Of a DNA stretch of 64,000 nt, positions 1-64,000 are shown in pieces. The DNA comes from Candidatus Poribacteria bacterium. GTDB lineage: Bacteria > Poribacteria > WGA-4E > JAJDTR01. The notes under the pieces are model-generated. The model was not told where the DNA came from, made no database searches, and saw nothing but the letters and a program-made list of their open reading frames with translations. The stretch spans positions 5,440,001-5,504,000 of the forward strand of contig CBDCTK010000002.1 in the NCBI GenBank assembly GCA_965222225.1, in the 5' to 3' direction. Every line of letters begins with the position of its first letter. Within the stretch, counting starts at the first letter, position 1. The position numbers were made by a program, and so were the translations under genes.

Positions 1-2189
1 GGTGCGACGCCGACCGGCCATTTAGCCTAGCCAAAATTGTCGTTGGATCGGAAGGCACGCTCGCAACAATTACCGAAGCTAAAATCGACCTCGTCGAAAC
101 TCCGAAGATGACCGCACTCAACGTGCTGCACTTTGAGACCTTGATTGAGTCGATGGAGGCGATGCAGCCTATACTGGAATGCAATCCGACCGCCGTTGAA
201 CTAATTGATGACAAAATTATTAACATGACGAAGCAGTCGCTTGAGTTCTCGCGTGTAACGAATTTCATCGAAGGTAATCCGGGTGCAATTCTGGCAGTAG
301 AATTCTACGGCGAATCTAAGGACGAACTTCAGGAAAAACTCGACGGACTTGAGCGTAAAATGAAATCTGTCGGTTTGGGACACGCTTTCGTGCGCTGTTT
401 TACCGCGGAAGAAAAGCAACGTGTTTGGGAAACGCGGAAGGCGGGGCTTGGATTGCTCATGGGGACGACAGGAGATCACAAACCGGTTGGGTTTGTTGAA
501 GATGCCGCTGTTGCCATTAAGGATCTGCCGGAATATATTCGGCGCTTCGACAAGATTGTCGCTGATCACGATACAACGGCTTCCCACTATGCACACGCTA
601 GTGTCGGATTACTCCATAATCGCCCGGTCATTAATCTCAAGTCAGAGTCGGATATCCAGAAGATGCACTCTATCGCTAGGCATGTTCGAGATTTGTTGAT
701 GGAGCTCGGTGGGGCAATGAGTGGTGAGCACGGTGACGGGCTTGTACGCAGCGAGTGGATTGAGGGCATGTTTGGCCCACAGATTTACGGCGCCTTGCGC
801 GAGGTCAAATCCGCTTTCGACCCGACCAACATAATGAATCCGGGCAAGATTATTGATCCGCCACCGATGACCCAATCATTGCGATTTGGGCCAAGTTATC
901 GCACAATCAAAATCGACACCTACTTTGACTTCTCAAGCCAAGACGGGTTCGCGGGGGCGATTGAGATGTGCAATGGCGTAGGTGCGTGCCGCAAAACCTT
1001 GACAGGTACAATGTGCCCCTCTTTTGTTGGGACGCGCGAAGAAGAACATTCCACCCGCGGCAGAGCGAACGCGCTCAGAGCTGTCATTTCGGGAACGCTC
1101 GCGCGTGAAAACTTCAAGAGTGAACGACTTCATGAAGTACTCGATCTTTGCCTGGAGTGCAAAGCTTGCAAAGCGGAATGTCCATCAAATGTGGATATGG
1201 CAAAGATAAAGTACGAGTTCCTGGCCCACTACTATAAGGAACATGGACTACCCCTCCGAAACCGTCTTTTTGGAGATATAGCCCGACTTAGCAAACTCGG
1301 ATCTAGGTTTGCCCCAGTATCAAATTGGTTTTTCGGCAATTCGTTTTTCAAGGGAATACTGGAAAAGTACGTCGGAGTCGATCAACGGCGTTCATTGCCG
1401 AACTTCGTCCATAAAACTTTCGAGAAGCGATTTTCACAGCATCGGCGCCCAACCGGAAACCAGAGGAAGCAAGTCGTACTCTTTCACGATACCTTCATGA
1501 ACTATAACTATCCTCAGGTCGGAGAAGCGGCGCTCCATGTGCTTGAAACTGCGGGGTTTGAGGTAATCTTGCCTAAGAAGAAGTGCTGCGGGCGTCCGAT
1601 GATCTCCAAGGGAATGCTTGAACAGGCCATCGAGAACGCGCGATACAATATCGAACAGTTAAAGCCCTACGCGGAAAAGGGAATCCCGATTGTCGGCTGC
1701 GAGCCTAGCTGTATCTTGGCGCTACGAGATGACTACGTCGATCTGGTTGAAGGTAGAGATGCCAAACTCGTTGGAGAGCATGCCTTCACAATTGAAGAGT
1801 TCCTGATGAATTCTCATGAGGCGGGCGAACTCAACCTCGATTTTACTGATGCCCAGAAAGACATCATTCTCCATGGACACTGTCATCAACGCGCGATTGT
1901 AGGTATCCAGCCGTCTGTGAAAGCCCTAAGCCTACCGCCGGGCTATAGTGTCGAGGTCATTGATTCAAGCTGTTGCGGTATGGCAGGCTCGTTCGGCTAT
2001 GAAAAGGAACACTACGACCTATCAATGAAAATTGGTGAACTGCGGCTCTTTGGTAAAATCAGAGAGAAGAAAGGCGATTTTGAAGTGGCAGTGGCAGGAG
2101 TTTCTTGCCGAGAACAAATTAAGCAGGGCACCGGTAAGGAACCTAAACATCTAATCGAATTGTTGGCTAATGCCATCCGCGAAAGGTAA
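1..2189 (+). CDS. FAD-linked oxidase fused to 4Fe-4S and CCG domains (GlcD/GlcF-type, YdiJ-like), 5'-partial
   Basis: The frame is open from position 3 (..VVGSEGTL..). It contains SGEHGDG, MNPGKI, CNGVGAC, CLECKACKAECP and two CCG motifs. Confidence 0.9.
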   Translation, partial: CDADRPFSLAKIVVGSEGTLATITEAKIDLVETPKMTALNVLHFETLIESMEAMQPILECNPTAVELIDDKIINMTKQSLEFSRVTNFIEGNPGAILAVEFYGESKDELQEKLDGLERKMKSVGLGHAFVRCFTAEEKQRVWETRKAGLGLLMGTTGDHKPVGFVEDAAVAIKDLPEYIRRFDKIVADHDTTASHYAHASVGLLHNRPVINLKSESDIQKMHSIARHVRDLLMELGGAMSGEHGDGLVRSEWIEGMFGPQIYGALREVKSAFDPTNIMNPGKIIDPPPMTQSLRFGPSYRTIKIDTYFDFSSQDGFAGAIEMCNGVGACRKTLTGTMCPSFVGTREEEHSTRGRANALRAVISGTLARENFKSERLHEVLDLCLECKACKAECPSNVDMAKIKYEFLAHYYKEHGLPLRNRLFGDIARLSKLGSRFAPVSNWFFGNSFFKGILEKYVGVDQRRSLPNFVHKTFEKRFSQHRRPTGNQRKQVVLFHDTFMNYNYPQVGEAALHVLETAGFEVILPKKKCCGRPMISKGMLEQAIENARYNIEQLKPYAEKGIPIVGCEPSCILALRDDYVDLVEGRDAKLVGEHAFTIEEFLMNSHEAGELNLDFTDAQKDIILHGHCHQRAIVGIQPSVKALSLPPGYSVEVIDSSCCGMAGSFGYEKEHYDLSMKIGELRLFGKIREKKGDFEVAVAGVSCREQIKQGTGKEPKHLIELLANAIRER

Positions 2190-2247
2190 AAGACGAGCAA
2201 AAGCGGAATAACATGGTTGTTCCGCCTCCAATGCCTCAAGACATTTG

Positions 2248-3819
2248 CTACGCGAGAAGTGGGAGATCGACTACGGTGATTTTGGGCCGCTTCAACACAG
2301 AGACCAGCGTAGGTCTCAACTCGGTAACCGTCTCGACTCGGAGTCCGTGCAGCCCGAATGATTCTGCGAGTTTTATGATATCCGGTTGAGGGCTCCGATG
2401 TTGGTGTTCAATAACTAATACGGAGACATTTATCCTCTGCTGTGCCGCTGTAGTGAGTTCGGAGGCCATCAGCGAGAATTCATCACGGTCCGTTACCGCG
2501 ACAATTTGGCGGTTCCGATGCGCAATCTTCGCGCCGATTGCGGCTGGAAGCGCATATCCCGCAATCCCCAAATCACACGAATGCAGGAGAGTTCGCGGCG
2601 AAGAAACATCAAAGTGATCTAGCAGAAGTTCGATTAGATGTACTCCGCTCACCGCCAGAATTGCCTCTTTGTCCAATACGGATCGCAGGATTTCTACAAT
2701 TTCGTGGTTTGTACCTTGGTTGGGCCTAAGGCCACCAAATGCGCTTGAGCCTGCCGTGGGGATTTTCCACTCGTTATGCGTCTCTAGTTCCTCGTCTCCA
2801 ATGATTTGCCTCAAAGCAGTCTTCGCATCTGCCACCATACCAATCCGCACTGGATAGTTTCTGCCAATTACCTTTTCTTCAATATCAATCTGAATGAGAT
2901 CTCTCGGCAAACGTAACTGTCCATCCTTTGTTGTGCGCCGTGACAAACTGCACCCAATCGCCATTACCGCATTGGATTGGAAAACGACAGAAGACGTTGC
3001 ATCATTGACCGCGTTCCCAATCATCCCTGCTGCGAGTGGATGCGTCGACGGAATTATTCCTTTGCTCATTGGTGTGACGTATACCGGGGCGTTTAGGAAT
3101 TCAGCGAGTTGGATGAGTTCGACTCTCGCACCTGCCGACACAACTCCGCCACCTGCGACAATCGCGGGATACTTTGCATGAGTCATCATTTCTGCGACGA
3201 GCGTGGTAAGGTGCGAGGTAAGCATGTTGAAGTATGCCGCTAGTGGAGCACCCTGAGAAACATTTCCTCTGGAAGGGAGAAACTCGGTTGATTCACTCTC
3301 TAATACATCAGACGGGATTTCTAAATGAACGGGCCCCGGGCTGCCAGATTCTATTAGCTCAAATGCTTGGCCAATCGTTTGAAAAATCTCTTCACGATTT
3401 TCGACTCGCCAATTCCATTTTGTTACGGCGTCGAATAGTTTCTGCAAGTCCACATGATTGAAGGGGGCGCGATGACGGTCTAACGGTATCTCGGATGCTA
3501 AATCATCGACAAACATCTGCTCCGTAATTAGAAGCAACGGTATGTTATCCGCATGAGCAGATGCAATCCCGGGTACTGCGCTGACCGCCGCATCTCCACC
3601 AGAAAGATGGCAAATCCCTACATTACCGGTCGCACGAGCGTATCCATCGGCCATAAGAACGGCAGCCTGAGCTGATTGTGCGGAGAAATATTGAACCTTG
3701 TCGGATTTCTCTACGGCATCACGAATCTTTGAAGCACCTTCTCCCGGCAGTCCGAAGACAGTATTAACCCCGTGCAATTCAAGCAACTCAACAATTAAAT
3801 CATCACCGGATCTTACCAA
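2248..3819 (-). CDS. ThDP-dependent enzyme fold (acetolactate synthase-like) with degenerate catalytic and cofactor motifs
   Basis: VFGLPG, MADGYAR, PGPVHLEIP and GYALPAAIGAK are present. The RHE and GDG motifs are absent. Confidence 0.85.
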   Translation of the reverse strand: MVRSGDDLIVELLELHGVNTVFGLPGEGASKIRDAVEKSDKVQYFSAQSAQAAVLMADGYARATGNVGICHLSGGDAAVSAVPGIASAHADNIPLLLITEQMFVDDLASEIPLDRHRAPFNHVDLQKLFDAVTKWNWRVENREEIFQTIGQAFELIESGSPGPVHLEIPSDVLESESTEFLPSRGNVSQGAPLAAYFNMLTSHLTTLVAEMMTHAKYPAIVAGGGVVSAGARVELIQLAEFLNAPVYVTPMSKGIIPSTHPLAAGMIGNAVNDATSSVVFQSNAVMAIGCSLSRRTTKDGQLRLPRDLIQIDIEEKVIGRNYPVRIGMVADAKTALRQIIGDEELETHNEWKIPTAGSSAFGGLRPNQGTNHEIVEILRSVLDKEAILAVSGVHLIELLLDHFDVSSPRTLLHSCDLGIAGYALPAAIGAKIAHRNRQIVAVTDRDEFSLMASELTTAAQQRINVSVLVIEHQHRSPQPDIIKLAESFGLHGLRVETVTELRPTLVSVLKRPKITVVDLPLLA

Positions 3820-4031
3820 TTCGTACCTCCTAATGTGCTGCGTGTGATGAATGAGACCTTAACGTCGTCACTGCGTCCAATAGTATGAGTTGTATCGTCA
3901 ACCGTGTGGGGTTTGTCATGAACTCAATAAAAGCGTTAGGGGTAAGACAACAACTGAAAAACTACTACTATCGCCTCATTTATCGAGTTGGAAACTGCTT
4001 AGTCTAAGACCTTATATTGCCTGGAGGAAAT

Positions 4032-5327
4032 GTGATTACACTGAATCCGTTAGCTAAAGAATTAAATGAGAAAATCCAATCCATGAATCCCGTTGTTTTC
4101 AACCTGTTGTCTTCACTTGGCCAGCGCTGTTATGTTCCCAAAGGTATTCTAAGCCAAAGTACGGAAGCGAATTTAAAAGCGTATCGTTCCAATGCGACCC
4201 GCGCAGTAGCACTTGAAAATGATATCGCCATGTATCTCCCGAGCTCTCGAAGGTTTGTTCCAGAGATTGCGCCCAATCTGGTCTACGGCTACGCACCGGC
4301 GCTGGGCCAAATAGAGCTGCGGAGACAATGGAGAACCAAGATAATTGTTGAAAATCCGACACTTGCCGGAAAGTCGTTCAGCACACCCATTGTTACGAGT
4401 GGAATGACACACGGTTTCAGTTTAATTGGTGACCTTTTTGTAAATGGGGGAGATGTGTTGGTCTTGCCCGATAAAATTTGGGGTAACTATCGATTAGTTT
4501 TTCAGACGAAATATGCGGCAGAGATTGTGACTTATCCTTTCTTCAATTCACTAGGAAGGTTGAATACGGAAGGGTTTTTCGAGTCCCTCATGCAAGCGGG
4601 GAAAGGACGCCAAAAGTTAATCGTAATTCTGAATTTTCCGCATAATCCCACAGGGTATGCCATTAACTTGGTGGAAGCAAAGCAAATTACCCAGGCAATC
4701 AGACAGGTCGCCGAACAGGGTGTCCGGCTTTTGGTCTTAGTTGATGACGCCTACTTTGGGTTGTGGTATGATGATAATGTCTTGCGGGAATCCCTCTTCG
4801 GATGGTTGACTAACCTCCATCCCAACATTATACCGGTCAAGATTGATGGGGCAACAAAAGAGGAGTATGCATGGGGATTGCGTGTCGGCTTTCTTACCTT
4901 CGGCCTGGACGAGGGCGAGATTAAACCGTTGGAAGAAAAGATTACCGCTCTGATTCGTGTGAGCACGTCAGGCGCCTCCCAGTTGTCACAGACGATGGTG
5001 TATCAGACGATGGACACACCCGGGTATAGAGCAGAAAAACAGCGAAAATATGAAACTCTGAAGGCTCGCGCTCTTAGAGTGAGAGAGGTTGTATACGGTC
5101 CAAGTTATAAAGGATTGTGGGAGGTGTACCCGTTTCACGCCGGATATTTTATGTGCATACGACTAAAACAAGGAAATGCTGAGGCGGTACGACAGCGTCT
5201 TCTTGACGAATACGGTATTGGCGTGATTTCGCTTGGGGATAAGGATCTCCGGATTGCCTATTCCTGTGTGGAGGAATCAGACATTCAATCACTATTTGAC
5301 ACTATCGCGAAAGCAACAAGAGCTTAG
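4032..5327 (+). CDS. PLP-dependent aminotransferase class I/II
   Basis: NFPHNPTG, DDAY and GATKEEYAWGLRVG motifs. A GGAGG RBS precedes GTG at 4032. Confidence 0.88.
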   Translation: MITLNPLAKELNEKIQSMNPVVFNLLSSLGQRCYVPKGILSQSTEANLKAYRSNATRAVALENDIAMYLPSSRRFVPEIAPNLVYGYAPALGQIELRRQWRTKIIVENPTLAGKSFSTPIVTSGMTHGFSLIGDLFVNGGDVLVLPDKIWGNYRLVFQTKYAAEIVTYPFFNSLGRLNTEGFFESLMQAGKGRQKLIVILNFPHNPTGYAINLVEAKQITQAIRQVAEQGVRLLVLVDDAYFGLWYDDNVLRESLFGWLTNLHPNIIPVKIDGATKEEYAWGLRVGFLTFGLDEGEIKPLEEKITALIRVSTSGASQLSQTMVYQTMDTPGYRAEKQRKYETLKARALRVREVVYGPSYKGLWEVYPFHAGYFMCIRLKQGNAEAVRQRLLDEYGIGVISLGDKDLRIAYSCVEESDIQSLFDTIAKATRA

Positions 5328-5499
5328 GTAGCACCGCGCTGCACCGCGTCGATTATTTGCCCGTCTTCTCTTGCTCCAACGATTCTCTTCGCTCCCACAA
5401 ATCGCTGGGTTCATAGCGTTCCACAGGTTGCAAACCTCTTGAACTATAGTGGAGACATGTTAGAGGCGAATCCCCAGTTATCCGCCCTTCCATCCTTTA

Positions 5500-5787
5500 G
5501 AGCCTGTTTGAAAAGTACAGTTTGTAGGGTGCGCACTGCGCACCAGCCTCTAAAAGCCCCAGAGTGGGATCAAGGGAGCGAATAGCGACTGCGATAGAAA
5601 TCCATGAAGGTGTAAGGTGTATAGAAACACCAAAACCCCGTGCACCTAAGCCACAGCGGGGATCAAGCGAGTGAATAACGAGTGCGATAGCAATCCCATA
5701 GGTATATAGCAGCCAACAATGAAAACATGAAAAAACTTTCTACAAATGACCAAAAATGGCTTTGCCACCGATTATTCAAACAGGTTC
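5500..5787. mobile_element. MITE-like non-autonomous element, copy 1
   Basis: Ends GAGCCTGTTTGAAAA and TTATTCAAACAGGTTC, with TTA on both sides. Homologous, in inverted orientation, to 47985-48171. Confidence 0.75.
5524..5544 (+). repeat. GTAG-type REP-like palindrome inside the MITE
   Basis: GTAG-GGTGCGCA-C-TGCGCACC. Confidence 0.55.
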
Positions 5788-7755
5788 TTAGAACTTACCA
5801 AATACGCGAACAAAGTTTTCCATATAGTTCTGGGCGTTTACATCGCTTGTCGCGCGCTGGTCAATGTATCGAATGCCGACGTGTAAGAACAGTTCCTTCT
5901 CATATGCCGTGAAACTTTTCTCCATTTCGGCGAGGAGGGCTTGGCGTATAAAATCGTTGTCGTCCGCAAGCATATCGTTGAAGAACAAGACTTGACCGCC
6001 GCCAGTGATTTTGATGGTTTTCGTGAACTGATAGACCGCTTTCAGAATCACCGCGGCAGTCATGTCCCGAACGTGACCATGCCCAATTTCGCGGAGGCGA
6101 ACGTGTTCGGACGTGGGCTCACCATCAATCTCACCCGTTACCCTCATGGCGTCAATGCGACTCTCCGCCATCAAAAAGCCGTTGCGAACCGTGTATTTGA
6201 GCATGGGGCTAATCTCGAGTGATTTCGATGGGCGTAGCCGATAAAGCGTTTTGACGATACCGACCTCGTAATGTCCATCCTCCTGATCGACATCAAGATT
6301 GTATCTCAGTTTTACGCGCGAGGTAGTCACCATTCGTTCAATCCCCGAATATTCCCATGTTAGTTTGACCGTATCAATAAGGTCATTCTGCATCAGCAGA
6401 GGATCTGTGCGGCGTTTCTCAACCTCGATGCCTCCTTCACCCTCGTAGAACTGGATGTCACCAGCCTCCTCCATCACCGTAACTTCGGGCAGATCTCGAT
6501 AGAGTTGCGCCTTGTCTGAACTCAAGAAGCCTGCGAAATACCACGTCTCATCCGGGATACGGTCTTTGACGAACTTAAGTTCATTCTCAAATACGACCGA
6601 GGTGTTCTGTGTAGGTTTTTTCCTGTAAACCAAGTCCCAGAATGCTTTGGTTGATGAAGCGGTAACCTCCGCGTTCCGTTCCTTGCGACTCCGCTCAAAC
6701 TGCATACCCAGTTCAAAATCGGTGGAGCTGTCTTCTCTACTGGTTTTTCGCTGCATGAGCAGCCGCACACCACGCAATCCAACATCAAACTCATAATTGG
6801 GGTCTTTGTCGTTTTCCTCTTCATCTCGGATACCATTGTTATTCCGATCGCTTTCGTCGAGAAAATCCTCATCAACATCGAACAGTAGGATATCATCCTC
6901 GTAATCAAATGTTCCGTTGTTGTTCTTGTCAAGGTCACCAGGGATAATTAGGGAAGGCGGGTCTTCTCCCGTATTATCCGTATACCTGTCCCCGTCATCG
7001 TTATCTCCGACAGAACGGGAGGCGTCAAATAGATGTCCGACGCGAAAGGCTTCAGCTTGAAATATTGTGTCCCCAACCGTCCGAAATCCTTTGAATACGG
7101 TGGTCGTAGCATCAAAACGAGAAGTGAAGGTTTCATCTAGTGCGCCTTTCGGCGTGACCGCCAATTCTCCTCTCAGACCGTAATTTGCAAAGTTCGTTTC
7201 CATGTCTATCGCCCAGACGGGCGTGTCTCGAAAATACCAAGAGAGACCGAGCTTGGATTTTCCGAACTTTGTAATTTCACGAATCCCGAAACCGGAACCT
7301 TCCAAGTCTTCACGGCCAACTACGGGATTTACAAGGCTTGGAACCATAATAAAGGTCCAATCGGTCCGCTCCGCGCGTACATCCCAACGCACCCCTGAGA
7401 AATCAATACGATCGAAGGTCGACTTTGTAAACGTAGTTGGTACTTCCCCTAGACTGAGGATATTCTTGACGTTACCGGCGGTTTCTTCAATGACCATCAC
7501 GCTGTGGAATCCGCGGCGAAACACACGATCGAAGTCAAAGTCATTCTGTCTAATCTGTTCCACATCCGTGTCCGAGAGGAAATCACGCCTGTTGGTAAAA
7601 TCATACTCCGCACGGCCTGACAGGAATAGTTTGCCGAATAAACTATATACATCTTCTGCTTCGGCTTGAAAAACCGGAATGCCCGAGAGCCAAAGAACCA
7701 TCACGCCTAAAATTGCGTAGGCCCGTAAATTAACATATGTTGAACGTTTTCTCAT
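5788..7755 (-). CDS. Secreted, putative outer-membrane beta-barrel protein with acidic Ca-binding-like loops
   Basis: Signal peptide from ATG 7755 (MRKRST..AEA). DxDxNNNG-like repeats, amphipathic strands and C-terminal FVRVFGKF. Confidence 0.6.
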   Translation of the reverse strand: MRKRSTYVNLRAYAILGVMVLWLSGIPVFQAEAEDVYSLFGKLFLSGRAEYDFTNRRDFLSDTDVEQIRQNDFDFDRVFRRGFHSVMVIEETAGNVKNILSLGEVPTTFTKSTFDRIDFSGVRWDVRAERTDWTFIMVPSLVNPVVGREDLEGSGFGIREITKFGKSKLGLSWYFRDTPVWAIDMETNFANYGLRGELAVTPKGALDETFTSRFDATTTVFKGFRTVGDTIFQAEAFRVGHLFDASRSVGDNDDGDRYTDNTGEDPPSLIIPGDLDKNNNGTFDYEDDILLFDVDEDFLDESDRNNNGIRDEEENDKDPNYEFDVGLRGVRLLMQRKTSREDSSTDFELGMQFERSRKERNAEVTASSTKAFWDLVYRKKPTQNTSVVFENELKFVKDRIPDETWYFAGFLSSDKAQLYRDLPEVTVMEEAGDIQFYEGEGGIEVEKRRTDPLLMQNDLIDTVKLTWEYSGIERMVTTSRVKLRYNLDVDQEDGHYEVGIVKTLYRLRPSKSLEISPMLKYTVRNGFLMAESRIDAMRVTGEIDGEPTSEHVRLREIGHGHVRDMTAAVILKAVYQFTKTIKITGGGQVLFFNDMLADDNDFIRQALLAEMEKSFTAYEKELFLHVGIRYIDQRATSDVNAQNYMENFVRVFGKF

Positions 7756-7804
7756 TAAGGAGTCCTTCGTTAGATTGGTGCGCAAGAGACGATCACTCGA
7801 ATCT

Positions 7805-10800
7805 TTATATTCCATCATGGTCGAAATGCTCGGTAAAAACCGTCCACGTCTTCGTGAGGGTATCATACCGCGTTAAACCACCATGGGTGCCTATCCAAAC
7901 AAAGTCGCCATCCATCGCTAGTGATAGAATACCGTTGTGCGGTAATCCATCCGCCATGGTAAGAATTGAAAACTCAGCCGTTGCCTTAGTCAACACGGTG
8001 ACTCCATTATCGAATGTGCCGAACCAAATCTCCGTGTCGTTGATGGCGATTGACGTAATCAGATCAGATCCTAGTCCATCCTTCTTTTTATAAACGTGCC
8101 AAATCCCGGTAGCTGTGTCGTAAACAGTCGTGCCATGGCCACTGCCGAACCATACGCGAGTCTTATCAACACCGATGCAACTCACCTCCTGGCTGGCAAG
8201 ACCGTCCCTCTGAGTAAAGGTTCGCCACGTTCTCTCGCTAAAATCATAGACAGAAACTCCCGTCTTGGTTCCAATCCAGATGCGATTGTTGTTGACCGCC
8301 AAGCAGCGGACATCATCGTTTTCCAGACTCTTGGTGTACTTCTGAGCAACTGTTGGGGTGATTTCGATTGCGGCGTTGTAGGTTTCCCAAGCGTTTGGAT
8401 CATCGGAGAAGATATTGTGCTTGCTGACGCCGTTCATTGTGCCAATCCAGACATCGGTACGGTTCTCGCCAATCGCGCGGATGTCCGCACTCGGCAAATG
8501 GTTCTCCTCCGTATATGCGTCGAACCTGTCGGCGATTCTGTCGTACCTGCCAACGCCGCCTTCGGTAGCAATCCAGACATAGCGTTTGCCAACCGATAAA
8601 TCAACGACATTATTGTCGACCAATTCGCTGATTTCGGCCTCTTTTGTGTCACCTACTTCTTCCTCCGATTCGTCAGTCGCCCTCTCGTTGTTTTGGTCCT
8701 CCTTCATCACCTTCTCGAAGTGCCGCCAAGTGTCATATTTCTTATCGTAACGACCCAATCCACGCTGTGTACCTGCCCAGACATACCGTTCGTCAACGGC
8801 TACGGCCACAACGCGACGACTCGCTAACGTCTCTTGCTTGACGAAGGTCGCCCACGTGTCGTTCTCCTTGTTATAGCGGCTCAAGCCATGCGCTGAGCCA
8901 ACCCACACGTACTCTGGATCCACCTTGATGCCATAATTGCGAATCTCATTGCTCGCCAAACCGTCCTCGGTTCCATAAGCTAACCATGCCCCTGAGGGTT
9001 CGTAATACCTGAGAACGCCGTCCTCATGTGTACCAACCCAGAAGGTATCGCCATCTTCCGCCACTGCTTCCACTCGGCCCTGACCGGTCACACCGTCCGC
9101 GCGGGTGAACGACGTCCATGTCTCTGTAGCGCGATTGCACCGATCAATGCCGTTCCACCCGTAGCTCCAGATGTACCGTTCGCCAATATGCCCGGAGTTT
9201 GGGCGTGCTGCGCGCACTCCCATCCGCTCATTATAGATAATCCACATATCTAGATTGGCGCGGTAACGACTTACACCATGGAGTTCGCGGCCTGAAATCC
9301 ATGAATAAGCGCTATCGCCGCCAGTCCAAACATCCTCTCCATCAGCGACGATCCAGCGTCCAAATCGGGAGGCTAGGCCGTGGGCTTCGGTGTACGCTTT
9401 CCACGTTTTCGTGCGCCAATCGTATCTCCGGATGCCATGTTCACCGGTTCCGAACCAAACATAATCATTCGTACACGCAACCGACTCAACCCGTCCTCCG
9501 TCTCCCGGCTCGACCACGTAGAATGTCTCCCATTGTCCAGTTATCTTATCGTAATGTGCCCCGCCTCCGCCTCGCAACGAGGCCCAAATCCCCCCAGATT
9601 GGTCAATCGCAACATGTTCAGCCCGACGATTAAGTGGCAGATGCTTCCAAGTGTCAGATCGCTTATTGTATTGAAGCATGCCGTTATCGGTCGTGATCCA
9701 GACATCTTCCTCCCCTACCGCTATACGTGGCACGTCTGTGATTAGTGAAGGATTGCCAGAGAGAGGTAGAGATTCCTTAGTATAGGTCATCCAAGTATCC
9801 GTCCGCCGATCGAACCTCAGAATTGCTCCATTTGGAGACGCGGACCAGTTGAGAACCCAAAAGTAATCGCCGTCTTTTGCCATCCAACGAATATCATCTT
9901 CCTGCAAAATGTCCACGCCATGATAAGGTTTGTGGCGATCCCATCGCCTTGTCGATTCATCCAGAATGGTCAGCCCCGCGACCGTACCGAAAAACACTCG
10001 GTTGCCACCGATAGCAATACTGTGTACATTGTTATGTAACAGCCCCTCCGACTCCATTGTGAGTATTTGCTGCACCTTAAGGTTGTCCTCAAAGCGACCA
10101 ACTCCGCCGGGGGTACCAATCCACATCACGTCATTATCTACGACAATAGACCTCACATTCGGGTTTGGTAACCCTTCTGTAATGTGAAGCGGGGTGTTGT
10201 CTTTAATTACCCATAATCCGTTTCGTGTACCCACAAGCAATTCACCATTCGAGCCTTGTGCTAACGTGTTAACGTAATCGCGAATCGTCGGATATGGTTC
10301 AAACGCTTCCGTCTCTGACGCTTTGCGATACAGCCCCGCCGTTGTCCCAGCCCAGAGGTCTTTGCCAAGCCGGAGCGTAGAGGTCACCCACCAATCTTCG
10401 AGATGGGATTTGACGCGCGGTTGGTGATTCTCAGGTGTCAACTGTAGTACATTGAGTCCGCTTCGTGTGGCAGCCCACACCTCTCCCTGGAAGATGCTCA
10501 CGTTTGTTACAAAATCGTCCGTCAATCCATTGCGCTGCGTGAAGAACCTCCAACGATTGTCTTGGATGACTCCTAGCCCGAGAGATGTGCCAATCCATGC
10601 TACACTGTTTTTGCGATCAACCGCAACAGAAGTGATGTAGTTTGTGACTAAGCCATTTGCTTTGGTATACGTCGTCCAATCGTTCTCGATCGGGTCGTAA
10701 CGGCTGAGTCCTCGGTTCGTACCAATCCATAGCGCGGTTCCTGACCAAGCTAAGTCATGAATCTGAGTCGATGCGAGTCTGTCTTTTCTAGAATACCAGC

Positions 10801-11866
10801 GCCATGAGGTGTTCGACTTGTCAAATCTTCCCAACCCGCCTTCGGCGGTACCAATCCAAATGTATTGACCACTACTCATCAACTCGGTGATATGGTCGCT
10901 AATTAGCCCTTCCTCTGCCGTGTATTTGAGCCAGGTATCAACTGTTGTTAGGTAACGTCGAATGCCACGGTCGGAAGAACCGAACCAAACATTATCGCCG
11001 TCAACGACAATTGTTTTAATGTAGTCGCTCTCTAGTACCGTTGTTTTGTCGTGGCTTTCGGTAAAGGCCTGATGAGCGATACTGAACCTGCTTACGCCCG
11101 AATTTCTTGTACCAACCCAAACTGCATCTGGACTGAGTGCAATGCAAACCACACTGTTGTCGACCAATCCCTCTTCTTTAGTGTATGTGTTCCAAGCGTC
11201 CTTGGCTTTATCGTAGCGCCTTAATCCGCCCTCCGTACCGAACCAAACATACTCGGTATCCGCTGCAATGGCGGTAATCGCATTAAGCCCTTCCTTCTCT
11301 TTTTCGATCTGCGACGCCCAGGCACCTATGGAGGAATCGTAGCGCGAAATGCCATTTTCGGTTCCGATCCAGACGTAGTGTCCATCAATTGCAACTGCGT
11401 TGACGTGATTGTGAGTCAAGCCATCACGTTTCTGAAATTTTCGCCACTTCTTAGTTTCAGCATTATAGTGGCTAAGCCCGATGTGCGTACCGATCCAAAC
11501 ATTCACTCCATCGACGGCGATGTCGGTGACATCGTCAGAAATGAGACCGTCTTCTCGATCTAACTTGTCCCAGCGATTATCCGCCTCGTGATAGACACTC
11601 ACGCCACGGTCTGTTCCAACCCAAATGTTCCCGTGGCTGGCATAGATGCAGCGGACTTTATCGCTGACCAATTGTTTCTCGGTTATTGCTGTAGTAATTG
11701 CTTTTTGCTCGATAACCGACCGCTGCTCCTGCCGATCGACTTGAGTTGCACTGCAGGCAGTCAAGCACAGCAGAAGTGCGAAGATTGCGAAACCCGATGC
11801 ATAAAACATAATGCATGATTTATATTGCGCTAGTTTGTTCATTTTGTAGTGAAAGGAGGTTCCCAA
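7805..11866 (-). CDS. Multi-beta-propeller lipoprotein (two-component-regulator propeller-like repeats), paralog 3
   Basis: About 30 repeats of type WxGTxxGLxRYD..W..Y...DGL and the lipobox LTAC. The true start may be a downstream ATG. Confidence 0.85.
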   Translation of the reverse strand: MGTSFHYKMNKLAQYKSCIMFYASGFAIFALLLCLTACSATQVDRQEQRSVIEQKAITTAITEKQLVSDKVRCIYASHGNIWVGTDRGVSVYHEADNRWDKLDREDGLISDDVTDIAVDGVNVWIGTHIGLSHYNAETKKWRKFQKRDGLTHNHVNAVAIDGHYVWIGTENGISRYDSSIGAWASQIEKEKEGLNAITAIAADTEYVWFGTEGGLRRYDKAKDAWNTYTKEEGLVDNSVVCIALSPDAVWVGTRNSGVSRFSIAHQAFTESHDKTTVLESDYIKTIVVDGDNVWFGSSDRGIRRYLTTVDTWLKYTAEEGLISDHITELMSSGQYIWIGTAEGGLGRFDKSNTSWRWYSRKDRLASTQIHDLAWSGTALWIGTNRGLSRYDPIENDWTTYTKANGLVTNYITSVAVDRKNSVAWIGTSLGLGVIQDNRWRFFTQRNGLTDDFVTNVSIFQGEVWAATRSGLNVLQLTPENHQPRVKSHLEDWWVTSTLRLGKDLWAGTTAGLYRKASETEAFEPYPTIRDYVNTLAQGSNGELLVGTRNGLWVIKDNTPLHITEGLPNPNVRSIVVDNDVMWIGTPGGVGRFEDNLKVQQILTMESEGLLHNNVHSIAIGGNRVFFGTVAGLTILDESTRRWDRHKPYHGVDILQEDDIRWMAKDGDYFWVLNWSASPNGAILRFDRRTDTWMTYTKESLPLSGNPSLITDVPRIAVGEEDVWITTDNGMLQYNKRSDTWKHLPLNRRAEHVAIDQSGGIWASLRGGGGAHYDKITGQWETFYVVEPGDGGRVESVACTNDYVWFGTGEHGIRRYDWRTKTWKAYTEAHGLASRFGRWIVADGEDVWTGGDSAYSWISGRELHGVSRYRANLDMWIIYNERMGVRAARPNSGHIGERYIWSYGWNGIDRCNRATETWTSFTRADGVTGQGRVEAVAEDGDTFWVGTHEDGVLRYYEPSGAWLAYGTEDGLASNEIRNYGIKVDPEYVWVGSAHGLSRYNKENDTWATFVKQETLASRRVVAVAVDERYVWAGTQRGLGRYDKKYDTWRHFEKVMKEDQNNERATDESEEEVGDTKEAEISELVDNNVVDLSVGKRYVWIATEGGVGRYDRIADRFDAYTEENHLPSADIRAIGENRTDVWIGTMNGVSKHNIFSDDPNAWETYNAAIEITPTVAQKYTKSLENDDVRCLAVNNNRIWIGTKTGVSVYDFSERTWRTFTQRDGLASQEVSCIGVDKTRVWFGSGHGTTVYDTATGIWHVYKKKDGLGSDLITSIAINDTEIWFGTFDNGVTVLTKATAEFSILTMADGLPHNGILSLAMDGDFVWIGTHGGLTRYDTLTKTWTVFTEHFDHDGI

Positions 11867-12901
11867 GTGATTACATTTGGCATTTTACGAGAGAGTTCCA
11901 CCCGATGAATGCGACCGCCAATCTTCAATTTCCGAATGCCTCAGCATAGCTTGTCCATGTTCCCACTTTCCGATCATATCGGCACAAACCAAGCTCCGTT
12001 CCAAACCAGATTTGTTCGCCATCAAGTGCGATTGCTTCAACGCGGTTGTGGATTAACCCGTGCTCGGTATTAAAAATTTTCCATTCTCCTGTCGTTTTGC
12101 TGTATCGTGTTGCCCCTTCGTTTGGGGAGCCATACCAAATCTCCGTACCGTTGACCGCGATACACGTCACAATACGGCTTGCCAATCCGTCCGTAGGTGT
12201 GAAGCTGACCGTGTCTTTTGACGCGGTATCATACTTGGTTACTCCCCGGTTTGTGCCAAACCAAATAATCTTGCCATCAATAGCAATGGCGCTAATGTCT
12301 TCGGCATTCAGGTCTTCATTTGATAAAATCGTTTCCCACGTTCCATTTTCTCGATTGTAGCGACACACGCCTCCCTCTGTTCCAAACCAGACGGAGTCCT
12401 CGGTCATTGTCACACAGCGGAGATCGTTGCTCAAGAGGGTATGTGCGTATTTCTGATCACTCCCCATTGCTTTAATCTCAAGGGAATGTAAGTGGGTTTC
12501 CCACGCATTCGAGTCATCTGAAAGACGGTTGAATCTTGCGGCTCCGTCATCGGTTGCAATCCACAAATCGTAGCCTTCGACATCAACGTCGCGAATGACA
12601 TTGGAAGGCAGCCCGTTTTTCACCGAGTATTCTTCCCACCGATCTGCCGCTTTGTCATACCGTCGCAAACCTGCGTCCGTGCCAAGCCATAGATACTTCT
12701 CGTCAACAGTTATACTTCTGACGCTCCAATACCCTCTATGCGGAGGACGGGACCACTGATTCTTCTCCTTATCATAGCGATGTAGTCCTTCAGGTGTGCC
12801 CACCCAAATATACCGACTTTCAGCGGCAATCGCGTAAACTTTCCTAGGGCTAATCGCGATAGCCGTGGGTGAGGGAGTAAACGTCGTCCATAATTCTGTT
12901 T

Positions 12902-14150
12902 CGGAATTAGTAGCTTGTAGCTTTTAGACTGACGACAAACATAAAACTTGGTACCCTGTCGTAAATCTTTTCGTCACACGTAGATGTCCATAGTGACTAT
13001 TCTTCTCGTAGGAGTTTGCTATGGACATTTTGAATCTTATGAAAGAGTTTCCAAATCAAGAATCTTGTCTCAGATTTATAGAGGAAAAACGTTGGAAGGA
13101 CGGTGTTTGCTGTATCCACTGTGGCAGTGAAAAAGTTGGACGCAAGAACAAAAACGACATTACTACTGGTTGGAATTGCTACGATTGTGAATCTAGCTTT
13201 TCGGCTACAGCAGGAACCATCTTCCATGGTACCAAGATACCTCTCCAGAAATGGTTTTTGGCTATCTCAATTCTTTCCAATGCCAAGAAAAGCATATCGA
13301 GTTGTCAGCTTGCTCGTGACTTGGACATGAATCAAAAGTCCGCTTGGTATATGGCAATGCGCCTCCGTGAGAAAATGAGTGATAGTGATGAATTGCTGAA
13401 AGGGATAGTTGAAGCGGACGAAACCTATGTCGGCGGCAAACCCAGAGCAAAATCTAAGAGAGGTAGAGGCACAAATAAATCTCCCGTCATCGGCGTAGTC
13501 GAGAGAGGCGGTCGGGTGGTTGCTAAATTCATGAAGGTTCTATCTGGTGAAAATATCAGAGAATTCATCCTTAGCAATGTCTCACCCGATGAGTCTATTC
13601 TTATGACTGATGAATTTCGCTCTTACAATAGTCTGGACGAAGATATCGAAAGACATGTTATCCATCACCAAGAGAGATATGTTTCTGAGGACGGCGTAAC
13701 TCACACCAACACCATCGAGTCGTTTTGGGCTTGTGTCAAGAGGTCATTCTACGGAACGCATCATCACTACAGCAAGAAGTGGCTGCCACTGTATATCATG
13801 GAGTCTTGCTGGAAATATAATCGCAGAAAAGATGATGAGATTTTCATAAGATTTTTTGATGAATGCTTCACCTGAGCCACATGAATTGTTTGGCTATCGG
13901 TATATTCTGTCAACGACAACATCATGGTGTGCTGAAAATCCCATAGTGTTGGAAATTAAAATCCCGCAGATAACCCGCAATGCTCCCGCGAGCATGTACA
14001 AACGCTTGGTCAACATGATATGCCTCCATTTCTCTCTTATAGAGATGTATTTTAGTGTGAATCAAGATTCCGAACACTGTCTAAAATGATTGTACATTAA
14101 GAAGAGAAAAGCAAGCAAATCGACCAAAAAGCAGTTAACTACTAAGTCCC
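12902..14150 (+). mobile_element. IS1595-family insertion sequence, copy 1 (1249 bp)
   Basis: Imperfect terminal repeats CGGAATTAGTAG / GGGACTTAGTAG. 8-bp TSD TTCTGTTT at 12894-12901 and 14151-14158. Confidence 0.95.
13021..13875 (+). CDS. IS1595-family DDE transposase
   Basis: Zn-ribbon CxxC..CxxC, HTH, EADETY, MTDE and HTNTIESFW. Confidence 0.95.
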   Translation: MDILNLMKEFPNQESCLRFIEEKRWKDGVCCIHCGSEKVGRKNKNDITTGWNCYDCESSFSATAGTIFHGTKIPLQKWFLAISILSNAKKSISSCQLARDLDMNQKSAWYMAMRLREKMSDSDELLKGIVEADETYVGGKPRAKSKRGRGTNKSPVIGVVERGGRVVAKFMKVLSGENIREFILSNVSPDESILMTDEFRSYNSLDEDIERHVIHHQERYVSEDGVTHTNTIESFWACVKRSFYGTHHHYSKKWLPLYIMESCWKYNRRKDDEIFIRFFDECFT

Positions 14151-17100
14151 TTCTGTTTTCTTGTCATAACGAGACAATCCTCCATCGCTACCGACCCAAA
14201 CGTAAGCATCGTCCACCGCCATTGAACCCTCAGCCAGCCCGTTGCTTGCAAGTCCTGTTTCATAGTTCAAAAATCTCCAGTCCTTGCTGGCTTTGTTATA
14301 ACGTCCAATCCCGGCTCCTTCGGTCGCCAACCAGATACTATCCGATGTCTCTATAAGTTGCCTTGGAGTCCCAAACCACTCGTTGTAATTGTTTTTACGG
14401 CTAGTTCTAGGCGTCTTTAATTCTGACCACGATCGCGTGCTATAATGATATTTTGATGCGATGGGGTCTCCCCAGTCAAGCCAAGCGTAAAGCATCCAAA
14501 AGCCGTCAATCCCGGGGTGAATGCCAAAGGTTACGCGTGAAGTGGCCCGGTGTTCGGAGATGATTTCCCACTCTTCGATGCGCCGACTGTACCGAGAGGC
14601 GTCACCCCAAGCTGTTATCCAGACATAATCGTCATCAATGAAAATATCGTTAGTTTCGCTGTGGCCCAAGCCGTCTCGCTGAGAAAAAGTTTCCCACTCC
14701 TCGGTTGATTTGTCAAACCGTTTGATTCCCTCCCAAGCGGTAGAAACCCAAACATATTCAGAATCGACAGCAATCGCACCCAAGGTGCTCCAAACAGCGC
14801 TTGGTGAGATTTCCCAATGCTGCCAACGGTCTTCCTCCATAGAAAGGCGACCAACCACGCCTCCAATGTGGAGCGTCCAAATATCCTTACCATCAGGTGT
14901 GATACTCCAAACCTCATTGTTTGGCAAGCCATCTTGCGTCGAGTAATGACGCCATGTGTCACTGAGTTTGTTGTAACGCAAAACCCCAGCGTTGGTGCTA
15001 AACCAAACAGCTTTATCATCGGTCGTAATCCCGTGGACAAGGGTAATTGGTGGCGCATTTGGTTGGAGTGGAAGGTCATCCTTACTGAAGAAACGGAATC
15101 TCTCAGTGACCCGATTGTGCTGACCGATTGCGCCTTCTGTTGTTTTCTTCCAGTTACCGAACCAGATAAAATCTCCGTCTTCTTGAAGATGGACGACTCG
15201 ATTGGCGTGTAGCACCTCGGTAGTTCTCGACGCAACGTGCTTTGTCCACCGTTGGGTCGTCTTGTTGAAACGACAGACACCACCTATTGTCCCAATCCAC
15301 ACGTCAGTCTCAGTGATTGAAATGGATGTGACATTATTCGCCGGAAGCCCGCCATTCGTGTTCTCTCGCGTGTAGACTGTCCATCTGTCAGCTTTCCAAT
15401 CGTATCTCCCTAATCCGTCCGGAGTACCAAGCCAGATTTCTTCACCGCCGGTCTTGACTGCGACAACGTTGGCGTGAGCCATAGGATGTGTCAAGTGTGA
15501 AACCTGAAACGGAAGGTCCTCGTCGAAGCAAGCTCCCGATTCTCCTAGCGGCGTACCTAGCATCGCTTCTGTCAACGAACGAAGCGATTTCGTGACCTGT
15601 GGCTGTGGATCCGATAAATCTTTCAATTTCACTAAACCCGATCTTGTTCCAACCCATAGCGAGTCACCGTTAATTGAAATTGCATTAACCCAGTTTTCAG
15701 GCAATCCATCCTTCCTGTTGAGCTTAGCGGCGGTTTCGGTTAACCTATCGTAATAGACAAGTCCGTCTGGGGTTGCAATCCAAATGACCTCGCCAGAGAG
15801 TCGAATATCGTTTATCCAACCGAGGTTTGCGAGTTTGCGGGGATGTGAATTCCACGAACCCATAAGCAAATTGTACGTTGAAAGTCCAGTTCTTGTTCCA
15901 ATCCACAGTTGACTATGAAGCGGATCCCACGCAAGGCATGTGACGAAATTATCGGCCAATCCATTCTTGGTGTTATAGAATTGCCAATTCGCATTTCCAT
16001 GACGCACTCCTAGCCCTTTTGGTGTGCCCACCCAGAGAGAGTTATCACTTTCCGCCACGATAGTGATGTAGTTATCGGCTAATCCGTCCGTTTTGCTAAT
16101 CGTACGCCAACCGAGTGAAGATTTGTCGCCTGTGTATTCGTTGAGACCATCCCGTGTTCCAACCCAAACCTTCGATGTCGTAGCAAGAAGGCTCTTTACA
16201 TCATTGTCGCTGAGCGCCCGAACTTCCCCGTAACTCGTCCACTCTTCACTTTGAAGATCGTATCGTGCCACGCCGTGTTCGTGCGTACCGAACCACACTA
16301 CGTTTCCATCGGCTGCGATTGATGTGACATGATTGGAGGGAAGACCATCCGCTGTTGAATACTGTCGCCATGCATTGACTGTTAAGATATATCGCTGTAC
16401 ACCGCTGTCAGCCATACCAATCCAAAGTGAGGTGCCATCCATCGCCAGAACGCGAATCTGATCGCTTGTTAGTCGATCTCTCTTGGTGTATGTACGTACA
16501 AACTCGGAATTCCGCACATCATATAGACTGATTCCTTTGTTCTCTGTACCGAACCAAACTGCATCTTCATTAGCTGCGATAGCGCTTACATGATTGTCAA
16601 CGAGGCCGCTTTCCCGGTCGTAGTTGCTCCACGAATCAGTGAGCTTGTCGAATCTTGATACCCCGGTTTCAGTTGCGACCCAGACGTAGCCCGCATCAAC
16701 CGCTATCTTTTTCACGTTATCGCCAGCGAGTCCGTCCGCCTTTTGCTTTCGCGCCCAAGTGTTTGTTTCTTTATCGTAGCGTGAGAGCCCCTTCGGCGTT
16801 CCAAACCAAACAAACCTTGAGTCAATGGCAATACAAGTCACGATGCGATCGGCTAATCCATCATGAGGCATGTAGCGGCTCCATTCGTCTGTTGCGGTAT
16901 TGTATCGACTGACGCCTCCACTTGTGCCGACCCAGACATCCTCACCATCCAGTGCAATCGCTAACACATCATTGTTGAGAAGTCCATCCATAATTGTGAA
17001 GTTTTTCCATTGTCGTTCGACTTTGTCATAGCAGCTAACACCTCGGCCCGTGCCAACCCACACATAACGAGAATTCATCGCTAACGACGAGATATGATCG

Positions 17101-17506
17101 CTCAAGAGAGGATTTGTCGATGTCGTTCCCGTGCCCTCAAGAAACCGATTGGAAGGTGACGCGGGTGTGTGGATAGCGTAACTAAGCACGGTTATGAGCA
17201 AAATAAGGCGAAACACGGTACTTGCGTGACTTGTCATGGGAGTTCCTTCTCATTGTGCTAAGGGATGTGAGAACTAAAGGTATTTCTCAGCGCGGCGGAT
17301 GGTATCGCCATCAACATTGGTGTGTTAAGATTTGCCTTGGTTGATTGGAAGTTGATTTGCCCACACGGAAAGGAATGATGCGCCGAGGCGGTTTCACCCG
17401 AATGTATCGAGCTCAAAGGACAGAGAGCTTGTCCGCCAACGCAAAGAGCATTTGCACCATTGGCATGTCCCATGGCGGTTTTCTTTTCAAGGCATGCTGG
17501 GGCAAC

Positions 17507-20500
17507 TCACTGGCGATCTTCTTCCTGATCAAAATGCCGAGTAAAGATTGTCCAGGTGTCGGTAAGGATATCGTACCGACTCAGCCCCCGCGCCGTTCCT
17601 ATCCAGAGAAAATCTTCGTCCATAGCAATATCGAACACGCGATTATGACTTAATCCATCGGTCCGCGTGAAGTGTTTCCATGCCTGTGTTTCCTTGTTAT
17701 AATGCAGTAAGCCGTGGTCAAACGTTCCAAACCACACATCGTCATCTGCAGCGACAATCTGAGTGACTTGGTTAATAGCGAGACCGTTGGCTCGGGTAAA
17801 GGAAGACCACTCTTTCGTCTTCGTATTTAATCGGCTAACACCGCCCTCTGTTCCAAACCAGACCGATTCACCGTCAATGCATATACTGCTAATCTCATCA
17901 CCGAGTAGTCCATCGTCCTGTTTGTAGGTTATCCAAGTTCTGCGCCGCAAGTCGTGTTGGCTAACTCCTCTTTCCGTGCCTACCCAGACGTAGCGTGTGC
18001 CGACAGCAATACTTCTTACACGATTGTCAACGAGACTTTCGGCGTATTCTGGAGAGAGCGACATCGTGTCTACCTCATCAGCACGCGCGAATATCTCCCA
18101 AGCATTGGCATCTTCCGACAACGTGTTGTATTTGCTGACACCATGGTCGGACCCAACCCACAGCGTCCGTCTGCCTACCGCCGCTACCTTCACATGGTTT
18201 GTTGGCAAACCGTTCTTCTCGTCGTACTTATCCGTCCAATGGGCCCACTTATCAAATCGCCTGACACCTTTTCCACTGACAATCCACACATATTTATCGT
18301 CGACGACAAGGTCCGTCACGAGATCGTGATCGATAGTCCGATCGTGCGCGACAGTCAGCCAAATGTCGTTTTCTTTATCGTAACGGCTTGCGCCTTGATC
18401 AGTTCCGCAGTAAATATAACGTGAGTCGACAGCAACCGACCGAATGACATCAGAAGGCAGGGATCGGCTGCCGGTATAAACCGTCCAAATTTCCTTTTTC
18501 AAATCATAGCGACTGATTCCACGGTTACTGCCTGCCCAAACGTACTCATCATCGGCGCGAAGTGTATGGTCATGAACTGTGTTGCTTAACAATCCATCCT
18601 CCGTCGAAAATACCGTCCATGATGATGAGGCTTTATCGAACCGACTAACGCCGTGTTCCTCCGCCCCAAACCATACCCCGCTAGGCGTTTCCTGTACATC
18701 GTGGAAGTTGTTGCCGACTGTTTGAGGATGCCCCCGGAACACTTGCCAGGTCCGGTTTTTCTTGTGGTACCCACTTACCGGCACGGTTCCAGGGTCCTCG
18801 TTCCACTCATCTTGATGAAGTACCCACAGATAATCTATGCCGGAACTTAACTCTCTAATCCCCGCCTTTGCCAAACCCCGCTTGCTATCAATGATAGTCC
18901 AACGATCGGTTTTGGCATCGTATTGGCACAATTCCCACCCGTAAGCCCACACATCGTCCTCGGTAGCGACGATGTATCCAATAGGGGCCAAACCATCAGC
19001 AGTGGTATATCGTTTCCAGGAGTCGGTTTTTTTATCATAGCGCAGTACGCCGTCATGCTGTGCGGGAATCCAAACATAGCGAGTATTCGCGGCAAAGCGA
19101 GTCTGATGCCACTTGTTAGCGAGATCCTTTGTCGCTGCCATATGTGTTTCCCACGTGTCGGAAGCTAGTCGATAACGGCAAATGCGCCCATCTCGCAGAC
19201 CAATCCATACATCATCCCCATCAACAAGCACTGACCGAGACTTGTTACTCGGCATCCCATCTTTTGTCGTATAATGTCGCCACGTGTCGGAGTCTTTGGA
19301 GTACGCCAAAATTCCGCTCTCGGTGGAAAACCAAACACGATCGTCTGCCACATCAAGCCAGTCGATTAAATCAATAGGCGGAGCATCAATCGCTTGGACA
19401 TCTTCGTTCATGTAGTGGGTCCACGTCCCCGTTCGTTTGTCGTACCGAACGATATTTCCATTGGAAGTGTGCATCCACGTTACAAACCATACCCAATCGC
19501 CGTCCAACGCCGTGTGCTGTATATGGCTGTGACGTAGTACGTCGGTCTCTTCCCTTGCACGAATCGCAGTCCACGAATTCTCTTTCGTGTCCAACTGCCC
19601 TAAGCCGCCAATGGTCCCCAGCCAGACTTTATCTCCGAAGGTGATAACATCGCGGATATTTTCATGTCCCATTACTGCACCCGGCTGTGTCAGATCGAAA
19701 CGTTCCCACGACTTCGACGCTTTTGAATACTTGCCCAATCCGCGCGGCGTTCCCACCCAAACTGTGTTGTCGGCGATTGCAATTGCCCTCACATTATTGT
19801 TTGGCAATCCTTCCATTGTCGTAAAACTACGCCACCGATTGTCTTCCTTATCAAATTGGGTTAGCCCTTTCCGGGTACCGATCCAGACGATTTCACCATC
19901 AACCACTATTCGATTGACGCGATTGCTAATTAATCCGTCCGCTTCGGTATAGGATTTCACGATACCATTATTCGACGGCAATTGAGAAACACCGCGATCC
20001 GTCCCAACCCAGATAGAATCATCATCAAGGGCGATGCAACTCACCCAAAGGTTCCCAAAATCTTCATGGGTGTACCATTTACCGTCCGCCATGTCATACC
20101 AACACAATCCGCTTCGAGTACCAACCCATATCCTTTCATCCGCGACAACCACATCCTGTACGAAATCACCAGCAAGTCCATGCCTTTTCCGCCAAAACTT
20201 CCAGCGATTATCCTGATACCGCCCCAAGCCCTTGGCTGTCCCGATCCAAACGGCATCATCGGTCATGGCAATGGCGGTTACATAGTTTGTGATTAGTCCG
20301 TGGGCTTTGGTAAAAGTCTTCCATTCCCCAGAACACGAATCGAAACGGCTTAATCCCATCGCAGTTCCAATCCAGAAAACTCCGTCCCGCTGCACAATGG
20401 TCTTCACATTGTCGTTAATCAGACCTTCCGCTTTCCTTACAGTTGTCCAAAGTGCGTTGATCTTATCAAATCGAAGGACGCCATCCTCACGGGTACCGCA

Positions 20501-21442
20501 CCAGACATCGTCTCCATCTGGAACAATTGATGTAATATTCGCGGAGGACAAGCCGTCAACTAAACTATAATGAATCCACGTATCCACCGACTTGATGTAT
20601 CGTTGCACCCCCTCGTTTGCTGTGCCAATCCACACATACAATCCATCAATGACTATCCGGTTGATTTTGTTCGTCTTAAGCAGGCCATCTCGTGTAAGCG
20701 TCCTCACGAAGGCTTGATCTGTTTTGCTGTATAAACTGACACCGAAATTCGCGGTGCCAAACCAAACAAAATCCTCGTCAATAGCAATCGTTGTCACTTT
20801 ATCATCGGCTAAACCATCACTCTTGGTGAACTGTGTCCATGAGTCAATTTTCTTATCGTACCTTGATACGCCTTTATCAGTGGCAAACCAAACGTACTCC
20901 TCTTCAACGGCAATATCAATAATCTGATTGCTCGGCAAACCGCCATCATCCGTCGTCCTGAGTGCCCAAACGTCAATCGGCATATTGTATCTCGCCAAAC
21001 CTTTATCTGTGCCAAACCAAACATAATTCCCATCTACACTAACAGCCGTGATTCGATTACTCGGCAATCCGTTATCGCGATTATAAGTCGTCCATGCGCC
21101 GGTCGTAATCTTGAATTTGGAAATACCAGATTCCGTGCCAAACCAGATGCACTCACGATCAACAGCGATGCCCAAAACTTTATTGTTTGCGAGTCCATCT
21201 TGGACAGTATAGCTCATCCACCGATTCTCGCTTTTGATGAAACGGTTAATGCCTTTGTCTGTTGCCACCCAAATGTTATTCTTGTCTGCAGTGACATCGT
21301 GAATGCGATCGCTAAGTAACGCAAATTCCGCTGATACGCTAGCCGTCGCACTCACCGTGGGCGCCTGTTTGTTGGACTGAACAATGGTACAGCCAACAAG
21401 GACTGTAAATAGAATGGCGAACCAACATTTATTCAAAACCAT
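17507..21442 (-). CDS. Multi-beta-propeller lipoprotein, paralog 1
   Basis: Lipobox LVGC. Same repeat architecture as 7805-11866. Confidence 0.87.
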   Translation of the reverse strand: MVLNKCWFAILFTVLVGCTIVQSNKQAPTVSATASVSAEFALLSDRIHDVTADKNNIWVATDKGINRFIKSENRWMSYTVQDGLANNKVLGIAVDRECIWFGTESGISKFKITTGAWTTYNRDNGLPSNRITAVSVDGNYVWFGTDKGLARYNMPIDVWALRTTDDGGLPSNQIIDIAVEEEYVWFATDKGVSRYDKKIDSWTQFTKSDGLADDKVTTIAIDEDFVWFGTANFGVSLYSKTDQAFVRTLTRDGLLKTNKINRIVIDGLYVWIGTANEGVQRYIKSVDTWIHYSLVDGLSSANITSIVPDGDDVWCGTREDGVLRFDKINALWTTVRKAEGLINDNVKTIVQRDGVFWIGTAMGLSRFDSCSGEWKTFTKAHGLITNYVTAIAMTDDAVWIGTAKGLGRYQDNRWKFWRKRHGLAGDFVQDVVVADERIWVGTRSGLCWYDMADGKWYTHEDFGNLWVSCIALDDDSIWVGTDRGVSQLPSNNGIVKSYTEADGLISNRVNRIVVDGEIVWIGTRKGLTQFDKEDNRWRSFTTMEGLPNNNVRAIAIADNTVWVGTPRGLGKYSKASKSWERFDLTQPGAVMGHENIRDVITFGDKVWLGTIGGLGQLDTKENSWTAIRAREETDVLRHSHIQHTALDGDWVWFVTWMHTSNGNIVRYDKRTGTWTHYMNEDVQAIDAPPIDLIDWLDVADDRVWFSTESGILAYSKDSDTWRHYTTKDGMPSNKSRSVLVDGDDVWIGLRDGRICRYRLASDTWETHMAATKDLANKWHQTRFAANTRYVWIPAQHDGVLRYDKKTDSWKRYTTADGLAPIGYIVATEDDVWAYGWELCQYDAKTDRWTIIDSKRGLAKAGIRELSSGIDYLWVLHQDEWNEDPGTVPVSGYHKKNRTWQVFRGHPQTVGNNFHDVQETPSGVWFGAEEHGVSRFDKASSSWTVFSTEDGLLSNTVHDHTLRADDEYVWAGSNRGISRYDLKKEIWTVYTGSRSLPSDVIRSVAVDSRYIYCGTDQGASRYDKENDIWLTVAHDRTIDHDLVTDLVVDDKYVWIVSGKGVRRFDKWAHWTDKYDEKNGLPTNHVKVAAVGRRTLWVGSDHGVSKYNTLSEDANAWEIFARADEVDTMSLSPEYAESLVDNRVRSIAVGTRYVWVGTERGVSQHDLRRRTWITYKQDDGLLGDEISSICIDGESVWFGTEGGVSRLNTKTKEWSSFTRANGLAINQVTQIVAADDDVWFGTFDHGLLHYNKETQAWKHFTRTDGLSHNRVFDIAMDEDFLWIGTARGLSRYDILTDTWTIFTRHFDQEEDRQ

Positions 21443-21561
21443 CGTTCCTAATCATTTATATCGAAAACGCGAAAAAATAATAACAAAAATCCTTAGTGAG
21501 GCGAAAGTTATATAGCGAAACTACCCGTCGTTGAGGTGCAAAACAGCGCTGTCTTTTCTCT

Positions 21562-23094
21562 TTAGGATTCTTGTCCTTCTTGTACAACGTAAATGTCCGC
21601 ATGAAAAGTGTTCGTGCTACCAGCCTTGCTGTCCAAACTTGTAGCCCCCAATTTAAAGAGCTGCCTTCGTTTGAAACCGTGAAAAATGTGTCCGGTTCCG
21701 CCGGGTGGAACATCCCAGGTTCCAGTCAGCGCCTCATCTGGAGATCTATCTGTAGTTAGGTCTGTGTGGCTATCAAACAATTCAAACGTACCGGCTGCGT
21801 CACCCCTGCCCACCTGTATCTTAATGTAGAGTATCCCGTCGTGTTCAAAAGGGGTCGTGTCTATTTCAACAGGCGTGTACTTCGGCGCGTCAGTGCCAGA
21901 GGCGCGAAAAGTGTGCAAAACCTCTTTCAACTTTCGTCCCAAACTGATGGGTTTTGCTTCTAAATTCAACAGACATTTTCCTTCAAACGCTTCTAGGGAA
22001 CGCCGTAGCAGCGTTAAGTAGGCTTCTGCCCTATTCCTGTATGGGAGCGCCATCTCCGGCTGATGCATAATAACCTCCGCCTCCGACGACAGCACCAGAA
22101 TGTCCACCGAATCCGTATAATTCTGTTGAAGTTTTGTCGCGACAAGACGGGCGCCATCCCCTTTCGCACCGCCCATCAGCTCTGGCAACTCCCTTAGGAG
22201 CACCCATGTGTTTACAAACTTCTCATTGAGCGTATTTATCACTTCTGAATTGGAGAACTGACCCGCCCTCAAGTATTTGGCGTTCGCTCAGCAGGATTCA
22301 TCGTCGAGTGGCCCCCAAACAAGGATTGCATGAATTGGGTGGCTCGTTGCCTTGGCAAGCGGAACGGCTTCTTCAAGCGGACGCCATTCAATCTCGGCGA
22401 ATTTGTAGAACCTCAATTCCAACGCTCTACGCGCTTCTTCCACCGTGATGGCGCCTTCCCACGCAATCCTGCCCCGGTCTTCGGCGACGGTGGCGAGAAG
22501 TTCCATGCGCGGCACAAAGACCATATCAACGCCTTCAAAGGCGCCGATGTCAACATTGCTATTCCGTGGTGGAAGATAGAGTGAGAACGCGCGAACTGTC
22601 CGTCTCTTCAGGTTAATCACTAATCGTCCCGCGAATTGCGATAAGATGTAACGAGATTTTCCCTCATCATCATTCAGCGAATTGGCGACCCGCCACGCCT
22701 CATAAGCATCACTTGACAGAACCAACTCCGCATGAATTCGGAATGCTATCTCCGCGTAATGTGACGAGATCGCGCGGAGACACGCGTAAGCACCTTCCTC
22801 GCCGTGATGTAGTGCTGTCGTTGCGCCCGAGTGAAACTGGTGAAGGAACGGAACAACCCCATGCGAATCGAGTTGCCACACGTCCCCTACCTCTACATCC
22901 GACGATGGAAGAAACACTTTGAAGGCGTCTATGCCGTATTCTTTGATTGGGTGGCTGGGCGAAAAATTGAACAATTCAACGTGTATTGGTGAGGCCTTGT
23001 GTAGATTAAACGCGGAATCTGCAATCGCATCCCAATGTGCCGCCACCTGCACGCTAGTTGAACACTGAAGCGCATCAGTTAAATCAATTTTCAT
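21562..23094 (-). CDS. Selenoprotein N (SELENON)-like protein with in-frame UGA at 22288-22290 read as Sec (~510 aa)
   Basis: The two ORFs are in the same frame and separated only by TGA: WGPLDDESC-U-ANAKYLRAGQFSNSEVINTLNEKFVNTW. GGAGG RBS precedes ATG 23094. Confidence 0.85.
22250..22272 (-). promoter_or_regulatory. Putative bacterial SECIS hairpin
   Basis: Stem GAGGGC/GUUCUC with loop GGGUCA. The loop starts 24 nt after the UGA. Confidence 0.6.
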
Positions 23095-23669
23095 TTTACC
23101 TCCAGGCAAAACTACCGTTGCTCGATTCATCAGGACTGGAACGTTGTATTTTCCAGCAATGGATTGACGAATTGATTGGTTTTGGACGTCCGACTCTTAG
23201 TAAGTGGAATACTGCTGAAGAGGGGTACGGTCCTATCTGCGCTGTTTATCCGATTGAGTGGTGGTAAATGCTATTTCACCCTACGATATCAAAGCGCCGT
23301 CAGCTATTGCACTGAATCCTACGCGGCAAAATTTCCATGCCCGCAGCAAGGGACTCTGCGCATGAACTTTCAATCTCTAACTATAACACAATTTCGGATG
23401 CACTTTTCGGTGGATTTGCAGGCACAATTCAATGGCTTGAGAGGGTTTTGGCTCGCGGAATAAAAAGTGTTTGTGTGGCGTACCGGCAGGGATCTTGCTA
23501 ATTTTAATCAGCGTGAAGGCTTGGGCGTTATGAATGTTGTAGGGAGATTGATTTGCTTCCAAGAATCCGGACTCGCCCTATAGTCATGGGAAGGAATAGG
23601 TCATGAGCGAAGTCCTTCGGAGAATCCGAATACATAATTCCGAGTTGTCCGAATCCCCAATAGCTGGAT

Positions 23670-23996
23670 TCACTCATCGGTCGTGGCATTCCATTTCGAC
23701 ATCTTGTACAGGACGTTGTTCCGATACAGATAGTGTTGATTTCCATGCCATTGTACACGCCAATAGTCAAAGCCGCGTTCAAACTCAATGATGCGGTCTG
23801 GGGAGCCGAGTTTGGCTCGTAATTTTTCACTAGCACGAATATCACGCTTGATGAGGTATCGCGTCAGGATTGCAACGCCGGATAGAATTGCAACCATCCC
23901 TAATTTCCCTTGGGTTTTTGGCGTAACGCTATATGTTTTGGGAATAACGGCGAATAAAAGCGAGGTTACGAGTATACATCCGATTATCTTTTTCAT
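23670..23996 (-). CDS. Small exported or membrane hypothetical protein
   Basis: Signal peptide MKKIIGCIL.., a second hydrophobic helix and a KLGSPD motif. Co-oriented with the upstream operon. Confidence 0.6.
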   Translation of the reverse strand: MKKIIGCILVTSLLFAVIPKTYSVTPKTQGKLGMVAILSGVAILTRYLIKRDIRASEKLRAKLGSPDRIIEFERGFDYWRVQWHGNQHYLYRNNVLYKMSKWNATTDE

Positions 23997-24056
23997 TTTG
24001 TTTGAATGGGATGCTCAGAGGGAAATATTGTAGCGAGAGTCTTCTGGGTTACCTGC

Positions 24057-25445
24057 TTAACGTTTTGCTAACCAAGTTTGGTCGAAAGCTACAACGCCAC
24101 CCCAACCGATGTTGAGGTTGCGGAGGTGTGACTGACACAAGAAATTTGATGGTAGCAGGTAGAGTGGAATTAAAGCGTCGGAATGGTTAAACCGATCAAT
24201 CGCAGTGTCGGCGCCTTGAGGGAGTGGAACTGATAGCAACGCAAGATTGGCGCCACGGTCTCTTAGGGTATTCTGAAGAGGGACCGAATCTGCGTTGACC
24301 ATAGAGACTTGCAACCCGATCTGAGACAGAAAACTTCGCTGTAATCGCGCGGCAATTTCATTACCGGTGTTGTCAGGCAGAGGAGCAAATATGAGATTAA
24401 CGGCGGGCACGCCCTTCAGACGCCGACGCGCTTTGATTGGATTGTAGTATCGCGGAGACAGTATTGAAGTTACCTGAGTGCATTGAGCACCGTACTGCAA
24501 TCGTAGTAGCTCATCAACATCAACAGCGTATTTCAGAACATTGTACCATACCTGCGACTTAGATTTCTCCGGCACACGTCGAAGATAAACACCAACAGCC
24601 GCATCCGTTTGAGTTAGGATTTCATCTGAATCATCGTCTCTACGTCTGGGAGTTTCAGTGAGTGGCAGGTATAATGAATCCAGAGTACCTGATTCAAAAT
24701 CAAACAGCGCTTGGCGGACTTCCCCATAGTAGCGGAACGTGATGTCGTCCAGATAAGGTTTTCCCCATGCGTACGCGGCATTCGCCTTGATTCGAATTTC
24801 CTCGGGTTGGAAGGACGCTAGACGGAAGCGACCAGTGCCTATAGAGGGCAATTCATGTCTGCCTGTTATGTCCGGCTTGATAATCCATGCGTTTGGCCCC
24901 GTGAGTTTAATTAGAAACTCGATATCCGGCTCCTTGAGCACCACCTGTAGATGACGATTATCTAAAACGTGGATGCCGGAAACCGTATCAGTGTTACCGC
25001 GTCTACAATCAATCGCCCCATCAATGAAAAATAGCGGGTTGAACCAACTGCTAACGATCTCGCCTATGCAATCCTCCTTTATGAATCGTTCCCAAGCCCG
25101 TTTTACGTCGGTTGCTTGTACCGCCTCGCCATCGTGAAATCTAGCATTTTCGGCGATTGCAAACGTCCACGTGCGATAGTCCGATGAATGTTTCCAACTT
25201 TGAGCAATTCCGGCAACAATCTCTCCAAAGCTATTACGCCTCACAAGCCCTTCGTACAATTGAGAAGCTATCTGCAACTCGGCATGATTTAGATAATTGG
25301 AATTGTCAAGCGTAGTTACACGTTGAAAGACGGCGTGCCGTAGTTTGCCGCCGAATCGCGGTGGCGACGAAGACTCAACGCCTGTGGGCATCAAACAAGA
25401 AGCAATCACTAAGAGGAAAAGAAAAGAGTGGTTCCGTGTGTCCAT
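24057..25445 (-). CDS. ABC transporter substrate-binding protein, family 5 (peptide/nickel)
   Basis: LYEGLV, ARFHDG..DVK, IGTGRF and GKPYLDDI. Confidence 0.85.
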   Translation of the reverse strand: MDTRNHSFLFLLVIASCLMPTGVESSSPPRFGGKLRHAVFQRVTTLDNSNYLNHAELQIASQLYEGLVRRNSFGEIVAGIAQSWKHSSDYRTWTFAIAENARFHDGEAVQATDVKRAWERFIKEDCIGEIVSSWFNPLFFIDGAIDCRRGNTDTVSGIHVLDNRHLQVVLKEPDIEFLIKLTGPNAWIIKPDITGRHELPSIGTGRFRLASFQPEEIRIKANAAYAWGKPYLDDITFRYYGEVRQALFDFESGTLDSLYLPLTETPRRRDDDSDEILTQTDAAVGVYLRRVPEKSKSQVWYNVLKYAVDVDELLRLQYGAQCTQVTSILSPRYYNPIKARRRLKGVPAVNLIFAPLPDNTGNEIAARLQRSFLSQIGLQVSMVNADSVPLQNTLRDRGANLALLSVPLPQGADTAIDRFNHSDALIPLYLLPSNFLCQSHLRNLNIGWGGVVAFDQTWLAKR

Positions 25446-25494
25446 CAGATTAGTCTAAAGCATTTGGGCCTACGGGAAAGTTCGTTTGAATATG

Positions 25495-28400
25495 CTAGCC
25501 GACGCGATTGTATCCATAACCCTCTCCCGTAATTTGAAACAGTGCATCTGCGGCATGGAAGTGGATGTCGGCGTCCTGATCTTTCAAGACCGTTTCGAGA
25601 ACTGACACTGCTTTGGAGTTCTTGGCATTGCCTAAGGCTTTAGTAATGTCGATTCTTAGATTCTTAGCTGTCTTGCTCGCTTGTAGGGTTTGCAATTTCT
25701 CAAGCAACGCAGAAACTGCTTCATCAGTGCCGAGTTTTCCGAGGGCAATTGCCGCGTCGCGGCGAATCTCTTCGTGATTGGTTTCGTCGTTAAACACTTC
25801 TATTAAATCTGGTACCGTTGCGAGGTCAGCGAGTTCTCCCATTCCCTGTGTTGCGCCACGTCTGACATCTTTGTCGAGTTCCGTTTCACCTTTCATTATC
25901 TTCACGAGTTCATCTTTGAGTTCACGAATCCCGCTTTTACCAATGCCAAGGGCTGTTGCCTGACGTACCTCTTTTTTTGGGGCGCCAAGCAGTGTCCTTA
26001 GCCTCGCGATAACTTGTGAAGTATCTTGTGCAACATCACAGTGTACAAGTGCGAGCGATGCCGCGGTTCTTATCGGGTCATCCTCCCATGGATCCTCCAT
26101 CCGCTGCTCTAGTTTGGGGGCAACAAAAGCGGGTAGCCGGAAAGATTTGGCAGCGGCAACGAATGCCTCCCAAGACCAATTGCGTTTTAGTTCCTCGTGT
26201 ATTGCTACGATATATTCCGTTTCATCAGCGACACGTCGCCCTAAAGCTTCAGCGGCGCGTTGGCCCCCAATCTCGGCAAGTGCCGCAGCCGCCTTTGTAC
26301 GAGCTGAGGCCTTCGCTAGCTCATCCGTACTGGCGTCAAGGGGTACGCTCCGATCTTCCAGAATTGCAATCAGTTCTGGCACAGCTTTCGTACTCTTAAG
26401 CTTTCCCAGTGCTGAGATAGCATTGTTGTAAGTATCTCCAGATTCCGTTGTTAGGGCGTAAAGAAGCTGAGGCTCAACACTTCTGTCGCCAATGGCGCCT
26501 AGTGCAGCCACACTTGCTGCCCGTACTGCAGTGTCTTGCAACCTGTCTTGAACCAGCGAGATAAGTTTCCCATCAGCCTTGGCATCCTTAATCGCACCTA
26601 ATGCTGCAGCGGCTTTTGCTCGTACTTCAGCGTTCCTGTCGTCAAGCGCAGCCAAGAGCGGGGCAGATGCGCGTTCATCCAGCTGCGCACCTAACGCTAC
26701 TGCTGCTTCCGCGCGAATGGATTTGTACTCGCTTTCATCCTGAAGCATCCTGATTAAAGCGTCGACGGAGCGCCTATCTTTATATTTGCCGAGAGCAGTA
26801 ATTGCGGCTTTACGAACAACATAACTCGGATGCTGCAATTCCAATTTGAACACATCTGCGAGATTCTTAACCGATGCGATGTGTTCAAGAGTCCCTAACG
26901 TCGTTAGTAGTGTCCAGTGCGTCCATTCATCATCCGCAGATTTAAGTGCATCTTGAATAAATTTTGCCGTGGGTGCCCCGCCGTCCTTTGTCAGAGAGGC
27001 AACAACCTCAGTCATGACAGATTGAACTTCGTGATCCTCCTCAAACGTGCCCATCCCCTTCTGAAGTACATCAACCAAACCTGCATCTGTTTGTGTCGGG
27101 TTCAGTTCACGAAGCGCAATTGCAGCTTGCTTACGAGTTGATTCATACTTGTCCTTCTTCAGGACAGAGAGTAAAGGCGCAATGACACGGTCACCCTTAA
27201 TCTTGCCCAAGGCAGTTGCAACTTCCTGCCGGACAACTCCTTGCTCATCCTTGAGCGCATTCAGTAAATGCGAAACAGTAGATTCGCCATTAAGTTCGCC
27301 CAACGCTAAAGCTGCACCTCGCCGAACCGTGGCACGTTCATCGTCTTTCAGGGCAGATATCAAGGTATCTAGTACCTCGTCTCCCTTTTTGTAGATATTG
27401 AGAATTTCGTCGACTTTTCTACAATGGTAGTGCACTTGACTCTCTTTGTCTGTCAGAAACCAAATCTCGTCCGATTTATCAACAGTAACGTCGCTGTTCT
27501 GAGATAACGCGCTTCCATGGCTCATGAATTCCTGGCGTAATTCCTCAGGAATATCGCCGCTGTTGAGATCTGCTTCATACATTGCTCGTCTAGTGCTACT
27601 AAACAGCAATTCTCCTTTAATCTTGCCAAGAGCGACTGCAGCCTCGCTCCGTACAAGACTCGGTATAGACTTTAACTCTCCCCATGTTCGGTACACCGGT
27701 TGCGGGTAATCCGAAGTCCATTTAACTTTTAGGCCTTCAATTGCAATCCTAAATCCGGCAAGAGTATTGTATCTTCGTTTCATGCGGCGTTGGAAATCCT
27801 TAACCTCATCATATCGCGTTGATAGAATCCAGAGAAGCGCGTCTACCGATTCATTGGATTTAATCTCACCCAAAGCTGTAACCGCCGCTTTACGAATGAC
27901 TGGGCTTGTATCGTCACTCAACACTAACAACATCAAGGATTGAACGACCTTGGTCGACTTGAGTTGCCCTAGCGAGGTAATCGCAGTCGTACGCACTGTC
28001 TCGCGCTGCTGTTTATCCATTGCCATCGTGACAAGTCCATGAATAACCTCGTCTGTACTTACACTAATCAGCCCGAGTGCGACAGCGGCATTTGTAGCGG
28101 TGGTTTCATCCAAACTAAGTGCGTGTGCCAACGCTGAAATCGCGCTGTTGTTGGGACCTCTTGCTCTCATTAAACCTAGTGCTTTGGCAGCGTGAGCCTT
28201 GACTTCCTTTCTCTGATCGTTGCTCCTGAGAGCCGCTATCAGTGGTCCAATCGTGCGCCGGTCTTGAATTTGGCTTAAGGCTTCTGCGATACTAATTCGA
28301 ATCTTTTCTGTCTCATGTTCCAAAGCGGGATAAAGGTATGGTGTTGCCGCTGTCCCCATTGCGACCAAAGCATTCAGCGCGCTTACGCGAAGGTCGTCAT

Positions 28401-29556
28401 CTGCCAAGAGGTTGACAAGTCGCGGAATCGTCGCACGGGACCGTAACGTACCGAGGACCTCAATTGCCAATGCTTGAGTGCTTACCCTTCGTTTTTGAAG
28501 ACGGGAATCATCTATGAAAACGTTGGCGATATATTGATATTCCTGCATAAACTCTGAGTCCCCGCTGGGGATAACATCCCTTGCACGAGTATCTAGCACT
28601 TCAAGCAGCGGAGGAACCGAAGCGTCTCCAATCTCAACTAGAGCCTTCGCAGCCGCACTTGTTACATAGGTATTTGAATCCGCTAGGAGACGAATCATCT
28701 CATCAATCCCCGCCTCTGCTTTCAGCCGCCCAATCAATTTCGCCGCGTGAATCCGTACTTGAGTTGTGTTCGTTTTGGTGGCTTCTTTTAAAGCCGGCAC
28801 AACAGCAGCTTCGTCTATTAACTTTTCCAGCGCAACTATGACACGATAGAGTACATCAGGGAATTCGTCCTTTTTCTGCAACACAGACTCAAAGGTCGGA
28901 ATCAGTTCCACGCTGCGCAGATTGCCAAGATGCTTGATTGCTTCCCGCCGGATGCGAGGATCGCGGTGCTGCGTTGCCTGAATCAGCAGGTTGATGACCG
29001 CATCGTTTGTTGTAGCTCCTTGAATTAACCGAACTGCGGTTTCACGAGGGGCGGGCTGAAAGCACTTCTCACCCTCCAACAACGCCGTGATAATCACCGG
29101 ATTGGGTTGATTTACCAAATCAGATAGCAAACTTGATTGCTTTACAGCGGTTTCGGCAAACGAATCAACCAAGAAGCCGCTAATTGAGTTTCTTGACCGG
29201 ATGAGTCGTTCTTGTCGATCCAGTTCGTCAGAATCCGGATCTTCCCGATTACTGATTTCTTGAATGTCCTCATTCAGCGGTTTTAGATGACTTAACACTT
29301 GCTCAAGACCTGATTGCCAAGCGGAAACGTCTGAACTTGAGCGCAGTCGAAGCAATTGCTGGAGCGACAGTGCTTCAGCTTGCTTGGGATTGTTTGCAAG
29401 AGCCCTTTCAACTGCCGATTGAACCGCAGAATAATCACCCTCGGCAGTCGCCAATCGCGCATCAAGGATGTCCTTATCTTCTTTTTCCCCACAGCCTATG
29501 GAAAAGCCTACAATCAATATAACAACACTAATAGAAAAAAGAGTTTTCTGATTCAT
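25495..29556 (-). CDS. Large HEAT/PBS-lyase repeat lipoprotein
   Basis: Lipobox SIGC and many VRxxAAxALGxI repeats. Confidence 0.88.
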   Translation of the reverse strand: MNQKTLFSISVVILIVGFSIGCGEKEDKDILDARLATAEGDYSAVQSAVERALANNPKQAEALSLQQLLRLRSSSDVSAWQSGLEQVLSHLKPLNEDIQEISNREDPDSDELDRQERLIRSRNSISGFLVDSFAETAVKQSSLLSDLVNQPNPVIITALLEGEKCFQPAPRETAVRLIQGATTNDAVINLLIQATQHRDPRIRREAIKHLGNLRSVELIPTFESVLQKKDEFPDVLYRVIVALEKLIDEAAVVPALKEATKTNTTQVRIHAAKLIGRLKAEAGIDEMIRLLADSNTYVTSAAAKALVEIGDASVPPLLEVLDTRARDVIPSGDSEFMQEYQYIANVFIDDSRLQKRRVSTQALAIEVLGTLRSRATIPRLVNLLADDDLRVSALNALVAMGTAATPYLYPALEHETEKIRISIAEALSQIQDRRTIGPLIAALRSNDQRKEVKAHAAKALGLMRARGPNNSAISALAHALSLDETTATNAAVALGLISVSTDEVIHGLVTMAMDKQQRETVRTTAITSLGQLKSTKVVQSLMLLVLSDDTSPVIRKAAVTALGEIKSNESVDALLWILSTRYDEVKDFQRRMKRRYNTLAGFRIAIEGLKVKWTSDYPQPVYRTWGELKSIPSLVRSEAAVALGKIKGELLFSSTRRAMYEADLNSGDIPEELRQEFMSHGSALSQNSDVTVDKSDEIWFLTDKESQVHYHCRKVDEILNIYKKGDEVLDTLISALKDDERATVRRGAALALGELNGESTVSHLLNALKDEQGVVRQEVATALGKIKGDRVIAPLLSVLKKDKYESTRKQAAIALRELNPTQTDAGLVDVLQKGMGTFEEDHEVQSVMTEVVASLTKDGGAPTAKFIQDALKSADDEWTHWTLLTTLGTLEHIASVKNLADVFKLELQHPSYVVRKAAITALGKYKDRRSVDALIRMLQDESEYKSIRAEAAVALGAQLDERASAPLLAALDDRNAEVRAKAAAALGAIKDAKADGKLISLVQDRLQDTAVRAASVAALGAIGDRSVEPQLLYALTTESGDTYNNAISALGKLKSTKAVPELIAILEDRSVPLDASTDELAKASARTKAAAALAEIGGQRAAEALGRRVADETEYIVAIHEELKRNWSWEAFVAAAKSFRLPAFVAPKLEQRMEDPWEDDPIRTAASLALVHCDVAQDTSQVIARLRTLLGAPKKEVRQATALGIGKSGIRELKDELVKIMKGETELDKDVRRGATQGMGELADLATVPDLIEVFNDETNHEEIRRDAAIALGKLGTDEAVSALLEKLQTLQASKTAKNLRIDITKALGNAKNSKAVSVLETVLKDQDADIHFHAADALFQITGEGYGYNRVG

Positions 29557-29650
29557 GCGTCAGGCTCCTTAATTGAATTTGATATACGTCAAATCAGGAT
29601 TGCAAAACGATAAAGCTTCTATATCTGTTTTCTAGGTACTTCTATTCACT

Positions 29651-32600
29651 TTAATTTCCCGAGATCGCCAGCTTTGTGAGATCACCAACAACATTTAACT
29701 TAATGGCAATTGAATTCAATAGTGCCAAGCGGTTGAATCGGAGTTCAGCGTTTTCAGACATTACAAGGACTTCATCGAAAAACCGATCAATTGCTGGCTG
29801 GAGGTATCCCAGATGAGTAAGTAGCTGGGCATAAGCATGTTTATCAACGGCATTCTGAAGTTTCGGTTCAGCTTTCGCTATCGCAGCCGCCAATTCAATC
29901 TCAGCCACATCTTGCAAGAGATTGGGATTAACTTCGGTCGGAGGAGTATCCGGTAAGATTCGTAAAACGCGATTCAAGGCAGGGTATATACTGTTGAAGT
30001 CATGTTCATCTCGAAATGCGGCAATGACTTCCGCTCGTTTCAAAACGTCTATGATGTCAAGCTCGCCGGTCGCGAGTACCATATCAAGAATGTCCGGTTC
30101 ATAGCCCTTGGCCTGCAACAGGACTTCAATTCGCCCCTCAAAGAACTCAAGTAAAGCGGACTTCGTATCTTCCGCCAACTCTACTCGATACAGTCTGACG
30201 GACTCTTCGATTATGGACCCGAGCGGAAGGTGGAATTTCTTTTCCAACAGAATACGTGCCACTCCAATTGCTTGGCGCCTCAACGAATAGGGGTCCTGTG
30301 AACCCGTTGGTCGCTCATTGATGCCAAAGTAGCCGACCAAGGTATCAATTTTGTCCGCGATTGATAAGGTAACACCGGCATCCGTTTGAGGCAATGCTCC
30401 ATCGGCAGAGATAGGTTGATAATGTTCCTCAATGGCGAGCGCAACTTCGGGCGCCTCTTCAGAGTTCTGAGCGTAATACTTTCCTACGATACCTTGCAGA
30501 GACGGGAACTCAATCACCATGAGCGTGGTCAAATCCGCTTTGCAAAGTTGTGCTGCTCGAACCGCGTGCTTCTTTGAAACCTCGGAAAACCCACCTTGTG
30601 AGGCATTCCGACCAATCTCATCCATGATGAAACCGGCAAGTGCATCTAATCGTTTGGCTTTGTCTAGCAACGAGCCAAGTTTGGCATGGAAAACGACGTC
30701 ACGCAACCGATCGACCTTGTCCGACAGGAGTGTCTTTTGATCTTCCCGGTAGAAAAACTCGGCATCATTTAATCTTGCGTGAAGAACGCGTTCATTGCCA
30801 TGCCTTACACCATCGTGATTCCCATCAGTTCCGTTGGAAATGATGATAAACTTCGCCTTGAGTTTGCCGTCACTTGACCACATCGGAAAGTAACGTTGAT
30901 AGCTTTTCATCGGCGTAATTAAGACTTCGGTTGGCAAAGAGAGGTGAGACTTACTAAAGCTTCCGACAATCGGCTGAGGATTTTCGACGAGATAAGTAAC
31001 GGTATTCAACAACTCATAATCAATCTCCACTAGGCATCCTTCAGCTTCCAAGATCTCGGTCACTTGTCGCTCAATCCTATTCCGTCGTTCCTCCTGATCT
31101 ACGACGACATTTATTTTCCGAAGCTGCTTGATGTAACTCTCTAAGGACGCGTCCGTTAATTCAATGGGTTCAGGATTGAGAGAACGATGTCCGTAAGTGC
31201 GCCGTCCAGACCGAAGTGTGTCAAGTTGAAAATCAACTACCCGATCGCCGAAGAGGACAACCAACCAGCGAATGGGACGAGCAAACCGCAACTTGTCCCA
31301 GCGCATGGTCTTGGGGAAGCTCAACGATTGAATCCATATGGGAAGGATTTCCTTTAAGAATTCTATGGCAGGACGCCCTTTTTCTAGCTTGGAAGACGCT
31401 ACATATTCTCCGCGTTCCGTCTCAACAATCTTTAAATCCGTGACATCAACTCCCTGCGTTTTCGCAAACCCGATAGCGGCCTTCGTTGGTCCTCCATTCT
31501 CATCGTAGGCAACTCGCCTCGGTGGACCAACTACCTCGGACACATCGTCGCTTTGAGTGGTTGCCAACCCTTTGACACAGAGTGTTAAACGGCGCGGGGT
31601 TGCTAATGTGTGTATTTCCTCAAATGAAAGACGATGCGTCTCAAGAGAGTTCGACGCAATATTTCTAAGTTGTTCCAATGCGGGGGCAAGATAACCGGTT
31701 GGAATCTCTTCCGTGCCAATTTCAAACAACAGATCCGCCGATTCATCGGATGTCACTGTCGCCTTCTTCGGTTCTTCCTCTATGGCATCTTCTTGTGTTC
31801 TCGGTGCCCAGCGATTCAATAGAGGATGTCCCATCTTCTCGCGTTGCTCTACATATGCGCGAGCGGTCTGCTGTGCTAGGCGCCGTACTCGTTCGATATA
31901 GTTGACACGCTCCGTGACACTGATAACCCCCCGAGTGTCAAGCATATTGAAAGTATGCGAGCATTTGAGCACATAATCAGTTCCGGGTAATACGAGTCCA
32001 CTCTCAAGGCAAGCGCGCGCTTCCTTCTCGCACGCATCAAAGTGTTGGAGCAGCATCTTGGTGTCGGAGTGTTCAAACGCGTAACGGGAGTACTCCACTT
32101 CGCTCTGGTGATGAACATCCCCATACTGAAGCTGATCGTTCCAGCGAATATTGAAGAAACTATCGACATCCTGCAGGTAAAGCGCAATGCGCTCTAGCCC
32201 GTATGTGAGTTCGGCGCAAATTGGGTCTAGCTCAATACTTCCCATCTGTTGAAAGTAGGTAAACTGTGTAATTTCGGCGCCGTTCCACCAAACTTCCCAG
32301 CCTAGACCCGAGGCTCCGAGCGTCGGCGATTCCCAATCATCTTCGACGAAACGCAAATCGTTCTTGCGTGGATCGACGCCCAGATGATGTAGACTTTCGA
32401 GATAGAGTGGAAGCACATTTGTTGGCGCCGGCTTCAAGATGACCTGATACTGATAATGCGCTCCAAGCCGAAACGGATTTTCGCCATAACGTCCGTCCGT
32501 AGGTCGTCGCACCGGTTCAACATAAGCGACCTGCCACGGTTCGGGGCCAAGACAACGCAGAAACGTTGCCGGATTGAATGTTCCGGCGCCGACCTCAATA

Positions 32601-32677
32601 TCACAAGGTTGCTGGATAGTACAGCCGTAATCTGCCCAAAATTCCTCTAAGGCAAGTATAATTTCTTGAAAAGTCAT
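29651..32677 (-). CDS. glyQS: Glycine--tRNA ligase, fused alpha and beta subunits
   Basis: Alpha motifs [21 protein letters not shown] and ELTYGLERI, followed by beta motifs [19 protein letters not shown] and [10 protein letters not shown] in one ORF. Confidence 0.95.
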
Positions 32678-32722
32678 GATTTCAAAGACGAAATACGCAC
32701 CGTCTTTTATGCTTCTTAGTGG

Positions 32723-33472
32723 CTAAATCAAATCTTCAATGAGTTCTAGGCTCTTTAGCGTGAGGTCGGTATGATAGGAAATGAATCTCGACAGCGCCAA
32801 TTGAAGTTGACGATGGTTCAGTTTTGAAGCCTGAACGCGGTTGAGATAGGCTAAGTCACAATTTCTCAGGTACTTCATCAACTCACAACTGCCGCGCGCA
32901 AGCTGCGGCGCGTTTGAATCGTCATGCGTGCAGTTGTCACAAAGCACACCACCGAGACGGGTACTAAACCTCAGAGTCGCACCCGAGGGCTGGGAAGCAC
33001 AGACAACACATTGAGACAGTTGGGGTGCAAAACCCGCTATGTCCAGCAATTTTAACTCAAACCCGCGAGCTAGTAGAGCAATATCATCAACCTGCGATAG
33101 CCCATCAAACCCATGTTGCAATAAACGGAAAACACCTTGGTTGGCGGGTTGCTCGGATTCTATTGCGTTAACCAATTCCGCGAGATAACAACCGTACGTA
33201 GTCCGATCGAAATCTGCCTTTATTCCATCATAGGCATCAATTAAGTCGAAATCCTGCACAATCCGCAAATCTTTATTGGGGCGCTCAGAGAAGACAAGAG
33301 TTCCGTAATTCAGGAGCTCCAAACTGCCCCCAAATCGGCTCCTAGGCCCTCTCACACCGTACGCTGCAGCTTGAACCTTTCCAAAGTCGGAAGTATAGAA
33401 TATGATAATTTTATGGTATTCGCCGAAAGGATATGATCGTATAACAATCGCATCTGTTTTTTTAATGGGCAT
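32723..33472 (-). CDS. recO: DNA repair protein RecO
   Basis: OB-fold N-terminus, CxxC..CxxC zinc finger and position next to glyQS. Confidence 0.93.
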   Translation of the reverse strand: MPIKKTDAIVIRSYPFGEYHKIIIFYTSDFGKVQAAAYGVRGPRSRFGGSLELLNYGTLVFSERPNKDLRIVQDFDLIDAYDGIKADFDRTTYGCYLAELVNAIESEQPANQGVFRLLQHGFDGLSQVDDIALLARGFELKLLDIAGFAPQLSQCVVCASQPSGATLRFSTRLGGVLCDNCTHDDSNAPQLARGSCELMKYLRNCDLAYLNRVQASKLNHRQLQLALSRFISYHTDLTLKSLELIEDLI

Positions 33473-33559
33473 TTTTTACCCAACAATAAAATGGGACAAT
33501 GAGACGATGAAGTGATTTTATTATCAATTCACCTGTCCACTGTCCCATTAGACAACAAG

Positions 33560-33634
<75 letters not shown>

Positions 33635-33665
33635 CTGAGATACAAACCGTCTGCTACAAACTATG

Positions 33666-33695
33666 ATTCTATCATACAAGCCATAATAGTGTCAA
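33666..33695 (-). promoter_or_regulatory. Sigma70-like promoter for tRNA-Pro
   Basis: TTGACA-N18-TAGAAT with an extended TG, about 30 nt upstream of the tRNA. Confidence 0.55.
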
Positions 33696-33728
33696 GAACC
33701 CTTTTATTCCAATGTTTCAACCGTTTGA

Positions 33729-35060
33729 TTACGGCTCAGACGTAGATTCCTCTTGCAAGGAAGCACTATCTTTGATTACTGGAGTTTGGATTGTCAGTCT
33801 ATGAATTCGACGTTCATCCGACTCCAAAATGGTGAAATCCATGCCCTGATAGGAAAAATGGCTTCCCATCTCTGGAACCCGACCAAGGAAATCGACGACA
33901 AATCCACCAATTGTGTCTACATTTTCCGCTTCGAGTTCAATTTTGAGTTGCTCGTTAAGGTCGTCAATATTCATGCGAGCGTTAACTGAGTAAGTATTCG
34001 CACTCAACAAGATACACTCTTCCTGTTCATCGGAGTCATACTCATCTTGGATTTCGCCGACGATTTCTTCAACAATGTCCTCAAGCGTAACAAGCCCGGC
34101 TGTTCCTCCGTACTCATCAACAACCAATGCCATCTGCTGTTTGTTTGCTCGTAGATCCTGAAATAAATCTGAAATTTTTTTACTCTCTGGCGTAAAGAAG
34201 GGTGTCCTCTCGGAAATGAGTTCTCTTAAGTCTATCGGCTTTCCCTCTTCCCAATAATCCAACATGTCTTTAACGTGGAGGACGCCTATAATTCGATCGG
34301 CTGTCTCCTCGTACACCGGAATACGTGAGTGCCTCGACTCGATAGCCGTTCGTAGAACTTCCTCCTTGGGCGTCGAAACTTCAAGGCAAACCATGTCTGT
34401 ACGAGCGTTCATAATCTCGCGTGCGACCTTATCCGGCAGATCCAAGATACGTGAAATCATTTCCCGTTCTTCTGCTTCCAAAATCTCTTGACTGTCCCCT
34501 ACATTGTCTAACGCCTCTATCACTTCGGGTGAAACAACGCTGTCCTCCTGTGGGTGAACCTTTCCCCCAAGAATTCGTACCCCAACATTTCCGAGCAGAA
34601 TCAATGGTGTGACAACAACATATAACACCCAATAAATCACGCGCAAGAAACGCAGCGTGTGGATTGTTGAGTTTTCGGGACTCCCTTGGATATAGTTTTT
34701 GGGGATAAGTTCGGTAACGACAACGACAAGGACAGTCGCTACACAACCGACAACCACGTGGCTTCGCAGATTGTCAAAGCTGAACAGCGACACAAGCAAC
34801 AGGACAAGCGTCACAACTAAAATACTCTTGGCGGTAATTATCGTCGCGGAATATCGCCGTGGCTTACGCAGCAGCGAGGTCAGAGTTTCATAACCGGTGC
34901 CACCCGTTTCCGCTATGTTCAGTATGTCTTCGCGGCTCAACCGGTTTAATAACGCCTCGGCAGCCGAAAAGAGCGCCGTAAGCATTGATAAAATGACCAA
35001 GCAAATTAACTTTACTATATCGTCGTTCAAGCGTGGAATTACACCTCCACTTTTTGACAT
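33729..35060 (-). CDS. HlyC/CorC family protein (CNNM transmembrane, CBS pair and CorC domains)
   Basis: FSAAE, ELIPK, HSRIPVY and VVDEYGGTAGLVTLEDIVEEIVGEI. Confidence 0.92.
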   Translation of the reverse strand: MSKSGGVIPRLNDDIVKLICLVILSMLTALFSAAEALLNRLSREDILNIAETGGTGYETLTSLLRKPRRYSATIITAKSILVVTLVLLLVSLFSFDNLRSHVVVGCVATVLVVVVTELIPKNYIQGSPENSTIHTLRFLRVIYWVLYVVVTPLILLGNVGVRILGGKVHPQEDSVVSPEVIEALDNVGDSQEILEAEEREMISRILDLPDKVAREIMNARTDMVCLEVSTPKEEVLRTAIESRHSRIPVYEETADRIIGVLHVKDMLDYWEEGKPIDLRELISERTPFFTPESKKISDLFQDLRANKQQMALVVDEYGGTAGLVTLEDIVEEIVGEIQDEYDSDEQEECILLSANTYSVNARMNIDDLNEQLKIELEAENVDTIGGFVVDFLGRVPEMGSHFSYQGMDFTILESDERRIHRLTIQTPVIKDSASLQEESTSEP

Positions 35061-35089
35061 CAGTCAGAGAAACTGCTACGCCAGAGTCT

Positions 35090-35515
35090 TTAAAGTAGGC
35101 GAAGAATCGCTTCCTGTTTCTCAAACATGATGGTAGCATCCGCGGGGATGTGGTGGTCGTAACCTAGAAGGTGAAGGACGCCATGTACGGTGAGCGTGGC
35201 AATTTCAACATCAAGCGAATGATTATGCGCGTGAGCTTGTCGTTGCGCCGTGGGAACCGATATAACGACATCGCCTAGAAGGGGCGAATTCATCGATTCA
35301 GTCCCATCTTCATGCATGGCAAAGGCAAGCACGTCTGTTGGAGTGTCAATGTTCCGATATTGGCGGTTGAGAGACTGAATTGCGCTGTCATTTGTCAGTA
35401 GAATGCTTATTTCAAAGGCCTCCGAATCATGCATTCTCAATGTTGCCAATACCGCCTGCTGAATAACGCATTCATTGAAGTTGGTATCTTGGGAATCGTT
35501 TCGGACAAAAACCAT
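35090..35515 (-). CDS. ybeY: rRNA maturation endoribonuclease YbeY
   Basis: PTDVLAF, LGDVVIS and HGVLHLLGYDH. Confidence 0.95.
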   Translation of the reverse strand: MVFVRNDSQDTNFNECVIQQAVLATLRMHDSEAFEISILLTNDSAIQSLNRQYRNIDTPTDVLAFAMHEDGTESMNSPLLGDVVISVPTAQRQAHAHNHSLDVEIATLTVHGVLHLLGYDHHIPADATIMFEKQEAILRLL

Positions 35516-35573
35516 TGAAACACCTGTGTCACCTGTCCTGTACGTACGAGCTAATTACAGGAGTTTACTTTGC

Positions 35574-36563
35574 TCAAGGATTCATTGATGCATCCGCCTC
35601 CTGTTTGCCACGATCTTCATAAGCTTCAACAATCCGTTGGACCAATTCATGGCGAACAACATCAGTTCTGGAGAAATAAACAAATCCAATTCCCGAAATC
35701 CCGGATAGAACAGCTTGTGCATCGGCAAGTCCCGACACTTTGCCCGTGGGTAAATCCGTCTGCGTAATATCTCCCGTAACTACAGCCTTGGAGTCGAATC
35801 CGAGCCGCGTCAAGAACATCTTCATCTGTTCAATCGTGGCATTTTGGGCTTCATCAAGAACAACAAACGAGTTATTGAGAGTCCTTCCCCGCATAAAGGC
35901 AATCGGCGCAACCTCAATGATGTTACGTTCAACATAACGTTCCAGTGTTTCAGGAGACATCATGTCGTATAACGCATCATATAAAGGTCGAAGGTACGGA
36001 TCGACTTTGGCTGTAATATCACCCGGTAAGAAGCCCAGCCTTTCACCCGCTTCAACAGCTGGGCGCGTCAAGATAATTCGGCTCACTAATCCACGTTTCA
36101 GCGCTGCGACAGCCATCGCCATGGCAAGGTAAGTCTTACCGGTACCTGCTGGACCAATGCCGAACACAAGGTCGTGTGTCTTTATCGCTTCTACGTAGTG
36201 TTTTTGTCCTGAAGTCTTCGGGTGTATAACCCCGCGCTTAGAGAGCACGGGAATCGACTCGCCAACGGTTTCTGCAAGTTGATTCGTGTCGCCACGCTTC
36301 GCGACTTGAACCGCATACTTCACGTCATCAAGACCAATCTCATGTCCTGTACGCATCTGGTAAAGCAGCGATTCCAACACCTTTGCCCCCCGACCAATCT
36401 GATCGGCGCTGCCGCCGATTAGTTCAATCCCGTCACTTTTCAGGAGCACGTTGACATCAAGGCTGTTCTCAAGCACCTTCAGAAACGTATCTTCTTGGCC
36501 AAAGAGAAGTTGTGCTTCCGTATTGCTCTCCACGGGTATTTTCAGCGATTCTCGGTTCTCCAA
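35574..36563 (-). CDS. phoH: PhoH-family ATPase (YbeZ-like)
   Basis: GPAGTGKT, RPAVEAGERLGFLPG, MRGRTL and DEAQN. Confidence 0.95.
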   Translation of the reverse strand: MENRESLKIPVESNTEAQLLFGQEDTFLKVLENSLDVNVLLKSDGIELIGGSADQIGRGAKVLESLLYQMRTGHEIGLDDVKYAVQVAKRGDTNQLAETVGESIPVLSKRGVIHPKTSGQKHYVEAIKTHDLVFGIGPAGTGKTYLAMAMAVAALKRGLVSRIILTRPAVEAGERLGFLPGDITAKVDPYLRPLYDALYDMMSPETLERYVERNIIEVAPIAFMRGRTLNNSFVVLDEAQNATIEQMKMFLTRLGFDSKAVVTGDITQTDLPTGKVSGLADAQAVLSGISGIGFVYFSRTDVVRHELVQRIVEAYEDRGKQEADASMNP

Positions 36564-36685
36564 TACGCAACTAACCTCCCATTCAGGATGATATTATTCT
36601 ATAACAACGACCAATAGAATGCAAGTGCAAATACAGGGCAACCCTTAACCGGTACATCCTTGGTTTCTGTAGTGGGAAGTATTCA

Positions 36686-37732
36686 TCATATTTGCGGCGC
36701 GTCCACACCAAGCTCCTTCGCCTTCTCGACAAGCGCATTCCATGTTGGTTCTTCAATCGGGATGCCTTCCCTTGTGCGTTTTTCGAGGTTGTGTTCTTCG
36801 AACTCCCCCGGTACATAAATCTCATCGACCCCTGGGAGCCTTGCCGACGATTTCACCCATTCAATCATATACTCAATCTCTTGTAGGTAAACGTCAAGAT
36901 TAATGAAATCGTCAATCTTGATGGCAATCATAACAATCCCGCTGCCTCCCCGTGTTGGAGCCTCGCGAGTACACCCGGCCCAGGACAACCCCCCGGCAAT
37001 GGCGTCTACCATGAACCCTAAGCCAAAACCCTTATGCCCAAACTGAAACCCTCCGAGCGGCATCACGGCCGTGTCATCCATCCGTTCTAAGAAGTCATTC
37101 GGATCGGTGACCGGTTTTCCATCCGAATCAATCATCCAACCCTCGGGCATCTCTTCGCCGCGAGCGGCTTTGACTAACATTTTGCCACCGGCAATAACAC
37201 TAAGTGTCATATCGAGCAACAATGGCTCACCGTCCTTGCGTGGCACCGAAATTGCTACCGGATTGGGAGGAAGACGGCGTGAAGTGCCGCCAAAGGGGTG
37301 CATGAACCGTCCGCCGCCGTTAAGAAGCACAATGCCAATCATCCCCGATCGTGCTGCTATCGGAGGGTACTCTCCCATCCGTCCGGCGTGTCCACTTTGG
37401 TGAAGGCCAACGACGCCAACGGTGTGTGTCTCGGCTTTTTGAACGGTCAACTCCATCGCTTTGCGTGCAGCGACCATACCCAAAGCCCGGTGGGCATCAA
37501 TCACGGCACTAGTTGCGGTTTCGCGAATAATCTCCAATTTGTCGGCCGATGGCCCACCTTTCATGGCGCCTATATAATTCAACGCGTTGATAACGCCGTG
37601 CGAATCGTGTCCAACGAGATTAGAGTCTACGACGTGGTCGCTAACAATTCGGGCGTCTTCATCAACGCCACCACCCGCTCGATAGACGTTATAAATGAAT
37701 TCTCTGAGTACCGCGTGATTGAGCGTCGGCAT
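36686..37732 (-). CDS. Ldh_2 family (malate/L-lactate dehydrogenase-like) oxidoreductase
   Basis: GHDSHG, NPVA, GHKGFGL and YVPGE. AAGGAG RBS precedes ATG 37732. Confidence 0.88.
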   Translation of the reverse strand: MPTLNHAVLREFIYNVYRAGGGVDEDARIVSDHVVDSNLVGHDSHGVINALNYIGAMKGGPSADKLEIIRETATSAVIDAHRALGMVAARKAMELTVQKAETHTVGVVGLHQSGHAGRMGEYPPIAARSGMIGIVLLNGGGRFMHPFGGTSRRLPPNPVAISVPRKDGEPLLLDMTLSVIAGGKMLVKAARGEEMPEGWMIDSDGKPVTDPNDFLERMDDTAVMPLGGFQFGHKGFGLGFMVDAIAGGLSWAGCTREAPTRGGSGIVMIAIKIDDFINLDVYLQEIEYMIEWVKSSARLPGVDEIYVPGEFEEHNLEKRTREGIPIEEPTWNALVEKAKELGVDAPQI

Positions 37733-37944
37733 CAAGCCCTCCTTGCGAATACGCATATATCGAATCTGGGCTGTTTGCGACCACAGGTTCGTTCTGTTTC
37801 TCGGGACAGTTATTGTGGCAGGGTTTGCCTTCAAAGTCAAGTGGAATCTCGTTTCACTAGAACAGGCTTGACGCTTACCGATTGACTTGCTATCATCTCG
37901 CCTCAAAGGCGCGCAATAACTTACGTCAAGACAAGGTATTACCT

Positions 37945-38724
37945 ATGCTGGTTGATTCCCACGCCCACATTCAACTTGATAATTACCTTACGGACCGAGA
38001 TGCCGTGTTAGTACGGGCACGTAAAGCTGGGGTGCACGCCATTCTTGTCATTGGGTTCGACCTACAAACCAGTCGAAATGCAATCGCCCTTGCCGAAGCG
38101 TACGAGGGTCTCTACGCGACTGTCGGCATGCACCCGCACGACGCTAGAGGTTTTGACATTACGACACTCGAAATCTTCCGCGAACTTGCATCGCACGCGA
38201 AAGTAATCGCGCTTGGCGAGATGGGGCTTGATTACTATCGCAACTTATCGCCGATATCTCTTCAAAAAATTGCATTCGAGCAGCAGCTAGATTTGGCGGA
38301 GGAATTGAGTCTGCCCGTCGTCATCCACAATCGCGAGGCGTATCACGATATTCTTCCAATGCTGCAGGCGCGGGGTAATCGAATTCGCGGTGTGATGCAT
38401 TGCTTTTCGGGAGATGTGGGTGTAATGCGTCAAACCTTAGATCTCGGTTTTTACATTGGGATTGGGGGGCCCATAACCTATCGCAAAACTGAGGATTTGC
38501 AAGCCGTAGCAAGAGAGGTCCCAGTAGATCATCTACTCGTAGAAACCGATTGCCCTTGGCTCGCACCGCAATTTCGGCGTGGCAAACGCAACGAGCCTGC
38601 ATACGTCCGGTCAACCGCAGAAAAAATCGCGGAATTGCGCGATGTTTCGCTTGACGAAATTGCGGAGATTACGACGCACAACTTCGAGAGACTGTTTCGT
38701 GTGAAGAACACAACACATTTGTGA
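37945..38724 (+). CDS. tatD: TatD family hydrolase
   Basis: DSHAH, GMHPH, GEMGLDY, HCFSG and ETDCPWL. Confidence 0.93.
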   Translation: MLVDSHAHIQLDNYLTDRDAVLVRARKAGVHAILVIGFDLQTSRNAIALAEAYEGLYATVGMHPHDARGFDITTLEIFRELASHAKVIALGEMGLDYYRNLSPISLQKIAFEQQLDLAEELSLPVVIHNREAYHDILPMLQARGNRIRGVMHCFSGDVGVMRQTLDLGFYIGIGGPITYRKTEDLQAVAREVPVDHLLVETDCPWLAPQFRRGKRNEPAYVRSTAEKIAELRDVSLDEIAEITTHNFERLFRVKNTTHL

Positions 38725-38933
38725 ACACTACCCTAACCCTTAGACAAAGCTGAAAGAAATTTGATATGAAAACCTGACCAATGCGGCCTGCTTTAGACGT
38801 CCGAAATCATTGGGAATATAACCCTCTTTTTCTCAGATTTGCTGAGCTTTGTTTTCGCCCAGATGATGGCTAATCAAGTGACTGAATAGAGAACAATCAA
38901 ACGAGTGGACAGTGGGTGATTAAGGAAGCGGAT

Positions 38934-38992
38934 AGCGAACGTGAAACAAAAACTCGGTTTCTCTGTTATAGGTAGCAACTTGCGTTATTTAA
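38934..38992 (+). repeat. Dispersed ~58 bp repeat (AAAAACTCGGTTTCT core)
   Basis: Similar inverted copy at 60303-60362 and a partial copy near 60415-60432. Confidence 0.6.
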
Positions 38993-39499
38993 CTGTCTAG
39001 TTTTTGGGAAATTACAAAGAGATAGGTCTTATTCCTCACGGTCATCGGCTTAAACGCTTAAACCTTAAACGAAGAGAGTTACGTAGTCGTCTGAAACCGT
39101 GGAACGAGATGCCATGCAAAGATTCCAGAGTTGACGTGAGGATATTGTTAGTTTGGGTATCTACCTAGTTTTAGCCTCCCGAAGTGTTAACCCTTGTGCG
39201 GAAAATAGAATATGGCGCGTCCGAACGTCTGCGCCATCACTAACTTTCTGAAACAATCTTTTGCATTAAATCGTTAAATTTCCTGGAAATCAACCTTAGG
39301 GTTGTCGGTCAAACCTGAATAGAACACGATATTGGCCGTGCGTGCTCTCGAATCTGGATTGTCAAGTTTCATTGATTAGCTTGACTGGTAGAAGCTGGAT
39401 GCCTGAGAGATTTCTATACCGGCGGTGTTAATTTGATGCGCGGGTTATATAGTCATTACAACTAAGAATTACACATATAGGATTTATGTAGAGCGGCTT

Positions 39500-39522
39500 G
39501 TAGTAGCGCAATTTATTGCGCG
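39500..39522 (+). repeat. GTAG-type REP-like palindrome
   Basis: GTAGTA-GCGCAAT-TT-ATTGCGC. Confidence 0.5.
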
Positions 39523-39823
39523 TCTTATATAGGAGTGAGTTTTACTAGCGACAGGCGGCCGTGATCGGGAGATCGATCCTACAGTAGGTTTGTCGTAACA
39601 ATCTTCAACAATCAAGTCGCTAATTTGCCTTCTTAATATGTGTAAATATGAATGAAAATGACTATATAACAAATCCTGCGAATCCTATAGACACAGAAAA
39701 GACACATGTGATTCACAATTATGTTACATTGTCGTATAAGACTAATATGTGAAGCCATACAAAGAAGGTCCAATTTAGAAAAACCGTCTGAATATTACAA
39801 TTTATGCAGAGGATTGGAAGAAA

Positions 39824-40111
39824 ATGGTACCATATTTGATTCAATTTTGTTACGCCGCTAATCCCTTAGCTGGACTCACCCCCGCGGCACTTCGCCTTTA
39901 TAGCGCATTAGAGGTTTTCAAAAATGCCGAGACTAGTGATAGCGTTGAGGATGATAACCAAGAGTGGTTCCGTGCTCCACGGCGGGACAAATACCTAACG
40001 ACAACCGGTTTCTCTAAAGCGGAGATTGACAAAGGACTTGATGAACTGCTAAAAGCCGGAGTGCTGGAGATTCGAAATAAACGCAGAACCCTGTGGTATC
40101 ACTTCAAGTAA
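39824..40111 (+). CDS. Small hypothetical protein, possible winged-helix DNA-binding domain
   Basis: TGFSKAEIDKGLDELLKAGVLEI pattern and an AGAGGA RBS. Confidence 0.55.
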   Translation: MVPYLIQFCYAANPLAGLTPAALRLYSALEVFKNAETSDSVEDDNQEWFRAPRRDKYLTTTGFSKAEIDKGLDELLKAGVLEIRNKRRTLWYHFK

Positions 40112-40130
40112 CACAAGCGCGGCAGACGGC

Positions 40131-40727
40131 ATGATGAAATTGCAGTTAGCTGAACGGTTTTCTAGCATCATTCTAGCCTCCGCATCTCCTAGGCGAGCCG
40201 AGTTGCTAAAACAGATTGGACTTGATTTTCAGGTTTGTCCAAGCGATTTAGCGGAAACAATGGTAACGCAGACCTCACCCTCGGCGGTAGTTGAAGAACT
40301 CGCGCTGATGAAGGCCCAAACTGTTGGCCGGCGTTTCAATTGTGGACTCATCATTGGTGCGGACACAGTCGTCGTAATCAACCAACAGATTATTGGAAAA
40401 CCGGAAAATAATCGCCATGCTATAGAGATTCTGAGCCAACTAAGTGGAAATCGCCATAAAGTTGTTACGGGTGTTTCCCTTCTTGACCTTGACAGGGAGC
40501 AGGAAATCGTATGGTCTGAGAAGACTCTAGTCTACTTCAGAAAACTGCGCGAGTCGGAAATTCTAGAATATGTTAGTAGCCATGACGTGTCAGACATGGC
40601 GGGAGGATATGGAATCCAAGAGAAGGCGGCAGCGTTTGTATCACGAGTTGAAGGCTGTTATTTCAACGTGGTTGGACTTCCGTTGGCAAGTTTGGCGGAG
40701 AAACTTTGGGAACTTACGGAGAACTGA
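40131..40727 (+). CDS. maf: Maf family nucleotide pyrophosphatase
   Basis: ILASASPRR, IGADTVV, GKP and NVVGLP. Confidence 0.93.
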   Translation: MMKLQLAERFSSIILASASPRRAELLKQIGLDFQVCPSDLAETMVTQTSPSAVVEELALMKAQTVGRRFNCGLIIGADTVVVINQQIIGKPENNRHAIEILSQLSGNRHKVVTGVSLLDLDREQEIVWSEKTLVYFRKLRESEILEYVSSHDVSDMAGGYGIQEKAAAFVSRVEGCYFNVVGLPLASLAEKLWELTEN

Positions 40728-40761
40728 AAGAAGCTGCAATCAGATTTCTTGTTGAATGTGC

Positions 40762-42732
40762 TTAACGAAAATCGGCGTGAACCTCCGTAGGAGTTTGGTT
40801 TTTGCGTGCTGCGAACCAGTTGCTATAAACGTTGTTCTTTTTCGATTGAAGAACGGTGCGTCGGAGTTTGACCTTATCGTCCGGGGAAGTTTTGAACTTT
40901 TCAATATCCGCTTCCTCGTGATCCACTAATTGAACCAGATAAAAAGCCCTATCTCCCTCGAATGGCCCACCAACGGCATTCAGCTCTAGATTAAAGGCGG
41001 CGAGCATGGCATCACGACAGCTACCCATCCCCGGAACATAGCTGGTTGTTGGTGAGAGCGAGAAACTGTCGCTTTCCTTAACCTCTCGATTTTCTAAAGA
41101 CACGCCATCTGCTGGAACATATTTCTCAACGAGTTTCTCAAGCGACCCGCCATCGCTACGTTGGTTGAGCAGTTGTTGTGCATCTTCCAAAGCCATCTGC
41201 TTCGCGCGTTCCTTTCGGAAGCCCTCAACGACTTCGGCTTTTACGGATTCAAAATCAGGGATACCCGCTGGCTTCTTTTCCAATACCGTTGCAACGAAAT
41301 AAGCTGCAATCTCATCACTCCAGTTTTTCGTTTCAATGACACGGCTTACACCCACCTCGACATCAAAAACTTCGTCTATTAGACCGCGATAGCTGCCTTT
41401 TGTTCCTATTGTCGGAATGTTATTTTCATCTCGCGTGAAAAGCCCGGTCTCCTTCACAATGAAACCCAGTTCTTTATACTGATCCTGTTTGACTGCCTCC
41501 TGATAGTCGAAGATTTCGACATCAAAAATTAGTTCCTCTGCTACTCCCTTCGCTTTAGCAACTCCATCAATTTGCACGAGTTTTTTCCGAACGTCCAGCT
41601 TTGCTTGGCTAAACGGTTGTGTCTCTTCGGAACGCTTCTCCTCAAGCTTAATAATATGGTAACCGAATTGTGTTTCGATAAGGTCACTTATTTGACCTAC
41701 GGCTAGGTCGTCGAAACAAGCCTTTTCAAAAGCGGGGACCATATCGCCCCGAGCAAAGAAATCCCCCGTCGGCGGCAACTTTGGATGCCGTCCGCGGAGT
41801 GCACCGCCGTCAGTTGCTGAAGGACCTTCGGAATATTCTCTCGCTAGTTCGGCAAAGTCTGCGCCGTCAGAAATCTCGTTTTTTACCTTTTCAAGCAACT
41901 CTTCCGCTGCGGTCTTTACCTCTGTTTTCTGTTCATCGGTAGCGTCAGTTGGGTATTTTTTTAAGATATGACGCGCCTTTACAATCTCCGGGATTGTGAA
42001 TTCGCCGATATGTGTTTCATAGTAGGTCCTAACCTCTTCCTCTGATACGAACTCTTTCGGATCTATTTTGACATACATCAACTTTACTCGATCTTCGGTC
42101 TTATATTTTTCTTTGTTGTCCTCGAAATACGCTTGTACCTTAGCGTCGTCAATCTTCACTGCATTTCGGTATTCACGATTCTGAAATTCGATAAACTTTA
42201 ATTGTGCTTTATCGTTCTGGCGCCGGTATTCATTTTCTAATTCATTGTCTGTGACCAACTCGAGCCCCTCAATATCGTTCCTAAGATTTTCAAGGCTCAT
42301 CTGTAGGCGAAGGCTCTGACGGTAAACACCACTAAATCCTTGTGCGTGCAGAAGGTTATAGTTTGTTAACAAAGTGGGATCGCTGCGTACATAGCGATCG
42401 ATTTCCGCGTCGGTAACTTGTGTGCTGCTAAGCCATACCTGCTCCTGAACCAATTGATTAACAATATCCTTTTCGATCTGTTTACGGTCAATCGATCTGT
42501 TACCTTGGCTCTGTTGACGACGCCTCTGCACTTCTTGGTTAACTAGTGTCTCGAAACGACCGCGTCCTACCTCTGTCCCACCAATCTTGGCGACAATTTC
42601 CTCGTCTCTCTCCGAGCTTATCTGTCTACCTCCAGTGATATCAAAGAGCAAAACGGTACCAATGATGAAGACAAATCCAACAACCGCCATAAAAATCTTC
42701 GCAATAAATTTCTCCCTGAGAAAAACTATCAT
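40762..42732 (-). CDS. PpiD/SurA-like membrane-anchored parvulin PPIase chaperone
   Basis: N-terminal TM helix, ARHIL, FAELAREYS and ETQFGYHIIK. Confidence 0.88.
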   Translation of the reverse strand: MIVFLREKFIAKIFMAVVGFVFIIGTVLLFDITGGRQISSERDEEIVAKIGGTEVGRGRFETLVNQEVQRRRQQSQGNRSIDRKQIEKDIVNQLVQEQVWLSSTQVTDAEIDRYVRSDPTLLTNYNLLHAQGFSGVYRQSLRLQMSLENLRNDIEGLELVTDNELENEYRRQNDKAQLKFIEFQNREYRNAVKIDDAKVQAYFEDNKEKYKTEDRVKLMYVKIDPKEFVSEEEVRTYYETHIGEFTIPEIVKARHILKKYPTDATDEQKTEVKTAAEELLEKVKNEISDGADFAELAREYSEGPSATDGGALRGRHPKLPPTGDFFARGDMVPAFEKACFDDLAVGQISDLIETQFGYHIIKLEEKRSEETQPFSQAKLDVRKKLVQIDGVAKAKGVAEELIFDVEIFDYQEAVKQDQYKELGFIVKETGLFTRDENNIPTIGTKGSYRGLIDEVFDVEVGVSRVIETKNWSDEIAAYFVATVLEKKPAGIPDFESVKAEVVEGFRKERAKQMALEDAQQLLNQRSDGGSLEKLVEKYVPADGVSLENREVKESDSFSLSPTTSYVPGMGSCRDAMLAAFNLELNAVGGPFEGDRAFYLVQLVDHEEADIEKFKTSPDDKVKLRRTVLQSKKNNVYSNWFAARKNQTPTEVHADFR

Positions 42733-42876
42733 AGAAACATTTCTCCTTATTATGTGTACCTAGTCGTGGTTTGCAACATGAACCTTTCGGTTAAACCTTT
42801 TTGCATTAGGCAATACCATATGTCACTTGAACTAGTCTAACTCGCTAACTCCAGTTGGGCGATGACGGACGCCTCC

Positions 42877-44847
42877 TCACGGCAAACTCAGCGCTATGAG
42901 TTCGGCAGGACGATTTGCCCCGCCTATCGGAATCACAATAAACTGCTTCCCATCAGCCATATAAGTCATCGGCGCTCCCTGTGCATTGCTTGGGAGTTCT
43001 GTTCTTGAAATTAGCTGTCCGTTATCAGGATTAAACGCCCACAGAAACGGATTCTGTTCCTCGAAGGTTACTTCGATCGCATTTCCGCGGGGCGAGTTGC
43101 CCGTCACGTCCCACTGTGCCTGCGTCGCCGCGAAAAGCAGTGATTGAGTCAGTAGAGGGAAATTGCGTTGAGCCCATAATGGTGGAAGATCGAGATGTCG
43201 CAGAGTGGGGTGGTCCCTTGGACCCTCTCCGACAGGTTGCACCCACTTGTGCTCGCCCGTATTCAGATCTATCGCGGTGATGCGCCCATAAGGAGGTTTG
43301 ACTAAGGGCAGGCCTCGCGGGCCGTCCGGCCCAAACAATAGGACACCAGTATAGGCGTAATCCGCCTTTGAATCTTTCGCTTTGTTTAGTGTGATGATGG
43401 CGGGATAGGTGTAGGACGGGATATAAATAATCCCCTTGTCTGGGTCAACAGCTGCCCCTGCCCAGCTAGCTCCTCCGATGATGCCGGGCATGGCGATTGT
43501 TCCCTTCTCGGAGGGAGGTGTATAGAGTACACCATAGTCGTAATCTTCGATCGCACTGAGTGCTTGTTTGTGCAACGACGGTGTAAAATCAATCAGGTCG
43601 TCATGGGTTAAGCCTTGGCGATCAAAAGGTGCCGGCTTGGTGGGGAAGGGTTGCGTGGGCGATGATAACTCGCCCGGCGCATCCGACTGGGGAACGGTAC
43701 GTTCTTCAATGGGCCAAACCGGTTTTCCAGTAATGTGGCCGAATACGAAGCAAAACGCCTGTTTGGTCACTTGGGCAACCGCCTTGATTTTCTTTCCATC
43801 AACAGTAATGTCAATCAAATTTGGCGCTGCCGGCAAATCACAATCCCACATTCCATGGTGCAACATTTGGAAGTGCCAAACCCGTTTCCCGGTTTCTGCA
43901 TTGAGGCATACTAGGCTTTCGGCAAAGAGATTGTCTCCGTGCCGATGTCCACTGTAATAATCGTTGGTGGGGGTGCTGACAGGCAGGTAGACGTAGCCCA
44001 ATTCCTCATCTGCGCTCATCATCGTCCACACATTCGCGTTGTCCGTCGACTTCCAAGAATCGTTCTTCCATGTCTCGATACCGAATTCCCTTTTTTGCGG
44101 AATGGTATGGAAAATCCAACGTTGCTCGCTGGTGCGAGCGTCAAACGCCCTGACATCTCCCGGCGGCATCTGCTTTTGTGGCGGCTCCCCAACCGCGAAG
44201 GAATCGAGAACCGTGGAGCCAACGACAACCACGTTTCGACAGATAACCGGCGGCGAGAAAATAGCATACAGTCGCCGATTCACCGGGCGTCGCAAGCCTT
44301 TCGTCAAATCGACGCGACCATCCTCGCCAAACCCTTGTATTGGTTTTCCCGTTTCGGCGTTAAGCGCGATGAGATACCCATCTCCCGTACCAAAGAGGAC
44401 GCGCTTAGCAGTACCGTCCTCCCAATAGTAGACACCGCGATGCACGAAACCTGTATTGGCGGGAGTGCCATCTTTGTGGGTTTTCGGGTCATAAACCCAG
44501 ATGGTTTCTCCCGTGGCAGCCTTGATGGCAGCAACCTGATTGAGCGGCGTGCTGGTGTATATTACTCCACCAATCATGAGAGGTATGGCTTCATTCACCA
44601 TCGTCCACAGGTCGGGATTGGATTCGACGAGCGCATTATCGGGAGAGTTCCAACGCCATGCAACCTGGAGATTTCTAACATTGTCTTTGTTAATCTGATC
44701 GACTGGAACGTATTTGGTACTGGCTTTGTCCGAGCCATAAACCCGCCATTCTCCAACCTTAATGGCATCCGCAGGGCAAACAATCAGACCGATTGCACAA
44801 AAAATCGAGACGATGCAATAAGTTAGCAAATGGTATGTTCGAATCAT
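42877..44847 (-). CDS. PQQ-dependent dehydrogenase (glucose/quinate dehydrogenase family)
   Basis: WHFQMLHHGMWDCD, QPFPTKP, PPYGRITAIDL and PMTY, plus a signal peptide. Confidence 0.9.
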   Translation of the reverse strand: MIRTYHLLTYCIVSIFCAIGLIVCPADAIKVGEWRVYGSDKASTKYVPVDQINKDNVRNLQVAWRWNSPDNALVESNPDLWTMVNEAIPLMIGGVIYTSTPLNQVAAIKAATGETIWVYDPKTHKDGTPANTGFVHRGVYYWEDGTAKRVLFGTGDGYLIALNAETGKPIQGFGEDGRVDLTKGLRRPVNRRLYAIFSPPVICRNVVVVGSTVLDSFAVGEPPQKQMPPGDVRAFDARTSEQRWIFHTIPQKREFGIETWKNDSWKSTDNANVWTMMSADEELGYVYLPVSTPTNDYYSGHRHGDNLFAESLVCLNAETGKRVWHFQMLHHGMWDCDLPAAPNLIDITVDGKKIKAVAQVTKQAFCFVFGHITGKPVWPIEERTVPQSDAPGELSSPTQPFPTKPAPFDRQGLTHDDLIDFTPSLHKQALSAIEDYDYGVLYTPPSEKGTIAMPGIIGGASWAGAAVDPDKGIIYIPSYTYPAIITLNKAKDSKADYAYTGVLLFGPDGPRGLPLVKPPYGRITAIDLNTGEHKWVQPVGEGPRDHPTLRHLDLPPLWAQRNFPLLTQSLLFAATQAQWDVTGNSPRGNAIEVTFEEQNPFLWAFNPDNGQLISRTELPSNAQGAPMTYMADGKQFIVIPIGGANRPAELIALSLP

Positions 44848-44956
44848 GGTTTGACCTAAAAGTGTTTATCAACAGCATTGAAGCGGGCGTACATTTTGTC
44901 TCCAACAGTGTATTAATGTATTAATTTTTGTGTTGGATGTTGTCTCTCCGCCAAAC

Positions 44957-44988
44957 TTCATGTCACACATCGCGATGTGTGACATGAA
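44957..44988. repeat. Perfect 32-bp palindrome
   Basis: TTCATGTCACACATCG|CGATGTGTGACATGAA. Confidence 0.9.
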
Positions 44989-45244
44989 TCAGAAGAGTAA
45001 TGGGTGCAATTCGATAGTCCTCGAACTCGTAGAGATCGCTGGAGAAACATGACCACCATGCTTAAGAATAATACTCCAATATATTATCTCTTTTCAAGTG
45101 GAAATGAGTGGAGAACGACATGCAGGCTGATGGTTTACTCTATGCATTCGAATCTCTTCGCAAAATTCTTGTATTAATTGTTGATTCATTGTATAATTAC
45201 CGTGTTTTGAATCCGGTGCAGGGCTTATTCGTGGACGGCTTGTC

Positions 45245-46150
45245 GTGATGTCTCCAACTCCACATTTTACAGATACAAGCATCCGAATTCACGATGTAAC
45301 TAATTTCAATCTGAGCCACACGCTTGAGAGTGCGCAGTCATTTCGGTGGCAGCCATACAATGGTTGGTATTACGGAGTCATTGAGGGGCGCCTTCTAAAA
45401 ATTCGGCAAGAAGGTCAAATGTTAATCCTAGCGAGTTCTGCCGATGAAGACGCCGAATGTTTGAAAACTTTTCTTCGCCACTATCTCGATCTCAATCGGG
45501 ATTTACTTGCCATTCTGCGAGCAGTAGACATTGACGCGTGTATTCGCGAGGCATTCAAGAGTTTTTGGGGAATGCGCCTCCTGAATCAGGGATTGTGGGA
45601 ATGCCTTGCGTCGTACATTCTATCTCAGAACAACAATGTGCCTCGAATTAAGGGAATAATTCAGAGACTATCAGCCCGATTTGGCGAGAGAATCAGCCTC
45701 GACAATTACGTCGATTATTCTTTTCCTTCACCTCAAGCGCTCGCCGAAGCAGGCATTAATGGATTGCTGGAGTGTGGGACGGGTTATCGTGCTCCGTATC
45801 TTTGGGAAGTGTCTACAGCGATAGTGGCTGGAACGCTCAATCTCGACAACCTTGATGGAATGTCTTATCCGTTAGCCAAACAAGAGTTGATGCAATTGAA
45901 AGGAATTGGCGAAAAAGTTGCCGATTGCATTTGCTTATTCTCGCTGGGACATCTGGAGGTGCTCCCCGTTGACGTTTGGATGAAGCGAATCATGGAACAC
46001 GTTTATTTCGGTAGAAGAGCTTCAATCCGAGAAATTCGTGAGTTCGGAGAGAGTTACTTTGGCGAGCATATCGGCTATGCCCAGCAGTACCTTTTCCATT
46101 ATGCACGAACATTTGGATTGAAGAAAATGATACAGAATCCCCACCTCTGA
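45245..46150 (+). CDS. 8-oxoguanine DNA glycosylase (Ogg1-like, HhH-GPD)
   Basis: QSFRW, SQNNNVPRI, GIGEKVADC, PVDVW and GYAQQYLF. Confidence 0.9.
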   Translation: MMSPTPHFTDTSIRIHDVTNFNLSHTLESAQSFRWQPYNGWYYGVIEGRLLKIRQEGQMLILASSADEDAECLKTFLRHYLDLNRDLLAILRAVDIDACIREAFKSFWGMRLLNQGLWECLASYILSQNNNVPRIKGIIQRLSARFGERISLDNYVDYSFPSPQALAEAGINGLLECGTGYRAPYLWEVSTAIVAGTLNLDNLDGMSYPLAKQELMQLKGIGEKVADCICLFSLGHLEVLPVDVWMKRIMEHVYFGRRASIREIREFGESYFGEHIGYAQQYLFHYARTFGLKKMIQNPHL

Positions 46151-46264
46151 CGAAATGAGATTCTCTGCCTTTGCGAGAAAAAAGAAACGAAGCCACCATT
46201 TGCTGCGTTTGAATTTTGTTGTGTAACCGAAGAGTGTTAGCAATCCAATTCAGGAGGAATACAC

Positions 46265-46759
46265 ATGCTTGAGGAACTTCGAGACAACGTCCTATCGCTT
46301 TTGGAAGAACGTGTTGAACTTGCAATTAAGACCATTCAAAGTCTGCGGGAGGCTAAGCTTTCGCTTGAGTCGCAAATCAGTCAGTTGCAAGGCGAACTCC
46401 AGCAGAAAGAAGAGTGGATTCATGACCTGGAAAACCGAAATCAGGAACTCCTTCATGTTGAATCCGATTTGAAGCAGCTTCAGGAAGCGCGTGACCAAGA
46501 ACGCGATGAGATTGATCGGGAGAAGACAGAGATACGTGAGCGCATTGAAGGATTGATGACCATGTTAAACGGCGTCAATGGGCGCCAAGAAGAGCTTGAA
46601 GCTGATCAATTATTCACTGGGGAAGATACGTCCGACTTGGCAGATATTTCAGATGCTGATATGTCTGACACGGAATTAGCCGAAAGTGACACGTCCGAGA
46701 CGGAACCTGCCGAGAGTGATACCTCAGAAGAGCCTCCATTTTTCAGCAACCAGTATTAA
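46265..46759 (+). CDS. ZapB-like coiled-coil protein with acidic repeat tail
   Basis: LEERVELAIKTIQSLR heptads, ERIEGLM end of the coil and SDTE-xAE repeats. Confidence 0.6.
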   Translation: MLEELRDNVLSLLEERVELAIKTIQSLREAKLSLESQISQLQGELQQKEEWIHDLENRNQELLHVESDLKQLQEARDQERDEIDREKTEIRERIEGLMTMLNGVNGRQEELEADQLFTGEDTSDLADISDADMSDTELAESDTSETEPAESDTSEEPPFFSNQY

Positions 46760-46812
46760 GGTAGCTTTACATCTAGAATTCCTGCCTGTCTATATGAGGA
46801 AAAACACTCCTA

Positions 46813-47943
46813 TTGCGCGTTTTAGTGCTTTCCCACTCCTACATAATGAAGCCCTACCGGCGCAAGTTTGCCCTCATCGCGGAACGGCCAGATGTTGAGA
46901 TGCGGGTGATAACAACCGATCGGTGGTACGAAAGCATTCAAGAAATCCTCTTTCAATCCGATTCGGATGTTCGATGCAATGAATTTCCTTGTCCGATTCG
47001 ATTTTCGGGCTATGGGAGCCGATTTTACTACCGGGGTAACCTGCGCGCTCATTTCCAGGATTTCCAACCCGAAATAATCCACCTTGAAGAGGAACCTTGG
47101 AGCATAAACGCGCTTCAAGTAATTCGACTTAAACGGAAATACTGTCCGAGCAGTCGATTCATTTTTCGAACATCACTAAGCATCCCCGCCAAACAAAAAT
47201 TCGGGTTCCTGCCAATCTGGATTGAACGACAGGTTTTCCGAGAGACGAACATGGCATTTCCCTTGAGTGACAATGCGGGGCGTATTTTGAAGCAGCGCGG
47301 CTATCATGGAGAGGCAGTTCCCTTTCCAAATGGCGTCGATTTTAGGCTGTTCCACAAGATGGACGTAAAGCGGTTGAGTACTTCACTTGGGCTGTTCGGT
47401 TACTTCGTAATCGGTTATCTTGGTCGAATAGTGGAGAGCAAAGGGCTAGATACACTGGTTGCCGCGGCGGCTAGGCTTGAAATCGAATACCGGCTCTTGA
47501 TTATTGGGAGCGGAGAGTACAAAGCAGATTTGGTTGGGATTGCCGAAGAACTCCGAATCGCCGACAGGATCGTGTGGATTGATGGAATGCTACCCGAAAA
47601 GGTGCCCCAATATGTCAACTGTATGGATACGGTTGTTCTACCATCGCGTACGACGCCGGACTGGGTCGAGTTCTTTGGACGCGTTCTTATTGAGGGGATG
47701 GCGTGTGAAGTACCGGTAATCGCTTCAGATTCTGGTGAGATTCCTCATGTCGTGGGGGATGCCGGATTAATCTTTCCTGAGGGAGATGCCGTGGCATTGG
47801 CGGATCGAATTGAGCAGATTGCGCGGAATCCGTCATTCGCCAATCAACTCATCCAACGTGGGCTGAAGAGAGTGAAAGAATTTACTTGGGAAACAATAGC
47901 CGACCGCACTCACGAAGTGTACCAAGCAATATTGGAAGCTTGA
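46813..47943 (+). CDS. Glycosyltransferase family 4
   Basis: GRIVESKG and EFFGRVLIEGMACEVPVI. Confidence 0.92.
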   Translation: MRVLVLSHSYIMKPYRRKFALIAERPDVEMRVITTDRWYESIQEILFQSDSDVRCNEFPCPIRFSGYGSRFYYRGNLRAHFQDFQPEIIHLEEEPWSINALQVIRLKRKYCPSSRFIFRTSLSIPAKQKFGFLPIWIERQVFRETNMAFPLSDNAGRILKQRGYHGEAVPFPNGVDFRLFHKMDVKRLSTSLGLFGYFVIGYLGRIVESKGLDTLVAAAARLEIEYRLLIIGSGEYKADLVGIAEELRIADRIVWIDGMLPEKVPQYVNCMDTVVLPSRTTPDWVEFFGRVLIEGMACEVPVIASDSGEIPHVVGDAGLIFPEGDAVALADRIEQIARNPSFANQLIQRGLKRVKEFTWETIADRTHEVYQAILEA

Positions 47944-47984
47944 ATTCAGGGCCGAGATTCGGGCTTTCACCTCATTCGCGATAA

Positions 47985-48171
47985 GAGCCTGTTTGAATAA
48001 TAGGTGTAAAGCCATTTTTAGACATTTGAGGCGGGCATCTTCAAGTTTTTGTTGTCGCCTGCTATACACCTGTGGGATCTCTATCGCACTCACTATCCGA
48101 TCGCTTGATCCTCGCTGGAGCTTTGGCGTAAAGCGAGTGACGTCGCTTCATATGAATTTTCAAACAGGTTC
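47985..48171. mobile_element. MITE-like element, copy 2
   Basis: GAGCCTGTTTGAATAA..TTTTCAAACAGGTTC flanked by TAA and TTA. Internal homology to 5500-5787. Confidence 0.72.
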
Positions 48172-48252
48172 TTAAATGCACAAAGTCGAGCTAATGAGTT
48201 CTGAAAATAACGTACAGAATCCTACTCTTTTGATTCAAAAAGGACAGAATTC

Positions 48253-48747
48253 ATGGTGAACATCAATAACAGACACATCATAGAATTAGCGTTTATTTTA
48301 ACCATTACCGTGTTGCTTGCGGGGCTTTTTTCGTGCAGTCAGGTTCAGCGAGTGCTAGAGGCGGAGTATGCTCATTCAGACATCCCAATGGAAGAACGCG
48401 ACCACGTTTGGGTCGTAGATCAGAACGGTGTTGAGGTGCCTGTGCCAGGTACTTGGGTGCTCGTGTCACACACGCACTTAAACTCTACCTCTACGATAGG
48501 CGAAAGCTTCACACTACCTCCAAATCCGCCGCATAGTGTGCTGATATCGGATGGAACATATACGGATGGCGAAGATATCCTCTGGACAAAAGTGAATATA
48601 ACATCTCACGAAGGCGAGAAGTGGCAGTTTCTTGAACGTCTGGACACAAGCGTTTCCCCACATCAACTCTTTGTTGTCGTCGCAGTAGATGATAGCGGTT
48701 TGCCTGTACTGGAGTACGGAAAATATCCTTTGGGACTTAGTAGTTAA
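48253..48747 (+). pseudogene. Lipoprotein of unknown function, probably 3'-truncated by IS1595
   Basis: Lipobox LFSC. The last codons and the stop lie inside the IS end. Confidence 0.6.
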
Positions 48748-49980
48748 CTGCTTTTTGGTCGATTTGCTTGCTTTTCTCTTCTTAATGTACAATAACTTTA
48801 GACAGTGTTCGGAATCTTGATTCACACTAAAATACATCTCTATAAGAGAGAAATGGAGGCATATCATGTTGACCAAGCGTTTGTACATGCTCGCGGGAGC
48901 ATTGCGGGTTATCTGCGGGATTTTAATTTCCAACACTATGGGATTTTCAGCACACCATGATGTTGTCGTTGACAGAATATACCGATAGCCAAACAATTCA
49001 TGTGGCTCAGGTGAAGCATTCATCAAAAAATCTTATGAAAATCTCATCATCTTTTCTGCGATTATATTTCCAGCAAGACTCCATGATATACAGTGGCAGC
49101 CACTTCTTGCTGTAGTGATGATGCGTTCCGTAGAATGACCTCTTGACACAAGCCCAAAACGACTCGATGGTGTTGGTGTGAGTTACGCCGTCCTCAGAAA
49201 CATATCTCTCTTGGTGATGGATAACATGTCTTTCGATATCTTCGTCCAGACTATTGTAAGAGCGAAATTCATCAGTCATAAGAATAGACTCATCGGGTGA
49301 GACATTGCTAAGGATGAATTCTCTGATATTTTCACCAGATAGAACCTTCATGAATTTAGCAACCACCCGACCGCCTCTCTCGACTACGCCGATGACGGGA
49401 GATTTATTTGTGCCTCTACCTCTCTTAGATTTTGCTCTGGGTTTGCCGCCGACATAGGTTTCGTCCGCTTCAACTATCCCTTTCAGCAATTCATCACTAT
49501 CACTCATTTTCTCACGGAGGCGCATTGCCATATACCAAGCGGACTTTTGATTCATGTCCAAGTCACGAGCAAGCTGACAACTCGATATGCTTTTCTTGGC
49601 ATTGGAAAGAATTGAGATAGCCAAAAACCATTTCTGGAGAGGTATCTTGGTACCATGGAAGATGGTTCCTGCTGTAGCCGAAAAGCTAGATTCACAATCG
49701 TAGCAATTCCAACCAGTAGTAATGTCGTTTTTGTTCTTGCGTCCAACTTTTTCACTGCCACAGTGGATACAGCAAACACCGTCCTTCCAACGTTTTTCCT
49801 CTATAAATCTGAGACAAGATTCTTGATTTGGAAACTCTTTCATAAGATTCAAAATGTCCATAGCAAACTCCTACGAGAAGAATAGTCACTATGGACATCT
49901 ACGTGTGACGAAAAGATTTACGACAGGGTACCAAGTTTTATGTTTGTCGTCAGTCTAAAAGCTACAAGCTACTAATTCCG
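48732..49980 (-). mobile_element. IS1595-family insertion sequence, copy 2
   Basis: Near-identical inverted copy of 12902-14150. The flanks TATCCTTT and TAATGATT do not match. Confidence 0.95.
49007..49861 (-). CDS. IS1595-family DDE transposase
   Basis: Protein identical to 13021-13875. Confidence 0.95.
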   Translation of the reverse strand: MDILNLMKEFPNQESCLRFIEEKRWKDGVCCIHCGSEKVGRKNKNDITTGWNCYDCESSFSATAGTIFHGTKIPLQKWFLAISILSNAKKSISSCQLARDLDMNQKSAWYMAMRLREKMSDSDELLKGIVEADETYVGGKPRAKSKRGRGTNKSPVIGVVERGGRVVAKFMKVLSGENIREFILSNVSPDESILMTDEFRSYNSLDEDIERHVIHHQERYVSEDGVTHTNTIESFWACVKRSFYGTHHHYSKKWLPLYIMESCWKYNRRKDDEIFIRFFDECFT

Positions 49981-51354
49981 TAATGATTTTCTTCTATCAA
50001 TAATCGACTCCGTATCATAGCGTCGAATATCAGCAATACTTCTTCAATCATTTTGTATGGAATGCAACGTTGAGCGATCATAGCTAGGAGATTACTTGTG
50101 AACACGTAACTCCCATCTGGAGTTTCCCCGTCCTCCGGAGCAGTGGATAATAGCAATGCGATCCATTGCGATAGCATTGCCGTATCTGACAATGTTTCAT
50201 CGCTGCTTCCAATCTTCCGCGCAATATGCTCCCAGAACGTTGGATGGAGGCGCGTGCGATGTCTGCTAATGAGAAGGAACATCAGCTTCGGATGATTTTC
50301 CAAATACCGATTTACCAACCACCAAGATAAAATTCTGTCGCTATGTTGTAACTGCCCCGTGCCAAACAATGGGGTTAAGCGCCCACGCTTGTCAAGCCAC
50401 TCAATCCAATCTGGATGTGACGCGCTTTTTGTAAAGAATTCGGTCTTTGTTTCATCTTCAAGGGCATGAGCGATTATTCCCTCATCCTCTTCGTTCAGTT
50501 CTTGAGGCGGCTTATCGGCAATCGCAGAAATTTCACGCTGCCAACCAACCATTCCACGTCGTACATAATCGGCAAGTTTGCTGATTGCCTTGTCAAGTTC
50601 GCTATGATCATTCTCGTCATACTGCGGGTACGGAATCGTCTCAATTTTCAAATGCTTCCAGCGTCGATGGTCGGCTATGCTTTTGCGCACCAATGCGTAA
50701 CGCTGCAATCCTTCTCTTTGCGGTGGCAAGGCGCGTACCAAATAGTTCATGACCGTGTCGCTATGGCTGTAGCCGACAAAGAGAATCGTGAAATTATTAT
50801 ACAATTCAACGAGAAAACGTCTTGCCCATCCCTCGTTATAAATACGCGCGACCAAAATCTGTGTCCGTAAGTATCATCTCGTCGGCATTGGCGATGGATC
50901 CATGAACATGAACAATCCCGTTGAACTTACGTCCCAAAGGCAACGCAGGGGCACAGAATACCGGTGGTGTATCGTTGAATAGTCCCCCTGCTGCTTCCTC
51001 AAACAAAATATCAAAGTTTGTGGTAACCAGATGAACCGGTCCATCTTTGTGATAGAGTCGCAGAAGATCTTGATGAAGTGATGTCGGTTTCAAGCCTTCG
51101 GGAGAAAGCACTTTTTTTGCAATGTCATAAATCTCCACACCATCATCGTGCAAGCGTCCGAGGAATTGCTCAAGATTTTCTTTTTCGTCTCTGACTTTGT
51201 TGCTGCGTTCCGCTATTACCTTGGTTAAGGAACAAAAGTTGGGCAGACAAGCAGGTTTACCCATTGAAACACCAGCCCCAGCGAACACTACGAGATTATT
51301 ATCACGCAAGGCATCTAATAGTGGTTTGGGAAAGTCAACATTGGCTAGTTTCAT
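49962..51354 (-). pseudogene. SIR2-domain (Dsr1-like) anti-phage NADase, frameshifted and IS-truncated
   Basis: FAGAGVS, TTNFD, HVHGS, DFGRAYL, then a frameshift near 50840 to EGWARRF..FVGYSHSD. The 3' part runs into the IS. Confidence 0.82.
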
Positions 51355-51429
51355 AATATTGCTTCATCATTTCTTTCATAGGTTTATTTTCTCGCTCATC
51401 CAGTTCCTTGTGAATCGTGTCTAACGGCC

Positions 51430-51903
51430 GAACATGAGCAGTATTTATTGATGGCTTTACGGGTGGGTTCGCCGATGTAAAGGGATTCGCCCTTGCCCTC
51501 TTGATCTGTCTTACTGGAGTGAATTGCGAGCGTACTTTTCACGTCCTCGATATTGACCGCGACCGCGGTCCCGACCGTCGCGACGAATACCTGACAATGT
51601 TCGAGTGGTGATCGCTCCAACGATTTGTCGATTAACATTCGTGGACTGCCATTTGACGGCATCCACCACTTGTGAGATCGTTGCGGGCGATTTGCCTGAC
51701 TCATGAAGATGGGTAAGATACTCGGCAAGCACCGCATCATTCAATTCACGCGGGCTGACCACAGTGGATAGCCAAGTATCCCATTTGGTCAACGCCCGAC
51801 CATAGGCTGCGAGCGTGTTTTTCGAGACGCCATGCTTAATCAATTCCTTTGTCGAATCACTGATAGCAACTGAGCTTTCCTGTTTTACTGCTAATTCGTT
51901 CAT
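51430..51903 (-). pseudogene. Cre-like tyrosine recombinase remnant with an internal deletion
   Basis: Core-binding N-domain (SKNTLAAY..YLTHL..GKSPATI..LSGIRR..RGRGQ) joined out of frame to VNIEDV..SSKTDQEGKG. Confidence 0.8.
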
Positions 51904-51914
51904 GATATATCACC

Positions 51915-52733
51915 TCATTTCAAACGGTACCCGTTCTTATCCCAAGTGGAAACAGCACCGTGACCATACTCATTGATTCCAAGCGAGACGCGAGCTACAT
52001 TGTCCGTTTTGCCATAAATGTCAACGCGACCACCGTGTTCATCATTTTGCATAGTTACAAGGGGAGATTTATCATCTCCACAAACCGTGACTCCGATTCC
52101 GCTAGAGGATAACTTCACACCCCGATTATAGTTAGCTCCCAATACACTCACACTACTGTCAGAACCACTGGTCGCATCCATTAGAATCATGGAATCAGTC
52201 AGAAGAGATTCGCTTTCAGGATTATGCCACCTAGCACCACCGATTTGAATGCTACCTGCTCCTCGCATGACAATCCTCGCATCATCGTTAGTAATCTCCC
52301 ATAAGGAGACTTTTCCCGCTAAACCACCAGCCTCACTCGTCAGCTCAACTAGCCCCCTACCGCGTGCGGAAAACACGGCGATAGATCCCGCACTTTGCTC
52401 GAACTGCCTCAGTCTGATTTTCCCTGTCCCGTCTTTAGAGAGAACTCTTAATGACGTGCCGTACTCGTTGCACTCAAAGACAATCGACCCAGACTTATGT
52501 ATAGCATCAGTAATTTGAAGCGAGGCGGTATCGCTTCTGCTGGCAAGTTTGCCCGCGTGTTCCAGCACCACGCTTCTATTATCGGGTCCCGAAATAACTA
52601 GGCGATTGCAAACAATCTCATCGAATGTGTCACGTTTCGCTGTGAGCGGCGAAACACACAACCCGATGGCAAGTCCGGCAATCCCAATCACTGCGCCAAA
52701 GACCATATAGCTAAATTTCTGCTTTGTGTTCAT
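51915..52733 (-). CDS. Secreted Gly-rich beta-repeat protein, family member P1
   Basis: Leader KQKFSYMVFGAVIG..SPLTA, FDEIVC, EHGGRVDIYGK and C-terminal GAVSTWDKNG. Confidence 0.75.
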   Translation of the reverse strand: MNTKQKFSYMVFGAVIGIAGLAIGLCVSPLTAKRDTFDEIVCNRLVISGPDNRSVVLEHAGKLASRSDTASLQITDAIHKSGSIVFECNEYGTSLRVLSKDGTGKIRLRQFEQSAGSIAVFSARGRGLVELTSEAGGLAGKVSLWEITNDDARIVMRGAGSIQIGGARWHNPESESLLTDSMILMDATSGSDSSVSVLGANYNRGVKLSSSGIGVTVCGDDKSPLVTMQNDEHGGRVDIYGKTDNVARVSLGINEYGHGAVSTWDKNGYRLK

Positions 52734-52803
52734 TGACATTCTCCCATTTGGTTTTGAAATTGAGTGACGGAAAATAGTCACAAGTTAAGTTTGTATAAGA
52801 CGT

Positions 52804-52833
52804 ATTGTAAAATTTTTGCAGGCCAAATGTCAA
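52804..52833 (-). promoter_or_regulatory. Sigma70-like promoter for the P1-recombinase unit
   Basis: TTGACA-N18-TACAAT. It overlaps the inverted repeat CAAGGTAT..ATACCTTG (52831-52872). Confidence 0.5.
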
Positions 52834-52946
52834 GGTATGTACCTGTCTCACAGATATGTTGAGAATACCTTGCGAATATGCTATACTTGCCACGTTTTTG
52901 CGAGAGAAGGTATGTTTTGTACTATGGGACGACGGAAACGAAAAAA

Positions 52947-53732
52947 ATGAGCACCCTCACCGATGACCACATTCGCCAATTCAACCATGAGGGATACTTG
53001 GTATTCGAAGGTCTGTTAGATGAGAACCACAACCAGCGTATCATGCGTGATATAGACCAACTCATGGAAGATCGGGAGAATCCAAACAAACCGGCGATTC
53101 CGATGCGCTACCCCGACCTAGGTCTCTTGACCTCGGAACCTGTTATTGTGGATCGGGTGGCATCTCTCATGGGAGGAGATCCATTTGTTCACCATCATAT
53201 TCATGCCACTTGCCACATGCCCGGTGAACCCGGCGTTGCTTGGCACCACGATTACGAGCAATTGCCCCAAACGAATCGTTCGCACCTTATGGTGCACGTC
53301 TTTATGTATCATTCCGGATTGAATGGCGAAGTTGGGGACCTGCTCGTGCTACCGGGATCGCATAAGAAAATCATGAATGGAGATGCGTTCCGGCAATTTG
53401 GATGTGCCGACCTTCCAGAATCTCGCGCCATCAATGACCTTGCCCCTGCATCCGTTGTCATTGTCCACTCCGCGCTTCAGCATGCGCGTCGTGCCAAACC
53501 CGCTAACCTCGGATCCAAACGCTATTTCGTCGACACATCCTATTGCCAATATGGAATCGTTTGGCCCACAATCCGTCGGTTCCAGCAGTATAACAACATG
53601 GCACTGGAACTCGGGTGGGATCGAAATGGGAAATACGCATTTCTCTATGAAGAAGGTCATTTCTTTTTCAAAGAGGAGCACCAAGCAGCGTTCGAAAGTA
53701 GCAATCAGGGCAGTTTGGCAGTGAAACTCTAA
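52947..53732 (+). CDS. Phytanoyl-CoA dioxygenase (PhyH) family Fe(II)/2OG oxygenase
   Basis: QFNHEGYL, WHHD, VLPGSH and a distal His in LQHAR. Confidence 0.88.
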   Translation: MSTLTDDHIRQFNHEGYLVFEGLLDENHNQRIMRDIDQLMEDRENPNKPAIPMRYPDLGLLTSEPVIVDRVASLMGGDPFVHHHIHATCHMPGEPGVAWHHDYEQLPQTNRSHLMVHVFMYHSGLNGEVGDLLVLPGSHKKIMNGDAFRQFGCADLPESRAINDLAPASVVIVHSALQHARRAKPANLGSKRYFVDTSYCQYGIVWPTIRRFQQYNNMALELGWDRNGKYAFLYEEGHFFFKEEHQAAFESSNQGSLAVKL

Positions 53733-53916
53733 CGGGTAGTCGTGCAAATACACGAATCAATGGCCATACGCTTCAAAAATACCCTCATCGTCGGAGTCAA
53801 TAGTCTGATCCGGCGTAAGTGACCGCTTCTAGCAGACAAACCACCTTACTCAAAAATGCGTTTGGCTAAAGCGAGGAGGGCTGTGATTTAAGTGTGGAAG
53901 CTAAAGAGAGATAGAG

Positions 53917-55458
53917 ATGCCCAATTTTGACTTTATTCCTGAAGCACCGACCCCAGTTGGATTGAAAAAACAGCTATTCATCGACGATTACGTTGTCGCG
54001 GAAAAAAGTAATGTGAGTTTAGAGGTGGGACAGGCGAAAAAACACGGTGTCGTGATGGAACCGACACTTTTGACCGAATTTCAGTCCGGCGCGATTCACG
54101 ATGGGCCAGATGGCGGTTTTGGCTTTGAATCGCATTTCTGTTGGTTTTTCTCGCCTCACTGGGATTCGGACAAAGCTATGTTTCGCCTGTGGTACATGGC
54201 TGGCAAAAGGGCGGGTACCGGACTATCGTATGCGGAATCATCTGACGGTTTCAACTGGACCAAACCAATGATTTCCAAGGGTGGGAAGAGCAACCTTGTT
54301 ACGTGGAACTCACCTGTTCCAATTCTCCGTCGTAATGAAAGTGTTGACCTGCTTGATATCGGGCTAGATGGTGCAACCGTCACCATTGATCCGAGTTTGG
54401 AATTCGGTTCACCTGAGAAGTTCAAAATCGCGTTTTATCCGAACAGCGGTGGCATTGATGGCAAGACGCGTTTGGGATATTCAGCCGACGGAATCCATTG
54501 GAACCTATACCACGATGGTTACCCGGTAACGGAACGCGCAGCGGACACAAACAACCAGATACAGTGGGACCCGCTTACCGAACGCTACCTGCTGCACTGT
54601 CGTCAGGATTTTGAAGGCGGCGGTGGAATTGGGGAATACCGCGGCGTACGCATCATGGAACATTCAAAAGAGAACGACCTTCTGAACCATCCCACTGCAT
54701 GGAAAACCCTCACGACATTTGTATTAGACGATCCGGACAAAAGCGTGATTCCGGACACCAAAACACCCGTTTATCAGATTCACACCTTCCCGATGTCGTA
54801 CTATGAAGGCGTGTGGTTTGGCTTAACGGATATTCTGGCTGCAACCAACAAGCATGTTACCGATGGTGACCAGGATTACCACACTTCTCACGAACGGGGT
54901 GTATGGGAATTCTACATGGCGCCATCGCGTGATGGGGTCAACTACGATTTCACCGTGGCGGTCTATCCGCGCAAACCCCTCATCCCGCGCGGTCCATCCG
55001 GCAGTTTCGACAAGGATTGCGTGCGTCCGCCATCAAACATTATTACGCACAACGATGAGCACTGGATCTATTATCTGGCGACAAACGAACGCTGGGGATG
55101 TCATCGGTGGGATGCGCGCCTTGCGCTTGCCAAGCTGCGGCTCGACGGTTTCTTCTTTCTCGAAGCGAAGGAGAAGCCGGGAAGGGTGGTGACTCGGCCG
55201 TTCCTACTTGAGGGTGATAAGCTACAGGTCAACGTTGATGCATTGGATGGCTATATGAAGGTCGAGGTGCTTGAGACATCCGGTGAACCAATCCCCGTCT
55301 TCTCGGGCGATTCAGCCAAGGTTTATCGCGGGTTCGACAATCTGCGACTTGAACCAATCTGGAAGGGGAATGCCGGTTTGTCATCGTTGCGAGGCAAGGA
55401 AGTGCGGCTCAGGTTCAATTTGAGCAATGCGAAGTTGTACGCTTTTCAAATTTGCTGA
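53917..55458 (+). CDS. GH32/GH43-like five-bladed propeller protein with C-terminal beta-sandwich
   Basis: KQLFIDD, YAESSDGFNWTKP, SADGIHW, SRDG and LRLDGF. Confidence 0.65.
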   Translation: MPNFDFIPEAPTPVGLKKQLFIDDYVVAEKSNVSLEVGQAKKHGVVMEPTLLTEFQSGAIHDGPDGGFGFESHFCWFFSPHWDSDKAMFRLWYMAGKRAGTGLSYAESSDGFNWTKPMISKGGKSNLVTWNSPVPILRRNESVDLLDIGLDGATVTIDPSLEFGSPEKFKIAFYPNSGGIDGKTRLGYSADGIHWNLYHDGYPVTERAADTNNQIQWDPLTERYLLHCRQDFEGGGGIGEYRGVRIMEHSKENDLLNHPTAWKTLTTFVLDDPDKSVIPDTKTPVYQIHTFPMSYYEGVWFGLTDILAATNKHVTDGDQDYHTSHERGVWEFYMAPSRDGVNYDFTVAVYPRKPLIPRGPSGSFDKDCVRPPSNIITHNDEHWIYYLATNERWGCHRWDARLALAKLRLDGFFFLEAKEKPGRVVTRPFLLEGDKLQVNVDALDGYMKVEVLETSGEPIPVFSGDSAKVYRGFDNLRLEPIWKGNAGLSSLRGKEVRLRFNLSNAKLYAFQIC

Positions 55459-55667
55459 CCATTACGCTATGAACTAAAGCAAGATTTCTTGAATTGGGAG
55501 TCCTATCGCACAAAGATCTCTATCGCGCTCGCTTTCCACTCGCTTGATCGGTTTCGGTAGCGTCCGGTAAACGGCGGAGATTCTTGGTAGAAATAGTTAT
55601 CGGAAGTAAGTTGGTTTTGACAACTCACAAGCTATCTCTGTCTAACAGGCGAAAGGAATAACAACAG

Positions 55668-56117
55668 ATGGATTTTCACTACATCAATACGAATGACGGG
55701 TATCACGAAAGAGATACGTATAAGATATGGCTAAATCTCGGCTATGCCTTTACCAACGGGGAACAGCTTTACGGGGCAAAACTTGGAACGCTTCAGCCTG
55801 GCGATTTGGTATTCATGTATGTTTCAGGCAAGGGAATCAAGGCTGTGGGGATGGTTATCAATGAATGGGACGGTATTGAGTACCGCCAACCGATAATTTC
55901 AAGCCCATCCGCCAACAACGAGTTTCGCATTCAAATAAACTGGTTCATCGTTCCTCCAGATGATTTTGTGCCTTCTTCGAAAGTGAAGGAGATTATGGGA
56001 TACGATTTTGTGCAGACTTGCGCACGCATCAACAAACGCGACGCAGCCGAGAAACTCCTCCGATATATGCTGCAGATGCTAGAATTATGCGGGTACAGCT
56101 TGACGTGGGACAGTTAA
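55668..56117 (+). CDS. Hypothetical protein with a PUA/EVE-like domain
   Basis: LQPGDLVFMYVSGKGIKAVGMV..FRIQINW pattern. Confidence 0.55.
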   Translation: MDFHYINTNDGYHERDTYKIWLNLGYAFTNGEQLYGAKLGTLQPGDLVFMYVSGKGIKAVGMVINEWDGIEYRQPIISSPSANNEFRIQINWFIVPPDDFVPSSKVKEIMGYDFVQTCARINKRDAAEKLLRYMLQMLELCGYSLTWDS

Positions 56118-56168
56118 TTTTTGATTTGCGTGGGAATTAAGAATCGGAATTAAGAAAAGGAGAAGATT

Positions 56169-56567
56169 ATGCGAAGGAAAGGAGCGTTGTATGCAGTGAT
56201 TGGCGGTGTTGTTGGGGCAGTTCTAACGATGGTGTGCTGCTTGTTCATGCCATTCGTGGCGCAAAGTCAATCTGAGGTTGCGCCCGATGGGGTATTCGGC
56301 CAGATAACCTGTAGGGGGATGAAGGTGGTTGATTCGGAGGGCAAACTGGGTGTGCTTATCTTCAACGGTGATTACGGTGGGCGGGTCGACGTGTTTGGCA
56401 AAGATGGTAATCCCCGTGCCGGTATGCTCATCACCGAACATGGGGGGCAGCTCGCCGTTTTGGACAAAGATCACAAAGCCGGTGTGGTGATGGCCGTCAC
56501 CAAATATGGGAACGGCGCGGTAAACACGTGGGATAAGAACGGGTCTCCTTTGGCTACATTGAAGTGA
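56169..56567 (+). CDS. Secreted Gly-rich beta-repeat protein P2
   Basis: MRRK..VIGGVVGAVLTM leader, FGQITC, GGRVDVFGKDG and GAVNTWDKNG. Confidence 0.75.
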   Translation: MRRKGALYAVIGGVVGAVLTMVCCLFMPFVAQSQSEVAPDGVFGQITCRGMKVVDSEGKLGVLIFNGDYGGRVDVFGKDGNPRAGMLITEHGGQLAVLDKDHKAGVVMAVTKYGNGAVNTWDKNGSPLATLK

Positions 56568-56662
56568 GAAGTGGGTGATTCGCGTGATTTTAGGTAATCG
56601 GTAGTAATACCATTTCTCTAAATTGCAAGTGCATTGATTACGTGGATCAAGTAAATAAACTT

Positions 56663-56730
56663 GCGTGGAGCGGAGTAAGACGCCTCGTCTCCGCCGCGTA
56701 AAGTCGGCGGGGCAAGATGCCTCGCCTACG
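56663..56730. repeat. Pair of REP-like palindromes
   Basis: Minus strand GTAG-GCGAGGCATCTTGCCCCGC, next to a related hairpin. Confidence 0.45.
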
Positions 56731-57683
56731 GGGTTTGGTATGAAGGTCAACAGTTGGTATGGGTCGTGTCATAATAGTTTAATTGAAAAACACTGTATGC
56801 ACTGTTATTCAAGCGAAATGGTATAAGTCGATTTTTTAATTTGGTTCTTCATAGTTAAATGCGGGATTGAAATTTGCTGCATGAAGGCGCGTTTGCCCTA
56901 TGGGTTCAAATTGCTTGCTATAATTCCCAAGTTTTGTGATTGAAAACTTCACACATGTATAGTATGATATAGCCGGTTAGCGATGGTCGCGACCTTATTC
57001 CTGCCAGCGGTATGCCGCCGGGACGAAAATCCCATGTGTCTCGTATACATTTTGTTCTGCTGCGCATCCGCTGTCCCAGCGCTGTCAAAGGCTTCCGCGC
57101 TCACTGGAGAAGTCAAAACGCCTTCAAACCGTTGCGCTGAGAACACAATCCGGTCACCCTTGCGCGCGGTTCATTGCCGTGAAAATAGGAAAAAACAACA
57201 GAGTAAGATGTTGAATCTATGTCTAAATCGTCTGTCTTGTTCAACTGTTCTTGCCCCCTGTTCAGTGGAGGCTTTGGTGGCAAATGAGTGAATCTCGGCG
57301 GCGTCCGGTCATTGCGCCTGACGCGGTTTTTCGGCAGTCATTTCAGCACCGCGGGCAGAGGGGTCAAAGTTATAATCGCAGAAAATCACAGTATTTCACA
57401 CGCTCAAATACGAGCAAAAATCATGCACGAATCCAAGCTACGACACGCTTCAATGCCCGTCTCGAGTCTTAACGCATCGACTGCAATGGAGACTACGGTA
57501 GTCGGATCAAACGGGTGGATAAATCAAGTGAACGAACAGGCAACGCGATATGGATCCTGGGGCGATAGGAATCCCACAGCAAAGGCGATAGATATCCCAT
57601 AGAAATCTCCTCCGTATCACGACACTCGGGATCTGTAACGCGTCTGGTAAACGGCGGAGATATTTAGCAGAAATACAGGTGTC

Positions 57684-57767
57684 ATGACGAATTCACGTCC
57701 CGATTTAATTCTAATCATGTGCGATCAGATGCGGTGGGATGCTGCCGGATTCGCCGGGAGTTCAACA
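57684..57767 (+). pseudogene. Duplicated 5' end of the sulfatase gene (left junction of the array)
   Basis: MTNSRPDLILIMCDQMRWDAAGFAGSST matches the start at 62333. 57711-57757 is identical to 62360-62406 (47 bp). Confidence 0.9.
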
Positions 57768-57881
57768 ATATCCTTACCAAGGCGATTATCCAGATCCGCT
57801 GTTAAATTGTCCTTATGCGAGTATAGGTTGGTTTTCTGGGTTTTCGTTCAGTCTCAAAACCATGACAAAAGGAGAGCTATT

Positions 57882-58346
57882 ATGATAAAACGAGAGTTAG
57901 TTTGTGCGTCGGTGATAGGCGGTATTGTTGGGGCAGTTCTTACGATGGCGGCGGGGTCGTTCTCGCCACTGGGCGCGCAAAATGAAGTGAGGGATGCGGA
58001 GTTTAGAAAAATAACATGTACCGCGCTCAGGGTGGAAGGTGCGGACGGAGCAAGAGCCGTGACCCTAGGCGCTGTAGGAAATGGCGGGAGTGTTTTCGTG
58101 TTTGGCAAGGACGGAGAAATTGGCGTGGGTATGACCGTCAATAAAAATGGCGGGTACGTTCGCGTACACGACAAGAACCTAGAATCAGGCGTGAGTATGA
58201 GCGTTGATGAACATGGCGGGTATGTTCGCGTGGAGAGCAAGGACGTAGAAATACTTGAAGGCGTAAGGCTGAGTGTGGATGAGCGTGGCGGGCGCGTTGA
58301 CGTGTACGGCAGAGACGGAGAATATAACGAGCTAACACCCAAGTGA
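57882..58346 (+). CDS. Secreted Gly-rich beta-repeat protein P3
   Basis: AGGAG RBS, MIKRE..VIGGIVGAVLTM..SPLGAQ and FRKITC. Confidence 0.78.
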   Translation: MIKRELVCASVIGGIVGAVLTMAAGSFSPLGAQNEVRDAEFRKITCTALRVEGADGARAVTLGAVGNGGSVFVFGKDGEIGVGMTVNKNGGYVRVHDKNLESGVSMSVDEHGGYVRVESKDVEILEGVRLSVDERGGRVDVYGRDGEYNELTPK

Positions 58347-58357
58347 GGTGATGAATC

Positions 58358-58403
58358 ATGAATGAGTTGGCAGTTCGAAACGAAAGCGTACTGGCTATCA
58401 GTG
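58358..58403 (+). pseudogene. Recombinase 5' stub (MNELAVRNESVLAIS)
   Basis: Matches the start of the recombinase at 51903 and ends at ATCAGTG. Confidence 0.75.
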
Positions 58404-58447
58404 TTGCGTTGTGGATAATTACAAAGGTTTAGGAATGGGAGGATGTT

Positions 58448-59047
58448 GTGCGAAGGAAAGAGTTGCTGTTTGGAATGTTTTGCGGTGCTGTCGGGGCGAT
58501 TCTAACAACGGCAGTGGGGTTGTTCACGCCTCTCGTAGCGCAGGATGAATTGAGCGATGTGGCATTCGGAAAGATAATCTGTAGGGAAATTGTGATGGTT
58601 GATTCGGATAATAACCTCTGTGTTAGAATGGACGCCGAACGATATGGCGGAAGCATATATGTGAACGGCAAAGATGGCGACTCCAGTGTGAGCATAGGCA
58701 TAGATAAAAATGGCGGAGACATCACCGTGCATGGTACCGGTAATAAAATGGCGTATATGGAAATTGACGACGAAGGTGGCAGGGTCGGTGTGTTTGGCAA
58801 TGGTGGTGATCGCGATAATAGCGGGAGCGCAAGTCTGAGTATCGGCGAAAATAGAGGCAGGATCGGCGTATTCAACGAAGATGGAAAAGTCTGTGCGCTC
58901 ATGGTCGCATATGTTGATAGCTATATAAATGGCGGATTGATCGAAGTGTTTGGCAGCGATGGCAAACTCCGTGCAGTTATGGGCGCAGGTGTACATGCCG
59001 GGGTGCTCGCCGCGTATGGCAGCGATGGAACGACGGTTATAAAGTGA
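58448..59047 (+). CDS. Secreted Gly-rich beta-repeat protein P4
   Basis: Leader, FGKIIC and GGxIxVxGxDG repeats. Confidence 0.78.
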   Translation: MRRKELLFGMFCGAVGAILTTAVGLFTPLVAQDELSDVAFGKIICREIVMVDSDNNLCVRMDAERYGGSIYVNGKDGDSSVSIGIDKNGGDITVHGTGNKMAYMEIDDEGGRVGVFGNGGDRDNSGSASLSIGENRGRIGVFNEDGKVCALMVAYVDSYINGGLIEVFGSDGKLRAVMGAGVHAGVLAAYGSDGTTVIK

Positions 59048-59058
59048 GGTGATGAACC

Positions 59059-59232
59059 ATGAACAGATTGGCAATTAGACAAGAGAACGCACTGGCTATT
59101 AGTGATTCCACGAAGGGTTTGATACGTGCCGGCGTCTCGGAGAACACGCTGCGGGCTTAGCGTTGCGCTTTGCTGAAGCTGAACAGGTGGCTAAGTGACA
59201 CGTGGAACATTTCCGATCAACTGAGCGGTTAG
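59059..59232 (+). pseudogene. Recombinase 5' stub, long form
   Basis: MNRLAIRQENALAISDSTKGLIRAGVSENTLRA*RCALLKLNRWLS aligns with the recombinase N-terminus. Confidence 0.85.
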
Positions 59233-59309
59233 CGACGGCGATAGAAAATCCCGTGCGATAGAGCTCCCATAGCTAATCCCTCAAGCGGCCGAATAAGGAG
59301 GGTGAGGCA

Positions 59310-59405
59310 ATGGGGGATGCGGTTATAGGCGGTTGTACGGGTGCAGTATTAACAATGCGCGTATCTTATGTGTTGTGGCGTGCCCCAAGGAAAAATGCGA
59401 CGTAA
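59310..59405 (+). pseudogene. Decayed leader of an eighth family member
   Basis: AVIGGCTGAVLTM matches the family leader AVIGGVVGxVLTM. Confidence 0.55.
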
Positions 59406-59580
59406 CGAAAGTCTTGTGAGAGAGGGTTTGGGATGTCACAGTGAAGGAAGATTCGCAGTGGTTGCAACTGAAACCTTTTCTGATTTTCTTATTCCCGTGT
59501 CTAACGTTAATAGAGCCACAGTGAATACAACAGGGCGAGTCTCAATATCCGCATTTTTATTGGTAAAATAAACTAACGTA

Positions 59581-59619
59581 TGATATGATTCGCCCACTTT
59601 TGACGAAAGTAGTCAAAAG
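59581..59619 (+). promoter_or_regulatory. Putative hicBA promoter and operator
   Basis: Extended -10 TGaTATGAT followed by the inverted repeat CTTTTGAC-N7-GTCAAAAG. Confidence 0.5.
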
Positions 59620-59670
59620 ATTTAAAAATAGACGAACTATACGATTTTACATTCAGATGGAGAAAGTACA

Positions 59671-60030
59671 GTGTATTACAAAATTACTGTAATCTTACAA
59701 CCTCAACCTGAAGGTGTATATACAGTAACCTGTAAAGAGTTACCCGAACTTATAACTGAAGGCAGAACAATAGAAGAAGCATTATATAATGTGGAAGATG
59801 CTTTTTCTGCAACTTTAGAAATATATGGAGAGTTTAGCCAACCTCTGCCTCGGGAAATTATGTTCGCGGAAGCTCCAACTGGAAACAACTCGGAAATAAA
59901 CTTGCTTGAATCAAAAAAATCTAAGGCAAAGTCGAAGTTTAGGTTTCAAACTCTTGACCCCCCATTAGAACACCCGGGCTTATGTTTTCGGGCGGCTTCT
60001 GTGACCCAAATTATGGGATATGAGATATAA
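59671..60030 (+). CDS. hicB: HicB-family antitoxin
   Basis: YTVTCKELPELITEGRTIEEALYNVEDA. Confidence 0.85.
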   Translation: MYYKITVILQPQPEGVYTVTCKELPELITEGRTIEEALYNVEDAFSATLEIYGEFSQPLPREIMFAEAPTGNNSEINLLESKKSKAKSKFRFQTLDPPLEHPGLCFRAASVTQIMGYEI

Positions 60031-60229
60031 CGAGGTTAAGCGAAAACTAAGGCGATTAGGCTGTCAAGAGTTAAAATCATCAGGCAAAGGTTCACACCGA
60101 AAATGGTATAATCCCGACACGAATAAGAAGGCTACAATTCCATATAACAACAGGGAATTAGCCAAGGGAACCCTCCGTGCCATAATGAAAACATTAGCAA
60201 TTGACGGTAAGATGTTCGAAGATGCTTAG
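60020..60229 (+). CDS. hicA: HicA-family toxin
   Basis: LRRLGC..GKGSHRKW..TIP..ELAKGTLRAI. Overlaps hicB. Confidence 0.9.
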   Translation: MRYNEVKRKLRRLGCQELKSSGKGSHRKWYNPDTNKKATIPYNNRELAKGTLRAIMKTLAIDGKMFEDA

Positions 60230-60492
60230 CCAATTCTATTCTAATTTTCAGCGGATACTCCACTAAAGAGGTCCGTTTTTTTGTGTAAACTCTCAATTTT
60301 ACTTAACATAACACAGGTTGCGGCCTATAACAAAGAAACCGAGTTTTTGGTTCGCGTTCGCTGCATTTTAGGTAAATTGGTCTGATTTTCACCAATCTCG
60401 CGATTCCATGTCGGAAAAAACTCGGTCTCTCTGCCTCTGTCGAACAATGGTGACAACTTGGGTTAGAACGTATGAATGAAAAGGACAAGGTT

Positions 60493-61011
60493 ATGCGAAG
60501 GAAAGAGGCGTTGTTTGCAGTAATAGGCGGCGTTGTCGGGACAGTATTAACGATGACGGCAGGTTCGTTCTCGCCATTGGAAGCGCAAAATGAAGTGAGA
60601 GAGGTGTATTTCGATGAGATAAGGTGTAGGCAGATAGTGGTGGATTACCCCAACGGTATTCCTGCGATATTGCTATCCGCGGTCGAGGATGGCGGGGCAT
60701 TGGTTATTATGGGCAACAATGGCGGCGGTGTGTTTATTGAGAGCAATAAAACAGGCGGGAGTGTCAGGGTGCGTGGCAAAGATGGCAAAGGCGAGGCAGG
60801 CATGAACATTAACGAACATGGGGGAGGGTATATCGGCACGGTTAACAAACATGGCAATGGCGGTGTGCTTATGGACGCCGACGAATATGGAGGAGATGTC
60901 ACCGTGTATGGTAACGACGGCTCTGCCCGTGCGAGTATGAGCACCTACGACGATGGAGGGTACGTCAGCGTGTACAAAAAAGATGGCAGCCTCCGTGCAA
61001 CTTTGAAGTGA
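60493..61011 (+). CDS. Secreted Gly-rich beta-repeat protein P5
   Basis: MRRKEALFAVIGG leader, FDEIRC and C-terminal RATLK. Confidence 0.78.
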   Translation: MRRKEALFAVIGGVVGTVLTMTAGSFSPLEAQNEVREVYFDEIRCRQIVVDYPNGIPAILLSAVEDGGALVIMGNNGGGVFIESNKTGGSVRVRGKDGKGEAGMNINEHGGGYIGTVNKHGNGGVLMDADEYGGDVTVYGNDGSARASMSTYDDGGYVSVYKKDGSLRATLK

Positions 61012-61026
61012 AGGGAGAGTGAATCC

Positions 61027-61069
61027 ATGAATGAGTTGGCAATCAAGCAATAGGAATCAATGATCAGTG
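61027..61069 (+). pseudogene. Recombinase 5' stub (MNELAIKQ*..ISE)
   Basis: Degenerate copy that also ends at ATCAGTG. Confidence 0.65.
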
Positions 61070-61083
61070 AAAGGAGAATCATC

Positions 61084-61542
61084 GTGAGGTACCGAGAGAA
61101 ATTGGGATATATGGTTTTGGGCGGAATCTTGATGCTGGTTGGCATGTTAGCTGCGGGGTTGTTTTCGCCGCTGGGGGCGCAAACTGAATCGGATGTCACT
61201 TTTGGGAAGGTAACCTGTGGGGAACTTAAGGTGATGGATAGGTACGGGCGTACAGCGGTGGTTATAAAGCCTTATTCACATGGCGGGATGGTTCAAGTGA
61301 ATGGCACGGACGAAAATTCATTCGTGCTTATGGCGATTGGGACACGGGGCGGGATGGTTCGAGTGCTCGGCAAGGACGACAATTCCGAGGCGCTTATGTG
61401 GATTGACGAACGAGGAGGGGAAATGGTCGTGTGCGGTAAGGACGCATTTACAAAGGCGACAATGGGAGTTGACGGCGAACAGGCCGGGTTCGTGCTCGTT
61501 CGCGGCCAAGACGGAGAATATAACGAGCTAACCCCCGAGTGA
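61084..61542 (+). CDS. Secreted Gly-rich beta-repeat protein P6
   Basis: AAGGAG RBS with GTG start, REKLGYMVLGG leader, FGKVTC and C-terminal DGEYNELTP. Confidence 0.78.
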   Translation: MRYREKLGYMVLGGILMLVGMLAAGLFSPLGAQTESDVTFGKVTCGELKVMDRYGRTAVVIKPYSHGGMVQVNGTDENSFVLMAIGTRGGMVRVLGKDDNSEALMWIDERGGEMVVCGKDAFTKATMGVDGEQAGFVLVRGQDGEYNELTPE

Positions 61543-61553
61543 GGTGATTAATC

Positions 61554-61599
61554 ATGAACGAGTTGGCAGTTCGAAACGAAAGCATACTGGCTATCAGTG
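61554..61599 (+). pseudogene. Recombinase 5' stub (MNELAVRNESILAIS)
   Basis: Near-identical to 58358-58403. Confidence 0.75.
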
Positions 61600-61643
61600 T
61601 TGAGTTTTGGATAATTACAAAGGTTTAGGAATAGGAGAATGTT

Positions 61644-62030
61644 ATGCGAAGGAAAGAGTTGATGTTTGGAGTGTTTTGCGGTGCTGTCGGGGCGATTCTA
61701 ACAACGGCAGTGGGGTTGTTCACGCCTCTCGTAGCGCAGAATGATGTAATGGATGCGAAGTTCGATACGGTAAACTGTAGGACGTTAATTGTGGAAGATG
61801 AGGATGGTAAACACGATGTGGTTATCTTTGGAGGCAGCGTTATCGCGCATGGGGAAGGCGAGGGGCGTGTGAGGATGGGCGCCGGCGTCATTGCTGGAGA
61901 AGCTGGTGGTCATGTCATAGTGTATGGACGCGATGAAAAAAACGTCGCGAAGATGGCGGCTGAAGAAGATGGCGGTTTTGTTTCCGTGTTTAGTAAGGAC
62001 GGAACAGGAAACATCTTAATGCCGAAGTAA
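61644..62030 (+). CDS. Secreted Gly-rich beta-repeat protein P7
   Basis: Leader almost identical to P4, FDTVNC and a different mature region. Confidence 0.78.
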   Translation: MRRKELMFGVFCGAVGAILTTAVGLFTPLVAQNDVMDAKFDTVNCRTLIVEDEDGKHDVVIFGGSVIAHGEGEGRVRMGAGVIAGEAGGHVIVYGRDEKNVAKMAAEEDGGFVSVFSKDGTGNILMPK

Positions 62031-62041
62031 GGTGATGAACC

Positions 62042-62214
62042 TTGGATAGATTGGCAATTAGACAAGAGAACGCAATGGCTATCGGTGGTTCCACGAAGGA
62101 TTTCATTCAAGCCGGCGTTTCGGAAAACTCGCTGCAGGCGTATCGTCGGGGGTTGTTGGAACTGGACAAGTGGATAACGACGGCGGGACAGTTTCAAATG
62201 AACTGAGCGGATAG
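62042..62214 (+). pseudogene. Recombinase 5' stub, long form
   Basis: LDRLAIRQENAMAIGGSTKDFIQAGVSENSLQAYRRGLLELDKWI. Confidence 0.82.
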
Positions 62215-62332
62215 ATCGGACGAGCGGACAGCTAGTGCGAAAGCCATCTCACTTCATTGACCATCCTATAGCTTCAAGGGCTTAACTGACCATTAATCAC
62301 TAACCGCTAGACACTTAACAAAAATAGGCATC

Positions 62333-63781
62333 ATGGCGGATTCGCGCCCCAATTTAATACTAATCATGTGCGATCAGATGCGGTGGGATGCTGCCGGATT
62401 CGCCGGAAGTTCCACGGTTCAGACTCCTCACCTCGATCGGTTGGCAGCGAACGGTGTTTGCTTTGAAAACGCTTATTGCGCATCCCCGGTTTGTTCACCT
62501 GCTCGCGCGAGTTGGTTGAGCGGTCTATATCCGCATGCCCATCTTCAACTGCGAAATTATGGTTCCGCTAGGATGGGCAAGTTCGGTTGCTATCTACCTC
62601 CCGATTGCATAACTATCGGTGATGTTCTCAAAGCTGCCGGCTACCGCTGCGGCATGGTAGGTCCATGGCATCTGGGCGAAGACCACAATCCACAACACGG
62701 GTTCACCGATTTCTGGCGCGCCTATCGTTATCAGGGCGATTACCCGGATCCGTTGTTTGATTATTTTGAACAGGAAGGGGTTCCAAACCTCTATCTCCCG
62801 GACGCGCCCGGGATGACGCTCTATGAAAATACGCTAGAATTTGGTACAATAGACGACCCTCGGCAGCAACGAACCACTTGGACGGTTGACCGGGGTATCG
62901 AATTCATCCAGGGGGCAGATGGAGCGCCATTCTTTCTATTTGCCAGTATCAAGGACCCGCATCCCAGAATCTTGGTACCGCCCGAGCTTCTAGAACACTA
63001 TCCGGAAGATCAGATACGACTCTCTTCCTCCTTGCGGGATTCACTTGAGGGAAAACCCGAGTTTCAGAAAAGGGGAAAATTTCGCATTCGTCCGACGGTA
63101 ACCGACGAGCAATTTCGCCGGATGATGGCTTACTATTACGCCCTCATTACGCACATTGATGCTGAAGTCGGGCGTATCCTCAAAACGCTTGAAGAACGAA
63201 ATCTTATTGACAACACGATAGTCGTCTTCATTAGCGATCACGGTGAGTTGCTAGGCGACCACGGCTATGTGGAGAAATGCCTAATGTATGAGGCGTCGGT
63301 ACGAGTGCCGTGCCTAATCTCATGGCCCGAGCAGTTGCCGAGCGGGGCCCGCGTCACTGCGCCGCTCGCCGGTGTCGATTTAATGCCGACGTTGCTCGAC
63401 CTCGTAAATGAAGTTCCGCCAACACCAATTGATGGGCACTCCGTAGCAGAGGCGATTCTGAATGGACGAGAGCCTGAGCGCCAGCCGATCTTCGCCGAAA
63501 TCGCCAGTCTTAACGCGATTTATCATGGTGCTCAAGAGCCGGAACAGCTTGCTGCCCACGTAATGGTGCGTGATGAGAATTGGAAATACATTTGGAACCG
63601 TTTCGATATCGACGAACTGTACGACTTGAATGCAGACCCGGGTGAGATGAAAAATGTCGCCAGCGATTCCGATCAGCGCAATCGGGCTGCATTGATGCGT
63701 GAGCAAATCGTCGAGATGATTTGCCATACAGGTCCCGGCCCCTACGAATGGTGTTTACTTGAAAGAGAAAAGAATGAGTAG
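62333..63781 (+). CDS. Cys-type sulfatase (choline-sulfatase/arylsulfatase-like)
   Basis: PNLILIMCDQ, CSPARAS, SDHGE and ELYDLNADPGE. Confidence 0.93.
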   Translation: MADSRPNLILIMCDQMRWDAAGFAGSSTVQTPHLDRLAANGVCFENAYCASPVCSPARASWLSGLYPHAHLQLRNYGSARMGKFGCYLPPDCITIGDVLKAAGYRCGMVGPWHLGEDHNPQHGFTDFWRAYRYQGDYPDPLFDYFEQEGVPNLYLPDAPGMTLYENTLEFGTIDDPRQQRTTWTVDRGIEFIQGADGAPFFLFASIKDPHPRILVPPELLEHYPEDQIRLSSSLRDSLEGKPEFQKRGKFRIRPTVTDEQFRRMMAYYYALITHIDAEVGRILKTLEERNLIDNTIVVFISDHGELLGDHGYVEKCLMYEASVRVPCLISWPEQLPSGARVTAPLAGVDLMPTLLDLVNEVPPTPIDGHSVAEAILNGREPERQPIFAEIASLNAIYHGAQEPEQLAAHVMVRDENWKYIWNRFDIDELYDLNADPGEMKNVASDSDQRNRAALMREQIVEMICHTGPGPYEWCLLEREKNE

Positions 63782-64000
63782 ATATCTTTCAATTTGTGTA
63801 CTCGTAGTTATTTGCTGGAGTGGGGACGCATCTAGAAGTGTCAAGGCTGACGAGGGAGAAGGAATTGAGGGGCTTGCCGAGGCGATACCTATCCTAGGAA
63901 AACAAGCCAAAAAGGAAAGTTTGGAGACCCTAGTCCCTCTTGAGATCGGTCTCAAGAAACAACTGCTTGTTGATGACTACATCGTTGCCGAAAAGAGGAA
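63774..64000 (+). CDS. Secreted GH32-like protein, paralog of 53917-55458, 3'-partial
   Basis: MSRYLSICVLVVIC.. followed by GLKKQLLVDDYIVAEK. The frame is open to the window end. Confidence 0.75.
   Translation, partial: MSRYLSICVLVVICWSGDASRSVKADEGEGIEGLAEAIPILGKQAKKESLETLVPLEIGLKKQLLVDDYIVAEKR

Follow-up and report, generated by a model that had tools for sequence, protein, structure and literature searches.

The window is a stretch of 64,000 nt from a genome (G000) of Poribacteria, which are uncultivated sponge symbionts, and it was compared with related genomes (G00x, G018, and G040). It contains seven surface-protein paralogs (P), one decayed P leader, and six starts of a gene for a Cre-like recombinase (R), which lie with their neighbors as follows.

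51428-51903, minus strand: long R pseudogene with an internal deletion, a frameshift, and a lost 3' end, starting 14 nt past the P stop; ortholog in G002
51915-52781, minus strand: P paralog of 288 aa (HMM E-value 6.8e-40), opposite in orientation to the main array
53917-55458, plus strand: conserved gene of 513 aa, left flank of the hot spot
55564-55618, plus strand: left border of the variable island, at which a duplicate of the sulfatase promoter segment (CCGGTAAACGGCGGAGA...TATC) is fused to the P-type 5' leader TATCGGAAGTAAGTTGGTTTT
55668-56117, plus strand: gene of 149 aa, function unassigned, which opens the island in 6 of 10 species
56169-56567, plus strand: P paralog of 132 aa, with no clear R start behind it and a MITE 40 nt downstream
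56607-56824, plus strand: MITE-like element, multicopy in the genus, bounded by 28-nt terminal inverted repeats
57640-57800, plus strand: second copy of the sulfatase promoter segment, together with a pseudogene fragment of the sulfatase 5' end in which aa 1-28 are fused to about aa 133-142
57882-58346, plus strand: P paralog of 154 aa, preceded by a P-type leader
58358-58403, plus strand: R 5' stub J1 of 46 nt, reaching codon 15-16 and ending in ATCAGTG
58448-59047, plus strand: P paralog of 199 aa
59059-59199, plus strand: R 5' stub of about 47 codons, containing stops, followed by REP-like repeats
59310-59405, plus strand: decayed P leader (31-aa ORF), orthologous to a leader in G005
59671-60229, plus strand: HicB-like/HicA toxin-antitoxin pair within the array; the HicB-like ORF also occurs in G005, G003, and G008
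60493-61011, plus strand: P paralog of 172 aa
61027-61069, plus strand: R 5' stub J3 of 43 nt with an in-frame stop
61084-61542, plus strand: P paralog of 152 aa, VKY/VRY subtype, joined at TGAAAGGAGAATCATC-GTG
61554-61599, plus strand: R 5' stub J2, which duplicates J1
61644-62030, plus strand: P paralog of 128 aa
62042-62206, plus strand: terminal R 5' stub of about 54 codons; orthologs in G007, G002, and G009
62333-63781, plus strand: intact sulfatase, conserved right flank of the hot spot

The paralogs and the decayed leader listed in the preliminary description were recovered at seven coordinate ranges and at 59310-59405, respectively. The six P genes between 56169 and 62030 all read in the plus direction; the gene at 51915 alone is inverted, with an arm identity of 75-78%. 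The recombinase had been said to start closely behind six P genes, and these starts (51903 on the minus strand, 58358, 59059, 61027, 61554, and 62042) were found at offsets of 14-18 nt. The two longer stubs, described as extending for ~55 codons, were traced by nhmmer to about codon 47 (59059) and codon 54 (62042) of R, and the 51903 copy matched positions 8-368 and 499-640 of the R model. A promoter/terminator scan gave 15 promoter-like sites (10.2 expected) and one terminator-like site (6.0 expected); it detected no terminators between the P genes and was otherwise uninformative.

The P proteins have an N-terminal membrane helix followed by a variable number of ~22-aa beta-hairpin repeats. 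The FxxIxC motif noted behind the hydrophobic N-terminus is shared, as F43 and C48 were invariant in a 19-sequence alignment together with P28, A31, G116, and G125, and the ~22-aa repeats correspond to a 37-nt unit that recurs 13 times, at a spacing of 66-78 nt inside the genes. The body was predicted to be a single-layer sheet of beta-hairpin repeats with an OspA-like fold, and the best Foldseek matches of the predicted structure were engineered OspA variants (E-value 6.8e-4, TM-score 0.54 on the query). P resembles Borrelia OspA in this predicted sheet but differs in its N-terminal membrane helix and modular repeat, with a sequence identity of 6-11%; judged on the model, the likeness is an analogy of fold and not a shared family. 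No match for the P family was found in Pfam, PADLOC and NCBIfam returned nothing for it, and a protein atlas placed P in unnamed clusters only. The P profile gave 11-52 matches per genome in two genera, and P is a Poribacteria family.

Judged by sequence, R is a genuine Cre-like tyrosine recombinase. Cre of phage P1 was its top match in the PDB (E-value 1.4e-12) and is alike in its two-domain architecture (Pfam Phage_integrase, 2.1e-18, and SAM_1 in R) and in its catalytic residues, since the positions aligned to the R, K, H-x-x-R, W, and Y of Cre are kept (LLRISE, K, GHSLRVG, GRW, and HY). For R, however, no lox-like site (13-bp arms, 8-bp spacer) was found, and the gene shares a chromosomal operon with that of a membrane protein. 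The proposed unit of a P gene and a recombinase proved to be a conserved module, with intact operons of P and R, in some cases followed by another P, elsewhere in G000 and in its relatives. In G000, every one of the 11 R starts of this type is 9-19 nt past a P stop (of 25 P ORFs inspected, 12 gave a flag, and the one at offset 64 was taken as chance). Overall, R follows the P stop by 7-21 nt, and by 7-18 nt in the two intact pairs of G000 (recA, C2 2334179-2335135, and recB, 4353489-4354421); P also stands directly upstream of R in G005, G009, G018, and G040. R is downstream of P and co-oriented with it in every intact module, and it often precedes a promoterless P. A further P follows R at recA and at a second locus (L088), and R 3' tails stand in front of P at two further places.

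Searches for a site of recombination were directed at both the modules and the array. In a search around six P-R modules (an R frame free of interruptions in five, an in-frame TGA in the G005 copy, L070), no shared inverted repeat, dyad site, or conserved flank motif was found. An all-against-all comparison of their flanks for att sites gave P 5' homology only, and the idea of an invertible promoter was rejected, as no consistent inverted repeats surround four P-R modules. Six inverted-repeat pairs were found in 51000-62600, none of which bounds a cassette. Five P-R junctions folded no better than shuffled sequences (z-scores of -0.94 to 1.50), values on which the idea that the stubs are structured RNAs was dropped, and Rfam gave 0 matches at E ≤ 0.1 in 48000-64000. 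The absence of IntI and attC stated in the preliminary description was upheld by these inverted-repeat, folding, and Rfam searches, which revealed no attC-like structure, and by NCBIfam, in which R matched only generic Xer-type models, all below threshold (best, XerD with 81 bits against a cut-off of 330; XerA/integron integrase with 77 bits against 220). A second type of module (family 2), composed of a 330-aa protein and R, was observed in five intact copies with ends at a promoter and ~60 nt behind R; these ends have no terminal repeats and revealed no site.

The ends of R stubs were compiled from the 10 genomes of the genus and from selected loci of four others. Independent ends lie at about nt 15, 17, 26, 49, 67, 93, 93, 138, 141, 162, 256, 266, 290, 302, 364, 620, and 711 of the R gene (~950 nt), with 10 of the ~17 within the first 162 nt, so short stubs are over-represented. 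Two apparently independent truncations occur at nt 93, with a P leader behind the first of them and unrelated DNA behind the second; the excess of short stubs and the double occurrence of nt 93 are unexpected under purely random deletion. The five junction types internal to the array end at different positions (nt ~15, 49, ~67, 93, and 141), and their deletion edge is always 0-44 nt from the next P start. Junctions in which an R 3' tail lies between two P genes exist beside those with a 5' stub. Junctions are common to two to four species and are old. Orthologous terminal stubs share 42-60% identity with 37-78 gap columns, next to 82-89% without gaps for the first 600 nt of the adjacent sulfatase, and by these alignments the orthologous stubs are decaying neutrally, as pseudogenes.

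Three stubs had been described as stopping at the same ATCAGTG. The same letters do stand at the end of all three, and the stubs at 58358 and 61554 do belong to one duplicated junction (93.75% identity over 240 nt), but the third, at 61027, is not homologous. Its stub reaches R nt ~65-70 and has lost 22 nt secondarily; because the orthologous junctions in G007 and G002 are longer, its ATCAGTG is coincidental. No other copies of the 44-nt leader of J1 and J2 were found in the family outside G000, and a likeness to the recA tail seen by eye (TTCAAAG..TAG..GGAGGA) was judged not significant.

The array occupies a hot spot between two conserved genes. The gap between these genes is 206 bp in G004 and G006, which are empty sites, and 2.1-8.8 kb in the other eight species. 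The claim that the content of the array varies was confirmed, with 0-6 P genes at the syntenic site in the 10 species of the genus: 6, 5, 4, 3, and 1 P matches were found in five species and 0 in the other five. Random breakpoints together with an invariant content had been named in advance as the mark of ordinary duplication and decay; no clustering of breakpoints at one site was observed, and the content varies. Some P-R modules are likewise on islands that certain species have and others lack, and these islands gather in certain intergenic hot spots; a 5.9-kb island of G005 containing P-R-...-P corresponds to 13-556 bp at the same place in the other 9 of 10 genus genomes. Blocks common to G000 and G005 stand in different order.

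Segments of neighboring DNA and of the P genes themselves are repeated in and around the array. The sulfatase promoter segment occurs as a direct repeat of ~45-75 nt at both island edges in G007, G002, and G009, and a third copy, with a sulfatase coding fragment, is inside the G000 array. A linker block of 240-280 nt (the last ~40 nt of P, the stub, the leader, and the signal peptide) shows 93.75% identity across the central 240 nt, and the P bodies on either side of it are unalignable. The sulfatase fragment in the array and the ~94% identity of the linker block indicate segmental duplication and homologous exchange. A constant block from -12/-14 to +59..+141 nt around P starts shows 88-94% identity between loci and species, again with bodies that do not align.

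With modest confidence, we read the region as a decayed and rearranged operon-type array of a Poribacteria-specific two-gene P-R module. R would be a former integrase of islands. The P genes would have been preserved, whereas deletions that ended at different points would have eaten into each R, leaving 5' stubs, and elsewhere 3' tails, between the P stop and the ribosome-binding site of the next P. Selection for co-transcription may have kept these relics short, which is the proposed cause of the deletion edge 0-44 nt from the next P start. A tandem duplication of several kb, carrying the 5' end of the neighboring sulfatase along, would then have reshaped the array, as would homologous exchange or gene conversion between linker blocks composed of a P 3' end, an R stub, and a P signal-peptide region. 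The locus resembles integrative islands with a decaying integrase in that it is present in some species and absent, with clean empty sites, from others, direct repeats flank it, and its edges carry integrase pseudogenes. It differs in that insertion is not at a tRNA gene, close translational coupling ties the integrase to a single cargo family, and relics follow almost every array gene.

An active role of R is unlikely, although several features are consistent with it. R would act on a conserved site at the P 5' end (the leader and signal-peptide region, perhaps the P-R junction), P units would be excised and re-inserted or P bodies swapped in the manner of shufflon or Mycoplasma vsp/vpma-type systems, and the stubs would be by-products traveling with the constant block. 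R is embedded in P arrays with P on both sides, the blocks around P starts are constant next to unalignable bodies, the J3 stub with a VKY-type P unit is found at two unlinked loci of G005, and the VKY-type P always starts at the same TGAAAGGAG boundary. The conserved ~100 nt at the P 5' end could mark a recombination site rather than mere constraint. However, membrane-helix constraint and ordinary gene conversion can account for the conservation of these blocks, neither a dyad-symmetric site nor a conserved non-coding one turned up near the six P-R modules, and P arrays of genus g4 are mostly without R stubs. It is similarly unlikely that P and R form a lineage-specific diversification system of sponge symbionts, in which R would recombine a site in the constant block and promoterless P units would move with a piece of R between arrays and hot spots; such a system would function like an integron or a shufflon for a single surface-protein family, but without IntI or attC.

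In the Mycoplasma vsp/vpma/vsa systems (Xer1/HvsR) and in shufflons (Rci), inversion takes place between oppositely oriented genes at defined sites. The P array may be compared with them as a multigene family with a constant 5' end, repeat-rich variable bodies, and an adjoining tyrosine recombinase. Here, however, the array is head-to-tail, no site was found, and the recombinase copies of the array are dead; switching by inversion is excluded within the array because all array genes point in the same direction.

Stacking of islands in which R took no part is quite unlikely. Circles would have left the corresponding hot spot of other strains by imprecise excision, taking some flanking sulfatase DNA with them, and would have re-entered by single-crossover homologous recombination, each entry duplicating the common segment so that islands pile up. 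The sulfatase promoter repeats that flank the island in G007, G002, and G009 fit this scheme, as does the internal copy with its coding fragment in G000, but plain tandem duplication accounts for the same repeats, and neither a circle nor a donor was seen. The repeats have also diverged, so any such event would be old.

The stacking proposed in the preliminary description, in which cassettes of P with R or an R stub insert site-specifically in the 5' end of a resident R, as on an integron-like platform, draws on promoterless array-internal P genes joined at ribosome-binding sites, on a unit [stub16 + leader + P 61644] that in G000 separates P(VRY) from the terminal stub, whereas G002 has only P(VKY) and the terminal stub, and on the two truncations at nt 93, but is distinctly improbable: stub ends are scattered over nt ~15-711 and differ among all five internal junction types, ATCAGTG reflects one duplicated junction and a coincidence explained by orthologs, R 3' tails lie between P genes, no stack of R 3' remainders follows the array, junctions shared by several species appear to decay neutrally, and IntI, attC-like structures, and Rfam matches were not found. 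Integrons are similar in having same-strand, mostly promoterless small genes at one locus, with contents that differ among relatives, an enclosed toxin-antitoxin pair, and an associated tyrosine recombinase. Yet R is not IntI, and no attC-like hairpins accompany it; the integron integrase is divergent at the array head with attI and Pc, whereas R is downstream of its partner gene and co-oriented; and cassettes are unrelated genes, whereas the genes here are paralogs of one family. The array looks like a conserved two-gene module that has decayed and been reshuffled, and not like a novel integron-like system of gene capture. A literature search found nothing joining Poribacteria with a tyrosine recombinase, and the part of the literature available on gene-cassette arrays of Cre-like or tyrosine recombinases consisted of integron work only.

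The analysis defines a large Pfam-less family of proteins with a membrane anchor and beta-hairpin repeats, the conserved operon association of this family with a Cre-like recombinase, and hot spots with P arrays that differ between species. If R is active on these loci, surface-protein genes would be shuffled there in a new way, and the loci would be a source of new Cre-type recombinase/site pairs; if R is not active, the locus is a clear example of integrase relics trimmed inside an operon of retained cargo genes.

Public runs from other studies were compared as assembled contigs. Runs X4, X5, and X1 contained 29-48% of the sampled words, and their summed contig depth was lower in the P genes than in the flanks; missing cover was not counted as evidence. 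Two contig joints (56181 to 57910 and 56140 to 60478) fall in P 5' regions, as R-driven shuffling would have it, and are weak, with a shorter side of 28-29 nt. These two and a third (57607 to 59241, shorter side within 23-29 nt) may stem from repeats or from other organisms. A joint from 61568 to 59289 in X4 (shorter side of 31 nt) carries 37 inserted letters, all but one of which match the G005 arrangement, and it is a G005-like variant rather than the trace of a mechanism.

The preliminary description had listed seven paralogs of a repeat-protein family (P) sharing an Fxx(I/V)xC motif and GGxVxVxGKDG repeats, with starts of a Cre-like tyrosine recombinase (R) behind six P genes. The paralogs were confirmed in outline by ORF listing, direct reading, and tblastn, and the six R starts lie 14–18 nt past P stops.

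P genes and R starts in the window
51915–52781, minus strand: P paralog
56169–56567: P paralog
57882–58346: P paralog
58448–59047: P paralog
60493–61011: P paralog
61084–61542: P paralog
61644–62030: P paralog
59310–59405: decayed P leader, 31 codons
51903, minus strand: R start behind a P stop
58358: R start behind a P stop
59059: R start behind a P stop
61027: R start behind a P stop
61554: R start behind a P stop
62042: R start behind a P stop

Repeat finding recovered the GGxVxVxGKDG repeat as a 37-nt unit occurring 13 times at 66–78 nt spacing, and a 167-nt 5′ block in five copies. F43 and C48 of the motif were invariant, with a hydrophobic N-terminus ahead, in an alignment of 19 sequences (seven window copies and 12 database relatives). 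No family was retrieved for P in Pfam, NCBIfam, or PADLOC; a word-indexed search gave 250 relatives at E ≤ 0.001, for which the sole source-given name was 'hypothetical protein [Candidatus Poribacteria bacterium]', which names the taxon too. A 132-aa copy was modelled by AlphaFold2 (mean pLDDT of 82.8) with an N-terminal helix (residues 3–32), a low-confidence linker, and eight hairpin beta-strands, and the top PDB matches of the model in Foldseek were engineered OspA single-layer beta-sheets (E of 6.8e-4, query TM of 0.54), a likeness that is a fold analogy only at 6–11% identity. Because of the modelled helix and hairpins and the OspA-like fold matches, the most likely reading of P is a repeat protein, either membrane-anchored or secreted, that would vary in length by whole hairpins. 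Of 41 related genomes searched with a profile, 32 contained P (11–52 matches per genome in two genera), and hmmsearch gave a total of 26 P ORFs or fragments in the genome of the window (G000).

In G000, all R starts of this type sit directly behind a P stop. R starts were flagged for 12 of 25 P ORFs, 11 at offsets of 9–19, and the twelfth, at offset 64, was treated as chance; among the 42 P ORFs of 20 further loci there were 9 flags, including a doubtful one. P is also found immediately 5′ of R in G005 and G009 (other species of the genus) and in the further relatives G018 and G040, covering three families of the order. Promoterless P genes are common 3′ of R (recA, the loci L088/L022, and two R 3′ tails right before P starts). 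Stand-alone P genes carry a TGTATAAT box and the conserved leader TATCGRMAGTAAGTTRGTTTT (four occurrences in the G000 genome), and the junctions of array-internal P genes fall at ribosome-binding sites. G000 also has five intact copies, with 78–92% nucleotide identity, of another two-gene module, in which the gene for a 330-aa protein precedes that for a related Cre-like recombinase (contig C2, outside the window: 460276, 1313887, 3335643, 3989323, and 4161171); at least five other genomes share this pairing.

Two P-linked R genes of G000 are intact, recA (318 aa) and recB (310 aa). recA contains Phage_integrase and SAM_1 domains, and among solved structures its best matches are exclusively Cre (E of 1.4e-12, residues 70–315). 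It retains the residues aligned to the catalytic R, K, H/R, W, and Y of Cre (R173, K201, H289/R292, W315, and Y324), and it scored below every NCBIfam cut-off, the XerA/integron-integrase model included. The 130-aa N-terminal ORF at 51903 matches Phage_int_SAM_1. No link between Poribacteria and tyrosine recombinases was found in the literature searched. In three R pseudogenes (4357259–4358073 and 4828196–4829040 on C2, and L080 in G012 of another genus), alignment to the R profile is interrupted at one shared position (model positions ~268–363, about 90 nt), which suggests either a recurrent deletion or an already defective copy that spread.

On balance, the region would represent a decayed P–R(–P) operon array, located on island DNA, that deletions shortened and that duplication and homologous exchange rearranged. 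Orthologous terminal stubs (5′ remnants of R) show 42–60% identity with 37–78 gap columns, compared with 82–89% identity and zero gaps for the initial 600 nt of the sulfatase gene next to them. A block of 240–280 nt is present at 58289–58560 and 61485–61756 (93.75% identity across the central 240 nt), comprising the last ~40 nt of P, the stub, the leader, and the signal-peptide region to PLVAQ; the P bodies flanking it on both sides are unalignable, and the next stubs are about 81–85% identical. Around P starts, similar constant blocks spanning -12/-14 to +59..+141 are 88–94% identical between loci and species. Tandem duplication followed by differential loss would fit the array, because the segments shared by G000 and G005 differ in order and because an extra sulfatase promoter segment and sulfatase 5′ fragment lie within the G000 array at 57640–57800.

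The alternative of a recombinase-driven shuffling system, which we consider improbable, draws on the sharp bounds of the constant blocks, on an excess of short stubs, and on a recurrent stub end at R nt 93, found in G005/G002 (ahead of a P leader) and on G007 contig 15 (ahead of unrelated DNA). The stub ends define no single site: the terminal stub, common to four species, ends at nt 162, and others end at nt ~15 (G005), 17, 26, 138, 141, 256, 266, 290, 302, 364, 620, and 711. The common ATCAGTG endpoint proposed earlier, at which gene–recombinase cassettes would stack, is not supported by this comparison. The stubs at 58358 and 61554 terminate at nt 49–50 and are one duplicated junction, and orthologs of the stub at 61027 in G007 and G002 are longer (R homology to about nt 65–70), showing that its ATCAGTG arose within a diverged, shortened copy; a similar unit occurs at an unlinked G005 locus. 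The last 14–20 R codons alone remain between the P genes at 465796 and 466468 and ahead of that at 4354438, a polarity opposite to that predicted for insertion into the R 5′ end, and integron-like stacking specifically at ATCAGTG is unlikely.

The array is flanked by a 513-aa gene (53917–55458) and the sulfatase gene (62333–63781), both shared by all 10 genus genomes, at a distance of 206 bp in G004 and G006 versus 2.1–8.8 kb in the other eight. tblastn gave P matches at this hot spot in G000 (six), G005 (five), G007 (four), G002 (three), and G009 (one), and none at that of G003, G001, G008, G006, and G004. The left edge of filled sites is a sulfatase promoter segment fused to a P-type leader; at the right edge in G007, G002, and G009, this segment recurs fused to the terminal R stub, followed by the sulfatase ATG. 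Elsewhere, a 5.9-kb G005 island comprises P, R (one in-frame TGA), a small winged-helix-like ORF, a lipoprotein gene, other ORFs, and a second P, at a position occupied by only 13–556 bp in the other nine genomes. Its right end is the P stop plus GGTGAT, where the R ribosome-binding site would begin, adjoining a MITE. In public runs, compared as assembled contigs only, a G005-like variant was found in another study, along with weak joints within P 5′ regions.

Other elements were observed in the window. A 149-aa gene (55668–56117) is conserved at the hot spot in six species; it lacks a Pfam family, and its sole PADLOC match is weak (PDC-S11, E of 2.7e-4). A HicB-like/HicA toxin–antitoxin pair lies amid the array (59671–60229), and the hot spots of G005, G003, and G008 also contain its HicB-like ORF. 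The sulfatase ATG (within 62300–62335) is preceded by an AAAAAT/TAGAAA box ~7 nt upstream without a Shine–Dalgarno sequence, and the gene could be leaderless; among the 10 species, the upstream sequence is of two alternative types. A MITE-like element (56607–56824) with 28-nt terminal inverted repeats (ATACCATTTC...) has dozens of copies per genome within the genus, and the same family is located directly 3′ of the terminal P in the G005 island and, in G000, at the empty site. REP-like repeats (GCGATAGAG.TCCCATAG type; 55515–55550, 57560–57600, and 59215–59275) are very abundant in the genome and adjoin several stub ends and island edges. Two adjacent minus-strand ORFs (49962–51354 and 49007–49861) match the Dsr1 (SIR2) anti-phage defence model; as they cover only its N-terminal ~390 of 1248 positions, the gene is apparently split and truncated. 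These ORFs adjoin an IS1595/ISXO2-like transposase gene and are abutted by the R pseudogene at 51428–51903.
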